Shown here one piece after another: positions 1 through 24,826 of a stretch of 24,826 nt of DNA (position 1 is the stretch's first letter; each line of letters opens with the position of its first letter). The stretch is from Clostridia bacterium (GTDB lineage: Bacteria > Bacillota > Clostridia > CAKSNL01 > HGM11501), in NCBI GenBank assembly GCA_030535815.1, contig JAUNRD010000001.1, positions 1 through 24,826 on the forward strand, written 5' to 3'. The position numbers and the translations under genes are program-made. Below the pieces are notes generated by a model, which saw only the letters and a list, made by a program, of their open reading frames with translations, had not been told where the DNA came from and did no database searches.

Positions 1-1056
1 GCCGGCTCCGTATCTTCCTCCAATATTTATTTGCTTGAGAAAATTGCAATTTCCATTATACTGGCAGTATCCTTGAGTATGGTTGTAGGATTTCTGGGTG
101 AGCTTTCATTAGGCCACGCCGGCTTTATGTGCGTTGGTGCATATCTTGGCGGTAAAGTGGCGGTGTTGCTTCAGCCCATGCTCGGCAATGGAATTGTTAC
201 TTTGATAATTTCCCTTCTTGTGGGTGGTGCTGTTGCGGCACTTTGCGGTGTTGTAATAGGTCTTCCCGCACTCAGACTCAGGGGTGACTATCTTGCGATT
301 GTTACTCTCGCTTTCGGTGAAATCGTAAAGTCCGTATTTATGAACTCATCAAGAGAGTCCTTTGGCGGCTCTCTTGGTCTTGATACCCCAAGATATTCAA
401 AAGATACGCTTTTCATCATTGCTTTCCTTCTTGTGCTTTTGTGCCTTGCGGCGGTACAGAATATAATCCGCTCAAAGCACGGTCGTGCAATCACCGCAAT
501 CCGTGACAACGAAATTGCGGCAAAGGCAACGGGTATCAACGTTACAAAGTACAAGCTTATCGTATTTACCGTTTCTTCCTTCTTTGCAGGTATTGCCGGC
601 GTTTTATACAGCTACAGCAACTACACCGTGCAGAGTATGAAGTTCGGCTATAACTACTCCATCGAAATACTGGTTATGGTTGTGCTTGGCGGGATGGGAA
701 GCATCAACGGCTCCATCATTGCGGCATCACTCATCACCTTCCTCGATGTATGGCTTCAGACCAAGCTTACAGGTAACCTTGCAGTGCTTCAGGACTTCCT
801 TTATGCCCTTATCTTAATTGTACTTGTTATCTACAACAACGCACCGGCATTAAAGGGCTTCAGGGAGAAGTATAACTTTGCGGCACTTCTTAAAAAGATA
901 AAGCTTATGGCTCGTCACGAAGACCCTGCAAGGCGTCGTGAGGACGAAGCTAAGTGGGACCGCGTTCCTACAAAGATTGAGATGAACGAAGTTTTATCTG
1001 TTGACCTTCAGGTCAACAACTACACCCCCGATAAGGGCAAAAAGGAGGATAAATAA
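1..1056 (+). CDS. livM: Branched-chain amino acid ABC transporter permease (5'-truncated by the window edge)
   Basis: Frame is open from base 1. Motifs GELSLGHAGF, LRLRGDYLAIVTLAFGEI, AIRDNEIAA and VLGGMGS; directly followed by two LivG/LivF ATPases. Confidence 0.92.
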   Translation, partial: AGSVSSSNIYLLEKIAISIILAVSLSMVVGFLGELSLGHAGFMCVGAYLGGKVAVLLQPMLGNGIVTLIISLLVGGAVAALCGVVIGLPALRLRGDYLAIVTLAFGEIVKSVFMNSSRESFGGSLGLDTPRYSKDTLFIIAFLLVLLCLAAVQNIIRSKHGRAITAIRDNEIAAKATGINVTKYKLIVFTVSSFFAGIAGVLYSYSNYTVQSMKFGYNYSIEILVMVVLGGMGSINGSIIAASLITFLDVWLQTKLTGNLAVLQDFLYALILIVLVIYNNAPALKGFREKYNFAALLKKIKLMARHEDPARRREDEAKWDRVPTKIEMNEVLSVDLQVNNYTPDKGKKEDK

Positions 1057-1826
1057 TGTCGGAAACAGTTTTGAAAATTGAAAACCTCGGCATATCCTTC
1101 GGTGGCTTAAAGGCGGTGCAGGACTTAAATCTTAAAATAAAGAAAAAACAGCTTTACGGTCTGGTTGGTCCCAACGGTGCAGGTAAAACTACGGTGTTCA
1201 ATATGATTACCGGTGTTTACAAGCCCACCTACGGAAACTTTTACCTGGACGGTGAAAATTTAACCGGTAAAGGTCAGGAAACCATCAACCACAAGGGTAT
1301 TGCAAGAACTTTCCAGAATATCCGTCTCTTTAACAATATGACGGTTATAAGAAACGTAATGGTTGGACTTCACAATCAGCCCGAATTTAAATGCGGTGTT
1401 TTTGCAAGTATGTTCCGTCTTCCGTCTTTCTTTAAGACGGAGAAGGCAATGCGTGAGCGTGCAAAAGAAATATTGAAAGTAGTAGGATTGTTAGACGAGC
1501 GAAACAATCTTTCCTGCAACCTTCCCTACGGTAAGCAGAGAAAGCTTGAAATCGCACGTGCCCTTGCAACAAATCCCAAGCTTTTGTGCCTGGATGAGCC
1601 TGCGGCAGGTATGAACCCCCACGAAACTGAGGACCTTATGGAAATCATCCGTCGCATCCGCGATGAATTTGATGTTACAATTCTTCTTATCGAGCACGAT
1701 ATGAAGTTTGTTTCGGGACTTTGCGATGAGCTTACGGTGCTTAATTTCGGTACAGTTCTTGCTCAGGGCACACCCGAGGTTGCCTTAAACGACCCCGAAG
1801 TTATTAAGGCTTATATAGGAGGTTAA
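1056..1826 (+). CDS. livG: Branched-chain amino acid ABC transporter ATP-binding protein
   Basis: Walker A GPNGAGKTT, RTFQNIRLF, signature LPYGKQR, Walker B LCLDEPAAG, LLIEHDM. Start overlaps the livM stop (TAATG). Confidence 0.95.
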   Translation: MSETVLKIENLGISFGGLKAVQDLNLKIKKKQLYGLVGPNGAGKTTVFNMITGVYKPTYGNFYLDGENLTGKGQETINHKGIARTFQNIRLFNNMTVIRNVMVGLHNQPEFKCGVFASMFRLPSFFKTEKAMRERAKEILKVVGLLDERNNLSCNLPYGKQRKLEIARALATNPKLLCLDEPAAGMNPHETEDLMEIIRRIRDEFDVTILLIEHDMKFVSGLCDELTVLNFGTVLAQGTPEVALNDPEVIKAYIGG

Positions 1827-1828
1827 TT

Positions 1829-2539
1829 ATGGCATTACTTGAAGTTAAGGATTTAACCGTTCATTACGGTGTTATCGGTGCCTTGAAGGGTATAAGCTTC
1901 GAGGTAAACGAAGGCGAAATCGTAACGCTTATCGGTGCAAACGGTGCTGGTAAAACCACCACTATGCAGAGCGTTATCGGCCTTATTCCCAAAAGCGGCG
2001 GAACTGTTATTTATGACGGGGTTGACATTACGAAAATGCCCTGCCACAAAATAGTTCATCACAAAATGAGCCAGGTTCCCGAGGGAAGAAGAATTTTCCA
2101 GGAGCTTACGGTTTATGAAAACCTTTTGATGGGCGCATATTCCGAGAAAAACAATCAGTCCTTCAAAGCGGATATTGAAAATATCTACACCCGTTTTCCC
2201 AGACTTTCCGAGCGTCGGAATCAGATTGCGGGAACACTTTCCGGCGGTGAACAGCAGATGCTTGCCATGGGACGTGCACTTATGAGTCATCCCAAGCTTC
2301 TGATGCTGGACGAGCCTTCTATGGGACTTTCGCCCCTTCTGGTTGACCAGGTATTTGAAATCATAAAGGACATCAATAAAGACGGCACAACAATTTTGCT
2401 GGTTGAGCAGAATGCAGGTAAATCCCTTGCGATTTCCGACAGAGCTTACGTTCTTGAGACCGGAAGCATTGTTTTATCCGGTACGGGAGAAGAGCTTGCA
2501 GGAAGCGAAATGGTTAAAAAGGCTTACCTTGGCGGCTGA
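1829..2539 (+). CDS. livF: Branched-chain amino acid ABC transporter ATP-binding protein
   Basis: GANGAGKTT, VPEGRRIF, LSGGEQQM, LDEPSMGL, LLVEQN, C-terminal AYLGG. Confidence 0.95.
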   Translation: MALLEVKDLTVHYGVIGALKGISFEVNEGEIVTLIGANGAGKTTTMQSVIGLIPKSGGTVIYDGVDITKMPCHKIVHHKMSQVPEGRRIFQELTVYENLLMGAYSEKNNQSFKADIENIYTRFPRLSERRNQIAGTLSGGEQQMLAMGRALMSHPKLLMLDEPSMGLSPLLVDQVFEIIKDINKDGTTILLVEQNAGKSLAISDRAYVLETGSIVLSGTGEELAGSEMVKKAYLGG

Positions 2540-2550
2540 TAAAAGAAATA

Positions 2551-2587
2551 AAAACACTTTGGGCATTGGTCCAAAGTGTTTTTTTTG
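2551..2587. terminator. Bidirectional intrinsic terminator between convergent livF and the membrane-protein gene
   Basis: AAAACACTTTGG-N8-CCAAAGTGTTTT inverted repeat with A/T tracts on both sides. Confidence 0.85.
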
Positions 2588-3289
2588 TTATTTACTGCGG
2601 TCTTCTTTCTTTTTATAATTTTCTGCTTTCCATTTTCCGGTTTTTATTTTGATATAGCCGGAAACTGCCACCGCAAAGGCGGTTACCGTATCGAGGATTA
2701 TATCAGTCATGGTGTCGATTAACCCGGCATCATAACGCCACGTTTCCGTGGTAAGGGTGGAGACGCCGTCTGGAGGGCGGAACTTTTGCATATTCATTGA
2801 AAAAAGCCTGTCTCCCGCGAATTCAAATATTTCCCACACTGCACCTGCCGCAACAGCAAAGAAAAATGCAAAGGCGGCAATGAATAGGGGGCTTAAGTGA
2901 ATTTCCACTTTTTTCGATTCGTTCATGGCGTAAACCAGCATGAAGCCGATTAAAGCTAAAATCGCACCGGAAAGGGAGTGGAGCATATTGTCCCACCAGG
3001 GAATTTTCTCATAGAAGCTGTTTATTTCGCCAAGAAGCTCTGCTGCAAAAATAAACAGCACAATGGCGATTTTTACTCCGCTTGAAAAGCGTATGCGTTT
3101 TTTTGAAATGTTTTCAACGGCCTCAGGTACAAAGGTAAGGGCAAAGCCCAAAAGTGCCGTGAATGCATTTATTATGTTGGAAGAATCTTTGGTTAAAACC
3201 GCAAAAATTATAGTCTCTGCAAATGCGATTACGAAAAGAATACGGACAACAAAATTGATTTTTCCGTCCAGCGTCCGTTTTTTAAACAT
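2588..3289 (-). CDS. Multi-pass membrane protein, DUF2238/VanZ-like
   Basis: Several hydrophobic segments. Motifs WWDNMLH, WEIFEF and DTMTD resemble the H/ExxE/DxxxD pattern of DUF2238/VanZ-like proteins. Family call is by recognition only. Confidence 0.6.
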   Translation of the reverse strand: MFKKRTLDGKINFVVRILFVIAFAETIIFAVLTKDSSNIINAFTALLGFALTFVPEAVENISKKRIRFSSGVKIAIVLFIFAAELLGEINSFYEKIPWWDNMLHSLSGAILALIGFMLVYAMNESKKVEIHLSPLFIAAFAFFFAVAAGAVWEIFEFAGDRLFSMNMQKFRPPDGVSTLTTETWRYDAGLIDTMTDIILDTVTAFAVAVSGYIKIKTGKWKAENYKKKEDRSK

Positions 3290-3293
3290 TTAA

Positions 3294-4826
3294 TCACCTG
3301 TTCCAATATTTGTTTTCCAATCTGCGGTAGGAAATAGCTTCACTCAGATGAGTTACGTTTATATTTTCCGCACCGTCCAGATCGGCAATAGTTCTTGTCA
3401 CTGTCATAAGAGAATTATACCCTCTCATACTCAGACCTAAAACCTTGAAAGCATTTTCAAGTAAATTTTTGCAGTCCTCATCAAGGGGGCAGTATTTTTT
3501 GAAATCATCCTCGGTCTTCATGTCAGAATTAAGACGGGTGTCGCTTTTGAATCGCTCTCTCTGAATAAGTCTTGCCCGGCTCACCCTCTTTTTAATATCG
3601 GCACTGCTTTCTCCTCTTGCTTCACCTAAGGTATCGAAGGTGAGACTTGAAGCTTCCACCTGTATATCAATTCTGTCAAGGAGAGGACCGCTGAGCCTTG
3701 CAAGGTATTTATTTATGGCGTTCTGCGAGCAGGTACACCGTCTTCTCTTATCCCCGTGATAACCGCAGGGACAAGGGTTTGCAGCTAAAACCAGCATAAT
3801 CTTACAAGGATATGTATTTGAGGATGAGGCTCTTGCTATGGTAACCTTTCCATCCTCTAAAGGTTGGCGCATTCCTTCAAGAGCTTTGGGAGGAAACTCC
3901 AAAAACTCGTCAAGGAATAAAACTCCGTTATGGGAGAGGGAAACTTCTCCGGGCTTTGAGTCTGTTCCGCCGCCGATAAGACCGGCAACCGATATATTGT
4001 GATGGGGCGAACGGAAGGGGCGGGCAGCAATGACCGGCGTATCCTTTGAAAGTAAGCCTGCAGCGCTGTAAACCCTGGTGGTGTCTATCGCCTCATTTAT
4101 ATTCATATCCGGAAGAATTGTAGGAATACGCTTTGCAAGCATGGATTTACCTGAGCCGGGAGAGCCCATAATAATAACGTTGTGTCCTCCTGCGGCGGCA
4201 ATTTCCATGGCGCGCTTAAGTAGGGGCTGGCCTTTGACATCGGCGAAATCCACGTCATATACTGCGTTGTTTTTTATGATGGCTTCTGTATCGGAAACCG
4301 TGGGTTCTATCTTTTTAGAGCCACTTAAAAATTCGAAAACTTCATAAAGATTTTCTGCGGCGTAAACATTTATACCTTCTGCAAGAGAGGCTTCCACGGC
4401 ATTGTCGGAAGGAACGATTATGTTTTTTATTCCGTTTTCAGCGGCGCCAAGAGCAAGAGATAAAATTCCGTTTATACTCTTTATCTCGCCTGCCAGGGAA
4501 AGCTCACCGAAGAAAGCAAAACCATCAAGTGCGCTCTGGGGAAGCTTTTTATCTGCAACCAAAAGTGATGTGGCAATGGCGAGGTCGAAACCGCTTCCTT
4601 CTTTTTTTATGTCGGCAGGAGCCAGATTCACTATTATCTTTTGCGGAGGAAGGGAAAAACCTGAGTTGCGAAGAGCGGCACGAACTCTTTCCTTGGCTTC
4701 CTTTATTGCGGCGTCGGGAAGCCCGACGATATCAAAGGAAGGAAGTCCTGCGGCAAGGTCGGCTTCAATTGTCACGGTGAAAGCCTCAATGCCGATAAGG
4801 GCAAAGCTTCTGGATCTGGATATCAT
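3294..4826 (-). CDS. comM: YifB/ComM Mg-chelatase-like AAA+ ATPase
   Basis: N-terminal VGLPDAAIKEAKERVRAAL, NLAPADIKKEGSGFDLAIA, Walker A GSPGSGKS, RPFRSPHH, Walker B LFLDE, CPCG...CTC, LSGPLLDRID. Confidence 0.95.
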   Translation of the reverse strand: MISRSRSFALIGIEAFTVTIEADLAAGLPSFDIVGLPDAAIKEAKERVRAALRNSGFSLPPQKIIVNLAPADIKKEGSGFDLAIATSLLVADKKLPQSALDGFAFFGELSLAGEIKSINGILSLALGAAENGIKNIIVPSDNAVEASLAEGINVYAAENLYEVFEFLSGSKKIEPTVSDTEAIIKNNAVYDVDFADVKGQPLLKRAMEIAAAGGHNVIIMGSPGSGKSMLAKRIPTILPDMNINEAIDTTRVYSAAGLLSKDTPVIAARPFRSPHHNISVAGLIGGGTDSKPGEVSLSHNGVLFLDEFLEFPPKALEGMRQPLEDGKVTIARASSSNTYPCKIMLVLAANPCPCGYHGDKRRRCTCSQNAINKYLARLSGPLLDRIDIQVEASSLTFDTLGEARGESSADIKKRVSRARLIQRERFKSDTRLNSDMKTEDDFKKYCPLDEDCKNLLENAFKVLGLSMRGYNSLMTVTRTIADLDGAENINVTHLSEAISYRRLENKYWNR

Positions 4827-4828
4827 AT

Positions 4829-5602
4829 TTAGCCCTCCGTAACGTTCTTTTTATAAATTGTATAAAGTCCCGTAAGAAGAAGATCGGGATCGTAAGTTAT
4901 CTCGGATTTACAGTGGGGTACAACATATCTTGCGTGACCGCCTGTTGCAATAACCTTTGCATCCTTTCCAAGCTCGGCTAAAAAGCGTTCAACCATTCCG
5001 TCAACCATGGATGCGGCACCTAAGATTACGCCTGAGCGCATACAGTCGGGAGTGTTGGTGCCTATGGCGCACTTGGGAGCTTCAAAGCTTATTTCCTGAA
5101 GGAGTGCAGCCTTTTTTGTAAGGGCGTTAAGTGAGGTGGTGATACCGGGCATGATTGCACAGCCCACGAAGGAGTTTTTCTCATCGCTCACAGAAATGGT
5201 TGTTGCAGTGCCCATATCAATAACGATAACGGGACCGCCGTATTTGGTGAGTGCCGCCACATTGTTTGCAACAATGTCGCTTCCCAGCTGTGAAGGATTG
5301 TCTGTCTTTATATTAAGACCGGTTTTGATGCCGGGCCCTAATATAAGCGGAGTTTTGCCGATAAGCTTTTCAGTAGCATGGGATAAAACGGCAGAAAGGG
5401 GAGGAACAACGCTTGAAATGATTGCTCCCTCGAATTCGTTTTTGTCAACGCCGTAAAGCTGAAGTATTCCGAGGATGTATGTGGCATATTCGTCTTCAAG
5501 GCGGTTGTGATTAGTCTCAAGGCGGGAAATAAAGCTGATTTCGCCATTTTTAATGGCACCAACCACGATGTTTGAGTTACCGATATCAATTGCAAGAATC
5601 AT
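4829..5602 (-). CDS. coaX: Type III pantothenate kinase
   Basis: MILAIDIGNSN, SSVVPP, LGSD, VIDMGTAT, IMPG, ATGG. The ATG at 5602 has an AAGGAG SD, so it is preferred over the track start at 5644. Confidence 0.95.
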   Translation of the reverse strand: MILAIDIGNSNIVVGAIKNGEISFISRLETNHNRLEDEYATYILGILQLYGVDKNEFEGAIISSVVPPLSAVLSHATEKLIGKTPLILGPGIKTGLNIKTDNPSQLGSDIVANNVAALTKYGGPVIVIDMGTATTISVSDEKNSFVGCAIMPGITTSLNALTKKAALLQEISFEAPKCAIGTNTPDCMRSGVILGAASMVDGMVERFLAELGKDAKVIATGGHARYVVPHCKSEITYDPDLLLTGLYTIYKKNVTEG

Positions 5603-5634
5603 TCTTTTCACTCCTTTTAGATGTATATACAATA

Positions 5635-5663
5635 AGTATATCACAAAACTTGGTATTTTTAAA
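5635..5663 (-). promoter_or_regulatory. Putative sigmaA promoter for coaX-comM
   Basis: Minus strand TTTAAA-N17-TATACT with a TG extended -10. Confidence 0.5.
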
Positions 5664-5696
5664 GATTTTTTTTGCCGAAAAACTGTATTTATACTC

Positions 5697-5724
5697 TTGA
5701 CAAATGAAAAAAAGTGTGTATAAT
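5697..5724 (+). promoter_or_regulatory. sigmaA promoter of the tRNA gene
   Basis: Perfect TTGACA (5697-5702), N16, TATAAT (5719-5724), 12 nt upstream of the tRNA. Confidence 0.8.
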
Positions 5725-5736
5725 ATATAAGGTAAC

Positions 5737-5812
5737 GGCCTTATCGTCTAGTGGCCTAGGACGGAGCCCTCTCACGGCTCAAACCGGGGTTCGACTCCCC
5801 GTAAGGTCACCA
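5737..5812 (+). tRNA. tRNA-Glu(CUC)
   Basis: 76 nt. Acceptor stem GGCCTTA/TAAGGTC, anticodon arm GAGCC-CT-CTC-AC-GGCTC, T-loop GGTTCGACTCC, encoded CCA end. Confidence 0.97.
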
Positions 5813-5813
5813 T

Positions 5814-5845
5814 AAAAACGTACTGATTTTTCAGTACGTTTTTTT
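5814..5845 (+). terminator. Intrinsic terminator after tRNA-Glu
   Basis: AAAAACGTACTGA-TTTT-TCAGTACGTTTTT followed by more T. Confidence 0.88.
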
Positions 5846-5860
5846 ATGTCGACATCACAG

Positions 5861-5962
5861 AGAAGGGGAGTCGAACTCCCCGAAGCAAGCGCCGTATAAG
5901 ATAGTGCACAGGCGCTCCCTTGTCATAGACGTTTGCGAAGCAAATCCGAGCCTCGACTCTCC
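5861..5962. repeat. Structured intergenic element with short terminal inverted repeats and nested hairpins
   Basis: Ends GGGGAGTCGA / TCGACTCTCC pair 9 of 10. Internal AGCGCC/GGCGCT and TTTGC-GAA-GCAAA hairpins. The left end is an inverted copy of the tRNA T-arm. Confidence 0.45.
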
Positions 5963-6027
5963 GTAGTTACGCATTACAAGATATGGAGTGGTCACGCTCT
6001 TTCCTGCTATCGCTCACATTTTCCGTA

Positions 6028-6056
6028 TTTACAACAGATGGGATATATGATATAAT
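6028..6056 (+). promoter_or_regulatory. sigmaA promoter for radC
   Basis: TTTACA-N17-TATAAT with TG extended -10. Confidence 0.7.
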
Positions 6057-6090
6057 AAATATGATAAATTTTATTACGGAGGAGCAAAAA

Positions 6091-6780
6091 ATGTCAGAAG
6101 GAAATGCCCATGTAAACCACAGAGACAGAGTGAAAAAGAAATTTTCCGATAACGGCTTTAATGGCTGGTATGATCACGAGGTATTGGAGATGATGCTGTT
6201 TTACGCCATCCCGAGATGCGATACAAATCCTCTGGCACACGCTCTCCTCGATGAATTCGGAACTCTTTCTGCTGTTCTTGATGCAGACATTGAAGCGCTT
6301 AAAAAGGTTCCCGGAATAGGAGAAGGTGCGGCAGTTTACTTAAATGCTCTCGGAAAGCTTCAGGGAGTTTACAGCCGTTCAAAGTGGAAGGATACAAAAA
6401 CCGTATTTGACAACGTTACATCCGCAGGTCTTTTCTGTTCAGATTTTATAGGAAACGAAACGGAAGAGGTTTTAGGGCTTATCTGTCTTGACACCAGAAA
6501 GAACGTAAAGAAAAGCGCCATACTTTCACGAGGCGTAATAGATAAAGTGCATATAGACATAAGAAAAATTGTGGAAAATGTGGTCAGCGTGAATGCAAAA
6601 TACATAGTGCTCTGTCATAATCATCCTTCCGGTATTCTTCAGCCGTCCTACGAGGATATCGAAATGACTAAAAATATTGCGAAAGCATTATCTCCGATGG
6701 AAATTGAATTAATCGACCATTTCATCGTTTGCGGAAAGGGCTACACCAGTATGGCTGAGCGTGGCTTTCTGGAAAATTAA
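6091..6780 (+). CDS. radC: RadC-family JAB-domain protein
   Basis: HRDRVKKKF, HEVLEMMLFYAIPRCDTNPLAHALL, HhH motif VPGIGE, JAB motif HNHPSG...D...LIDH. GGAGG SD supports the ATG at 6091. Confidence 0.93.
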   Translation: MSEGNAHVNHRDRVKKKFSDNGFNGWYDHEVLEMMLFYAIPRCDTNPLAHALLDEFGTLSAVLDADIEALKKVPGIGEGAAVYLNALGKLQGVYSRSKWKDTKTVFDNVTSAGLFCSDFIGNETEEVLGLICLDTRKNVKKSAILSRGVIDKVHIDIRKIVENVVSVNAKYIVLCHNHPSGILQPSYEDIEMTKNIAKALSPMEIELIDHFIVCGKGYTSMAERGFLEN

Positions 6781-6790
6781 TGTATTTTGG

Positions 6791-6828
6791 ACCTCTACAT
6801 TGCATACTATGCAGTGTGGAGGTTTTTT
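6791..6828 (+). terminator. Hairpin plus T tract after radC, overlapping the dacF ribosome-binding site
   Basis: ACCTCTACATTGCATA-C-TATGCAGTGTGGAGGT pairs with G-U wobbles and is followed by TTTTT. Confidence 0.5.
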
Positions 6829-6830
6829 AT

Positions 6831-7976
6831 ATGAAGTTTCTGAAAAAAACGGCTGGTCTGATATTGATTCTTTCGGTGATATTTTCTGCAAGGGGAACAT
6901 ATGGCAGGGATGTGACTGATCTTACTGCAAAAAGTTATATACTTATGGAAAGTTCAACGGGCAGAGTGCTGCTTGAAGGAAATGCGGATACTCCGCTTCC
7001 CCCGGCAAGCATTACGAAAATAATGACGCTCCTTCTTATTATGGAGGATATAGAATCGGGCAAGATTTCCTATGATGACATGGTAACGGCATCGGAAAGG
7101 GCAAAGTCCATGGGAGGTTCCACCATATTTCTGGAAGCCGGAGAGCGCATGAGCGTTCACGACCTTCTTAAAGGAATCGTGGTAGCAAGCGCCAACGATG
7201 CTTCTGTTGCCATGGCGGAGCATCTGGAAGGCTCTGTGGAGGCGTTTGTGGAGAGAATGAATAAAAGAGCAACGGAACTGGGGATGACAAATACTCAGTT
7301 CAAGAACACTAACGGGCTGCCTGCGGAAGGACATGAAATGAGCGCCCGTGATATTGCCATAGTCTCGAATGAGCTGCTTAAGCACAAGGATATTCTGAAT
7401 TTTACGTTGATATGGACAGACTCCTTAAGAGATGGAGCCTTTCAGCTTGCAAACACCAACCGCCTGATACGCTTTTATGAAGGGGCCAACGGACTTAAAA
7501 CAGGGTCCACCGATGAAGCGGGTTGCTGTATAAGCGCCAGCGCCGAAAGAGATGGAATGCAGCTTATTGCCGTTGTTATGGGAAGTCCGACATCGAATGA
7601 CAGATTCGAAGATGCAAAGGCACTTCTTGATTACGGTTATTCGAATTACAACCTGTGGTATGGCCCCGACAGGGAAACTTCCGTCGGACACATAAAGGTA
7701 AGAAAAGGTAGCGCGGAGACTGTAGCTTATTTGCCCGAGTCGAATATGTATGCACTTGTAAGGCGAAGCGAGACGGGAAGAGAAGAACTTGAGGTTGAGA
7801 CGGAGGAGTTTGTGACAGCGCCTCTTAAAAAGGGAGATGCGGTAGGCGTGATAAAATGTCTTCTTAACGGTGAAGTAATAGCCGAAACAAAGCTTGTGGC
7901 GGCATCTGATGTGGAACGCATCGGATTCTGGCAGTTACAGAAAAAGATGCTGGGATTTCTTTTAAGAATAAAATAG
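6831..7976 (+). CDS. dacF: D-alanyl-D-alanine carboxypeptidase (peptidase S11, DacF-like)
   Basis: Signal peptide, SxxK (SITK), SxN (SAN), KTG triad, C-terminal PBP5 domain. GGAGG SD before ATG 6831. The dacF versus dacA/dacB assignment is by resemblance. Confidence 0.8.
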   Translation: MKFLKKTAGLILILSVIFSARGTYGRDVTDLTAKSYILMESSTGRVLLEGNADTPLPPASITKIMTLLLIMEDIESGKISYDDMVTASERAKSMGGSTIFLEAGERMSVHDLLKGIVVASANDASVAMAEHLEGSVEAFVERMNKRATELGMTNTQFKNTNGLPAEGHEMSARDIAIVSNELLKHKDILNFTLIWTDSLRDGAFQLANTNRLIRFYEGANGLKTGSTDEAGCCISASAERDGMQLIAVVMGSPTSNDRFEDAKALLDYGYSNYNLWYGPDRETSVGHIKVRKGSAETVAYLPESNMYALVRRSETGREELEVETEEFVTAPLKKGDAVGVIKCLLNGEVIAETKLVAASDVERIGFWQLQKKMLGFLLRIK

Positions 7977-7977
7977 G

Positions 7978-8006
7978 GAATCCGCCCGTCCGGGCGGATT
8001 CTTTTT
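7978..8006 (+). terminator. Intrinsic terminator after dacF
   Basis: GAATCCGCCCG-TC-CGGGCGGATTC followed by TTTTT. Confidence 0.85.
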
Positions 8007-8048
8007 CATATAAATATATACATATATGAATATGTATATATTTATATG
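8007..8048. repeat. Perfect 19-bp AT-rich inverted repeat
   Basis: CATATAAATATATACATAT (8007-8025), ATGA loop, ATATGTATATATTTATATG (8030-8048). Confidence 0.9.
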
Positions 8049-8105
8049 TTGCTATGGCTTTGAGAGAAACGGAAAATCTGCAGAAGAAATATTTTGTATT
8101 TTGGA

Positions 8106-8134
8106 TTGAAAAATGAGGAAAACTATGGTATACT
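8106..8134 (+). promoter_or_regulatory. sigmaA promoter for pepD
   Basis: TTGAAA-N17-TATACT with TG extended -10. Confidence 0.7.
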
Positions 8135-8165
8135 GAAGTACAATCAATAATTAAGGAGTGTTTAT

Positions 8166-9608
8166 ATGAGAAAACTTGAAGGATTAAAGCCCGAAAGCCT
8201 GTTTTCCTATTTTGAAGATATATCAGCAATTCCCAGAGGTTCAGGGGTAAGAAGCGGGATAAGAGACTATCTTGTAAATTTTGCCAAGGAAAGAAATCTT
8301 GAGTTTTATGCCGACGAGGCGGATAATGTAATAATTTATAAAAAAGCATCAGCCGGCTATGAAAATGCAGAAGGAGTTATCCTTCAGAGTCATACCGACA
8401 TTGTGTGGCAGAAAACAGCCGACTGCGATATTGATTTTGAAAAAGAGGGACTCCGCCTTTATGTGGACGGAGATTTCATAAAGGCCGAGGGGACAACCTT
8501 AGGTGCCGACAACGGCCTCGGTGTTGCAGCAGCCCTTGCTGTTCTTGACGACGACAGCCTTTCCCATCCCGCAATAGAGGCAGTATTCACCTCGGATGAG
8601 GAAATCGGAATGATCGGCGCAGGTAAGCTTGATATGACACGACTTTCCGGAAAGAAGCTTATCAATATGGACGCAGAGGAGCCTGAGGTACTGACCGTTT
8701 CCTGCGCAGGCGGAAGCGACTTCATAATAAAAATTCCGGTAGAGAAGATGGAAGCTGCAGGAACCCATATGAATATTAAAATCGCAGGTCTTCTGGGCGG
8801 ACATTCCGGGATTCAGATATCTGAAGGCAGAGTAAACGCCGATATGCTGCTTGGCAGAATCCTTAACCATATGTCAAAACATACATCTTTTTATATAAAG
8901 AGCGTTTCCGGCGGAACAAAGGCAAATGCCATTCCGTTGGAAAGCGAAGCTTTGGTTATAGCAGAAAAGGCAGAAGATTTCAAAGATGAATTTGATAAGT
9001 ATGTTGAAACTGTAAAGGAAGAAATTTCATCAAGAGAGCCTTCTTTTATGGCAGATTGCGAAATTTTGTCAGAAGAAAAAAACGTGGCTTTCAAAAAGAA
9101 TAGTGCCGAAAGGGTAATTGCTCTTCTTACCGTTGCGCCAAACGGAGTTATGGAAATGAGCAAGGAAATAGATAACCTTGTTGAAACTTCGCTGAACCTG
9201 GGAATTCTTGAAACAGCGGAAAATTTCGTTAAAGTTCACTTTGCCCTTCGCAGCAACAAGGAAAGCGCCCTTTATGCCTTAGAGGAAAAAATGACGGCGC
9301 TCACCAGTCTTTTAGGAGCAGAATGTGAAACCTTCGGACACTATCCTCCCTGGGAATTCAAGAAAAATTCACCTCTTCAGGATATATATAAGAGAATTTA
9401 CAAGGAAAAGAACGGAAAAGAGCCTTCTGTCGAGGCAATTCACGCAGGACTTGAATGCGGACTTTTCTCATCGGAGATTGAGGGACTTGATGCGATAGCC
9501 ATCGGCGCACTTCTTATGGATGTTCACACGGTTGGGGAGAAGCTTTCCATCTCATCTACAGAAAGTTTTTATGATATTCTGGTTAAAGTCCTTGAAAATT
9601 GCAGATAA
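8166..9608 (+). CDS. pepD: Aminoacyl-histidine dipeptidase (peptidase M20C)
   Basis: LQSHTDIV, TLGADNG, DEEIGMIG, NMDAEE, GGHSG, HAGLECG and DVHT metal-binding motifs. AAGGAG SD. Confidence 0.93.
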   Translation: MRKLEGLKPESLFSYFEDISAIPRGSGVRSGIRDYLVNFAKERNLEFYADEADNVIIYKKASAGYENAEGVILQSHTDIVWQKTADCDIDFEKEGLRLYVDGDFIKAEGTTLGADNGLGVAAALAVLDDDSLSHPAIEAVFTSDEEIGMIGAGKLDMTRLSGKKLINMDAEEPEVLTVSCAGGSDFIIKIPVEKMEAAGTHMNIKIAGLLGGHSGIQISEGRVNADMLLGRILNHMSKHTSFYIKSVSGGTKANAIPLESEALVIAEKAEDFKDEFDKYVETVKEEISSREPSFMADCEILSEEKNVAFKKNSAERVIALLTVAPNGVMEMSKEIDNLVETSLNLGILETAENFVKVHFALRSNKESALYALEEKMTALTSLLGAECETFGHYPPWEFKKNSPLQDIYKRIYKEKNGKEPSVEAIHAGLECGLFSSEIEGLDAIAIGALLMDVHTVGEKLSISSTESFYDILVKVLENCR

Positions 9609-9662
9609 TTGATATATAAGGAAGGAATAGCGAGACTTTTTCGACGGTTTTATTGAAAAGTC

Positions 9663-9691
9663 TTGCTTTTTTTCCATTTGTATGGTAGAAT
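9663..9691 (+). promoter_or_regulatory. Putative sigmaA promoter for the OPT-PqqD-like unit
   Basis: TTGCTT-N17-TAGAAT with TG extended -10. Confidence 0.55.
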
Positions 9692-9723
9692 CATTCGGTA
9701 TGTACATTTGAAAGGATGATTGG

Positions 9724-11694
9724 ATGGATAACAATAAGCAGTTTACACCTTACGTTCCCGCAAGTAAGGTTACACCCGAGTTAACTGTTACTTCCATTAT
9801 TATGGGTATTCTTCTTGCAGTTATTTTCGGCGCGGCAAACGCATACTTAGGACTCAGAGTAGGTATGACGGTTTCCGCTTCAATTCCCGCGGCAGTTATT
9901 GCAATGGGTGTTATACGCGTACTTATGCGTAAAAACTCTATACTTGAGAGTAATGTTGTGCAGACCATAGGCTCTGCAGGCGAATCATTGGCGGCAGGTG
10001 CAATTTTCACTCTTCCCGCACTCTTTTTGTGGGCAGAAGAAGGTGTTGAGGGAGTTAAAGAACCGGGAATACTTGAAATTACATTAATTGCATTAATCGG
10101 CGGTCTTCTCGGTGTATTTTTCATGGTTCCTCTCCGCAATGCCTTAATCGTTAAGGAGCATGGAATTCTTCCTTATCCCGAAGGTAGTGCCTGTGCGGAA
10201 GTGCTTCTTGCAGGGGAAAAGGGTGGCGCAAATGCATCAACAGTATTTGCAGGTATGGGCTTTGCGGCAATCTTCAAGTTTATAATTGACGGACTTAAAC
10301 TGGTTGCAGGAGAAGTAAGCTTTAACTTCTCTAAAATATTCAAGGGTTATACGGGTGAAATCGGTACACAAATTTATCCCGCTGTAATGAGCGTTGGTTA
10401 TATTTGTGGACCCAGAATTTCTTCTTATATGTTTGCAGGCGGCGTTCTTTCCTGGATGGTACTTATTCCCCTCATCGTTATGTTCGGCGCTGACATTATC
10501 CTTAATGTTGATTCTTTGGATTTTGCAAAGGCTCTTATGGACAAAGGATATACCGAAAGTACTATTTCTGTTGGAGAAATTAATAATATTATGGGAGCAG
10601 GCGGAATATGGAAAGCATACATCCGCTATATCGGTGCAGGTGCGCTTGCTGCAGGAGGCATCATAAGCCTTGTTAAGTCTCTTCCTCTTATTGTGAAAAC
10701 CTTTGGTGGCGCTATAAAGAGCATAAGAAGTGCGGGTAAAGCCTCTGATGCCAGAACGGACCGTGACATAAAAATGCCTGTGGTATTGGGAGCAATCGTT
10801 ATTCTTACTCTTCTTATATGGATTATTCCTGCAATTCCCGTAAGCCTTCTTGGTGCGGCAATTATTGTGGTGTTCGGCTTTTTCTTTGCAACTGTTTCAT
10901 CCCGAATGGTTGGACTTGTCGGAAGCAGTAACAACCCCGTTTCCGGTATGGCTATCGCTACACTTTTAATTGCTACACTTGTGCTCAAAGTTACGGGACA
11001 GACAGGTGGCGCAGGTATGACAAGCGCTATTGCAATAGGCTCTATCATTTGTATAGTATCCGCAATTGCGGGCGACACCAGCCAGGATTTAAAGACAGGT
11101 TATCTTTTAGGCTCAACGCCTAAAAAACAGCAGATAGGTGAAATTATAGGTGTTGTTGCAGCGGCTCTTGCCATAGGCGGAACACTTTACCTTCTTAATG
11201 AGGCGTGGCCTTATGGCTCAAAGGATCTTCCGGCTCCTCAGGCAACGCTTATGAAGATTATTACAGAAGGTGTTATGGAAGGAAATCTTCCCTGGGAATT
11301 GGTTGCAATCGGCGTTGTAATTGCCGTTGTTGTTGAAATAATCGGAATCCCCGTGCTTCCCTTCGCAATCGGTATTTATCTTCCCGTTCAGCTTAATGCC
11401 TGCATTATGGTGGGCGGTCTTATTCGTCTTGCTCTTGATAAGATGAAGAAGGACAAAGAAACCAAAGAAAGAATCGTAAACGACGGTATCCTCTTCTGCT
11501 CCGGTATGATAGCAGGTGAAGGCTTAGTTGGTATTCTCCTTGCACTTCTTGCGGTATTCGGCGTAGGTGAAATGATTGATCTTTCAGCAAAGCTTAATCT
11601 TTCTCCCGCGTTTATGAACATTGGAAGCATAGTGCTTTTTGCAATCATAATTTTAACTGTGCTCAAGTTTTCCGTTTGGAAAATGCGTAAATAG
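9724..11694 (+). CDS. OPT-family oligopeptide transporter
   Basis: ANAYLGLRVGMTVSASIPAAVI, ESNVVQTIGSAGES, LPYPEG, SSNNPVSGM, DTSQDLKTG, LPAPQATLM; many TM helices. Confidence 0.93.
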   Translation: MDNNKQFTPYVPASKVTPELTVTSIIMGILLAVIFGAANAYLGLRVGMTVSASIPAAVIAMGVIRVLMRKNSILESNVVQTIGSAGESLAAGAIFTLPALFLWAEEGVEGVKEPGILEITLIALIGGLLGVFFMVPLRNALIVKEHGILPYPEGSACAEVLLAGEKGGANASTVFAGMGFAAIFKFIIDGLKLVAGEVSFNFSKIFKGYTGEIGTQIYPAVMSVGYICGPRISSYMFAGGVLSWMVLIPLIVMFGADIILNVDSLDFAKALMDKGYTESTISVGEINNIMGAGGIWKAYIRYIGAGALAAGGIISLVKSLPLIVKTFGGAIKSIRSAGKASDARTDRDIKMPVVLGAIVILTLLIWIIPAIPVSLLGAAIIVVFGFFFATVSSRMVGLVGSSNNPVSGMAIATLLIATLVLKVTGQTGGAGMTSAIAIGSIICIVSAIAGDTSQDLKTGYLLGSTPKKQQIGEIIGVVAAALAIGGTLYLLNEAWPYGSKDLPAPQATLMKIITEGVMEGNLPWELVAIGVVIAVVVEIIGIPVLPFAIGIYLPVQLNACIMVGGLIRLALDKMKKDKETKERIVNDGILFCSGMIAGEGLVGILLALLAVFGVGEMIDLSAKLNLSPAFMNIGSIVLFAIIILTVLKFSVWKMRK

Positions 11695-11696
11695 TT

Positions 11697-12032
11697 ATGA
11701 AAAAAGAAGAAAACTATCTTTTAAGAATTCCTTTAAGAAAGGAAAATCTTAACTGGACAACGGACGAAGAGGGAAATGTAACCCTTGAAATAGAAAACAA
11801 AGGCTTTTTTAACCGCCTTTGTCAGAAGCTTTTGAAAAAACCAAAAATTACCTATATTCATCTTGATGAAATGGGAAGCTTTATCTGGCCGCTTTTTTCT
11901 CCCGGCAAAGACATTGTTGCTCTGGGACGTGAGGTTTCGGAAAAGTTCGGCGATAAGGCAGAGCCGCTGTATGAGCGCCTGGCGGAATATATAAAACGCC
12001 TGGAAAGCTATGGCTTTGTGATATTTGAATAA
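11697..12032 (+). CDS. PqqD-like (RRE-fold) small protein
   Basis: Pattern YIHLDEMGSFIW...DIVALGREVSEKFG...LYERLAEYIKRLESYGFV fits the beta-sheet plus three-helix PqqD fold. Located 2 nt after the OPT stop. Confidence 0.7.
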   Translation: MKKEENYLLRIPLRKENLNWTTDEEGNVTLEIENKGFFNRLCQKLLKKPKITYIHLDEMGSFIWPLFSPGKDIVALGREVSEKFGDKAEPLYERLAEYIKRLESYGFVIFE

Positions 12033-12033
12033 T

Positions 12034-12067
12034 AAAAAAAGGAATCGCAGAAGCGATTCCTTTTTTT
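12034..12067. terminator. Bidirectional intrinsic terminator
   Basis: A7-GGAATCGC-AGAA-GCGATTCC-T7. Confidence 0.9.
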
Positions 12068-12069
12068 GC

Positions 12070-12441
12070 TTAAAATCCTTTAGCCATAAGGTATTCCTTT
12101 AATTTTTCAAAGCTTTCTTCGCTTATGTGGTGCTCGATTTTGCAACTGTCCTCATAGGCGGTGTCTTCACTAACACCCATAGCCATCAGTGCCTTTGCGA
12201 TAATTCTGTGGCGCTCATACATGGTTTCTGCAATGGAAAGCCCCTTTTCCGTCAGGGTGATGCTGCCTGATGAATCAATTACAATAAAGCCCTCCTCACG
12301 AAGCTTTTTCATTGCAACGGAAACGCTGGGCTTGGTAACAGAAAGCTCGGTTGCTATGTCAATACTTCTGACGTGGCCGTGTTTTTTATTAAGCATATGT
12401 ATGGTTTCGAGATAATTCTCGCCGGATTCTTTAATAATCAT
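12070..12441 (-). CDS. DtxR/MntR-family metal-dependent transcriptional regulator
   Basis: ENYLETI, wHTH RSIDIATELSVTKPSVSVAMKKL, YERH, DSCKIEHHIS metal-site motifs. Short form with no SH3/FeoA domain. Confidence 0.92.
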   Translation of the reverse strand: MIIKESGENYLETIHMLNKKHGHVRSIDIATELSVTKPSVSVAMKKLREEGFIVIDSSGSITLTEKGLSIAETMYERHRIIAKALMAMGVSEDTAYEDSCKIEHHISEESFEKLKEYLMAKGF

Positions 12442-12470
12442 ATTTATCCCTCTGAAAAGTTATTATATAT

Positions 12471-12499
12471 ATTGTATCATATAAACGGCAAATTGTCAA
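12471..12499 (-). promoter_or_regulatory. sigmaA promoter of the DtxR-family regulator
   Basis: Minus strand TTGACA-N17-TACAAT with TG extended -10. Confidence 0.7.
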
Positions 12500-12601
12500 A
12501 GGTGATTTAATAAGCCTTTTTGCAAAATTCCCTAAATGAGGAATAAAGTGGGCTTTTTAATTGTATAATTTTATAAAAATAAAAAATCTGTAAATTTTTT
12601 C

Positions 12602-12630
12602 TTGACAAAAGGGCACATTGGTGGTATTCT
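12602..12630 (+). promoter_or_regulatory. sigmaA promoter of feoA
   Basis: TTGACA-N17-TATTCT. Confidence 0.7.
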
Positions 12631-12637
12631 ATTTGCG

Positions 12638-12653
12638 GTTAGAGTAAACTAAC
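12638..12653. promoter_or_regulatory. Putative metal-regulator operator, copy 1 (GTTAG-N6-CTAAC)
   Basis: GTTAGAGTAAACTAAC immediately downstream of the feoA -10 box. Confidence 0.7.
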
Positions 12654-12676
12654 TTTAAGGACGGGGTGAGACTTAT

Positions 12677-12889
12677 ATGACATTAAGAGATGCTGAAGAA
12701 GGAAAAGAATACATCATAAAGGCAATTGAGACAGACGATGAGGAACTTGATGCGTTTCTGTTTTCTTTGGGCTGCTATGCCGGTGAAGCAATAACTGTCA
12801 TTTCACACCTTAAAGGCGGATGCGTCGTTTCCATAAAGGACGGCAGATATAATATAGATAATGAGTTAGCCGGGGCTATATCAATTTAA
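12677..12889 (+). CDS. feoA: Ferrous iron transport protein A
   Basis: 70 aa SH3-like pattern (FLFSLGCYAGEAITVI...IKDGRYNID..LA); lies upstream of feoB. Confidence 0.88.
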   Translation: MTLRDAEEGKEYIIKAIETDDEELDAFLFSLGCYAGEAITVISHLKGGCVVSIKDGRYNIDNELAGAISI

Positions 12890-12925
12890 GGCACGCTTTG
12901 GCATAACTTTTTATTTTCCTCATAA

Positions 12926-12941
12926 GTTAGTCGCGACTAAC
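12926..12941. promoter_or_regulatory. Putative metal-regulator operator, copy 2
   Basis: Perfect palindrome GTTAGTCGCGACTAAC between feoA and feoB, just after a possible TTGGCA-N17-CATAAG promoter (12898-12926). Confidence 0.7.
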
Positions 12942-12987
12942 GCATAGGGCGTATATAAAATACAATTAATTTTGAGGAGGAAGTTTT

Positions 12988-15003
12988 ATGAGAATTGCTT
13001 TGGCAGGCAATCCCAACTCAGGTAAAACCACTATGTATAACGGCCTTACCGGAAAAAACGAAAAAGTAGGAAACTGGGCGGGCGTAACTGTTGACAAAAA
13101 GGAAAGTGCCATCAGGAAAAGTCTTTGTAACGGAGAGGAAGGGATAATCGCAGTTGACCTTCCCGGCGCATATTCAATGTCGCCCTTCACATCGGAGGAG
13201 AGCATCACAAGTATCTACGTTAAAAACGAAAATCCCGATGCTATTATAAACATTGTTGATGCTACAAACCTTAGCAGAAGCCTGTTTTTCACCACTCAGC
13301 TTCTGGAGCTTGGAATTCCCGTGGTTGTTGCATTAAATAAGAGCGACATCAACGAAAAAAAGGAAACAAAAATTGACACAAAGCTTTTGTCTGAGCTTTT
13401 GAACTGTCCCGTTGTTGAAACAATTTCCACATCGGCTGACGGACTTTCCGAGGTTGTTTCTGCTGCAATCGGCGTGATTGGAAAAGGACAGGAGGCACCC
13501 TACACCCAGGGGGACATCGACCTTACGGATAAAGCAGTGGTTGTTGCGGCAGACAAAAAGAGGTTTAACTTTGTAAACAAAATCGTTGCTTCTGTTGAAA
13601 CAAGAAAGGTTTTCACAAAAGACAAAAACTTCCAGGATAAGATTGATGCTGTTTTAACCAACAAATGGCTTGGTATTCCGATTTTCGCCGTTGTAATGTG
13701 GTTTGTGTTCTGGGTTTCCCAGGCTTGGCTCGGCCCTATGATTTCAGACCTTCTGGTTGGCTGGATTGAAGCTTTCGGCACTGTTGTTGACGGCTGGATG
13801 GAATCCTCTTCCTCCGAGCTTTTAAAAACACTTGTATCAAGTGCCATTGTTGACGGTGTAGGTGCCGTTGTAAGCTTTTTGCCCCTTGTTATGGTAATGT
13901 ATTTTATGATTGCCCTTTTGGAGGACTGCGGATATATGGCACGTGCAACAGTTGTGCTTGATCCCATATTCAAAAAGGTTGGTCTTTCGGGTAAATCCGT
14001 AATCCCCTTCGTTATCGGTACAGGCTGTGCAATCCCCGGCGTTATGGCGTGCCGTACCATAAGAAATGAGCGTGAAAGAAGAGCAACCGCAATGCTTGCA
14101 CCCTTTATGCCCTGCGGAGCAAAGCTTCCCGTTATTTCCCTCTTTGTAGGTGCTTTCTTTGCAGAGTCTGCCTGGGTTGGAACTGCAATGTACTTTGCAG
14201 GTATCGTAATCATCCTTCTCTGCGCACTTTTGGTCAACAAAATCACTGCCTATAAAGCAAGAAAATCCTTCTTTATCATAGAGCTTCCCGAATATAAATT
14301 CCCCAGTATAAAGCGTGCAGCACTTTCCATGTGTCAGCGTGGCTGGTCATACATAGTAAAGGCAGGTACAATTATTCTTGTATGTAACGTGCTTATAACG
14401 GTTTTAAGCAATCTGACACCTACCTTCAGTCTTGCGGCAGAAAACGGTTCAGATTCAATCCTTGCGTATATCTGCGGTCCCATTGACTGGATTATAATCC
14501 CCGTTATCGGCTTTGCATCCTGGAAGCTGGTTGCCTGTGCAATAACAGGCTTCATCGCAAAGGAAAACGTTGTGGGAACCGTGGCAACCTTGTTCGGTCT
14601 TTCTGCAGTAATCAACGGCGACCTTGAGCTTGTTGGCGAAGGAAGTGTTGTAGCAGATGCATTAGGACTTGTTCCCGCATCGGCTCTTGCTTATATGATG
14701 TTTAACCTCTTCACACCGCCCTGCTTTGCGGCAATCGGAGCAATGAATGCGGAAATGAAGAGCAAGAAATGGCTCTTCGGCGGTATCTGCCTCCAGCTTG
14801 GCGTTGGCTTTACCGTAGGATTTCTTGTATATCAGATTGGCACTTTAATCTCGGAAGGACACTTTGGAAATGGCTTTACAGGCGGACTTATTGCAATTAT
14901 CGTTATGGCGGCAATTGTAGTATACCTTTGCATAAAGTCTGATAAGAAGCTTAAAGCAGAATATGCTCTTAAGGCTGCCCAAAAGGCAAAGGAGAAGGTA
15001 TGA
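12988..15003 (+). CDS. feoB: Ferrous iron transport protein B
   Basis: G1 GNPNSGKT, VGNWAGVTV, DLPGAYS, NKSD, gate motifs GTGCAIPG, PFMPCGAKLP and PPCFAAIG. GAGGAGG SD. Confidence 0.96.
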   Translation: MRIALAGNPNSGKTTMYNGLTGKNEKVGNWAGVTVDKKESAIRKSLCNGEEGIIAVDLPGAYSMSPFTSEESITSIYVKNENPDAIINIVDATNLSRSLFFTTQLLELGIPVVVALNKSDINEKKETKIDTKLLSELLNCPVVETISTSADGLSEVVSAAIGVIGKGQEAPYTQGDIDLTDKAVVVAADKKRFNFVNKIVASVETRKVFTKDKNFQDKIDAVLTNKWLGIPIFAVVMWFVFWVSQAWLGPMISDLLVGWIEAFGTVVDGWMESSSSELLKTLVSSAIVDGVGAVVSFLPLVMVMYFMIALLEDCGYMARATVVLDPIFKKVGLSGKSVIPFVIGTGCAIPGVMACRTIRNERERRATAMLAPFMPCGAKLPVISLFVGAFFAESAWVGTAMYFAGIVIILLCALLVNKITAYKARKSFFIIELPEYKFPSIKRAALSMCQRGWSYIVKAGTIILVCNVLITVLSNLTPTFSLAAENGSDSILAYICGPIDWIIIPVIGFASWKLVACAITGFIAKENVVGTVATLFGLSAVINGDLELVGEGSVVADALGLVPASALAYMMFNLFTPPCFAAIGAMNAEMKSKKWLFGGICLQLGVGFTVGFLVYQIGTLISEGHFGNGFTGGLIAIIVMAAIVVYLCIKSDKKLKAEYALKAAQKAKEKV

Positions 15004-15176
15004 CGGACATAATCATCGGTGCAGTATTGGTAATAATCGTCGGGCTTGCCGTATTCTATATAATAAAAGAAAAGAAAAAAGGCAAAAGGTGCATAGGCTG
15101 TCCCGACGGCGGATGCGATTGCTGTTGCAGCAACCCCGGCAAAGAAAAATGTAATCATAAAAGCTCTGCGGAATAA
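15000..15176 (+). CDS. FeoB-associated Cys-rich small membrane protein (58 aa; absent from the ORF track)
   Basis: ATGA overlap with the feoB stop. Translates as MTDIIIGAVLVIIVGLAVFYIIKEKKKGKRCIGCPDGGCDCCCSNPGKEKCNHKSSAE. Confidence 0.88.
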   Translation: MTDIIIGAVLVIIVGLAVFYIIKEKKKGKRCIGCPDGGCDCCCSNPGKEKCNHKSSAE

Positions 15177-15182
15177 TAAAAA

Positions 15183-15213
15183 TCCCGTGCCGTTAGCGGC
15201 ACGGGACTTTTTT
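15183..15213 (+). terminator. Intrinsic terminator after the feo operon
   Basis: TCCCGTGCCG-TTAG-CGGCACGGGA followed by CTTTTTT. Confidence 0.88.
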
Positions 15214-15232
15214 GAGTAAAAAACAAAATTTG

Positions 15233-15261
15233 TTGATTTTTTTGTCGATATATGATATACT
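15233..15261 (+). promoter_or_regulatory. Putative sigmaA promoter of the SPFH-TIR cassette
   Basis: TTGATT-N17-TATACT with TG extended -10, about 40 nt before ATG 15302. Confidence 0.65.
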
Positions 15262-15301
15262 GGGAAAAATACTTTTAAATATATTTTTAGGGGGATTTAT
15301 A

Positions 15302-17218
15302 ATGGGTAAATTTGCATTGGAATGTCCTAAATGCGGAAGCTTAAATACAGCATCAACATTTTTTCTGGCAAGAAAGGTGATTCAGTGCGGAACTTGCGGA
15401 GATGAAATAAATGTCGGACAGTCCCGAATGATTTCAAAAAGATGTTCAAAGTGCGGAAAAGTAGTTGTATGCGACCAGGCAAAAATGCGCAATAAAAAGT
15501 GCCCTTCCTGTGGTGAAGCGTTTGGAATTTCGAATGCAACTGCTGAATATGCACTGGCGACAATCAGCTGTCCTCAGTGTTCTTGTCAGATTGAGGTAAA
15601 CAAGAAACAGGAAACCGAAACATGTCCTGTATGTGACAGAATTATAAACGTAAAAGAGGCTATTGCAAAGGCGGATTTGGTGTCTCCTGACGGTATAAGC
15701 GTAATTAAATACGAGGGAGATAACAGCACATTTATCTGGAAGCATCCCATAGAAGATTTTAACATGGGCTCCCAGCTTATAGTACATGAATCCCAGGAGG
15801 CTATATTCTTCCTTAACGGAGAAGCACTGGATACTTTCGGACCCGGAAGACATACACTGGAAACCGAAAATCTTCCTGTACTCAAAAGAACATTTAAGCT
15901 CCCTACAGGCGCGCAGAATCCCTTCCATGCGGAAGTTTATTTCATAAACAAAACCGTTCAGATGGGCGTTAAATGGGGAACCGATTCAAGAGTAAGATTC
16001 ATAGAACCCAATACAGGAATCCCTATGGATATCGGAGCCTCCGGTGAAATGAACCTTCAGGTTTCTGATGGAAGAAAGCTTCTTATAAAGCTGGTGGGAA
16101 CAACTAATGGCTTATCCCGTGGTGGCATAGGAGCTGTTGTGGGAAGTGAATCTGCCGGAACGCCCAAGAATCATATGGAGGCAGAAGAATATAATAACGG
16201 CTGGACAAATACTCTTAACGGAATGTTCAGACCTCTTATCAGAACTACGGTAAAGACACATCTTGCAACTGCCATCAAGGCGCAGAATATAAATATTCTT
16301 GAAATTGATGAACATCTTGAAGCTTTGTCAGCCACATTAAGGGAGAAAATCTCGGAAGGCTTTGAGGAATACGGTCTCACAGTACCTCAGTTTTATGTAA
16401 CTAATGTTTCGTTGCCTGAAGGTGGACCCCTTGACAAAATCAGAAATTTACTTGCGGCTTCTTATCTCGGTGTGCGTGAGGCTGAGGTTAAAGCAGATAT
16501 TACTGCGGCAGAACGTAAGATAAGCATTGAGAAGGCAATAACCGAGACAGAGCTTGCGAAATTTGAGGCAGAAAGAACACGTATTGCTGCGCAGGCTGAA
16601 GCGGATAAGAGGAAATATGAAGGCTTTGCCGAAGCAGAAGTAATGGCGGCTCAGGGATACAGCCAGAAGGATGTATTGCAGACCGAAGTGCAGAAGGCTT
16701 ATGCCGAAGGTATCGGAAACATGGGCGGCTCAGGCGGCGGCAGCGGCGTTGCGACCGATGTGATGGGTCTTGGTTTAGGACTTGCGGCAGCAGGCGCACT
16801 GGGCGGTCAGGTTGGCGACGCTCTCAAGGGCTTTTCGCCAACTGCCAATTCAAGTGCACCGGGGGCTGCACCCGTATCGGATGGCTGGGATTGTAGCTGC
16901 GGAGCTAAAGGCATAAAAGGAAAGTTCTGTTCCGAATGCGGAGCACCCAAGCCTGAAGTGTGGGATTGTCCTTCCTGCGGAGCAAAGGGTATAAAAGGAA
17001 AGTTCTGTTCCGAGTGCGGTACTCCCAAGCCCGAAGCATGGGATTGTCCTTCCTGCGGAGCTAAAGGAAATAAAGGTAAGTTCTGCTCTGAGTGCGGAAA
17101 GCCGAAAGATGCAGCAGGCAAAGAGGTAAATGAACAGGCCTGGGACTGCAGCTGCGGAGCCAAGGGCATAACAGGAAAATTCTGCTATGAATGCGGAGCA
17201 AAAAAGGAGGATAATTAA
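15302..17218 (+). CDS. SPFH/Band-7 (YdjI-like) protein with 3 N-terminal Zn ribbons, coiled coil, Gly-rich segment and 4 C-terminal Cys4 repeats
   Basis: Core WKHPIEDFNMGSQLIVHESQEAIFFLNG...GPGRHTLETENLP...EVYFIN...KWGT. Six N-terminal CxxC pairs, an Ala/Glu-rich coil, WDC..CG..KFC.ECG repeats. GGGGG SD before ATG 15302 (638 aa). Confidence 0.85.
   Translation: MGKFALECPKCGSLNTASTFFLARKVIQCGTCGDEINVGQSRMISKRCSKCGKVVVCDQAKMRNKKCPSCGEAFGISNATAEYALATISCPQCSCQIEVNKKQETETCPVCDRIINVKEAIAKADLVSPDGISVIKYEGDNSTFIWKHPIEDFNMGSQLIVHESQEAIFFLNGEALDTFGPGRHTLETENLPVLKRTFKLPTGAQNPFHAEVYFINKTVQMGVKWGTDSRVRFIEPNTGIPMDIGASGEMNLQVSDGRKLLIKLVGTTNGLSRGGIGAVVGSESAGTPKNHMEAEEYNNGWTNTLNGMFRPLIRTTVKTHLATAIKAQNINILEIDEHLEALSATLREKISEGFEEYGLTVPQFYVTNVSLPEGGPLDKIRNLLAASYLGVREAEVKADITAAERKISIEKAITETELAKFEAERTRIAAQAEADKRKYEGFAEAEVMAAQGYSQKDVLQTEVQKAYAEGIGNMGGSGGGSGVATDVMGLGLGLAAAGALGGQVGDALKGFSPTANSSAPGAAPVSDGWDCSCGAKGIKGKFCSECGAPKPEVWDCPSCGAKGIKGKFCSECGTPKPEAWDCPSCGAKGNKGKFCSECGKPKDAAGKEVNEQAWDCSCGAKGITGKFCYECGAKKEDN
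16886..17218 (+). repeat. Four in-frame tandem coding repeats (75, 78, 102 and 78 nt units) encoding W-D-C-x1-2-C-G-x6-K-F-C-x2-C-G
   Basis: Units start at 16886, 16961, 17039 and 17141, with high DNA similarity and mostly synonymous differences. Confidence 0.95.
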
Positions 17219-17220
17219 TC

Positions 17221-17934
17221 ATGAACGGAACAAAATCTTCTAATAATATCAATAATCTGGCAATTATTATCGGTTTGGTTTTTGTGGCATATAATGCCGT
17301 GGTTTTTGCCCTTTGCGGATTTGCTGATCATAATGCATCTTTTTGGATTTCAATAGTATTTGCGAATGTTTCTTTGATTTCTGTAACAGTATGCGCTTTT
17401 CTGCTCAAAGGAAAAAAACTTGAGCCCAGAGACTGGATGATGGGATACCCCTTTTACAGACACGGAATAATTTATGTAATTACCGAATTGGTTTTGTCTG
17501 TAATATTTATGGTAACAGATAAACAGGGATTGCCGTGGTCAATAGCGTTTGTGGTTCAGTTTATTGTTATGATAGTTTTCGGAATTATTATAATAACCTG
17601 CTTTATGGCTAAAGATACCATAGAGGAAGTGCGGGAAAAGGTAAAGGTAAATACTGCTTTTATGAAAATGCTTTTGGTAGATGCTGATATGCTTGTGGAG
17701 CAAACAGAAGCTCCTGAACTTAAAAAGGTATTTTCCGAATTACGCGACCAGATAAGATATAGTGATCCTGTAAGCAACGAACAGCTTGCAGACCTTGAAG
17801 GAAGACTGGCATCTCAGGTTGATACCATAAAGGTCAACATGACGTGCGGAAATACAGAGGGAGCATTGGACAGCTGCAAACAGGCAATGCTTCTGCTCAG
17901 TGAACGTAACAGAAAATGTAAGTTGCTCAAATAA
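17221..17934 (+). CDS. Uncharacterised membrane protein: 4 predicted TM helices plus a C-terminal helical domain
   Basis: Four hydrophobic segments in the first ~130 aa, then an amphipathic helical region with IRYSDPVS. AAGGAGG SD; 2 nt after the SPFH stop. Confidence 0.8.
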   Translation: MNGTKSSNNINNLAIIIGLVFVAYNAVVFALCGFADHNASFWISIVFANVSLISVTVCAFLLKGKKLEPRDWMMGYPFYRHGIIYVITELVLSVIFMVTDKQGLPWSIAFVVQFIVMIVFGIIIITCFMAKDTIEEVREKVKVNTAFMKMLLVDADMLVEQTEAPELKKVFSELRDQIRYSDPVSNEQLADLEGRLASQVDTIKVNMTCGNTEGALDSCKQAMLLLSERNRKCKLLK

Positions 17935-17998
17935 ATGAGAGAAACTGCTCATTTAATAAGCAGATATGAAATTAAAAACGATCCCGCCATATTGATTT

Positions 17999-18370
17999 AT
18001 GGCGGGATTAGGCTTATTCATTGCATATATTTTACTGGAGGATGAGGAAATGGTAGTGGTTGTAATAGCGGTTATCTGTGCGATAGCGGCGGTGATGATA
18101 TACGTTGTAAATAATAAGTCGGCAAAGGATAATGCTGTGCAGAGTGCAGAAATCGGACATATGGAAACTGAAAACGCAAATATCATACATAAGTCGGCAA
18201 CAGATTATATAAATGCGGCTAAAAGCGTGTGCGATAAAGAAGAAAACTTATCGCAATATGCTGCTAAGAGCAATGCGGCAAAGGCAGAAAATGATGCAAA
18301 GACAGCGCTTGAGGCCTGTGCCAGAGAGAAAGACAAACTTAAAGAATTGCTCGGCACATTGAACGTATAA
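17999..18370 (+). CDS. Small membrane-anchored helical protein (start uncertain: 17999, 18050, or frameshifted from 17935)
   Basis: Hydrophobic MVVVVIAVICAIAAVMIYVV followed by an Ala/Lys-rich helical region; co-oriented between the cassette genes. Confidence 0.55.
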   Translation: MAGLGLFIAYILLEDEEMVVVVIAVICAIAAVMIYVVNNKSAKDNAVQSAEIGHMETENANIIHKSATDYINAAKSVCDKEENLSQYAAKSNAAKAENDAKTALEACAREKDKLKELLGTLNV

Positions 18371-18396
18371 GAATTTTGTAAAATGGGGGATTTAAC

Positions 18397-20217
18397 ATGG
18401 GGGTAGTACATTGTAAAATGTGCGGAGGCGCATTAAATATAGTTGAAAATGTAAGCGTGGTCACGTGCGAATTCTGCGATACGCAACAGACTATACCGAC
18501 CGTAGATGATGAAAAAATAGCACAGCTTTTCGAGCGTGCAAATTATTACCGCTTGAATAATGAGTTTGACAAAGCGGCTGTTATATACGAAAATATAGTT
18601 GGCGAAAAAAACAATGAAGCGGAAGCATACTGGGGAATGTGCCTTTGTAAGTACGGAATTGAGTATGTGCTTGATGAAAAGACAAATAGAAGAATACCCA
18701 CCTGTCACCGTACACAGTTCAAATCAATTCTCGAAGACACGGACTATAAAAAGGCAATAGAAAACTCGGACCTTTTATCAAAGCGTGTGTATGAAGAAGA
18801 AGCTTCGTATATTGACAGCGTACAGAAGGGCATTTTATCAATATCTTCAAAAGAGGAACCCTTTGATATATTTATCTGTTATAAAGAAACGGGAGAAAAT
18901 AATCAGAGAACGATTGACAGCGTGCTGGCGCAGGATATATATACAAAGCTTACCGACGAAGGCTATAAAGTGTTTTTTGCCAGAATAACACTTGAAGACA
19001 AGCTGGGAAAAGCGTATGAACCTTATATTTTCGCTGCACTTAACAGTGCAAAAGTAATGTTGGTTGTAGGCACAAAACCGGAACATTTCAATGCCGTATG
19101 GGTAAAAAATGAATGGAGCAGATATGTTGAGCTCATCGAACACGGAAAAGATGTTGCACTTATTCCGTGCTATAAAGATATGAACCCCTATGAATTGCCC
19201 GTGGAGTTTGCGGCATTGCAGGCGCAGGACATGGGTAAAGTGGGCGCTATGCAGGACCTTATCAGAGGGATAAAGAAAATCCACAATATTAAAGCAACAA
19301 ATGAGTCTGATAATGCAGGAGTAAAAAGCGAAATTGACATAAGCAATCTTATGAGCGGAAATGCAGGCTCTGTTCTGAAAAGAGGATATATTTATCTTGG
19401 AGAAGGAGATTTTGCAAGAGCGAAAGAATGTTTTGAGAAAAGTCTTTATATGAGTCCTGAATTGGGTGCGGCTTACTGGGGTATTGTACTGGCTATGGCA
19501 AAGTGCAAGAGCAATGACGATATGATTTCACGGGGAAGAGCCATCCCCAACAGCTCGGCATATAAGAGTGCCATGGGCTTTGCTACCCCTGAAGAGAAGG
19601 TAGAATACGATAGGGTTAAAGATGGAATCGTAAAGACTGTAGTGGGCACCATAAATAAGCTGCAGGCGAAAAAAGCTGAAGCTATAATAAAGAGCGGGGC
19701 TAAGGAAGCGCTGGCTAAAAGTGAGGCGTTTGTTGCGGGTGCGGCAAAAGAAATCCAGGATGGAATTAAGCGACTTAAGGAGATAGAAGCAGAACTGGCA
19801 AATTGCATTGAAACGTGTAAAGCAATGAATTCAGAAGCAATACAGAGTATAAAAAGGGACTTGGCTGTTGCAATAAAAATCAGAACAACCGTGGAAAGCA
19901 ACATGAAAATTGCTACCGGTGATTTGCAGGTATATAAAGACGAGTTTGAAAAATATGCCTCACAGATGAAAAACAGCGTTGAAAAAATAGCACAGAATAA
20001 AAAAGAACCGGCTTTTTCCAAGCTTTTTGCATTGACTGAAGAACAGACAAAAATCAGCGTTAGACTTTCGGACGGAATCCCCAAGGAAGCGTACGGATAT
20101 GAAAGACGTCTTTCTGATTTGGTGGAAGAGGTAGGGGAAATAGCGGAAAAATATAATAAAGCTATTAACGATGTCAAGACTGGAAATTATGATCTTGCAA
20201 AAGAGCTTCTCGGATAA
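18397..20217 (+). CDS. TIR-domain protein: Zn ribbon - TPR - TIR - TPR - coiled coil
   Basis: CKMCGG...CEFCD ribbon. TIR segment FDIFICYKE...LAQDIYTKLTDEGYKVFF...ALNSAKVMLVVGT...WVKNEW. Two TPR-like units ending in AYWG. Long helical C-terminus. Confidence 0.87.
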   Translation: MGVVHCKMCGGALNIVENVSVVTCEFCDTQQTIPTVDDEKIAQLFERANYYRLNNEFDKAAVIYENIVGEKNNEAEAYWGMCLCKYGIEYVLDEKTNRRIPTCHRTQFKSILEDTDYKKAIENSDLLSKRVYEEEASYIDSVQKGILSISSKEEPFDIFICYKETGENNQRTIDSVLAQDIYTKLTDEGYKVFFARITLEDKLGKAYEPYIFAALNSAKVMLVVGTKPEHFNAVWVKNEWSRYVELIEHGKDVALIPCYKDMNPYELPVEFAALQAQDMGKVGAMQDLIRGIKKIHNIKATNESDNAGVKSEIDISNLMSGNAGSVLKRGYIYLGEGDFARAKECFEKSLYMSPELGAAYWGIVLAMAKCKSNDDMISRGRAIPNSSAYKSAMGFATPEEKVEYDRVKDGIVKTVVGTINKLQAKKAEAIIKSGAKEALAKSEAFVAGAAKEIQDGIKRLKEIEAELANCIETCKAMNSEAIQSIKRDLAVAIKIRTTVESNMKIATGDLQVYKDEFEKYASQMKNSVEKIAQNKKEPAFSKLFALTEEQTKISVRLSDGIPKEAYGYERRLSDLVEEVGEIAEKYNKAINDVKTGNYDLAKELLG

Positions 20218-20255
20218 ATTAATTGCAGGGTCGGCGGTAAGATGATTTCATAAAT

Positions 20256-20300
20256 AAAAAAGCCTGTGAGCAACAGAATTCTGTGCTCACAGGCTTTTTT
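20256..20300. terminator. Bidirectional terminator between the TIR gene and cimA
   Basis: AAAAAAGCCTGTGAGCA / TGCTCACAGGCTTTTTT 17-bp stem enclosing the palindrome CAGAATTCTG. Confidence 0.9.
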
Positions 20301-21865
20301 TACTTATGGTTTTTAATCAGATAATATTCAAGAGAATCAAGAAGCGCTTCTTTTGATGCCATGATTATGTCTTTGGAAACGCCGATGGTTGTCCATGAAT
20401 CAAGACCGTCGGAAGATTCTATCATAACACGAACCAGAGCTTCTGTTGCAGCGCCCGAATCAATTACTCTGACCTTGTAGTCGGTAAGCTTTACCTTCGA
20501 TATTTCGGGATAGAATTTTTCAAGGGCTTTTCTGAGAGCGGTGTCCATGGCGTTGACGGGACCGGAATTTGAGTCACTGGCGGAAATTTCCGAATCGGCA
20601 TCGGCAAAAACTTTTATATATGCCGAGGAATAACCGTCGGTATCACGCTCAGCATCCTGCTCAATTAAAAGGCGGAGACGATCAATGTCAAAGAAGGGCT
20701 TGTCATAAAGCCCTAAGGCCTTTCTTATCTCAAGCTCGAAGGAAGCAAGAGCACCTTCAAACTGATATCCTTTGTATTCCAGTTCCTTCAGGCGTTCCAC
20801 CACCTTTGTAACTTCGGGTGAATCCTTGTCTATGCCGGGAATGATCTTACGCATCATGGCGTAAGCTGCGCTTTTTCCTGCAACTTCACTTATCAGAAAG
20901 CTCCTGTCATTTCCCACAAATTCCGGATCTATGTGCTCAAAGGAAGCGGGGTTTTTCATAACACCGTCTATATGGGTGCCTGCCTTGTGGGAAAAAGCAT
21001 TTCTGCCCACATAAGGCAAATCTCTCATACTTAAGTTGGAAATATCGGCAATTGCACGGCAGGTATAGGTAAGGCTTGAAATATCAGGGACGATGTCATA
21101 ATTTTTCTTTAACTGCAGGTTTGCGATTACAGCTGATAAATTGGCGTTTCCGCAACGTTCTCCCGTTCCTATCATGGTGCCCTGAATGTGAGCAGCTCCG
21201 CCGTAAACGGAAAAAATACTGTTGGAAATTGCCATACCTGTATCATTATGAGCGTGTATACCGATGGTGCATGGAAGGAGCGATAAAACCTTTTCGGTTA
21301 TCTCCTTTATTTCGTCAGGGAAGCAACCACCGTTGGTGTCACAAAGGCAAACGGTATCTGCCCCGGCATCGGAAGCCGCCTTTATTGTCTTTATTGCGTA
21401 GTCGGGATTTTCCTTGTAGCCGTCAAAGAAATGTTCGGCATCGAAAATAACCTCTTTGCCGGAATCCTTCAGGAATCTGACTGAATCGGAAATCATTGAA
21501 AGATTTTCTGTAAGATCGGTTTTGAGAACTTCTTTCACATGAAGGTCCCATGTCTTTCCGAAAATTACGCAAACGTCTGTCCCGGAATCGCGAAGAGTGC
21601 AAAGCGCCTTATCTTCTGAAGGTTTTATGCCGGAATGCCTTGTGGCTCCAAAGCAGGCGATTTTTGAGTTTTTCAGCTTAAGCTTTTTGATCTCTCTGAA
21701 AAGTTCTTCATCTTTCAATGAATAGGCGGGGTTTCCCACTTCGATATAAGTTACTCCGAAATCGTCAAGGAGCTTTATTATTTTAAGCTTGTCGTTGACG
21801 GAATAGGACACTTTTACGCCCTGACATCCGTCGCGGAGGGTTGTATCAAGAACAGATAACTTCAA
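20300..21865 (-). CDS. cimA: Citramalate synthase (DRE-TIM metallolyase, LeuA/CimA family)
   Basis: LDTTLRDG, FDAEHFFDGYK, LCDTNGG, HAHND, GERCGNANL, PYVG..AFSHKAG; C-terminal regulatory domain GPVNAMD...LTDYKVRV. TTG start with AAAGGA SD. Confidence 0.88.
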   Translation of the reverse strand: MKLSVLDTTLRDGCQGVKVSYSVNDKLKIIKLLDDFGVTYIEVGNPAYSLKDEELFREIKKLKLKNSKIACFGATRHSGIKPSEDKALCTLRDSGTDVCVIFGKTWDLHVKEVLKTDLTENLSMISDSVRFLKDSGKEVIFDAEHFFDGYKENPDYAIKTIKAASDAGADTVCLCDTNGGCFPDEIKEITEKVLSLLPCTIGIHAHNDTGMAISNSIFSVYGGAAHIQGTMIGTGERCGNANLSAVIANLQLKKNYDIVPDISSLTYTCRAIADISNLSMRDLPYVGRNAFSHKAGTHIDGVMKNPASFEHIDPEFVGNDRSFLISEVAGKSAAYAMMRKIIPGIDKDSPEVTKVVERLKELEYKGYQFEGALASFELEIRKALGLYDKPFFDIDRLRLLIEQDAERDTDGYSSAYIKVFADADSEISASDSNSGPVNAMDTALRKALEKFYPEISKVKLTDYKVRVIDSGAATEALVRVMIESSDGLDSWTTIGVSKDIIMASKEALLDSLEYYLIKNHK

Positions 21866-21879
21866 AAAAATCAGTCCTT

Positions 21880-22329
21880 TCAGAACAGCTTTTTGCTGTC
21901 CAGTAATATGGTTACGGGGCCATCGTTAAGGAGGGAAATTTTCATATCTGCACCGAAAACTCCGCTTTCAACAGTAAGGCCTGCTTCACGTAACTTTTCC
22001 TTGTATTTTTCAAAATATGCTTCGCCGATATCGGGTGCGGCGGCAGTAATGAAAGCGGGACGGTTGCCTTTTCTGACATCCCCGTATAAAGTGAATTGAG
22101 AAATGGCAAGCACGCTTCCGCCCACGTCGGAAAGAGAAAGGTTCATTTTCTCATTTTCGTCCTCAAAAATGCGAAGCCCCAGAGTTTTCTTTACAATATA
22201 TTCAAGGTCAGAGTCATTATCCTCTTCTCCTACGCCGAGGAAAACGAGAAATCCCTTTTCTATCTCGCCTGTTATATTGCCGTCAACACGGCAGGAGGCA
22301 GAGCTTACACGCTGTATAACTGCACGCAT
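21880..22329 (-). CDS. dtd: D-aminoacyl-tRNA deacylase
   Basis: MRAVIQRV, LRIFEDENEKMNLS, SQFTL, GNRP, FGADM, NDGPVT. Confidence 0.97.
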   Translation of the reverse strand: MRAVIQRVSSASCRVDGNITGEIEKGFLVFLGVGEEDNDSDLEYIVKKTLGLRIFEDENEKMNLSLSDVGGSVLAISQFTLYGDVRKGNRPAFITAAAPDIGEAYFEKYKEKLREAGLTVESGVFGADMKISLLNDGPVTILLDSKKLF

Positions 22330-22373
22330 AATAATCTTCCTTTCGAAACGAATTGAAAATTTCCTTATTTTAC

Positions 22374-22402
22374 ATTATACAATATAAAATGTTTTTTTTC
22401 AA
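22374..22402 (-). promoter_or_regulatory. sigmaA promoter for dtd-cimA
   Basis: Minus strand TTGAAA-N17-TATAAT. Confidence 0.7.
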
Positions 22403-22409
22403 GACGCTA

Positions 22410-22439
22410 TTTACAATTGGGTGGATTTTGTGATATACT
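22410..22439 (+). promoter_or_regulatory. Putative sigmaA promoter for the DUF3048 gene
   Basis: TTTACA-N18-TATACT with TG extended -10; divergent from the dtd promoter. Confidence 0.55.
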
Positions 22440-22471
22440 GTATAAAAACGCATAAAAGAAAGGAAATTGCC

Positions 22472-23542
22472 ATGAAAAAGTTTTTAGCATTAATTTTAGC
22501 ACTGTTGATGATTACGGCACTTTTCTCTGCTTGTACCGGAGACAAGGAAGTGAAGGAAGCCATTGAGGAAACAGAAGATACCCCTTCCGTGTCTGAGTCC
22601 GAAGCCGAGCCTGAGCCCGAGCCGGAACCTGAGCCTGAACCTGAACCGGATGAGTTTTACACTAAGGTAACAGAAAGCGGCAGACCCATTGCGGTAATGA
22701 TAGATAACGACGCAGATTACAAGGGTCCTCAGGCTGGCCTTGAAAATGCATATATGATTTATGAAGTATATGTTGAAGGCGGAAACACGAGAATGATGGC
22801 TTTGTTCAAGGACGGATTTTTTGATGCAAATACTCCTTCGGATACCAGGATAGGACCTGTACGTTCATCACGCCATTATTTTTTGGACTTCGCCATAGAA
22901 AATGACGCCATATACGCTCATTGCGGATGGAGTCCCAAGGCACAGACGGAAATTTCTTCAAGAGGTGTGAACAATATAAACGGTCTTTATGAAACCGCAC
23001 CGTTTTACAGATTTTCCACATATGACAACAGCTGGCACAATCTTTATACAGATTTTGCACGACTTTCGAAGGCGGCAGATTCCCACGGATATAAAAGAAC
23101 GACAGCTGTTTCGGACAAATATCTTAAAAACTATAAGGTTCCCGAAGAAGGTGCTTCTGCTGTGAAGGTATCTGTTCCTTATACACAGTGTAAGATAAAT
23201 TATACCTTCAACGAAGAGACCGGTCTTTATGACAGAGTAAGAAGAGGTAATGCACACACCATGCAGTCCGGAGAAAGCATCTCTGTTATGAATATACTGA
23301 TCCTTGAAATGCAGAATGTTAATCTGAATGACGGCGAGAATAAAGGCAGACAGGATCTTTATGATACCGGAAGCGGCAAGGGTAAGTACATAACCGGCGG
23401 TAAGGCGATTGACATTACATGGGAAAAGGCTGACCGATCCGCAAAGACTAAGTATAAGGCAAACGGCGAGGAGATTTCTCTCAATCCCGGACTTACGTTT
23501 GTGCAGATTGTTCCTCCCACACTCGGAGTTACTGTTGAATAA
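22472..23542 (+). CDS. DUF3048 (YerB-like) lipoprotein
   Basis: Lipoprotein signal with lipobox FSAC, acidic EP linker, RPIAVMIDN, QAGL..A..IYE..VEGG.TR, GPVRSSR. AAAGGA SD before ATG 22472. Confidence 0.85.
   Translation: MKKFLALILALLMITALFSACTGDKEVKEAIEETEDTPSVSESEAEPEPEPEPEPEPEPDEFYTKVTESGRPIAVMIDNDADYKGPQAGLENAYMIYEVYVEGGNTRMMALFKDGFFDANTPSDTRIGPVRSSRHYFLDFAIENDAIYAHCGWSPKAQTEISSRGVNNINGLYETAPFYRFSTYDNSWHNLYTDFARLSKAADSHGYKRTTAVSDKYLKNYKVPEEGASAVKVSVPYTQCKINYTFNEETGLYDRVRRGNAHTMQSGESISVMNILILEMQNVNLNDGENKGRQDLYDTGSGKGKYITGGKAIDITWEKADRSAKTKYKANGEEISLNPGLTFVQIVPPTLGVTVE
22607..22648 (+). repeat. (Glu-Pro)7 low-complexity linker, degenerate GARCCN hexamer repeat
   Basis: GAG CCT GAG CCC GAG CCG GAA CCT GAG CCT GAA CCT GAA CCG. 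Confidence 0.9.
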
Positions 23543-23543
23543 T

Positions 23544-23577
23544 AAAAATGCAGTGGAAATTTTTCCACTGCATTTTT
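23544..23577. terminator. Bidirectional terminator between the DUF3048 gene and ypeB
   Basis: AAAAATGCAGTGGAAA-TT-TTTCCACTGCATTTTT. Confidence 0.9.
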
Positions 23578-23624
23578 GCTGAATCAAATTTATTCAGAGG
23601 GGCTAAGCTACAGCCGGGTGAATA

Positions 23625-24826
23625 TTATTTTGCAAAATACCCGTCGTTGCTTTGGGATAAAATGAGGATTTCCTCCTGAAGTCCGCTTTCGGCATTAAGA
23701 TAAACGAGATATGTGTCTTTGCCGAATTCTCCCAATGCTTCGTAGCAAGGAACTTCACTTCCGTATTCTGTGGGGATATAAGTCTTTTTTAATGATTTTA
23801 AATAAAAGTTTTTATTCATATCGGCAAGAGAGTCAAAGGCGACGGAAGAGGATTCGGGGAAGGTGCGTTCCTTGTGGTTCATAAGATAATCCTCGGCATT
23901 AAAGCCTATAACCGAGGCTGTGTCCAGTGCTACCTCAACTGTTATTTTATCGGTATAATATATAACCTCTTCGTATAAAGGGGCCAGTGTGACTGTAAGA
24001 ATATTGCCGTTATGCTCGTAAAACACCGCTTCCATAGAAGGAAAACCTGAATTTTCTGCAAAAGTAATTGCATGGAAAACTGCTTCATTTGTACCTACAA
24101 CGGCATCACCTATTGCACGGCTTTCGGAGTAAATGAGGAGCTTTCCGCCTTTTTTTGTAACTTCCATACTGTAGTGGGAGTTTTCTGCATCACAGAAAAA
24201 CATATATGAGGGAACGGAGCCTGAAGATTCACCGTTAAATACAAGCGGAACATTGTTTGAAAGGAAAGCGATGGCATTTTTTTGAGCATCCTCTTTTGTG
24301 ATTTCGGGAAGCGGGGAAAGATAGGGGGAGTCGACAGATTCCATATGGGAGGAAAAAGCACCGTCATAAGTTAATGAGTTATAGGAAGAAAAGTGGGTGC
24401 TTTCAATTTCTGAAAGGTGTTGCCCCAATGTTTCGTCAGCCTGTGAAAGGGCGGAAGAATATGAAATTTCTCCTGAAGCCAGTTTTTCCCGCAGTGTGTA
24501 AAGCTCTGTTTTCAATATGGTGGAAAAGCCTGAAAGCATCAGGAAAGTATCAAGCTCCTTTTCGGTGGGTCGGCTTCCGTCTGCGTGGGCCAGTGCCACA
24601 GCTTTGACATAATCTCCTGCCTGATTGAGGAAGGTGTTTATGTTAACAAGCGGGGTGTCTGATTCTATTTCTCCCAGATCAGATATTGCAAATGCGGAGC
24701 TTTCTCTTATATCTGCCCCTAAGGAAAGGAGGCTGTGAGAGTCAGCACAGATAGCAGATTTTTTCAGTGATGATTCTATTTTTTCAATATTTTCAATGAG
24801 TTCGTAAAAGGCTTTGTTTTGGTTTG
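23625..24826 (-). CDS. ypeB: Spore germination protein YpeB (PepSY domains), 5'-truncated by the window edge
   Basis: Frame stays open beyond the track start to the window end (NQNKAFYELIENIEKIESSL...TFLNQAGDY). C-terminal IGFNA..YL.NH..R, IPTEYG.EV.CYE and YLNAESG..E.I. Confidence 0.85.
   Translation of the reverse strand, partial: NQNKAFYELIENIEKIESSLKKSAICADSHSLLSLGADIRESSAFAISDLGEIESDTPLVNINTFLNQAGDYVKAVALAHADGSRPTEKELDTFLMLSGFSTILKTELYTLREKLASGEISYSSALSQADETLGQHLSEIESTHFSSYNSLTYDGAFSSHMESVDSPYLSPLPEITKEDAQKNAIAFLSNNVPLVFNGESSGSVPSYMFFCDAENSHYSMEVTKKGGKLLIYSESRAIGDAVVGTNEAVFHAITFAENSGFPSMEAVFYEHNGNILTVTLAPLYEEVIYYTDKITVEVALDTASVIGFNAEDYLMNHKERTFPESSSVAFDSLADMNKNFYLKSLKKTYIPTEYGSEVPCYEALGEFGKDTYLVYLNAESGLQEEILILSQSNDGYFAK

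What the first reader, a model, noticed from the sequence alone, without database searches (positions are those of the whole stretch)
15233..20300. Self-contained SPFH/Zn-finger + 4TM + TIR-TPR cassette: candidate membrane-sensing signalling or anti-phage system
Seen: four co-oriented, closely spaced genes with their own promoter, bounded by the feo terminator on the left and a strong bidirectional terminator on the right, sitting between housekeeping genes. Established: SPFH proteins oligomerise into membrane-associated rings or cages; YdjI-type SPFH proteins with Zn ribbons occur in the Bacillus pspA-ydjGHI envelope-stress operon; bacterial TIR domains cleave NAD+ in defence systems such as Thoeris, Pycsar/CBASS effectors and SPARTA, and need clustering to become active. 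Inference: the 4TM protein anchors or senses, the soluble SPFH scaffold assembles, and Zn-ribbon/TPR contacts cluster the TIR protein to trigger NAD+ depletion or signal production. I do not recognise this gene combination as a named system, and no ThsA/B, cyclase, Argonaute or PspA partner is present in the cassette.
Basis: partly seen in the sequence, partly recalled or inferred. Interest (0 to 1): 0.88.

Follow-up and report, generated by a model that had tools for sequence, protein, structure and literature searches.

The report
Mobile SPFH, membrane and TIR cassette
A 5.2-kb inserted operon encodes a flotillin-like scaffold, a four-helix membrane protein and an NAD-cleaving-type TIR protein; the same trio recurs on mobile DNA across gut Clostridia and is probably an undescribed, untested membrane-linked immune module.

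Summary
Four co-oriented intact genes (15302-20217) lie between two strong terminators. They encode a soluble Zn-ribbon/SPFH protein, a 4TM protein, a small 1TM protein and a Zn-ribbon/TPR/TIR/coiled-coil protein whose catalytic Glu239 is conserved.

The block is a 5.17-kb insertion. A sister species has feoB and cimA 136 bp apart at the same site.

The SPFH, 4TM and TIR genes are linked. In a 399-genome class sample, about 22 of 28 TIR loci have the SPFH gene within a few kb. In 78 further loci from named genomes, 52 have it (15 of the 19 with enough flank), always on the same strand.

Relatives show conflict-system features:
- patchy distribution;
- recombinase-flanked invertible-promoter-like segments;
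- one to four tandem TIR paralogues with swappable C-termini, mostly beyond a TM helix;
- in four loci, C-terminal tips rewritten by diversity-generating retroelements.

No PADLOC model matches the four proteins, and I found no paper describing the cassette.

Best reading (0.55): a membrane-platform TIR immune module. This window holds a minimal version with a soluble TIR protein. The mechanism is inferred, and the complex prediction was uninformative.

This scan has already found the same cassette on other DNA at least a dozen times.

The parts
15125..20295 (+). Inserted block: 5171 bp present here and replaced by 136 bp in a sister species
   Evidence: blastn of L056 (G002:C28) against the window. 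The left flank aligns to 15124 (94.6% id) and the right flank from 20296 (82% id).
15183..15206 (+). Intrinsic terminator ending the feoB / small Cys-rich ORF unit; left border of the cassette
   Evidence: 10-bp stem with 8 GC pairs plus a T-run; -21.2 kcal/mol.
15233..15261 (+). Promoter-like site TTGATT-17-TATACT with a TG extension (consensus match only)
   Evidence: A GGGGGA ribosome-binding site follows at about 15290.
15302..17218 (+). Gene A, 638 aa, soluble. It has three N-terminal Zn ribbons (res 1-125), an SPFH/Band_7_1 core plus a long coiled-coil helix (res about 131-470), a disordered Gly-rich linker, and four tandem W-D-C..C / C-x-E-C Zn ribbons (res 529-638, 16886-17215).
   Evidence: Pfam Band_7_1 2e-39 and DZR 1.4e-6. 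12 CxxC motifs. No TM helix after the true start. AF2 plus Foldseek give HflK/C, stomatin, prohibitin and QmcA at E 5e-8 to 1e-6.
17221..17934 (+). Gene B, 237 aa. Four TM helices plus a cytosolic helical tail carrying the family motifs RYSDPxS and RNxKCKxLK. No Pfam family.
   Evidence: ESM Atlas: 90 unnamed clusters, TM-score 0.85-0.89 to unnamed relatives only. It lies directly after the SPFH gene in 46 of 78 independent loci.
17981..18008 (.). 11-bp-stem hairpin in the B-C spacer. It overlaps the upstream ATG of C, and a second small hairpin lies at 17945-17963.
18050..18370 (+). Gene C, 106 aa from the ATG at 18050, which follows a GGAGGA site (123 aa from 17999). N-terminal TM helix plus a coiled coil. 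No relative in the other 125 loci examined; this slot is variable in relatives.
18397..20217 (+). Gene D, 606 aa. Zn ribbon (res 1-35), helical/TPR-like module with a beta-hairpin insert (36-151), TIR domain (156-283, nt 18862-19245; catalytic Glu239 = GAA at 19111-19113), TPR (about 320-395), and a unique coiled-coil tail (398-606). No TM helix.
20256..20300 (.). Bidirectional terminator shared with the convergent synthase gene; right border
   Evidence: 17-nt perfect arms flanked by A6 and T7; -30.3 kcal/mol.

Best explanation
The block is one copy of a widespread, horizontally moving and so far unnamed cassette of gut and rumen Clostridia. It most likely works as a membrane-associated TIR immune (conflict) module.

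Shown:
- A YdjI-type soluble SPFH protein and a dedicated 4TM protein form an invariant pair.
- One to four Zn-ribbon/TPR/TIR proteins with a conserved catalytic glutamate travel with that pair.

Inferred:
- The 4TM protein anchors an SPFH ring or cage under the membrane.
- This platform holds or concentrates the TIR proteins.
- The TIR proteins' variable C-terminal domains recognise an invader-derived or envelope-derived cue. These domains are extracellular lectin-like, RCC1 or LRR domains in most relatives, and a cytosolic coiled coil in this window.
- Recognition drives TIR-TIR assembly, the known activation mode of TIR NADases. NAD+ cleavage then either depletes NAD+ (abortive infection) or produces a signal.

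This window carries a minimal version: one soluble TIR protein, a lineage-specific 1TM coiled-coil protein that may tether it, and an SPFH protein unusually rich in Zn ribbons.
For: 1. Linkage.
- In a 399-genome class sample the TIR family occurs in 30 genomes. In about 22 of 28 loci an SPFH gene lies within a few kb on the same strand.
- In 78 independent loci from named genomes, 52 have the SPFH gene and 46 also the 4TM gene. Of the 19 loci with at least 5 kb on both sides, 15 have it. SPFH is on the same strand in 55 of 55 cases.

2. Mobility.
- An empty site exists in a sister species.
- The family is in 4 of 11 genomes of the genus but 50-65% identical across families.
- Flanking genes are not conserved.
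- Tyrosine recombinases occur in 13 loci, with serine recombinases and TnpV in others.
- One viral-catalogue contig has the cassette beside a GH25 lysin and a recombinase.

3. Arms-race signatures.
- TIR genes occur as 1-4 tandem paralogues.
- The N-terminal 300-400 aa are conserved while the C-termini are swapped: DUF6273, RCC1 and LRR_5.
- A TM helix is present in 106 of 149 members.
- DGRs (bAvd, RT, TR) sit directly after the TIR gene in four loci, with 16/17, 24/26, 18/21, 18/21 and 17/21 TR-VR mismatches at TR adenines.

4. Enzyme-type TIR.
- W235, N238, E239 and W240 are invariant in close relatives, and the motif is kept in 29 of 30.
- The fold matches NADase TIRs.

5. Accessory genes in the slot between the 4TM and TIR genes hit defence-associated models: a PDC-S15-like protein (2e-19), DUF4365 matching a PADLOC restriction-endonuclease (REase) model (3e-9), and a weak PDC-S31/DUF2971 hit.

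6. Perfect or near-perfect inverted repeats of 23-31 nt bracket 116-267 bp between the recombinase and the cassette in 5 of 5 loci checked. This fits phase-variable expression.

7. Precedent for the platform: YdjI is soluble, is recruited by the membrane proteins YdjG and YdjH, and recruits a client protein (PMC8581546, PMC13713150).
Against: - No experiment exists, and no cassette protein matches any PADLOC model.
- Complex prediction gave no support (score 0.01, uninformative).
- About 20% of TIR loci with adequate flanks lack the SPFH gene, so the TIR protein can exist alone.
- The SPFH-4TM pair also occurs with non-TIR partners (Zn ribbon-3TM-DUF6591 and a bacterial PH domain protein). The pair is therefore a general platform, not a TIR-specific part.
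- This window's TIR protein has no TM helix, no lectin domain, no DGR and no inverton, so the receptor-like features are borrowed from relatives.
- tblastn found no relative in 72,556 plasmids or 50,697 phage records.
- Conservation of the catalytic Glu does not prove NADase activity.
Confidence: 0.55

Rival explanations
1. It is a YdjGHI/SamGHI-like envelope-surveillance or membrane-organising module with no immune role. The SPFH-4TM pair organises membrane microdomains. The Zn-ribbon proteins are clients or surface sensors for environmental or host-derived ligands. The TIR domain acts as a signalling or oligomerisation domain that adjusts physiology.
For: - A belongs to the same Pfam family as YdjI (Band_7_1) and is likewise soluble with Zn ribbons.
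- YdjI depends on membrane partners, one of which (YdjG) starts with Zn ribbons (PMC8581546, PMC11237479).
- SamGHI affects motility, secretion and biofilm formation rather than defence (PMC13713150).
- The SPFH-4TM pair also occurs with non-TIR ectodomain proteins.
- Lectin-like, DGR-diversified surface proteins can serve adhesion.
Against: - No PspA is encoded in the cassette, and none was found in the 75%-complete genome.
- B has no TPM domain and no similarity to YdjH.
- Patchy distribution, the empty site, recombinases and tandem paralogue arrays are unusual for a housekeeping stress system.
- The TIR catalytic motif is invariant.
- Nuclease-like and PDC-like accessory genes occur in the cassette.
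Confidence: 0.22
2. It is a Thoeris-like two-step system. The TIR protein makes a nucleotide signal, and the 4TM protein's conserved cytosolic tail binds that signal and permeabilises the membrane. The SPFH protein restrains or organises this effector.
For: - The 4TM tail has near-invariant motifs (the S, D, R and final K of RYSDPxS and RNxKCKxLK are invariant), compatible with a ligand pocket.
- TIR-made signals that activate membrane effectors are established for type II Thoeris (from my own knowledge, not tested here).
- The gene order SPFH-4TM-TIR is fixed.
Against: - The SPFH-4TM pair occurs without any TIR gene (L041-L047, L053, L054).
- A shorter 140-aa 4TM variant lacks the tail altogether in four loci.
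- There is no match to ThsA, ThsB, Macro or SLOG models.
- The 4TM fold matches nothing annotated.
Confidence: 0.12
3. The adjacency is fortuitous, or the block is a decaying remnant with no joint function.
For: D lacks the TM helix and outer domain of most relatives. C has no relatives in the loci examined. Truncated copies exist elsewhere (G004, G360, G378).
Against: - All four frames are intact.
- The linkage recurs in dozens of species on the same strand.
- About 30 full-length relatives also lack a TM helix.
- Near-identical fragments of A, the C-D junction and D occur in two metatranscriptome libraries. This is weak evidence because DNA carry-over is possible.
Confidence: 0.03

Closest known systems
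Bacillus subtilis pspA-ydjGHI (samGHI) module (Scholz et al. 2021, PMC8581546; Baur et al. 2026, PMC13713150; Ravi et al. 2024, PMC11237479)
   Same: Both have a soluble Band_7_1 SPFH protein with a C-terminal Zn ribbon, encoded next to membrane proteins that it needs for membrane recruitment. In both, one partner begins with Zn ribbons, and the SPFH protein serves as a platform for a client protein.
   Different: There is no PspA here. The 4TM partner is unrelated to YdjH (no TPM domain). The Zn-ribbon partner carries TPR and TIR domains instead of an NTF2-like domain. This cassette is mobile, patchily distributed and multi-paralogous, whereas ydjGHI is a sigma-W stress operon.
Thoeris and other TIR-based anti-phage systems (ThsB sensors, SPARTA, TIR-STING, TIR-NLR/Avs-type proteins)
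   Same: All use a TIR domain with the catalytic Glu. The fold here is closest to AbTir and SPARTA TIR domains. The sensor portion is variable and fused to or accompanying the TIR domain, and the systems are carried on mobile DNA.
   Different: There is no ThsA, Argonaute, STING, cyclase or NTPase, and no PADLOC TIR model matches. The partners are an SPFH scaffold and a 4TM protein, which to my knowledge occur in no named defence system, and none turned up in the papers I searched.
DGR-diversified putative antigen sensors of multicellular bacteria (Dore et al. 2024, PMC10907252; Kaur et al. 2020, PMC7159879)
   Same: In relatives of D, a C-type-lectin-like C-terminus is rewritten by a DGR and is fused to a TIR effector domain.
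   Different: Those systems are built on STAND NTPases or MoxR-vWA ternary modules and are mostly cytoplasmic. Here there is no NTPase, the lectin domain lies beyond a TM helix, and the partners are SPFH and 4TM proteins. This window's own copy has no DGR.
Animal Toll-like receptors
   Same: In most relatives the layout is a variable binding domain outside (LRR in one case), one TM helix, and a TIR domain inside. Eukaryotic SPFH proteins organise membrane microdomains (see the stomatin and flotillin papers listed), which is a loose parallel to an SPFH partner here.
   Different: This is an analogy, not homology of the whole protein. The orientation is reversed (TIR at the N-terminus). The bacterial TIR keeps the enzyme-type Glu. 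The window's D has no TM helix or outer domain.
SPFH cages with dedicated partners (HflK/C-FtsH, QmcA-YbbJ, stomatin, flotillin)
   Same: The predicted SPFH domain plus long coiled-coil helix matches these structures, and A is encoded with a dedicated small membrane partner.
   Different: A has no TM anchor of its own. Its partner is neither an NfeD protein nor a protease. Oligomeric state was not tested.

Membership tests
YdjI/SamI-type SPFH module (pspA-ydjGHI) | Soluble Band_7_1 SPFH protein with Zn ribbon(s) | tested here: met
   Pfam Band_7_1 2e-39 plus DZR. No TM helix after the ATG at 15302. SPFH fold plus coiled coil.
YdjI/SamI-type SPFH module (pspA-ydjGHI) | YdjH-type partner (TPM domain membrane protein) and YdjG-type partner (2 Zn ribbons, NTF2-like domain, TM helix) | tested here: not met
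   B has no TPM or any other Pfam domain, and its fold matches only unnamed clusters. D has a Zn ribbon, but followed by TPR and TIR domains. Only the logic of the arrangement is shared.
YdjI/SamI-type SPFH module (pspA-ydjGHI) | pspA in the operon or genome as the recruited client | tested here: not met
   No PspA_IM30 in the cassette. PF04012 was not found in the window's genome, which is only 75% complete. The control rang in 9 of 14 known genomes.
Enzymatic (NADase-type) TIR domains | TIR fold | tested here: met
   TIR_2 1e-8. Foldseek matches: AbTir 7uxu (target TM-score 0.75), SPARTA 8qlp (rmsd 2.5 A), MAL and MyD88. The profile hits the TLR2/15 TIR domain at 3e-5.
Enzymatic (NADase-type) TIR domains | Catalytic glutamate in the W-x-x-x-E helix | tested here: met
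   W235 and E239 are invariant in 12 of 12 close relatives, and the motif is kept in 29 of 30. The codon is GAA at 19111-19113.
Enzymatic (NADase-type) TIR domains | NAD+ cleavage on oligomerisation | not testable with these tools
   This needs a biochemical assay.
Thoeris | ThsB-family TIR protein plus a ThsA-type effector (SIR2-SLOG or Macro-TM) | tested here: not met
   No PADLOC hit at E <= 0.1 for D, and only noise for A and B. No SIR2, SLOG or Macro domain in Pfam.
DGR target protein | VR at the 3' end paired with a TR showing adenine-specific differences, next to avd and an RT | tested here: not met
   The window's D has no lectin domain, and no RT or avd ORF lies near it. The feature is met in relatives L021, L091, L119 and L135.
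Receptor-shaped (TLR-like topology) bacterial TIR proteins | TM helix between the cytosolic TIR domain and a C-terminal outer domain | tested here: not met
   D has no hydrophobic segment. 106 of 149 family members do.
SPFH-4TM-TIR cassette (unnamed; defined here and in earlier reports of this scan) | SPFH gene, then a 4TM gene with the RYSDPxS / RNxKCKxLK tail, then a Zn ribbon-TPR-TIR gene on one strand | tested here: met
   Window genes A, B and D. The same order occurs in L013, L014, L024, L029 and many of L060-L138.

The most novel reading that the evidence does not exclude
The cassette family is a bacterial counterpart of receptor-type innate immunity. TIR proteins are gathered on an SPFH membrane platform. 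They read cues at or outside the cell envelope, such as phage receptor-binding proteins, through swappable outer domains that some lineages hypermutate with a retroelement and switch on and off by promoter inversion. They answer with NAD+ cleavage inside the cell. This would amount to surface-level, diversifiable recognition of phages before or at genome entry. The window's soluble version would be a cytosolic-sensor variant of the same machine.
Probability: 0.3. Interest if true: 0.9.

Novelty: new variant of a known kind. Interest (0 to 1): 0.72.

Why it matters
TIR enzymes are central to immunity in bacteria, plants and animals. Every characterised bacterial TIR system I know of senses its cue inside the cell and uses partners such as SIR2, Argonaute, STING or NTPases.

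A very common cassette ties enzyme-type TIR proteins to a flotillin-like scaffold and a new membrane protein. The scan of species-representative genomes stopped at its 600-stretch limit, and 582 of those stretches encode relatives. Many members of the cassette are shaped like membrane receptors with hypervariable outer domains. This would add a membrane-level branch to bacterial immunity.

It would also give SPFH proteins a concrete client in bacteria, and would offer a tractable model for how TIR clustering is controlled at membranes.

The hosts are dominant gut and rumen Clostridia, whose phage defences are poorly known. This window supplies a compact four-gene version with a clean empty-site control, which is convenient for cloning.

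Tried and rejected
- Complex prediction of A(125-520) + B + D(1-310): score 0.01. The tool states this is neither support nor evidence against.
- tblastn of D's first 301 aa against the plasmid and phage collections: no match.
- PADLOC and NCBIfam on the four proteins: nothing meaningful.
- The search for related loci with the full 36-sequence alignment failed for lack of a conserved stretch. I repeated it with a 12-sequence N-terminal alignment.
- PspA was sought in the window's own genome and not found. The genome is 75% complete.
- BLAST of D's tail (396-606) against all 125 loci: no relative. I briefly considered a PspA/ESCRT-III-like tail, but no Pfam hit supports it and the AF2 confidence there is only 40-75.
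- I looked for direct repeats or att-like sites at the insertion borders. None is evident; the borders are diverged sequence and each side has its own terminator.
- I looked for an inverton at the window's promoter. Only the terminator hairpins are present.
- Literature searches for SPFH with TIR, defence or Thoeris, and for DUF6273, DUF6591 and Band_7_1, found no description of this cassette.
- Chance adjacency is rejected on the synteny counts.
- DefenseFinder is not available here.

Full report
OBSERVATION

The window holds four intact, co-oriented ORFs:
- A, 15302-17218
- B, 17221-17934
- C, 17999-18370 (more likely 18050-18370, which follows a GGAGGA site)
- D, 18397-20217

Pfam finds Band_7_1 (2e-39) plus a double Zn ribbon in A, and TIR_2 (1e-8) plus TPR in D. 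B has four hydrophobic helices, C has one, and A and D have none. A carries 12 CxxC motifs: three ribbons before the SPFH core and four tandem ribbons at the C-terminus.

The AF2 model of D (pLDDT 82) shows these parts in order:
- a Zn ribbon;
- a helical module with a beta-hairpin insert;
- a TIR domain;
- TPRs;
- a long, less confident coiled coil.

Foldseek matches D's TIR domain to AbTir, SPARTA, MAL and MyD88 TIR domains. The model of A shows an SPFH domain followed by a 75-residue helix. It matches HflK/C, stomatin, prohibitin, QmcA and flotillin.

A 10-bp GC-rich hairpin with a T-run closes the feoB unit at 15183-15206. A 17-bp-arm hairpin flanked by A- and T-runs at 20256-20300 closes the cassette and the convergent synthase gene. 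A promoter-like TTGATT-17-TATACT site lies at 15233-15261, but it is only a consensus match.

The rest of the window is housekeeping.

THE BLOCK IS AN INSERTION

A species of the same genus (G002) has feoB (99% aa identity) and the synthase gene (93%) tail to tail, with 136 bp between the homologous flanks. In the window 5171 bp (15125-20295) lie there instead. G002 carries its own diverged copy of the cassette on another contig.

I saw no target-site duplication at the borders. The left flank is 94.6% identical and the right flank 82%, so the indel coincides with a recombination break.

An independent gut-metagenome contig of 7.9 kb carries the same block in the same context with 54 differences. 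That rules out a chimeric assembly. In the same call, short contigs that are near-identical to parts of A, the C-D junction and D occur in two metatranscriptome libraries. This is compatible with transcription but does not prove it, because DNA can contaminate such libraries.

THE LINKAGE IS REAL AND WIDESPREAD

In 399 genomes sampled evenly from the class, D's family occurs in 30, including 4 of 11 in the genus. Comparing coordinates with the SPFH search and the gene maps of 43 fetched loci, about 22 of 28 TIR loci have an SPFH gene within a few kb.

In the 78 best loci, searched with HMMs I built from the first set:
- 52 have the SPFH gene and 46 also have the 4TM gene;
- of the 19 loci with at least 5 kb on both sides, 15 have the SPFH gene;
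- every SPFH gene (55 of 55) is on the strand of a TIR gene.

The hosts are gut and rumen Oscillospiraceae, Acutalibacteraceae, Ruminococcaceae, Lachnospiraceae, Christensenellaceae and Anaerovoracaceae. They include cultured strains such as Pseudoflavonifractor capillosus An827 and Lachnospiraceae bacterium NE2001.

The flanking housekeeping genes of the window are not conserved elsewhere.

ANATOMY OF THE FAMILY

The invariant core is the SPFH gene followed at once by a 4TM gene. The 4TM gene comes in three forms:
- usually about 230 aa, with a cytosolic tail bearing the RYSDPxS and RNxKCKxLK motifs;
- sometimes a 140-aa tail-less form;
- sometimes a 500-aa form extended by a fifth TM helix, TPRs and DUF6273.

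This 4TM family has no Pfam model and no annotated structural neighbour.

A variable slot follows the core. It can hold genes with these matches:
- a PDC-S15-like protein (2e-19);
- DUF4365, which hits a PADLOC restriction-endonuclease (REase) model (3e-9);
- a weak DUF2971 / PDC-S31 hit;
- weak HEPN-like hits.

In the window this slot holds the lineage-specific gene C.

Next come one to four TIR genes. The copy-number distribution is 52, 17, 7 and 2 loci for one, two, three and four copies. Their first 300-400 residues are 50-65% identical across bacterial families and include an invariant W-V-K-N-E-W helix. Their C-termini differ completely: DUF6273 in 9 of 36, RCC1 in 4 and LRR_5 in 1. In 106 of 149 members a TM helix separates the two parts. 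Because the Zn ribbon must be cytosolic, the variable domain is then outside the cell.

A second paralogue class keeps the ribbon, a TIR-like fold and the TM helix but lacks the catalytic helix motif.

Where no TIR gene follows a close SPFH-4TM pair, the third gene encodes a Zn ribbon-3TM-DUF6591 protein, with a bacterial PH-domain protein nearby. The pair therefore behaves as a general platform for Zn-ribbon-headed membrane proteins. That is the logic of B. subtilis YdjG/H/I, where the soluble SPFH protein YdjI needs the membrane proteins YdjG and YdjH and in turn recruits PspA (PMC8581546, PMC13713150, PMC11237479).

CONFLICT-SYSTEM SIGNATURES IN RELATIVES

1. Diversity-generating retroelements. 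In L021 (the same contig as L067), L091, L119 and L135, a bAvd gene, a template repeat and a reverse transcriptase follow the TIR gene. The last 40-50 codons of the TIR gene differ from the template almost only at template adenines: 16/17, 24/26, 18/21, 18/21 and 17/21 mismatches. The targeted domain is DUF6273, a C-type-lectin-like domain that others have described as a DGR target in gut-phage receptor-binding proteins (PMC11792537; bioRxiv 10.1101/2024.10.15.618418).

2. Recombinases and probable invertons. A tyrosine recombinase flanks the cassette in 13 loci. In all five such loci I checked, inverted repeats of 23-31 nt (three pairs perfect, two 92-93% complementary) bracket 116-267 bp between the recombinase and the first cassette gene. 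This is the architecture of invertible promoters. Inversion itself was not shown.

3. A small ribbon-helix-helix gene heads the operon in 20 loci.

4. Serine recombinases, TnpV and group II intron RTs are frequent neighbours. One viral-catalogue contig carries a complete cassette next to a GH25 lysin and a recombinase.

None of these extras is present in the window. It has no recombinase, inverton, RHH gene or DGR.

WHAT IT MOST LIKELY DOES

Shown:
- the domains and folds;
- the conserved catalytic Glu;
- the tight, mobile three-gene linkage;
- the hypervariable C-termini of the TIR proteins.

Established elsewhere:
- SPFH proteins form membrane-attached rings or cages;
- YdjI-type SPFH proteins need membrane partners;
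- TIR NADases are switched on by self-association.

Inferred: B anchors an A oligomer under the membrane. That platform holds or concentrates the TIR proteins. Ligand recognition by their variable C-terminal domains triggers TIR assembly and NAD+ cleavage, which causes growth arrest or produces a signal.

For this window the sensor would be D's unique cytosolic coiled coil, possibly tethered through the 1TM coiled-coil protein C. That last point is speculation.

I put 0.55 on a membrane-linked TIR immune or conflict module. The rivals are:
- 0.22 for a non-immune envelope or surface-sensing module of the YdjGHI kind;
- 0.12 for a Thoeris-like variant in which the 4TM tail is the effector's signal receiver. 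This is weakened by tail-less 4TM variants and by TIR-free SPFH-4TM pairs;
- 0.03 for chance adjacency or decay.

The one direct test of contact that I could run, complex prediction, scored 0.01 and is uninformative by the tool's own statement.

COMPARISON WITH WHAT IS KNOWN

The cassette is not a member of the pspA-ydjGHI family. It has no PspA, and B is unrelated to YdjH. It is not Thoeris, because it matches no ThsA or ThsB model.

It shares the DGR-plus-TIR theme with the putative antigen sensors of multicellular bacteria (PMC10907252). It lacks their NTPase cores and adds a membrane topology.

No paper in the searchable library combines SPFH with TIR, Thoeris or anti-phage defence in this sense. 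I therefore rate it a new variant of known kinds: a TIR sensor-effector combined with a YdjI-type SPFH platform.

EARLIER WORK IN THIS SCAN

After reaching these conclusions I looked up earlier notes. The same cassette has been reported and followed up on at least a dozen other genomes, with concordant readings:
- the SPFH-4TM-TIR trio;
- receptor-shaped TIR proteins;
- DGR hypermutation;
- phase-variable promoters;
- YdjGHI or Thoeris as the closest known systems.

Those are unchecked AI notes. Only the inverton idea reached me as a lead, and I partly tested it.

This window adds a clean empty-site comparison, a minimal soluble-TIR form and an SPFH protein with seven Zn ribbons.

Noticed in passing
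window 17935-18049: The B-C spacer holds two hairpins (17945-17963 and 17981-18008). The second overlaps the upstream ATG of C at 17999, while the ATG at 18050 has a better ribosome-binding site (GGAGGA). This may be a partial terminator or a seam where the TIR half of the cassette was exchanged.
   Followed up: partly
window 15000-15176: A small Cys-rich membrane ORF lies after feoB. Its last roughly 17 codons differ from the sister species exactly at the insertion border, so the insertion rewrote its C-terminus.
   Followed up: partly
window 12074-15124 vs 20296-22524: The left flank is 94.6% identical to G002 and the right flank only 82%. The cassette therefore sits at a recombination breakpoint between differently related segments.
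   Followed up: no
L021 2779-3598; L091 6520-7339; L119 12422-13250; L135 8376-13012: DGRs (bAvd, TR, RT) rewrite the C-terminal lectin-like tip of TIR-TM proteins. TR-VR mismatches are almost all at TR adenines. L135 has one TR serving two VRs in two TIR genes.
   Followed up: yes
L016 12229-12543; L021 8891-9068; L022 7073-7326; L025 8769-9043; L041 2437-2714: Inverted repeats of 23-31 nt bracket 116-267 bp between a tyrosine recombinase gene and the cassette. This is an invertible-promoter architecture; inversion was not demonstrated.
   Followed up: partly
L017, L023, L025, L027, L020: A second paralogue class (Zn ribbon, about 190-aa TIR-like domain, TM helix, outer domain) lacks the WVKNEW catalytic helix. 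It sits in tandem with catalytic paralogues and may be a non-enzymatic partner.
   Followed up: no
L044 10829-12028; L045 9230-12264; L046 4517-7551: Close SPFH-4TM pairs without a TIR gene are followed by Zn ribbon-3TM-DUF6591 proteins and a bacterial PH-domain protein. The third component is modular.
   Followed up: partly
L018 (G000:C355) 1-1059: The window's own genome has a second copy of the TIR family, 65% identical over residues 3-295, on a 5.5-kb contig with no SPFH gene in the available 4.4 kb.
   Followed up: no
L057 3836-12463: A viral-catalogue contig carries a complete cassette right after a GH25 lysin and a serine recombinase. This is the typical cargo position at a prophage end.
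   Followed up: partly
window 16886-17215: Gene A ends in four tandem Zn-ribbon units (W-D-C..C ... C-x-E-C). Most cassette SPFH proteins have one to three ribbons, and several have none.
   Followed up: no
L058 7144-9204: An Hsp70/actin-fold ATPase gene lies upstream of the TIR gene on a second viral-catalogue contig that has two large serine recombinases.
   Followed up: no

Follow-up and report, generated by a model that had tools for sequence, protein, structure and literature searches.

A TIR-domain protein encoded with a YdjI-like SPFH protein and a four-transmembrane protein in a horizontally acquired operon of a Clostridia bacterium

TIR domains are a shared currency of animal, plant and bacterial immunity, and the known bacterial TIR systems (Thoeris, SPARTA, CBASS-TIR and SpbK) are cytosolic. 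The enzymatic TIRs, among them SARM1, AbTir/BtpA, the plant proteins L6, L7, RUN1 and RPS4, and the TIR-APAZ protein of SPARTA, carry a W-x3-E motif on helix alpha-C, the Glu of which is necessary, though insufficient, for NAD+-cleaving TIR enzymes. The protein described here (P0001) is encoded in a window of 24,826 nucleotides, which is the whole stretch analysed (contig JAUNRD010000001.1 of assembly GCA_030535815.1). It shares with these enzymes this motif and the fold (Z 13.6-16.2, rmsd 2.0-3.0, 119-138 residues aligned), but its identity to them is only 12-23%, and its zinc-ribbon/TPR and second TPR flanks are found in none of them. Thoeris, in which the TIR protein ThsB works with the effector ThsA, has in common with the present cassette a TIR domain with an intact Glu, a small accessory operon and, often, several TIR paralogues. 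However, the cassette has no PADLOC Thoeris match and no SIR2/SLOG, Macro or other ThsA-type effector, and encodes an SPFH protein and a protein with four transmembrane (TM) helices (4-TM) instead.

Animal Toll-like receptors resemble most members of the family to which P0001 belongs in combining a cytoplasmic TIR domain with one TM helix and an ectodomain that varies, is often built of repeats and may include LRRs. Yet the family has the reverse topology (TIR domain at the N-terminus, ectodomain at the C-terminus) and ectodomains of unrelated type (BspA-type LRR_5, RCC1 and DUF6273), and P0001 itself has neither TM helix nor ectodomain; the likeness does not mean that the two architectures as wholes share an ancestor.

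Another relevant system is the PspA-YdjG-YdjH-YdjI module of Bacillus subtilis, which acts in envelope stress (PMC8581546; PMC11237479) and in which the soluble YdjI depends on YdjG/YdjH for its membrane localisation (PMC8581546). The cassette shares with it a Band_7_1 SPFH protein with zinc fingers and without TM helix, encoded beside an integral membrane protein, but differs in lacking a PspA gene or a TPM_phosphatase match among the open reading frames of the window, in carrying a TIR protein and in being an accessory insertion. The mentions of 'Tir' in the paper on the PSP system (PMC11237479) refer to the CesT/Tir chaperone and not to the TIR domain. No published description of the ZnR-TPR-TIR-TPR family or of a TIR/SPFH cassette was found in the literature on bacterial TIR, SPFH/Band-7 and DUF6273 proteins.

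The inserted operon and its partners

The TIR gene stands at the end of an operon that also encodes a YdjI-like SPFH protein and a novel 4-TM protein. The cassette has the following features, in which a strand is given where it applies:

15125..20295: inserted cassette of 5,171 bp, flanked by the feoB unit and by a LeuA-like gene in convergent orientation
15183-15206: terminator-like hairpin in the sequence, preceding the promoter-like site
15233..15261, + strand: promoter-like site upstream of the SPFH gene, TTGATT-17-TATACT with TG (consensus scan, pattern match only)
15302..17218, + strand: YdjI-like SPFH (Band_7_1) gene, 638 aa, no TM helix (Pfam Band_7_1 E 2.3e-39, DZR)
17221..17934, + strand: 4-TM protein gene, 237 aa, with a cytoplasmic helical tail (TM prediction)
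17981..18008: perfect hairpin with an 11-bp stem between the 4-TM gene and the small open reading frame, terminator-like on the minus strand only
18050..18370, + strand: small variable gene P0004, ~106 aa from the ATG at 18050 (RBS GGAGGA) or 123 aa from 17999
18397..20217, + strand: gene of the TIR protein P0001, 606 aa, coordinates checked by script
20262..20296: bidirectional terminator-like hairpin in the sequence, common to the TIR gene and the convergent LeuA-like gene

The 5.2-kb operon has been acquired horizontally. Homology in blastn to two congeners (G002 and G010) stops at 15124 and resumes at 20296, and the empty site between feoB and the LeuA-like gene measures 268 bp in G002, 174 bp in G010 and 190 bp in a further congener (G003); the FeoB of G002 is 99% identical, and its genome lacks the cassette at this site. 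No terminal repeats of at least 10 nt were found at the insertion borders. The congeners' own cassettes occupy other loci, and the flanks in the present window are housekeeping genes rather than a defence island. Elsewhere a tyrosine recombinase gene adjoins the cassette at two loci, the variable third gene of one cassette is weakly HEPN-like, and a gene of the PADLOC candidate PDC-S48 adjoins another. The organism lives in animal guts, and the feoB-cassette-leuA arrangement recurs, with 59 differences, on one 7.9-kb contig from another animal-gut sample. Two metatranscriptome libraries from one study contain contigs that correspond to parts of the TIR gene with an identity of at least 99%, a possible sign of its expression, with DNA carry-over as an alternative.

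The SPFH protein bears three N-terminal and four C-terminal Cys4 zinc fingers, and its orthologue in a second organism is 65% identical and has the same fingers. A Band_7_1 SPFH gene lies within ~4 kb of the TIR gene on the same contig in 17 of the 21 other family-positive genomes, and at all five of the loci that were inspected (5/5). The 4-TM protein belongs to no Pfam family, and its atlas matches are hypothetical proteins only; its alignment shows two invariant motifs, [RK][YF]SDP[VM]S and a C-terminal LSERNxxCKxxK. In the class sample its family occurs in 17/22 TIR-positive vs 10/278 TIR-negative genomes, counts that are not independent, as the genomes are related. A complex prediction that paired the first 400 aa of P0001 with aa 130-237 of the 4-TM protein, its cytoplasmic tail, scored 0.00 in a run without controls, which speaks neither for nor against contact between them.

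P0004 encodes a protein with one TM helix, located at the N-terminus, and a helical tail. As neither the sister cassette nor any of five related ones has a homologue at the same position, it is a non-conserved component outside the core of the cassette. No PADLOC model matched P0001 at E <= 1, and the matches to the SPFH, 4-TM and small proteins, all above E 0.05, were noise. For an effector that would respond to a TIR-made signal, the Pfam search of the cassette found no SIR2, SLOG, Macro or nuclease domain.

Domain architecture of the TIR protein and its family

The open reading frame at 18397-20217 and the position of Glu239 at nt 19111-19113, both given by the first-pass annotation, agreed in every coordinate with a script. 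That annotation took the protein in isolation and mentioned neither the SPFH/4-TM operon nor the insertion nor the missing TM helix. From the N-terminus, the protein consists of a Cys4 zinc ribbon, a TPR-like domain, the TIR domain, a second TPR module and about 200 aa of long helices:

18397..18501, + strand: Cys4 zinc ribbon (C6, C9, C24 and C27; CxxC-x14-CxxC)
18511..18852, + strand: TPR-like domain of helices, interrupted by a beta hairpin (aa 88-103) and closed by a long helix (aa 126-152)
18856..19296, + strand: TIR domain, aa 154-300 (Pfam TIR_2, VIA)
19111..19113, + strand: codon GAA of Glu239, the catalytic-position Glu of W235-x3-E239 on helix alpha-C
19363..19581, + strand: second TPR module, aa 323-395, preceded by a disordered linker (aa 299-319)
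19588..20211, + strand: long-helix or coiled-coil tail, aa 398-605

The full-length AlphaFold2 model, built on a 69-sequence alignment, has a mean pLDDT of 83.4 and a pTM of 0.49. In its N-terminal part it places the ribbon strands at aa 3-32, helices at 39-86, the hairpin at 88-103 and a helix at 126-152; these are followed by the alpha/beta unit of the TIR domain (158-297), the disordered linker (299-319), the TPR helices (323-395) and the long helices (398-605). No membrane helix is found in the protein, there being no hydrophobic window along the sequence, and no signal peptide; NCBIfam profiles gave only sub-threshold coiled-coil noise. P0001 is a cytoplasmic Zn-ribbon/TPR/TIR/TPR protein with a coiled-coil tail.

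The two CxxC pairs of the ribbon had been noted before, with a spacing of x15; the pairs stand, but the spacing is x14 (Cys 6, 9, 24 and 27). In the family alignment C9, C24 and C27 are invariant and C6 is present in at least 90% of the sequences, and the modelled ribbon has four short strands within aa 3-32. The first TPR-like domain, modelled separately, reaches a pLDDT of 89.9 and a pTM of 0.85, and its closest solved structures are TPR proteins (3u4t, Z 10.3; 1na3, Z 10.0, rmsd 2.6 over 81 residues); its score for Pfam TPR_14 lies under the cut-off. The second module is matched by Pfam TPR_2 at aa 328-355 (28.0 bits vs a cut-off of 27) and resembles designed CTPR chains (E 5e-4).

That the two TPR-like units are similar to each other, as had been suggested, holds for the short motifs and the shared fold class and not for the sequences as wholes; since pairwise BLASTP gave no alignment, their likeness rests on those two features. 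The motifs lie at aa 57-68 (FDKAAVIYENIV) and 74-80 (EAEAYWG) in the first unit and at 339-350 (FARAKECFEKSL) and 355-362 (ELGAAYWG) in the second, with FDIFICY at 156-162 and WVKNEW at 235-240 of the TIR domain between them. The ~200 aa of coiled coil expected after the second TPR appear in the model as long helices (398-477, 480-503, 510-532 and 538-594). This tail occupies the position at which most relatives carry a stalk, a TM helix and an ectodomain, as a comparison with P0074, a relative that has a TM helix, shows.

More than 8000 database proteins match P0001 at E < 1e-138, and among the matches listed at this threshold more than 100 relatives are 50-61% identical from aa 1 to ~400, which is the conserved N-terminal module of the family and is present in P0001; aa 1-152 alone are matched by 4724 clusters at 50% identity. 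A single TM helix followed by a variable extracytoplasmic domain was found in 68 of 120 relatives, and no TM helix at all in 32. As the charge around the TM helix follows the positive-inside rule (5.6 K+R before vs 1.2 after), the TIR module of these relatives is placed in the cytoplasm. The C-terminal domains that are swapped among relatives comprise DUF6273, RCC1, BspA-LRR, Flg_new, RHS and TM2; variants without a TIR domain exist (e.g. P0194), and tandem arrays of paralogues occur that include divergent, TIR-only-like copies.

The Clostridia family to which P0001 belongs is very large and uncharacterised and consists mostly of single-pass membrane proteins, P0001 being one of its members without TM helix; the occurrence of the family is patchy (22/300 genomes of the class sample). 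Only P0001 and P0005 have the full-length tail in common (50% identity), and these two form a TM-less, coiled-coil-tailed subgroup. The contig of P0005 begins at its gene, and a further contig, NODE_589, is tied to it by the same sample and equal coverage.

The TIR domain and the enzyme question

The TIR domain, claimed by the first-pass annotation at about aa 156-295, is recovered by Pfam TIR_2 (PF13676; aa 158-280, 36.2 bits vs a cut-off of 28, E 1e-8), by the AlphaFold2 fold and by VIA. Structure prediction had also been proposed as a test, and it returned a flavodoxin-like TIR fold with E239 on helix alpha-C; W235 and E239 lie on the model helix 234-248, and the region of the BB-loop (aa 197-204) has a pLDDT below 50. 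Foldseek with the full-length model found nothing in the PDB at E <= 0.001, the list being crowded by long TPR proteins, and the structural match was obtained afterwards by VIA alignment of aa 154-300. The best match was the TIR domain of flax L6 (3ozi, Z 16.2, rmsd 2.0, 135 residues aligned), and other enzymatic TIRs followed, i.e. SPARTA (8ifl, Z 15.8, 22-23% identity), RUN1 (7s2z, Z 14.5), SARM1 (9mw2, Z 13.7) and AbTir (7uxu, Z 13.6), with the adaptor TIRs of MyD88 (Z 13.5) and MAL (Z 13.3) nearly as close. As modelled, the domain is a true TIR fold.

All of the relatives in which a TIR region is present (254/254) retain Glu239, and about 250 of them share the beta-A motif F-I-C-Y-K-E; SARM1 has FISYRR and WVHKE at the corresponding beta-A and alpha-C sites. 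WVKNEW aligns with WCQYEL of TLR15 and, weakly, with WCLMEL of flax L7 (E 1.2 for L7). Mean column identity across the TIR domain is 81% in a family whose proteins are ~50% identical overall, which suggests that the pocket and several surfaces are under constraint. In the search of the TIR profile against the PDB, the sole significant sequence match was a TLR15/TLR2 TIR with the same Glu (E 3.4e-4). Because a TLR TIR has this Glu, and because MyD88 and MAL match at Z 13.3-13.5, the conserved Glu fails to separate enzymes from adaptors.

A published assay exists for a single member of the family, the divergent protein EUBELI_RS07950/C4Z355 of Eubacterium eligens. Its isolated TIR domain was assayed as two constructs, neither of which yielded a product from NAD+ (Weagley et al. 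2022, PMC9092222 Table S2); on this basis the authors classed metagenomic TIRs of the core family as predicted inactive (PMC9092222). According to its printed sequence it resembles P0001 in having the Zn ribbon, the TPR-like unit, a TIR domain with WVKNEW and the second TPR, but compared by eye it departs from the invariants of the core family (FICYKE to YISYRA, D174 to V, LQAQD to LKVCQ). The earlier reading of P0001 as an autoinhibited NADase is only partly supported: the TIR fold, the Glu at the catalytic position, its invariance and structural matches that are best among enzymes all agree with an NADase, while the use of the Glu to tell enzyme from adaptor does not hold, and autoinhibition by the TPR modules is putative, given the pTM of 0.49 of the model.

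Competing readings of the cassette

Taken together, the observations could be explained by a latent TIR NADase on an SPFH/4-TM platform that is triggered by envelope perturbation, a joint reading which I prefer and to which I nevertheless give slightly less than an even chance. The TIR domain of P0001 would be a latent NAD+-consuming enzyme acting through NAD+ depletion or an ADPR-derived signal, and at rest its copies would be held apart. The SPFH/4-TM pair would form a platform under the membrane, by analogy with the B. subtilis YdjI that is brought to the membrane by YdjG/YdjH, and P0001 may be recruited to it through its N-terminal module, its coiled-coil tail or both; this association, like the trigger, is putative. 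Upon envelope perturbation, most plausibly phage attack, the TIR domains would cluster head to tail, such that each domain lends a loop to its neighbour, closing the neighbour's pocket around W235/E239 in the manner of the assemblies of SARM1, AbTir and plant TIRs, with NAD+ breakdown and growth arrest as the outcome.

As signs of a conflict system I counted the insertion, the other loci used in congeners, the patchiness, the paralogue arrays, the swappable C-termini and the neighbours of the recombinase, HEPN-like and PDC-S48 types. Counted against the mechanism were the inactive E. eligens domain, the Glu in TLR TIRs, the near-equal Z of adaptors, the lack of a PADLOC match and of a recognisable effector in the cassette, the housekeeping flanks, and the role in envelope stress of the closest studied SPFH operon (pspA-ydjGHI).

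Alternatively, the cassette may be a cousin of PspA-YdjGHI that serves envelope stress or membrane organisation, with the TIR protein tuning metabolism or membrane repair upon surface cues; these cues would be sensed by the ectodomains in the TM paralogues or by the SPFH/4-TM pair in the case of P0001. The SPFH protein indeed falls in the YdjI (Band_7_1) family and has, as YdjI, zinc fingers and no TM helix, the relatives' ectodomains are typical surface or adhesion modules of Gram-positives (BspA-LRR, Flg_new, RCC1), and the animal-gut habitat, the absence of PADLOC matches and the housekeeping flanks all suit such a role. However, the operon has no PspA gene, and the TPM domain that YdjH is reported to have (PMC11237479) is absent from the 4-TM protein. 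Being recently inserted, missing from the nearest relatives and present in 22/300 genomes, the cassette fits a dispensable accessory trait, and the recombinase, HEPN-like and PDC-S48 neighbours at other loci point, with the paralogue arrays, to conflict. I regard this reading as rather doubtful.

Unlikely, too, is a reading in which the TIR domain has no enzymatic role and serves assembly alone, as in TLRs, MyD88 and MAL, its Glu being kept for structural or interface reasons; it would nucleate oligomers linking paralogous receptors, the SPFH platform and a further output. The inactivity of the E. eligens relative in vitro, the TLR TIR with the same Glu as best sequence match in the PDB, and the filament-forming TIRs of MyD88 and MAL at Z 13.3-13.5 would suit this reading; near-total surface conservation fits scaffolding through several interfaces, and tandem paralogues, the divergent TIR-only-like ones included, could co-assemble. 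But the top structural matches are enzymes, the Glu shows zero substitutions in 254 relatives even though TIR-less variants (P0194) exist, and the pocket-lining motifs resemble those of SARM1. Moreover, the assayed E. eligens domain is divergent at core-invariant residues and was tested without flanking modules or partners, and the cassette encodes no kinase-like or other output partner downstream.

A TIR domain in an animal-gut bacterium also brings to mind host-directed effectors of the Tcp type (TcpB/BtpA, TcpC), released against TLR signalling of the gut. I consider this very improbable for P0001, as it has neither signal peptide nor TM helix and starts with a Cys4 ribbon of cytoplasmic type, the positive-inside rule puts the TIR module of its relatives in the cytoplasm, and its operon partners are membrane-scaffold proteins and not a secretion system.

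A further reading, which I hold to be unlikely, sees in the family a bacterial counterpart of Toll-like signalling. With their exchangeable surface domains, TM paralogues would sense ligands outside the cell, for example phage particles or other cells, whereas copies without TM helix, P0001 among them, would serve as cytosolic adaptor or executor, and TIR-TIR co-assembly on a raft-like SPFH platform would lead to an E239-dependent NAD+ output. If this were true, bacteria would possess a receptor-adaptor TIR pathway with the SPFH scaffold as its signalling hub.

The family stands out by a TIR domain placed under the membrane, usually wired to a variable surface domain and genetically tied to a flotillin-like SPFH scaffold, and the cassette is a candidate for a new membrane-linked immunity or stress module. 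The TM-less variant P0001 is the family member that should be easiest to express and assay. If its TIR domain is active, the family, which spans thousands of sequence clusters in gut and rumen Clostridia, would couple membrane or surface sensing to NAD+ chemistry, and would provide either bacterial immunity with a new route of input or envelope-stress signalling with a new kind of output, as well as a testable parallel to the receptor-type TIR signalling of animals.

Domains and fold of the TIR protein

The protein under study, P0001, is encoded by a single open reading frame.

18397-20217, + strand: P0001, TIR protein (606-aa translation of the open reading frame)

A script recovered all motif positions of the first-pass annotation: FDIFICY lies at aa 156-162, WVKNEW at aa 235-240 (with Glu239, codon GAA, nt 19111-19113), and the '...AYWG' units at aa 57-80 and 339-362. 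The zinc ribbon is also present (Cys 6, 9, 24 and 27), although its pattern is CxxC-x14-CxxC, with a spacer one residue shorter than the x15 initially described. Both TPR-like units exist, and Pfam TPR_2 matches aa 328-355 slightly over its gathering score, but the similarity claimed between the two units was not detected in a pairwise BLASTP comparison. Overall, the observation on P0001 is confirmed.

Pfam TIR_2 matches aa 158-280 with 36.2 bits (gathering score 28, E 1e-8). In an AlphaFold2 model (69 homologues in the alignment, mean pLDDT 83.4), a four-stranded zinc ribbon is followed by three TPR-like helices, a beta hairpin, a long helix and a whole TIR alpha/beta unit, in which helix 234-248 carries W235 and E239 and the BB loop (aa 197-204) is of low confidence. 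After the TIR come a disordered linker (aa 299-319), five TPR helices and some 200 aa of long helices. With a pTM of 0.49 for the full-length model, autoinhibition by the TPR modules stays conjectural; the N-terminal 155 aa modelled alone form a compact domain (pLDDT 89.9, pTM 0.85), with TPR proteins as best matches among solved structures (Z about 10). The proposed TIR domain thus holds by profile score, by its modelled fold with the E239 helix, and by the alignment with flax L6 (Z 16.2), and it is a member of the TIR superfamily.

Structural alignments with P0001 aa 154-300
flax L6: Z 16.2, rmsd 2.0, 135 residues
SPARTA TIR-APAZ: Z 15.8
RUN1: Z 14.5
SARM1: Z 13.7
AbTir: Z 13.6
MyD88: Z 13.5

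A family with variable C-termini

A protein-database search with P0001 gave at least 8000 matches, all those listed with E < 1e-138. The relatives align to aa 1 to about 400 with 50-61% identity, and among the matches listed only P0005 (609 aa, 50% identity) resembles P0001 over its full length. The N-terminal 152 aa alone matched 4724 clusters of a library clustered at 50% identity, and the matches in AlphaFold DB are exclusively unnamed or generically named proteins. The C-termini differ, comprising DUF6273, RCC1 propellers, BspA-type LRR_5, Listeria-Bacteroides repeats, RHS, TM2 and ankyrin. In 68 of 120 members the second TPR precedes a single hydrophobic helix and then 120-450 more residues; 8 have a C-terminal anchor, 12 several hydrophobic helices, and 32, P0001 and P0005 included, none. 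In the members analysed, the 15 residues before the helix hold on average 5.6 Lys+Arg, against 1.2 after it. This puts the TIR module on the cytoplasmic side of the membrane and the variable domain on the outer one; the layout of a typical member is therefore that of a Toll-like receptor with inverted chain order. P0001 is a soluble variant, with a coiled-coil tail instead of stalk, helix and ectodomain.

Another relative, P0194 (461 aa, from the representative library), lacks the TIR and joins the Zn-ribbon/TPR module straight to DUF6273. The window's genome holds a second member on contig C355 (L002:1-1059, minus strand; 65% identity over aa 3-295), whose frame stays open past about aa 300 into glycosyltransferase-C-terminus-like sequence and off the contig end; either an assembly chimera or a fusion could explain this.

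The P0001 gene occurs in animal-gut metagenomes from at least 10 studies, and in another sample feoB, the cassette and leuA all lie on one 7.9-kb contig, which shows 59 differences. In two metatranscriptome libraries of a single study, short contigs match the TIR gene with at least 99% identity, which hints at transcription, though DNA carry-over would also fit.

The operon, its insertion and its linkage elsewhere

Terminator-like hairpins at 15183-15206 and 20262-20296 bound an operon that encodes an SPFH protein, a 4-TM protein, a small protein and, in last place, P0001. The SPFH protein is of the YdjI type (Band_7_1, E 2.3e-39), lacks a TM helix and bears three N-terminal and four C-terminal Cys4 fingers, the latter as tandem W-D-C-(P)-S-C...G-K-F-C-S-E-C-G repeats (16886-17218), all four of which are retained in a 65%-identical orthologue of a second organism. 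The 4-TM protein belongs to no Pfam family, and its cytoplasmic tail has invariant [RK][YF]SDP[VM]S and LSERNxxCKxxK motifs; the small gene, with a single TM, is not conserved. Between these two genes lies a perfect 11-bp-stem hairpin (17981-18008), which overlaps the earliest candidate ATG (17999) in the small ORF and is terminator-like for the wrong strand, as its T-run is on the minus strand only.

In three congeners, one with a 99%-identical FeoB, 174-268 bp separate feoB from the LeuA-like gene, and nucleotide homology to two of these three ends at 15124 and restarts at 20296, which makes the cassette a 5,171-bp insertion. Its borders show no terminal repeat of 10 nt or more, and cassette-bearing congeners carry it at other loci. 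At the left border (15125) the insertion begins in the 3'-terminal part of a small ORF (14963-15154) that encodes a Cys-rich membrane protein and overlaps the feoB end, so that the C-terminal residues of this protein are unlike those in the congeners G002 and G010. An iron-uptake neighbourhood that has nothing to do with the cassette consists of a DtxR-family regulator and feoB (12070-12441 and 12988-15003), preceded by an OPT transporter and a PqqD-like gene.

In each of five inspected loci, from four genera, the SPFH gene neighbours a TIR gene; four of these loci also have a 4-TM homologue alongside, and the fifth a multi-TM gene of 144 aa that is unrelated to it. The TIR module is present in 22 of 300 genomes sampled evenly from the class. 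With the window's own genome left out, 17 of 21 have an SPFH gene no more than about 4 kb from the TIR gene, and contig ends break the locus in two more. Of the 22 TIR-positive genomes, 17 match the 4-TM profile, as against 10 of the 278 others, a description rather than a test because related genomes are not independent. The linkage is general. The second organism has the same long multi-finger SPFH protein (65% identity) and 4-TM protein (43%), and its cassette very probably includes P0005: two contigs from one sample, equal in coverage, carry the pieces, and they end and start at fitting places.

Single loci show further variation. Two unrelated cassettes have a tyrosine recombinase (Phage_integrase) gene a short way upstream of their SPFH gene (L020:3958-4797, L017:10554-11387). 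The variable third gene at L015:8101-8658 (G009:C18) matches HEPN weakly (pEK499_p136, E 2.2e-4, below cut-off) and contains an R-N-G-I-A-H motif, and at L019:5721-7427 (G029:C44) a DEDDh exonuclease-BRCT protein directly follows the cassette (PADLOC candidate PDC-S48, E 1e-36). At L018:8040-9548 (G024:C74) a fifth TM helix, Y..A..YKDS-type repeats and a DUF6273-like end (GVRPCVWISLK) are fused onto the 4-TM protein, so the scaffold's membrane partner can itself bear a surface domain; four tandem TIR paralogues follow.

Possible NADase activity and role

The first-pass annotation took P0001 for an NADase rather than an adaptor, an interpretation that is partly supported. The Glu of WVKNEW is at the catalytic position, aligned with WCLMEL in flax L7 and WCQYEL in TLR15. 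All 254 relatives that include a TIR region have W-x3-E, and about 250 have F-I-C-Y-K-E; the mean column identity of the domain within the family is 81%. In SARM1 these two sites read FISYRR and WVHKE. Enzymes are the top structural matches, and by sequence and modelled fold P0001 is a candidate member of the enzymatic TIR subclass. However, the same Glu occurs in TLR TIRs, the sole significant PDB sequence match, and adaptor TIRs match in structure nearly as well as the enzymes. Moreover, two constructs of the isolated TIR of Eubacterium eligens EUBELI_RS07950/C4Z355 gave no product (Weagley et al. 2022, PMC9092222 Table S2), and core-family metagenomic TIRs were labelled 'Inactive' from this result (PMC9092222). 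The printed sequence of this relative has the same architecture as P0001 (PMC9092222), several residues invariant in the core family differ by eye, and its TIR was assayed apart from flanking modules and partners (PMC9092222). The negative result weakens the enzyme model without refuting it, and a purely scaffolding TIR appears unlikely.

Thoeris was rejected, as the cassette differs from it in lacking a ThsA-type effector and has no PADLOC match, and so was the PspA-YdjGHI operon, from which it differs by the lack of a PspA gene and a TPM-domain partner in the window. With a YdjI-type SPFH protein in the operon, a role in envelope stress instead of immunity is conceivable, if rather doubtful. 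That P0001 is a secreted, host-directed effector is hardly credible, given the cytoplasmic TIR suggested for its relatives. A search of the literature, which it covered incompletely, found no description of the family or of the TIR-SPFH linkage. What the window newly contributes is the TM-less coiled-coil variant and an insertion cleanly shown against near-identical relatives.

YdjI, a soluble protein, owes its anchoring to YdjG/YdjH (PMC8581546), and by this analogy P0001 could be recruited to a sub-membrane SPFH/4-TM platform. I tentatively propose that P0001 is a latent NAD+-consuming TIR on this platform and activated by clustering, in which case an envelope perturbation, most plausibly by phage, would cause the clustering that activates the TIR.
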